Origin: Promethearchaeia archaeon
Lineage (GTDB): Archaea > Asgardarchaeota > Lokiarchaeia > Sigyniarchaeales > SOKP01
Direction: 5' to 3'
DNA: 12,301 nt
NCBI GenBank assembly: GCA_029856125.1
Contig: JAHQWJ010000153.1
Span: 1-12,301, forward strand
Numbering within the stretch: position 1 is the first letter of the stretch; each line of letters begins with the position of its first letter. Under the pieces are notes generated by a model that ran no database searches, was not told the DNA's origin, and saw nothing but the letters and a program-made list of their open reading frames with translations. Below are positions 1 to 12,301 of this stretch, one piece after another. The position numbers and the translations under genes are program-made.

Positions 1-170
1 TTATTAATTTTAAAAGAGCTTAATTGTTTTTTCAAGCCCTTCAATTTCAGCTTATTAGTAGAAAAATTAAAAAGTGTCCTTTGATACGGTATTTGTAAAC
101 CAGATAAGTTTTTATCTATGACATTAGTCGTTGAATATATTTCTCAAAAAAATTAGGATTTATTTTAAAA

Positions 171-662
171 ATGATTTACTTAGAAGTTAAATTACCAGAT
201 ATTCCGGGAAGCTTAATAGAATTAATTAAACCAATCTCCAAAAATGGGGGGAATATCCATGGTATATTACACCATCACGATAAAAAAATTAATAACACGA
301 TTCCAGTTGATATTTGGTTTGAGTTAAGCGAGGAATTAATCGAAATATCGCTAGAAAACATAAAAAAAGAGTTAATTGAAAAAAATATACAACTTACGAA
401 GATTTCAGTAGGCTCTAAAAATAAAATTTTAACTTTTATATTAACTGGGCATGTTTTTGATACAGATATAACGAATACAATTAAAAGGTTGGATTCAAAG
501 AACATTAAAGTTCTTGAATTACACGCTAAATTTACTGAAGTTAATGAAATAAGTAGTGTGTTAATGAAAGTAGAATTTCCTGAAGTTATGACAAAATTCG
601 AATTAATTGATGAAATTGAAAAGATATGTGAAGAGAAGAATCTCTTTTTGATACGATCTTAA
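171..662 (+). CDS. ACT-domain protein, predicted allosteric regulatory partner of homoserine dehydrogenase (COG2061-like)
   Basis: The N-terminal ACT signature LPDIPGSL...ISKNGGNIHGILH is followed by a second half with ILTGHVFDTDITNTI and C-terminal EKNLFLI. This matches the archaeal tandem-ACT family found upstream of hom, and the gene ends 10 bp before hom. Confidence 0.88.
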   Translation: MIYLEVKLPDIPGSLIELIKPISKNGGNIHGILHHHDKKINNTIPVDIWFELSEELIEISLENIKKELIEKNIQLTKISVGSKNKILTFILTGHVFDTDITNTIKRLDSKNIKVLELHAKFTEVNEISSVLMKVEFPEVMTKFELIDEIEKICEEKNLFLIRS

Positions 663-672
663 TAAATTAGTT

Positions 673-1695
673 ATGTGTAAAGGTATGGAAGTAAAAATCT
701 GTTTAATTGGAATGGGAAAAGTTGGAACAAGTTTTCTTCAGTTGTTAAAAGAAAAACGAGATTATATTAGAGTTAACTTTAATTTCAATTGCAAATTAGT
801 TGCGATTTTCGAATACGACGGCGCTCTGATTAATAGCGGAGGAATAGACTTAGACAATATATTGGAGGATCACACTAATTTAAGAAAAAATCAATTTTGG
901 ATGAGTAATGTGAAAGTTCAGGATTTAATATCTACTTTAGATATAGATATATTAATTGAAACCACACCAACTAATCCAACTACTGGAGAACCCGCATTAA
1001 CACACATTACAGAAGCATTAAACAATAATATCAACATAATTTCATCAAATAAAGCACCGTTCTATTTGCAGTACGCTAAAATTCAAAATTTAGCCGAAAA
1101 GATGAATTGTTTCGTAAAATTTGAAGCAACGGTAGCAAGTTGCGTCCCTGCTTTATCTATTAAAGAAAGCCTTATGGGAAATACAATCTCTCGAATTAGA
1201 GCAATATTAAACGGTACAAATAACTATATTCTAAGCCGCATGACAGCTGAAGGAGTTTCTTTTTCAGTAGCTTTAAAAGAGGCGCAAGAGTTAGGATACG
1301 CAGAAACGGATCCAAGCTTAGATATTAATGGTTATGACGCAGCTGGGAAACTAGTAATTTTATCAAACGAGATACTTGGATGGTCAAAATCTATTGAAGA
1401 TGTAAAAATTAAAGGAATTACTAAAATCACGCCACATGCATTAGAACTAGCCAAATTAGATGGTTATGTAATAAAACATCTCGCTATTGCTGAAGATAAT
1501 AACTTAACTGTAGAGCCAAGGTTGGTTAAAAGAGATTCACCTTTAAACATTCAAGGAACCTTAAACCTGATTGAACTTCAAACGAAGCACGCGGGATCCA
1601 TAATTTTAATTGGGAGGGGAGCAGGTGGTTTTGAAGCAGCATCTGCTATATTAAACGATCTTATTAGCATAGTTAAAGAAAAAAAAGGTTTTTGA
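673..1695 (+). CDS. hom: Homoserine dehydrogenase (short form, no fused ACT domain)
   Basis: Motifs seen: Rossmann GMGKVG, SSNKAP, FEATV, ILNGTNNYIL, GYAETDPSLDINGYDAAGKLVIL (catalytic Asp/Lys region) and GRGAGGFEAASAILND. The true start may be ATG 685 (MEVKICLIG). Confidence 0.96.
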   Translation: MCKGMEVKICLIGMGKVGTSFLQLLKEKRDYIRVNFNFNCKLVAIFEYDGALINSGGIDLDNILEDHTNLRKNQFWMSNVKVQDLISTLDIDILIETTPTNPTTGEPALTHITEALNNNINIISSNKAPFYLQYAKIQNLAEKMNCFVKFEATVASCVPALSIKESLMGNTISRIRAILNGTNNYILSRMTAEGVSFSVALKEAQELGYAETDPSLDINGYDAAGKLVILSNEILGWSKSIEDVKIKGITKITPHALELAKLDGYVIKHLAIAEDNNLTVEPRLVKRDSPLNIQGTLNLIELQTKHAGSIILIGRGAGGFEAASAILNDLISIVKEKKGF

Positions 1696-1696
1696 A

Positions 1697-3055
1697 ATGA
1701 GTTTTCACTCCACTAATTATAATTCATCACATGTAGATTTCAAAACTGCTGTTTTACAAGGCCAAGCTATAGACAATGGATTATACATGCTAAATAACAT
1801 TCCAAGACTGACTGATGATACGATTGATTCATTCAAAAACATGGATTTTATTGATATTGCAAATATTGTAATTAGAAAATTCATTGGAAACATTATAGCA
1901 CAAGAGAAGCTTCAGCAAATCGTTAATAATGCCTTAAATTTTAAAATACCTATAGAAAAGATTACTAATAATGATTACATGTGTTATTTAGATCGAGGTC
2001 CTACATGTAGCTTCAAAGATTTTGGAGCGAGAACATTAGCAAGAATAATGGAACATTTTCTCGAAGCAGATAACAAGAATATAACAATATTAACTGCGAC
2101 CTCAGGAGATACTGGAGGTGCCGTCGCTCAAGCGTTTTACAAAATGTCTCGAATTAAAGTTGTGGTTTTGTATCCTAAAAACGAAATAAGTGATTTACAA
2201 AGAAAACAAATGACAACGCTAGGAGAAAATGTAGTTGCTTTCGGGATAAATGGTAAATTTGACGATTGCCAAAAGTTAGTAAAAACTGCTTTTTCTGATA
2301 AGGAGTTAAGCCATGTAAATTTGTCATCGGCGAATTCTATAAATTTTGGGAGGTTAATACCTCAAACGCTTTATTATTTCTGGAGTTATTCCAGAATTGT
2401 TGGTAAAAAGAACGAAAAGGTTATATTTTCAGTTCCTTCAGGTAATTTCGGAAATCTCACCGGAGGATTAATAGCTAAGAAAATGGGACTTCCTATAAAG
2501 AGATTTATTTCAGCTGTAAATGAAAACAACGAATTTCCAACATTTCTAAAAACGGGAGTTTATACCAAAGTCGATCCCTCGATAAACTGTATATCTAATG
2601 CTATGAATGTTGGTCATCCTTCAAATCTAGCAAGAATATTTGATCTGTATGGAGGTCAAATAGATGAGAAAGGAGTAATACATAAAGTACCAAATATGGA
2701 AGAACTTCGCAATGATATAATTTCGTATTCCATTAGCGATGAATCAACTAAAGATGCAATAGTTAATTTTTATAATAAATATAAAAAAATAATAGAACCT
2801 CACGGGGCTGTTGGGTGGGCTGCGCTCCAGTTATATCGAAATAGTTATCCGAAGAATAATGATATTAAATCATTAACTTTTGAAACTGCTAATCCTTCAA
2901 AATTTCCTGAAGAAATAATCAAGTTAATCGACATCGTTCCAAAAATGCCATATTCGTTAGAAGTAATACAAGATAAATCCGAATTTCCAAACCCAAAAGA
3001 AATTAACGATTATGCCAACTTTAAGGAATTTTTATTAGAAGAGTTTCAAGGTTAG
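1697..3055 (+). CDS. thrC: Threonine synthase (PLP-dependent, long class II type as in E. coli ThrC and yeast Thr4)
   Basis: Motifs seen: PLP-lysine GPTCSFKDFG, ATSGDTGGA, FDDCQ, SANSINFGRL, SVPSGNFGN and SNAMNVGHPSN. It starts 1 nt after the hom stop, with AGGT at 1686-1689 as a possible RBS. Confidence 0.96.
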   Translation: MSFHSTNYNSSHVDFKTAVLQGQAIDNGLYMLNNIPRLTDDTIDSFKNMDFIDIANIVIRKFIGNIIAQEKLQQIVNNALNFKIPIEKITNNDYMCYLDRGPTCSFKDFGARTLARIMEHFLEADNKNITILTATSGDTGGAVAQAFYKMSRIKVVVLYPKNEISDLQRKQMTTLGENVVAFGINGKFDDCQKLVKTAFSDKELSHVNLSSANSINFGRLIPQTLYYFWSYSRIVGKKNEKVIFSVPSGNFGNLTGGLIAKKMGLPIKRFISAVNENNEFPTFLKTGVYTKVDPSINCISNAMNVGHPSNLARIFDLYGGQIDEKGVIHKVPNMEELRNDIISYSISDESTKDAIVNFYNKYKKIIEPHGAVGWAALQLYRNSYPKNNDIKSLTFETANPSKFPEEIIKLIDIVPKMPYSLEVIQDKSEFPNPKEINDYANFKEFLLEEFQG

Positions 3056-3071
3056 AGCATGTAGTTATAAC

Positions 3072-3683
3072 CTAATCGGAAAATCCTAAATATTTAGAAA
3101 TCAAATCTTTTAATTCATCGTATTCGTTAACAACCGGGAGTTCTGGAAATTGCTCAACCACATTTTTTGGTGGTCTAAACAGAATACCATGTTTTGCTTC
3201 TAACAACATGGATACATCGTTGTACGAATCCCCTGCCGCAATCACTTCGTAATTTAACTTTTTGAAAGCTAAAACTGTCTTTTTTTTCATCTCACTAATA
3301 CGAATTTTATAACCAGTAATTATACCTTCTTCATTTATTTCTAGATTGTGGCAAAAACACATAGGAAAACCCAATTTTTTCATAAAAGGCATTACAAAAT
3401 CAATAAAACTATCAGTTAAAATAACTATTTGGGCTACAGAACGAATGTAATCCAAAAATTCTTTTGCTCCAGGTAATAGATCCATTTTCGAAATAATTTC
3501 CTGTATTTCTTTAAGAGTGATATTATTTTTTTTTAATATTGCGATGCGATTACGCATAAGAACATCATAATCAGAAATATCTCGAGTGGTTAATTTAAGT
3601 TCATCAATTCCAGTAGCTTTACTTACGGCGATCCATACTTCAGGAGTGAAAACACCTTCTAAATCAAAACAGACAATGTACAT
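3072..3683 (-). CDS. thrH: Bifunctional phosphoserine phosphatase / phosphoserine:homoserine phosphotransferase (HAD family, ThrH)
   Basis: CFDLEGVFTPEVW (DxE HAD motif I), TTRDISDYDVLM, CHNLEI and IAAGDSYND..ML.EA..GILF run collinear with Pseudomonas ThrH as recalled. The start was moved from TTG 3716 to ATG 3683 (MYIVCFDLEG), which matches the homolog N-terminus. Confidence 0.93.
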   Translation of the reverse strand: MYIVCFDLEGVFTPEVWIAVSKATGIDELKLTTRDISDYDVLMRNRIAILKKNNITLKEIQEIISKMDLLPGAKEFLDYIRSVAQIVILTDSFIDFVMPFMKKLGFPMCFCHNLEINEEGIITGYKIRISEMKKKTVLAFKKLNYEVIAAGDSYNDVSMLLEAKHGILFRPPKNVVEQFPELPVVNEYDELKDLISKYLGFSD

Positions 3684-3820
3684 AATTACTAAGATAAATA
3701 TCAAGTAGTTTTTCAATTTTTACTTTTTTCAACACGTTTATGATTATTTTCAGATTAGACTCTTAGAAAATCTTAAATGTTTTCTTATTACCAAATAAAT
3801 ATAACACTTGGATTCTCAAT

Positions 3821-3834
3821 TAAAAATTTATAAT
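3821..3834 (+). promoter_or_regulatory. Putative archaeal BRE/TATA box for a leaderless or short-leader transcript of the CoA-transferase-like gene
   Basis: The sequence is TAAAAA-TTTATAAT, with the TATA element at 3827-3834, 24-31 nt upstream of ATG 3858. Confidence 0.5.
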
Positions 3835-3857
3835 ACTCTTGAAAAAGTGGAAAATTA

Positions 3858-4739
3858 ATGGATGAGATTTCTAAAGATTATACAGTAGACGAAATGATAA
3901 CAGTTTTAATGGCAAGAGAAGTTCAAGATGATGACATTATGATCGTTGGAGTTGCGACGCCTTGTGTATGGGCGGCTTTTACTTTAGCAAAAATGACGCA
4001 CGCACCAAACGCCATATATCATTATATTATGGGAAATATTTTTGTATTCGAACCTCGGCAAGTTTCTTTACTTTATTTAGAAATGAACACAGCTAGAGCT
4101 TACCGCTTTCAAAATTCCGGGGAATGTACTTTAGAATCCCTTCCTTCGGATAAACTTACTACCATTGAGTTCTTTAGACCAGCACAAGTAGATCAATACG
4201 GTAACACGAATAATATTTGTATTGGAGACTGGACTAACCCAAAAATAAGATTACCGGGTTGTGCTGGGATAGCGGATTTTAGTATGTTCTACGCCCGAGG
4301 ATCTTTTCTATATGCACCTCGTCACGATTCACGAACATTTGTTCCAACCGAAAAGTTGGATTTTGTGTCTGGAGTTGGTTTTCCTGATGGTAAACCTTCT
4401 ATATGTGGCGGAGCAGGGCCACAATGTATGATTTCTAATTTAGCATATATGGATTTTGACGAAAAAACTAAGCGTATGAGGTTAACATCAATCCATCCAG
4501 GCGTTGATTTCGATACCGTTAAAGAATCAACCGGGTTTGAATTGATCATCCCCGAAAAAATTCAAGAGACGAATCCTCCTACAGTAAAAGAAATCAATGT
4601 ATTGAGAAATAAAGTTGATCCCCTAAAAATTAGAAAATTGGAAATACTATCAGGTAAAGAAAGAGAAGAATTACTAAATGAAATCATCCAGAAAGAATTA
4701 GCAATGAAGCAGAGATTTCCAAAACTACTAACTAGTTAA
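3858..4739 (+). CDS. Family I CoA-transferase beta-subunit-like protein (GctB/AibB/IpdB fold)
   Basis: YTVDEM..LMAREV, AQVDQYGNTN..IGDW..PKIRLPG, FDEKTKRMRL.SIHPGV....V.E.TGF.L and R.KVDP run collinear with glutaconate CoA-transferase subunit B as recalled. Confidence 0.88.
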   Translation: MDEISKDYTVDEMITVLMAREVQDDDIMIVGVATPCVWAAFTLAKMTHAPNAIYHYIMGNIFVFEPRQVSLLYLEMNTARAYRFQNSGECTLESLPSDKLTTIEFFRPAQVDQYGNTNNICIGDWTNPKIRLPGCAGIADFSMFYARGSFLYAPRHDSRTFVPTEKLDFVSGVGFPDGKPSICGGAGPQCMISNLAYMDFDEKTKRMRLTSIHPGVDFDTVKESTGFELIIPEKIQETNPPTVKEINVLRNKVDPLKIRKLEILSGKEREELLNEIIQKELAMKQRFPKLLTS

Positions 4740-4805
4740 ACCTAATATCTCTCCTATTTAGAGGATTAATTAAACTTCGAAATGTAAAATTCTAAGGGGA
4801 TTAAA

Positions 4806-4816
4806 TTTAAATATAA
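4806..4816 (+). promoter_or_regulatory. Putative TATA box for the beta-helix surface protein gene
   Basis: TTTAAATATAA is followed by AGGA at 4837-4840 and GTG at 4852. The AT-rich background limits certainty. Confidence 0.35.
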
Positions 4817-4885
4817 GCTTTTTTCATTTCTTACATAGGAATCAAAAAGAAGTGAAAAAAAATAAACAAGAAGATATCTTTTTTA

Positions 4886-6286
4886 ATGGGAATATCCATA
4901 ACCCTATGCTTGGTTTTCGGATCATTAATAATATCTTCATTTTTATTTTATACACTCGATACACACCAAAAGGGAAAAGAAACTGATATTGGCTATTTCG
5001 CGGAACGTCCAAAGTTAGCGGCAATTCACTTACCAATTTTAATTAACGGTAATGATAATTTTAAGACTCTAGCCGGGTTCGAAGGATGGTTTGGAAATGG
5101 AACGGAAAGTAATCCGTATATTATTGAGAATTATATAATTAATAATACAGTTACGAATTACAATGGGATTGATATTCAGAACACTAGCGTGTATTTTATC
5201 ATTCAAAATGTGACTGTAACTAACGGTACACTCTATGATAACGATGGATTTTTTTTTTACAATGTTTCAAACGGGGAATTGAGGTATAATACTGCTTATA
5301 ATAATACATGTGGTTTTAACCTCCAAAACTCTACTAATAACATCTTGATGGGAAATAACGCTACCAAAAATGATATTGGTTTTAACCTTAATTATTCAAA
5401 CAATAATACTATGATTAACAATAACGCTATTAATGCCAGTAAATATGGTAGTGGGTTCTCTCTCCAATATTCATGTAAAAATATAGTGACGGGCAATGTC
5501 GCTTCTAATTTCAATAATCATGCTGCTGGTTTTAATCTCCAAAACTCTACTAATAATATCTTGACAACTAATACTGCCACTAATAATAGTTATGCTTTCT
5601 CGCTCCATTATTCTAGTAATAATACCTTAACGGGCAATACTGCTACTAATAATGGTGGAGGTTTCTATCTTAATTATTCAAAGAATAATACTCTAAATAG
5701 TAATACCGCCATAAATAATTTTTATGATTTTAGCCTTTGGTATTCAGACTACAACAATTTGACGGATAATACTGCCAAGGATAATTATCAAGGATTCTAT
5801 CTTCATTATTCTGCCAATAACAACTTGATGGACAATTCAGCTACCAATAAATTTGCGGGATTCTCTATTCACTATTATTCCAACAATAATATCTTGGAAG
5901 GCAATAATGCCACCAATAATTATTACGGTTTCGACATTTCTTTCTCTGCTAATAATACCCTGATATGCAATAATGCCACTAATAATGATATTGGTTTTGA
6001 TCTCCTAGAATCTGCCAATAACAACTTAACAGGCAATACAGCCGATAGTAATGAGTATGGTATATATTTAGATCACAGCGATTATAATACCGTTTGTGGA
6101 AATTTTTTGTCGGCTTATAAAAAATGTATTTATGAGGTTGAATGCACCGGGAACATTATTTTTAATAATACTTGTGAAGATCTCGACCGTGAATCTAACG
6201 CTGTGATATCTGGTTATAATATGGTGTTTTTAATTACAGTTATAACTGTTTTTATTGTAATTTTCTTTAAAAAAACGAAACCCTAG
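4886..6286 (+). CDS. Secreted or cell-surface right-handed parallel beta-helix (NosD/PbH1) repeat protein with a Loki-CTERM-like C-terminal sorting signal
   Basis: It has an N-terminal hydrophobic stretch, a GNGTESNPYIIEN motif and about 13 repeats of 22-25 aa (GFxLxxSxNNxLxxNxAxNN). The C-terminus is ISGYN, a hydrophobic helix, then KKTKP. More than 20 N-x-S/T sequons were counted by eye. Confidence 0.88.
   Translation: MGISITLCLVFGSLIISSFLFYTLDTHQKGKETDIGYFAERPKLAAIHLPILINGNDNFKTLAGFEGWFGNGTESNPYIIENYIINNTVTNYNGIDIQNTSVYFIIQNVTVTNGTLYDNDGFFFYNVSNGELRYNTAYNNTCGFNLQNSTNNILMGNNATKNDIGFNLNYSNNNTMINNNAINASKYGSGFSLQYSCKNIVTGNVASNFNNHAAGFNLQNSTNNILTTNTATNNSYAFSLHYSSNNTLTGNTATNNGGGFYLNYSKNNTLNSNTAINNFYDFSLWYSDYNNLTDNTAKDNYQGFYLHYSANNNLMDNSATNKFAGFSIHYYSNNNILEGNNATNNYYGFDISFSANNTLICNNATNNDIGFDLLESANNNLTGNTADSNEYGIYLDHSDYNTVCGNFLSAYKKCIYEVECTGNIIFNNTCEDLDRESNAVISGYNMVFLITVITVFIVIFFKKTKP
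5311..5564 (+). repeat. Intragenic direct repeat, 36/38 nt identical (5311-5348 and 5527-5564)
   Basis: The copies are tggttttaaCctccaaaactctactaataaCatcttga and tggttttaaTctccaaaactctactaataaTatcttga. Both encode GFNLQNSTNNIL, 216 nt apart. Confidence 0.9.
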
Positions 6287-6385
6287 AAATTAAAATTATT
6301 TAAATTTGATACATTTAAACCGTTCTACTTACTATAAGTGTATGTAAATTTTAGTAATAGTTTTTTCTCCTTTTTTAAAACTCAC

Positions 6386-7093
6386 TTAGGGATAAATCAA
6401 ATATAATTCGTTAATGCGCCCTTTCTTTTCTAACCTTATATGGTGTTTTTCTAGTAACTTATCAATATGATATTTGATGGAATTACGAGAGAGATTCAGA
6501 ATGCGGGAAATCTCGGCAGAATTAATTCCGGGATATTTCTTAATAGTATCCATTATTTCTAAAGTAGTTTTTGATTTAACAAATTGATTTTTAAATGTTT
6601 CAATTGCTTCTGTCGATGATGTGATAGGAAAATATATAGCATATTGCCCATATTTTTCTTTTTTTATAATGCTATGCTTTAACAGTGTGTCTAAATGCCA
6701 TTGTAATTGTCCTTTATTCAAACTGCAACTTCGAAGTAATTCGTTGTGATGAATACCTGGATTATTGAGGATTTCAGTTAAGATTTTTAATCGTGATTCG
6801 TTTTGAAATATATCCGCAAGAGATAGATAAGATCTACCTTCTTTTATATAACTCCTTCTAATAAAATAATTTCTATATTCTTGTACCGTGAGAGCAGAAA
6901 ATGTTGAAACGAAAATTAGAGTCGGTATTAGAAGGAAGATAACAACCAGTCTTATGGTATTTAAATCACCAAAAAAACTTAGTTCTCTAAATAGATCTAT
7001 TAAAAAACTTAATATAACTATGAGTAAAGCAAGAGAAATAAGAGTCAAACCTAATCTGAAAAAAAAAGAAATTTTTAAATTACGAGATTTCAT
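6386..7093 (-). CDS. Membrane-anchored transcriptional regulator with two winged-HTH domains (COG3398-like)
   Basis: Two N-terminal hydrophobic helices precede FQNESRLKILTEILNNPGIHHNELLRSCSLNKGQLQWHLDTL and a second HTH, IKKYPGINSAEISRILNLSRNSIKYHIDKL. Confidence 0.85.
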   Translation of the reverse strand: MKSRNLKISFFFRLGLTLISLALLIVILSFLIDLFRELSFFGDLNTIRLVVIFLLIPTLIFVSTFSALTVQEYRNYFIRRSYIKEGRSYLSLADIFQNESRLKILTEILNNPGIHHNELLRSCSLNKGQLQWHLDTLLKHSIIKKEKYGQYAIYFPITSSTEAIETFKNQFVKSKTTLEIMDTIKKYPGINSAEISRILNLSRNSIKYHIDKLLEKHHIRLEKKGRINELYLIYP

Positions 7094-7122
7094 ATTCCCA
7101 CTTATTTCTTATTGAGGTTTAT

Positions 7123-7695
7123 TCATTTAATTTTAAGGAAAGGAATCATAAAGAATACTTCGTTTGCATATTCTAAGAATTTATCCCCATATTTAGCTTT
7201 TAAGGCAATTTCTTCGATCTTGCCCAAAATAATATAAGCCAGTACTTCGCCAATCCAGATTAAAAAGAGAATTGTATGGCCGTCAATATTATAAAGTATA
7301 AAATCAAATACGGGAGATGTTTGAAAGGCTACTACTGTCATACCCAGAGTCATGATAATGAAAGCTACATACTGAGGATGTCTAATGTACCTATATGGCC
7401 CCGTTCGCATTAATTGTTTTCTATGTGTCAATTGATAAACTACAGTATAAATAAAAAAGATCAAGCCAAGGATTACAATATAAAACCCATGAGATCGCGT
7501 TAAGAATTGAATGTCATAAATGATAATGCCTGGATTCTGGAAATAGAAGGTTAAATAGGTTACTAAAGGCACACTCATAAAACCGAACCATATAGCAGTG
7601 CAAGGAACATATTGGGCTAGTAGTAGTAGATATGAGGAAAGACCCGTAAAGATCGAAATTATCTTAGTTTTAATCTTAGAATTTCTGGAATTCAT
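7123..7695 (-). CDS. Isoprenylcysteine carboxyl methyltransferase / PEMT-family integral membrane methyltransferase
   Basis: It has multiple TM segments, TGPYRYIRHPQY and the C-terminal IEEIALKAKYGDKFLEYANEVFFMIP. AGGTG lies just upstream of the ATG as a possible RBS. Confidence 0.85.
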   Translation of the reverse strand: MNSRNSKIKTKIISIFTGLSSYLLLLAQYVPCTAIWFGFMSVPLVTYLTFYFQNPGIIIYDIQFLTRSHGFYIVILGLIFFIYTVVYQLTHRKQLMRTGPYRYIRHPQYVAFIIMTLGMTVVAFQTSPVFDFILYNIDGHTILFLIWIGEVLAYIILGKIEEIALKAKYGDKFLEYANEVFFMIPFLKIK

Positions 7696-7793
7696 TCACT
7701 ACACCTTTTTTTATTATTATTTATGTATAGTGAATTGATGTCTCTTTTTAAAAAATGAGGTACAGTTATCTAACAATCGTGAGTTTCTATCTT

Positions 7794-7825
7794 TTCAACA
7801 AAGTTGCATAAAATAAATTGTTGAA
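7794..7825. repeat. Inverted repeat TTCAACAA-N16-TTGTTGAA (possible 3' hairpin or operator)
   Basis: Perfect 8-bp arms lie at 7794-7801 and 7818-7825, immediately downstream of the stop codon of 7830..8636. Confidence 0.4.
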
Positions 7826-7829
7826 GGAT

Positions 7830-8636
7830 TTAATCTAGTTCATCTAATCCTTTGGTTTTTATCGGTGGGCGAGGTGGAGCATGGTAAAATCTTTGCGCAG
7901 GATATCCAAGAACGATTACACCCCAAACTTTACCTTTTACTCCAGCGATTTTTTCTTTAATTTCTTTATTTGAAACTAAAACACCATGAGCTAATCCAAT
8001 CCAGCAGGATCCTAATCCTAAAGATTGAGCACTTAACATTCCACGAGTTAAAGCAATAGTGGCGTTCATGGCGTCACCTGGATTATTTGAATGAATAATT
8101 AATACATGAGGGGCTTGATAAAATATGGCATCAAAACCCATTTCTCTAGCTTTTTTCGCACTTTCACCGTATTTAGCGTTACCTGAAGCAATTAGTACGT
8201 CCATAACCGAATCAGATAATTGCTTAATTGTATTATCATCTGAAATTATTTTACATCTTAAAGTTCGAATATTAGCACCTGTTGGGGCTTGAGTCATAGA
8301 AGCCAAAACTTTTTCCATAACATTTCGAGGAATTTTTTTCTTTTTGTACCTTCTAATCGACCTTTTCGCCGTCATGAAATTATTCAGTGTTTCGTACGAA
8401 ATTAAAGTGCTCGGATCTTGAACTCCTTCAAAAGTCAATACGTCCTCCATATTTTCGTGAAGGATGGCATCCTCTGGACATCTACATCTACAACGATTGC
8501 ATCGACTACATAGATTATCTGGATCGCTGAAAACTATTTTTTTTTGATCTGCGTCAAAACTAAAATAACTTGGGCATTCATTCACACAATTTTTGCAAAG
8601 GTTGCATTTTTCATAATCAATTCCTAAAATAGACAT
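7830..8636 (-). CDS. Nitroreductase-family flavoprotein with an N-terminal 2x[4Fe-4S] ferredoxin domain
   Basis: The ferredoxin motifs are CNLCKNCVNECP and CSRCNRCRCRCP. The nitroreductase motifs are KRSIRRYK, APTGAN, AQSLGLGSCWIG and LGYP. Confidence 0.92.
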   Translation of the reverse strand: MSILGIDYEKCNLCKNCVNECPSYFSFDADQKKIVFSDPDNLCSRCNRCRCRCPEDAILHENMEDVLTFEGVQDPSTLISYETLNNFMTAKRSIRRYKKKKIPRNVMEKVLASMTQAPTGANIRTLRCKIISDDNTIKQLSDSVMDVLIASGNAKYGESAKKAREMGFDAIFYQAPHVLIIHSNNPGDAMNATIALTRGMLSAQSLGLGSCWIGLAHGVLVSNKEIKEKIAGVKGKVWGVIVLGYPAQRFYHAPPRPPIKTKGLDELD

Positions 8637-8840
8637 AGTTTCATACTAAATTCTTATTTAAATTGGTAAAAAGCTAAATCTTTGAGAGTTAATCTACTTT
8701 TTCCTTATTATTTCAAAGGTAACTTCTTCGAATTTATTATGATTTGTTATTTATGTAAAGATTCTTTGAGTTAGAACAAGTTAGAACGGGTTCCCTAAAC
8801 TTTTTAACAATGCAAAATATTAAATAGTGTAGATTTAACT

Positions 8841-9629
8841 ATGGATGAGAAAAACCAAAAAAACAAAACGATGGAGTTAATAAAAAATAGAAGAACGATT
8901 CGTGCTTACAATCCTAAACCTCTTTCTCAAGATGAAATTGATACAATCGTCCAAGGTGCTATGAGAGCACCTACAGCAGGAAATTTAATGATGTATTCAA
9001 TTATTCAAGTAGCCGATAAGAACTTAAAGGAAAAATTAGTAAAAACTTGCGATAATCAACCACATATCGCAAAAGCACCGTTAGTATTATTGTTTTTAGC
9101 TGACATGCAGCGATGGTGGGATTTCTTTAAATTAAGTAAAGTCAAGGAAAAATGTAACGAAATAGGCAAAGAGTTTCAAACACCTCAAGAATCTGACTTA
9201 CTTCTTGCTTGTTGTGATGCATTAATTGCAGCCCAAAATTCTGTAATCGCCGCTGAAGCGTTAGGCATTGGCTCCTGTTATATCGGAGACATTATGGAAA
9301 ACTATGAAATTCACCGTGAGATGTTTAATCTTCCAAAATGGGTATTTCCTATAACTTTATTATGTTATGGGTACCCGAAAGGAGATAAAAATAAAATTCC
9401 CCTCACGACACGCTTTCCTCAAAAATTTATACAATTCACAGACAAATATTCGAGGTTGAGCGAGAAGGATTTTAATGAGATGTTAAAGGATGAACAGAGA
9501 AAGATCGTAGAAAAAGAAGCAGAAAATATGGGGCAACAACTCTATCTTGGTAAGTTAGGGGCAGATTACTCAGTAGAAATGCGTCGCTCTGTTAAAGCTG
9601 CGCTTAAAGAATGGCTTAAAAAAGATTAG
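8841..9629 (+). CDS. NfsA/Frp-like nitroreductase / NAD(P)H-flavin oxidoreductase
   Basis: Motifs seen: RRTIRAY, APTAGNLMMYSII, NQPHIAKAPLVLLFLAD, DALIAAQNSVIAAEALGIGSCYIG and GYP, plus an NfsA-like C-terminal extension. Confidence 0.9.
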   Translation: MDEKNQKNKTMELIKNRRTIRAYNPKPLSQDEIDTIVQGAMRAPTAGNLMMYSIIQVADKNLKEKLVKTCDNQPHIAKAPLVLLFLADMQRWWDFFKLSKVKEKCNEIGKEFQTPQESDLLLACCDALIAAQNSVIAAEALGIGSCYIGDIMENYEIHREMFNLPKWVFPITLLCYGYPKGDKNKIPLTTRFPQKFIQFTDKYSRLSEKDFNEMLKDEQRKIVEKEAENMGQQLYLGKLGADYSVEMRRSVKAALKEWLKKD

Positions 9630-9641
9630 AAAAAAAAAAAA
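9630..9641 (-). terminator. Oligo-T (T12) archaeal-type terminator for the MFS gene
   Basis: An A12 run on the + strand sits in the 30-bp gap between convergent genes. It reads T12 on the - strand, about 19 nt after the MFS stop. Confidence 0.5.
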
Positions 9642-9659
9642 TAAATAAAATTGGTTTAA

Positions 9660-11054
9660 TTATAGACTTATTTCTTTTAGCTTCTCTCTGTTCTCTTTTA
9701 CTTTCTCAGGTGTTAATTTGAAAAATTTCCAGAGAACTATCGTTGAGATGAACATGAAAATCATAGGGAGGAGAGCAAAATGTATTTGAATACCTAATAC
9801 CGCTGTAGGAGTTTGAATGTCGGATGTATCTACGAACCCTGTAATAGTGTGTACTATAGAAAAGCTTAGAGCTTGAGCAACTAAAGATACTCTGCTGACA
9901 AATGTTTGAAATCCTTGATAAATTCCTTCAATTCTCCTACCTGACATAACCACAGATTCATCTATCACAGACGATCTAACTGGAGAGAGCATAACCCAAT
10001 AACCTCCCTCACCCATTCCCCAGATAAACATTGCGATGATCATGAAGATATAATCATTGATAAAGAAAAGCGGTATAGTAACAATGGTTAAGAATGTGGC
10101 AGCAATTACCATTGTCTTTCTGTCGTTATTCGTCTTATTGGCTATCTTACTCCAAATGGGCATCGATATAAACAATCCTATAAGAAGAGCAGCCATTATT
10201 AGCAAAGAATCATCAGCTTTCACGCCTAACACAAATTGTGCTACATATGGGATGGATCCTATCATTGTTGCTACTAAACACATATAAAACATAAAGGAAA
10301 TCACATATGCCATATAGTTCTTGTGTTTTAGGATAGTTTTAAATTCTTTCAAGAATGGCTTTCTTTCCATTCCTTCTTCACAACTCTCTAGGTAACAATC
10401 AATCCTCACTTGATCTTCACGGCTCCCAGGAATAACCGCTACTAGAGCAAGTAAACAGACAATTACAACAACTCCTGCTTGGAGGGTATATGTGCTTCTT
10501 TCCCCAAATACAATAAAAAGACTTGGAATTATCGATCCTGAGGCTAATCCAAGAGCTCCCACTAGAGTACTTAAAGTAGCAGCTAATCTTCGCTCACTAT
10601 CTCCACGAAATTTGTCTGGGAAAATAGAATAATAATTTACTTGAAAGAGCGAAGCAAATGTGTCATATAAACAGGTCATAACTACGAGCCAAATAAATAA
10701 AATGATAGCCCCACTATTTGGATCAACATCTGGAGGAGTAAATAGCAATAAGTAACTTAGTATCCAAGGGATCCCTCCAATTATAACCCATGGAAGTCGC
10801 CTTCCCCATTTTTTTGTAAATTTAAAGGGACGATCCGTTAAAAAACCAATTAAGGGGTCATTCACTGAGTTCCAGATTGCGAAAATAATGAAGCCTATAC
10901 CAGTTAACCAGACATTTAATCCTATTACGGTCTCATAATAAAAAAATACATACGCTCCGAAAGCCATGCCAAAAAATTCGCTTATGTAAGATCCAAAACC
11001 ATAGGAAACCATGTTCTTTTTAGAGTGTTTAATCTCTATCGTTTCTTTTTCCAT
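9660..11054 (-). CDS. MFS transporter, glycoside-pentoside-hexuronide (MelB/MFS_2-like) family
   Basis: It has about 12 hydrophobic segments, with SYGFG, IWNSVNDPLIGFLTDR...WGRRLPW and VIDE...GRRIEGIY. Confidence 0.92.
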   Translation of the reverse strand: MEKETIEIKHSKKNMVSYGFGSYISEFFGMAFGAYVFFYYETVIGLNVWLTGIGFIIFAIWNSVNDPLIGFLTDRPFKFTKKWGRRLPWVIIGGIPWILSYLLLFTPPDVDPNSGAIILFIWLVVMTCLYDTFASLFQVNYYSIFPDKFRGDSERRLAATLSTLVGALGLASGSIIPSLFIVFGERSTYTLQAGVVVIVCLLALVAVIPGSREDQVRIDCYLESCEEGMERKPFLKEFKTILKHKNYMAYVISFMFYMCLVATMIGSIPYVAQFVLGVKADDSLLIMAALLIGLFISMPIWSKIANKTNNDRKTMVIAATFLTIVTIPLFFINDYIFMIIAMFIWGMGEGGYWVMLSPVRSSVIDESVVMSGRRIEGIYQGFQTFVSRVSLVAQALSFSIVHTITGFVDTSDIQTPTAVLGIQIHFALLPMIFMFISTIVLWKFFKLTPEKVKENREKLKEISL

Positions 11055-11235
11055 CTAAATAACCTAATTTAAAATTTGAGTAAAGTTTTTCAAATTAATG
11101 AGATTACGTTTGGATCTAATATAAAGCTATATTTTATGTAGTAGAAGTTCGAAACAAATTTTTGAGAGAACATAGTAAAACGGGCCCTTACTTTAAATAG
11201 CATTTAAATAAAATAAGACCAATGAGGAAGATTTA

Positions 11236-12207
11236 TTACTCTTCTTCAATTTTAAAATTCAGTTTTTCGAAAAGACTGTGAACATTGTCATAAATTCTAA
11301 AGCTGCTATTATCCAAGGCATCATTTACTATTTCCTTAATTTTTTTCTTATTGAGAACTTCTTCTGAGATTAGTTTTTCTACTTTAGTAAAAACCAGTTC
11401 TTTTATCTTGTAATTAAACCTATTTTTTTGCTTTTCTTTTATAGTACCAGATAGTTCAATATGTTCTTTATGGTCCCAAATGTATTGGAGTAAATCGTCT
11501 ACACCTTCACCTTTAATAGCGTTAGTCAATACGACCGGCGGTCTATATCCACTCTGAAATATGGTATCATCGAGCATCATTTCAATTTGGACTGCTATAT
11601 CTTCTCCTCCTAGATCTTTTTTGTTTACATCGTAGATATCTCCAATCTCGATTATACCGGCTTTTTGCATCTGAATGACGTCACCATAACCAGGAACTAA
11701 AATAACTACAACTGTGTAAACTAAATTATAAACATCAAACTCAGCTTGTCCAACTCCCACCGTTTCAATAATGATTATATCGATTCCAAAAGCTTCATAT
11801 AGCATAGTAATGTCGAAAACTGCTCTTGATATCCCACCTTTATAACCTCTTGAAGCAAGGCTACGCATAAAAACGTTAGGATGCAAGGATATATTAGTCA
11901 TCCTAACTCTATCACCTAAGAACGCACCTCCGCTAAAAGGACTCGTTGGATCTACGGATATAATTCCTACAGATTTTCCTTCGTCCAACATTTTTTGAGC
12001 TATGGCACCCGTTAACGTACTTTTTCCCACTCCGGGAGATCCAGTAAACCCAATTATGTAAGATTCGTGTTTTACGCTTTCAAAGTGCTTAAAAACCTCG
12101 TGCGCTCGTTCAGGTTCGTTCTCGATAAGTGTAATTAACCTTGCTAAAGCAATTTTATCCTTTTTTTTAAAATTAGCTATTAAAGTTCCTAAATCATAAC
12201 TCGTCAT
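11236..12207 (-). CDS. meaB: MeaB/ArgK (MMAA-like) G3E GTPase, cobalamin-dependent mutase chaperone
   Basis: Motifs seen: ALARLITLIEN, P-loop GSPGVGKST, VDPTSPFSGGAFLGDRVRM, FMRS, ETVGVGQAE, KAGIIEI and NKKD. Confidence 0.93.
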   Translation of the reverse strand: MTSYDLGTLIANFKKKDKIALARLITLIENEPERAHEVFKHFESVKHESYIIGFTGSPGVGKSTLTGAIAQKMLDEGKSVGIISVDPTSPFSGGAFLGDRVRMTNISLHPNVFMRSLASRGYKGGISRAVFDITMLYEAFGIDIIIIETVGVGQAEFDVYNLVYTVVVILVPGYGDVIQMQKAGIIEIGDIYDVNKKDLGGEDIAVQIEMMLDDTIFQSGYRPPVVLTNAIKGEGVDDLLQYIWDHKEHIELSGTIKEKQKNRFNYKIKELVFTKVEKLISEEVLNKKKIKEIVNDALDNSSFRIYDNVHSLFEKLNFKIEEE

Positions 12208-12301
12208 GAAAAATTGACTTCCTCAGATTCGTAGTTGTATAAATAAATTACTAAGATAGAAAAATGTTTATAAGAAAAAAAAGTATTAGATTTAGTTTTG
12301 A

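Follow-up and report, generated by a model that had tools for sequence, protein, structure and literature searches.

A thrH gene convergent with thrC in a Lokiarchaeial genome, and its likely part in homoserine phosphorylation

O-phosphohomoserine is the substrate of threonine synthase (ThrC), and ThrH, which belongs to the HAD-IB enzymes, has reportedly been studied in Pseudomonas aeruginosa in Patte 1999 and Singh 2004. The P. aeruginosa enzyme is a phosphoserine phosphatase that also transfers phosphate from phosphoserine to homoserine and has no ATP-dependent kinase activity; it is regarded as an isozyme that coexists with a true ThrB in that host, and complementation was shown under over-expression (PMC1079889). 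Another enzyme, HomK or ThrB2 (TIGR02535; BT2402 of Bacteroides thetaiotaomicron), rescues E. coli thrB, and phosphoserine has been suggested as its possible phosphate donor, a speculation of the authors (GapMind 2026 preprint). The same authors advise that an absent homoserine kinase should not be taken as auxotrophy, this enzyme being often missing in reconstructions. Lokiarchaeial proteins are already named ThrH at NCBI, and the route considered here is not new as an annotation; the enzyme is a known one found in a new host, and the kind of system is not new. A literature search found no paper naming ThrH as the sole homoserine-phosphorylating enzyme of any archaeon, in agreement with the initial annotation, which knew of no demonstration of the route in this domain.

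The window, that is, the whole stretch of 12,301 nucleotides that was analyzed, belongs to a genome bin of 153 contigs (99.1% complete, 6.15% contamination). Four open reading frames were called, at 171-662 (+), 673-1695 (+), 1697-3055 (+) and 3072-3716 (-). The true start of the last one, thrH, was placed at the ATG at 3683 because the family match begins at residue 12; the resulting 203 aa is the length of every homologue of the thrH product. The features are as follows.

171 to 662, plus strand: ACT-like small open reading frame, 163 aa (PF01842 ACT, 25.1 bits, under the cut-off of 27)
673 to 1695, plus strand: hom, homoserine dehydrogenase, 340 aa (NF004912, 372 bits; PF00742, 184.7 bits)
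1697 to 3055, plus strand: thrC, threonine synthase, long form, 452 aa (TIGR00260, 246 bits versus a cut-off of 167)
3056 to 3071, no strand: spacer between the convergent thrC and thrH stop codons, 16 bp, read from the sequence directly
3072 to 3683, minus strand: thrH, predicted phosphoserine phosphatase / phosphoserine:homoserine phosphotransferase (NF010109, 289 bits; TIGR02137, 270 bits)

The tight packing of the first three genes described in the initial annotation is borne out by intergenic gaps of 10 bp (ACT-like frame and hom) and 1 bp (hom and thrC), and so is the convergence of thrH on thrC, whose stop codons lie at 3053-3055 (TAG, thrC) and 3072-3074 (thrH, minus strand). Because they are convergent, thrH and thrC are not co-transcribed in the window. 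A sigma-70 and hairpin scan, a method not suited to archaea, detected no hairpin terminator in the 16-bp spacer and fewer promoter-like sites in the window than in shuffled sequence. The GC content is 28-37% throughout, and all reading frames are intact. Hom has a single match in the whole genome, ThrC (with domains PF14821, Thr_synth_N, and PF00291) a single match over the cut-off, and ThrH a single copy. The labels given earlier to hom and thrC hold, whereas the ACT label of the first frame corresponds to a sub-threshold match, the only one returned by a permissive Pfam scan; no NCBIfam family was matched, and PDB searches gave chance matches only (E 0.2-0.4). This frame is kept upstream of hom, at 70% identity, in a further Promethearchaeota genome (L111), and its product probably acts as a regulatory partner for homoserine dehydrogenase.

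Judged by its sequence, the 203-aa protein is a true ThrH. It exceeds both curated equivalog cut-offs (NF010109, 289.4 versus 133 bits; TIGR02137, 269.8 versus 223.4 bits) and aligns to P. aeruginosa ThrH (PDB 1RKU) with E 4.1e-66 and 226 bits, residues 1-193 corresponding without gaps to residues 2-194 of the chain. The HAD catalytic motifs are retained, namely motif I (FDLEGV), which carries the nucleophilic Asp, the Lys of motif III, and GDSYND as motif IV; the motif residues D7, E9, K133 and G151-D156 are invariant in all nine Lokiarchaeial ThrH sequences aligned and identical in 1RKU. The nearest homologues carry Lokiarchaeota or Promethearchaeota names. Phosphotransfer activity is predicted from the 57% identity to the characterized Pseudomonas enzyme.

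The initial annotation had pointed out that thrB is missing from the window, and the same was found for the whole genome, which encodes two aspartate kinases, Asd, Hom and ThrC. The GHMP-type ThrB model (TIGR00191, cut-off 168 bits), which matched proteins in 14 reference genomes used as controls (11 over the cut-off), gave a best match of 30.5 bits in this genome, to mevalonate kinase. The genome has six GHMP proteins, namely mevalonate kinase, an HddA-like kinase, pantoate kinase, beta-RFAP synthase and two without an assigned substrate, none of which was identified as ThrB. Neither APH-type ThrB (TIGR00938, cut-off 256 bits) nor the phosphoglycerate-mutase-like HomK (TIGR02535, cut-off 446 bits) had any match in the genome at E <= 0.001, and no ApgM-like relative of the latter was found. 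For the Desulfovibrio-type homoserine kinase of shikimate-kinase fold (NF040667, cut-off 197 bits), the best match in the genome reached 78.5 bits. This protein, encoded on contig C41, was considered as a candidate and rejected, because it fits better as a shikimate kinase (156 bits) and aroE lies about 0.7 kb away; it is a shikimate kinase of bacterial type. The genome thus lacks all four of the enzymes for which a genome-wide search had been proposed, SerB included: no SerB exceeded its cut-off, and ThrH was the best SerB-like match. Supply of phosphoserine is represented by SerA (562 bits) and a class-V aminotransferase gene adjoining a short PGDH-like gene.

We consider it likely that this Lokiarchaeial window carries the genes for the three final reactions leading to threonine (hom, thrH and thrC). 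In this organism ThrH is most likely the sole supplier of O-phosphohomoserine and probably doubles as the phosphoserine phosphatase. In the proposed mechanism, the phosphate of O-phosphoserine would first move to the motif I aspartate, from which it could pass either to water, as in the SerB reaction, with serine and phosphate as products, or to homoserine, with serine and the ThrC substrate O-phosphohomoserine as products. If ThrH is the sole source of O-phosphohomoserine, serine synthesis would be tied to threonine synthesis, and homoserine would be phosphorylated at no cost in ATP; the saving of one ATP would hold only as long as the demand for serine made through phosphoserine does not fall below the demand for threonine.

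The phyletic distribution of ThrH provides further evidence. Among 25 genomes of the genus, ThrH occurs in 13, accompanied by the long ThrC in 12 of them and by Hom in 11, whereas neither Hom nor long ThrC was found in any of the 12 genomes that lack ThrH, several of which are at least 97% complete; related genomes are not independent, and this 13-versus-12 pattern may reflect just a few loss events. ThrC-like paralogues (150-205 bits) in the ThrH-less relatives were rejected as pathway enzymes because Hom is missing from these genomes and the commonest paralogue form falls under the cut-offs of its best models. Across the order, genomes with a long ThrC have either ThrH or a HomK-like gene, and never both. 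Within the family, ThrH is confined to genera g1, g12 and g14 and over-cut-off HomK to g13 and g15-g18, with zero overlap. An anti-correlation of thrH with thrB had been anticipated; mutual exclusion was indeed observed, and its partner is HomK and not ThrB, because the entire family is devoid of ThrB (over the cut-off in none of 41 relatives and none of 40 family genomes).

The proposed linkage of thrH and thrC across Asgard genomes was found in part. The two genes are adjacent in eight genomes of two families (G007, G010, G013, G014, G023, G080, L111 and G035). Within the genus this adjacency is conserved in one subclade; outside it, it recurs in two more genera of the family and in a single genome from a different family. 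In G035 both genes share a strand, with 36 bp between them. A second subclade of the genus has thrH located between TYW1 and EngB, with hom and thrC still present; thrH is unlinked in this way in seven members of the genus. Four further species of the genus share the order CoA-transferase, thrH, thrC, hom at 83-96% protein identity, with one copy lying more than 180 kb into its contig (G007:C22), and the order also occurs on a 98.7-kb contig of a Promethearchaeota bin.

An alternative is that ThrH acts as a phosphoserine phosphatase only, in place of SerB, and that an unrecognized kinase encoded elsewhere phosphorylates homoserine. The SerB search result described above is consistent with this explanation, as are proposals in the literature that ThrH stands in for SerB in Ilumatobacter and Roseburia. 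Within the genus, the long SerA likewise follows ThrH (full-length SerA in 8 of 13 genomes with ThrH and 1 of 12 without), a distribution that a pure serine role would explain just as well. In addition, two GHMP proteins of the genome (419 aa, C84 near 82 kb; 367 aa, C143 near 44 kb) are candidate homoserine kinases, and homoserine kinase is a frequent non-orthologous gap, thrB being still missing in 8% of prototrophs (GapMind 2026). However, Hom and long ThrC follow ThrH more closely than SerA does, thrH lies beside thrC in two archaeal families and within hom or thrC operons of bacteria, and the mutual exclusion of ThrH and HomK is a pattern that would not be predicted for a pure serine enzyme. 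Overall, this alternative appears unlikely, and the genomic checks (kinase absence, linkage and exclusion pattern) favor ThrH as the main homoserine-phosphorylating enzyme, the role that had been suggested for it. It is highly improbable that the contig is bacterial contamination, or that the cluster is recent and non-functional in an archaeon that needs external threonine, as many of its relatives do, since the contamination of the bin, the shortness of the contig (12.3 kb), the bacterial type of ThrH (50-58% identity to bacterial copies) and the absence of hom, thrC and thrH from about half of the genus are opposed by the recurrence of the gene order in other genomes, by a deep and diversified Lokiarchaeial ThrH clade, and by the GC content and intact reading frames of the window.

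With regard to origin, 20 Lokiarchaeial ThrH sequences formed one clade in the tree (SH-aLRT 96), which was joined with a support of 81 to a clade of ThrH from Desulfobacterota, Bacteroidota and entries titled "Deltaproteobacteria". Because the Lokiarchaeial clade is deep and diversified (identity down to 54%), the acquisition does not appear to be recent. It is likely that thrH was acquired once from bacteria by an ancestor of this Lokiarchaeial family, that ThrH holds the slot occupied by HomK in sister genera, and that hom, thrC and thrH disappeared jointly from species that gave up threonine synthesis. This would be a clear case of one non-homologous enzyme displacing another after transfer from bacteria. 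Bacterial ThrH loci number at least 598. In the 80 nearest ThrH loci, hom or thrC adjoins thrH in 20, and none of 22 ThrH-bearing bacterial genomes tested had a GHMP-type ThrB, APH-type ThrB or HomK over the cut-off.

These findings suggest that many anaerobes obtain O-phosphohomoserine mainly through ThrH, usually described as a side-enzyme of Pseudomonas. The apparent gap in threonine synthesis would be closed for part of Lokiarchaeia, and likely threonine prototrophs could be told apart from likely auxotrophs inside one genus, which should be useful for media design and for the reading of syntrophy in Asgard cultures. True ThrB was found in only 15 of 201 sampled Asgard genomes. A more speculative and rather doubtful extension is that Asgard archaea as a rule phosphorylate homoserine independently of ATP, genomes without ThrB using HomK-type enzymes or, in this Lokiarchaeial family, a ThrH of bacterial origin that displaced HomK. 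If this is true and HomK draws on phosphoserine, a stoichiometric coupling of serine to threonine synthesis would extend to most of the phylum, and the many sediment bacteria that have thrH in hom operons and in which no kinase was found would share this coupling.

Among known systems, P. aeruginosa ThrH (PDB 1RKU/1RKV) is equal in length to the Lokiarchaeial protein and collinear with it over residues 1-193, and shares the motif I D-L-E-G-V, with Glu for the second Asp, and the GDSYND motif. The two differ in that the Lokiarchaeial genome has no other detectable homoserine kinase, that its thrH lies beside thrC, that the host is an archaeon, and that Lokiarchaeial and gammaproteobacterial sequences form separate clades in the tree. 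The hom-thrH and thrA-thrC-thrH clusters of Desulfobacterales and Bacteroidales contain the nearest bacterial ThrH (52-58% identity, sister in the tree); they likewise link thrH to threonine genes and occur where none of the three homoserine kinase families searched throughout was found, but their genes are co-directional and operon-like, whereas thrH of the window is convergent with thrC. HomK fills the same pathway slot by a non-kinase route to O-phosphohomoserine, and HomK or HomK-like genes accompany thrC in sister genera and other families of the order where ThrH is missing; its fold, however, is phosphoglycerate-mutase-like and not HAD. SerB (TIGR00338; Methanocaldococcus jannaschii PSP, PDB 1F5S) is likewise a member of the HAD-IB subfamily, with the same first half-reaction on phosphoserine, but ThrH scores only 31 bits to 1F5S and 52 bits to TIGR00338 (far under the cut-off of 144), has D-x-E and not D-x-D in motif I, and follows hom and thrC in its distribution.

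The initial annotation had described a tight ACT-hom-thrC operon met by a convergent thrH across 16 bp, and all details of this arrangement were borne out by the open reading frames, gaps and family matches, with the 'ACT' label being weak. The genes of the contig are:

171-662, + strand: ACT-like small ORF (PF01842, 25.1 bits, below the cut-off of 27)
673-1695, + strand: hom, homoserine dehydrogenase (PF00742, 185 bits; NF004912, 372 bits)
1697-3055, + strand: thrC, threonine synthase, long form with Thr_synth_N (TIGR00260, 246 bits vs cut-off 167)
3072-3683, - strand: thrH (NF010109, 289 bits vs 133; TIGR02137, 270 bits vs 223)
3858-4739, + strand: CoA-transferase-like gene, 293 aa, divergent from thrH (PF01144, 38 bits)
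4886-6286: NosD-like beta-helix protein
6386-7093: HVO_0163-type double winged-helix regulator
7123-7695: ICMT/PEMT-like methyltransferase
7830-8636 and 8841-9629: two nitroreductase-family genes, one with a 4Fe-4S domain
9660-11054: GPH-family symporter
11236-12207: MeaB-type GTPase

Gaps on the plus strand are 10 bp (ACT-like ORF to hom) and 1 bp (hom to thrC), and 16 bases (3056-3071) separate the stop codons of thrC and thrH, whose link in the window is positional, not operonic. A TTG start for thrH at 3716 was rejected as spurious, because family matches open only at residue 12 and homologues are all ~203 residues long. Residues 1-193 of the product align without gaps to residues 2-194 of Pseudomonas aeruginosa ThrH (PDB 1RKU; E 4e-66), and only 31 bits were obtained against the phosphoserine phosphatase of Methanocaldococcus jannaschii. 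Across nine Loki copies there is no variation in motif I (F-D-L-E-G-V), the motif III lysine or motif IV (G-D-S-Y-N-D), and all three agree with those of the P. aeruginosa enzyme. Judged by its sequence, the window protein is a genuine ThrH.

The window is one entire contig of the bin G000 (3.69 Mb, 153 contigs, 99.1% complete, 6.2% contamination). The absence of thrB noted in the window extends to this whole genome, in which GHMP ThrB, APH-type ThrB, HomK and SerB were all without a match above cut-off. Searches with HomK (TIGR02535) and APH-type ThrB (TIGR00938) gave zero matches; the top match for GHMP ThrB (TIGR00191, 30 bits) was a mevalonate kinase adjoining isopentenyl-phosphate kinase, and that for SerB (TIGR00338) was ThrH itself. 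A 79-bit match to the Desulfovibrio-type kinase NF040667 was discarded, as the protein concerned, at G000:C41:5506-6003 (L194:1489-2034) and ~0.7 kb from aroE, is a shikimate kinase of the bacterial (P-loop) type by its 156-bit score; no archaeal GHMP-type shikimate kinase was matched at cut-off in G000. The six GHMP proteins of the genome comprise mevalonate kinase, an HddA-like sugar kinase, pantoate kinase, beta-RFAP synthase and two unassigned members, one mevalonate-kinase-like and the other galactokinase-like, which are the sole candidates left for an unrecognised homoserine kinase:

G000:C84:~81.7-82.9 kb (L005:871-2130): GHMP-family kinase, 419 aa, no family above cut-off
G000:C143:~43.3-44.4 kb (L006:877-1980): GHMP-family kinase, 367 aa, no family above cut-off

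The ApgM/HomK phosphoglycerate-mutase-like family, with at least one match (E <= 1e-60) in 123 of 201 Asgard genomes, has none in G000, and therefore the phosphoglycerate mutase of this organism must be of another type.

Distribution was compared across 41 genomes (G000 plus 40 relatives), 25 from the genus of G000 and 16 from other genera. ThrB was above cut-off in none of the 41, so that the proposed thrH/thrB anti-correlation had nothing to contrast; exclusion was seen instead against HomK. Of the 25 genus genomes, 13 carry ThrH, as does G035, which belongs to another family. Among the 13 of the genus, long ThrC occurs in 12 and Hom in 11, the exceptions being bins 71-92% complete. Neither was found in the other 12, which lack ThrH and include several bins at least 97% complete. 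Hom, ThrC and ThrH have thus been gained and lost as one set. Full-length SerA follows ThrH less tightly (8/13 with ThrH vs 1/12 without). A ThrC-like paralogue (150-205 bits) is retained in 10 of the 12 genomes without ThrH, its commonest form (PRK05638-like, 330 bits vs cut-off 421; TIGR00260, 150-165 bits) being absent from G000 and hosted by genomes without Hom; PRK08197-like forms occur in other relatives.

L081:1204-2616 (G019), L085, L086; also L078, L079, L083: ThrC-like PLP enzyme, ~478 aa

Outside the genus, all genomes of the set with long ThrC and no ThrH have a HomK-like gene (two at 496 and 517 bits, cut-off 446; four at 234-303 bits), and G033, a seventh genome with a HomK-like gene, combines Hom with a ThrC match of 174 bits only. 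Among 201 Asgard genomes drawn evenly, ThrH was confined to the window's family (genera g1, 8/16; g12, 1/10; g14, 1/4; elsewhere 0/160), ThrB was present in 15, all from four other families, and HomK exceeded its cut-off in 22, 10 of them in genera of the window's family (g13, g15-g18) that have no ThrH. As ThrH genera and HomK genera do not overlap, the two are mutually exclusive at genus level within this family.

The order CoA-transferase, thrH, convergent thrC, hom is kept in G007, G010, G013 and G014 (protein identity 83-96%); G023, G080 and a Promethearchaeota bin (L111) likewise have thrH next to thrC, and in G035 the two run in the same direction 36 bp apart. Seven further genomes of the genus carry thrH (54-58% identical) between TYW1 and an EngB-type GTPase, apart from hom-thrC. 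The expected synteny therefore holds in several genomes of two families and fails in these seven, making linkage frequent, not universal. The CoA-transferase-like gene adjoins thrH in G007, G010, G013, G014, G110, G185 and L111, with no apparent tie to threonine synthesis.

At least 598 ThrH loci were recovered when one genome per prokaryote species was scanned; the best 80 were all bacterial but one, at 50-58% identity. In a quick unrooted maximum-likelihood tree of 99 sequences, 20 Loki ThrH form one clade (SH-aLRT 96) with thrC-linked (97) and TYW1/EngB-linked (90) subclades, joined (81) to Desulfobacterota, Bacteroidota and bacteria titled Deltaproteobacteria; gammaproteobacterial (Pseudomonas-type) ThrH lie across a branch with support 96. 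Since ThrH is broad in bacteria and narrow in archaea, the pattern is most simply read as one transfer into this Loki lineage. Among the nearest bacterial loci (L112-L186), thrH follows hom in 16, from Desulfobacterota and bins titled delta- or Proteobacteria; in Desulfobacterales (e.g., Desulfosarcina cetonica, L116) it is directly 3' of hom. One spirochaete has thrH upstream of hom, a second Bacteroidota genome has thrC then thrH, and one Bacteroidales genome has thrA-like, thrC and thrH; in Bacteroidales (e.g., L113) thrH takes the slot after thrC that HomK occupies in Bacteroides. GHMP ThrB, APH-type ThrB and HomK were above cut-off in none of 22 ThrH-bearing bacterial genomes checked, one Acinetobacter giving an APH-type match of 194 bits, below cut-off. 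Given this and the position of thrH beside hom or thrC, many bacteria may phosphorylate homoserine mainly through ThrH.

Phosphoserine and homoserine supply can be followed in G000 through two aspartate kinases, Asd (397 bits), SerA (562 bits) and a further pair:

G000:C147:61965-64540 (L034:1390-2508, L028:1489-2430): class-V aminotransferase and short PGDH-like gene, ~0.5 kb apart

The aminotransferase (best model BhcA, 190 bits; serC_3 weak, 80 bits) is a candidate phosphoserine aminotransferase, and with the downstream dehydrogenase (313 aa, no ACT domain), a type also found in relatives without ThrH, it may provide a second way to phosphoserine.

Pseudomonas ThrH is described as a phosphoserine phosphatase without ATP-dependent kinase activity that, presumably by way of a phospho-enzyme intermediate, can also hand the phosphate on to homoserine (PMC1079889). 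The best reading of the Loki sequences is that ThrH would likewise move phosphate from phosphoserine to homoserine and feed the resulting O-phosphohomoserine to ThrC, while probably also serving as phosphoserine phosphatase, because a single catalytic cycle yields both. The ATP saving proposed earlier would hold only while phosphoserine flux for serine is at least the threonine flux, a plausible condition. The main rival, that ThrH merely substitutes for SerB and an unrecognised kinase phosphorylates homoserine, is improbable, as it leaves unexplained the ThrH/HomK exclusion, the co-loss of ThrH with hom and thrC, and the bacterial hom-thrH clusters.

The role proposed for ThrH agrees with existing annotation: the KEGG threonine module accepts thrH for homoserine phosphorylation, and NCBI names the Loki proteins 'bifunctional phosphoserine phosphatase/homoserine phosphotransferase ThrH'. 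Our literature search found no paper claiming ThrH as the sole route of an archaeon, and HomK is confirmed as an alternative for the step in the GapMind 2026 preprint, which names ThrH only as a Pseudomonas substitute. To these the present comparison adds the replacement of HomK by ThrH, the co-loss of hom, thrC and thrH, and a bacterial origin.
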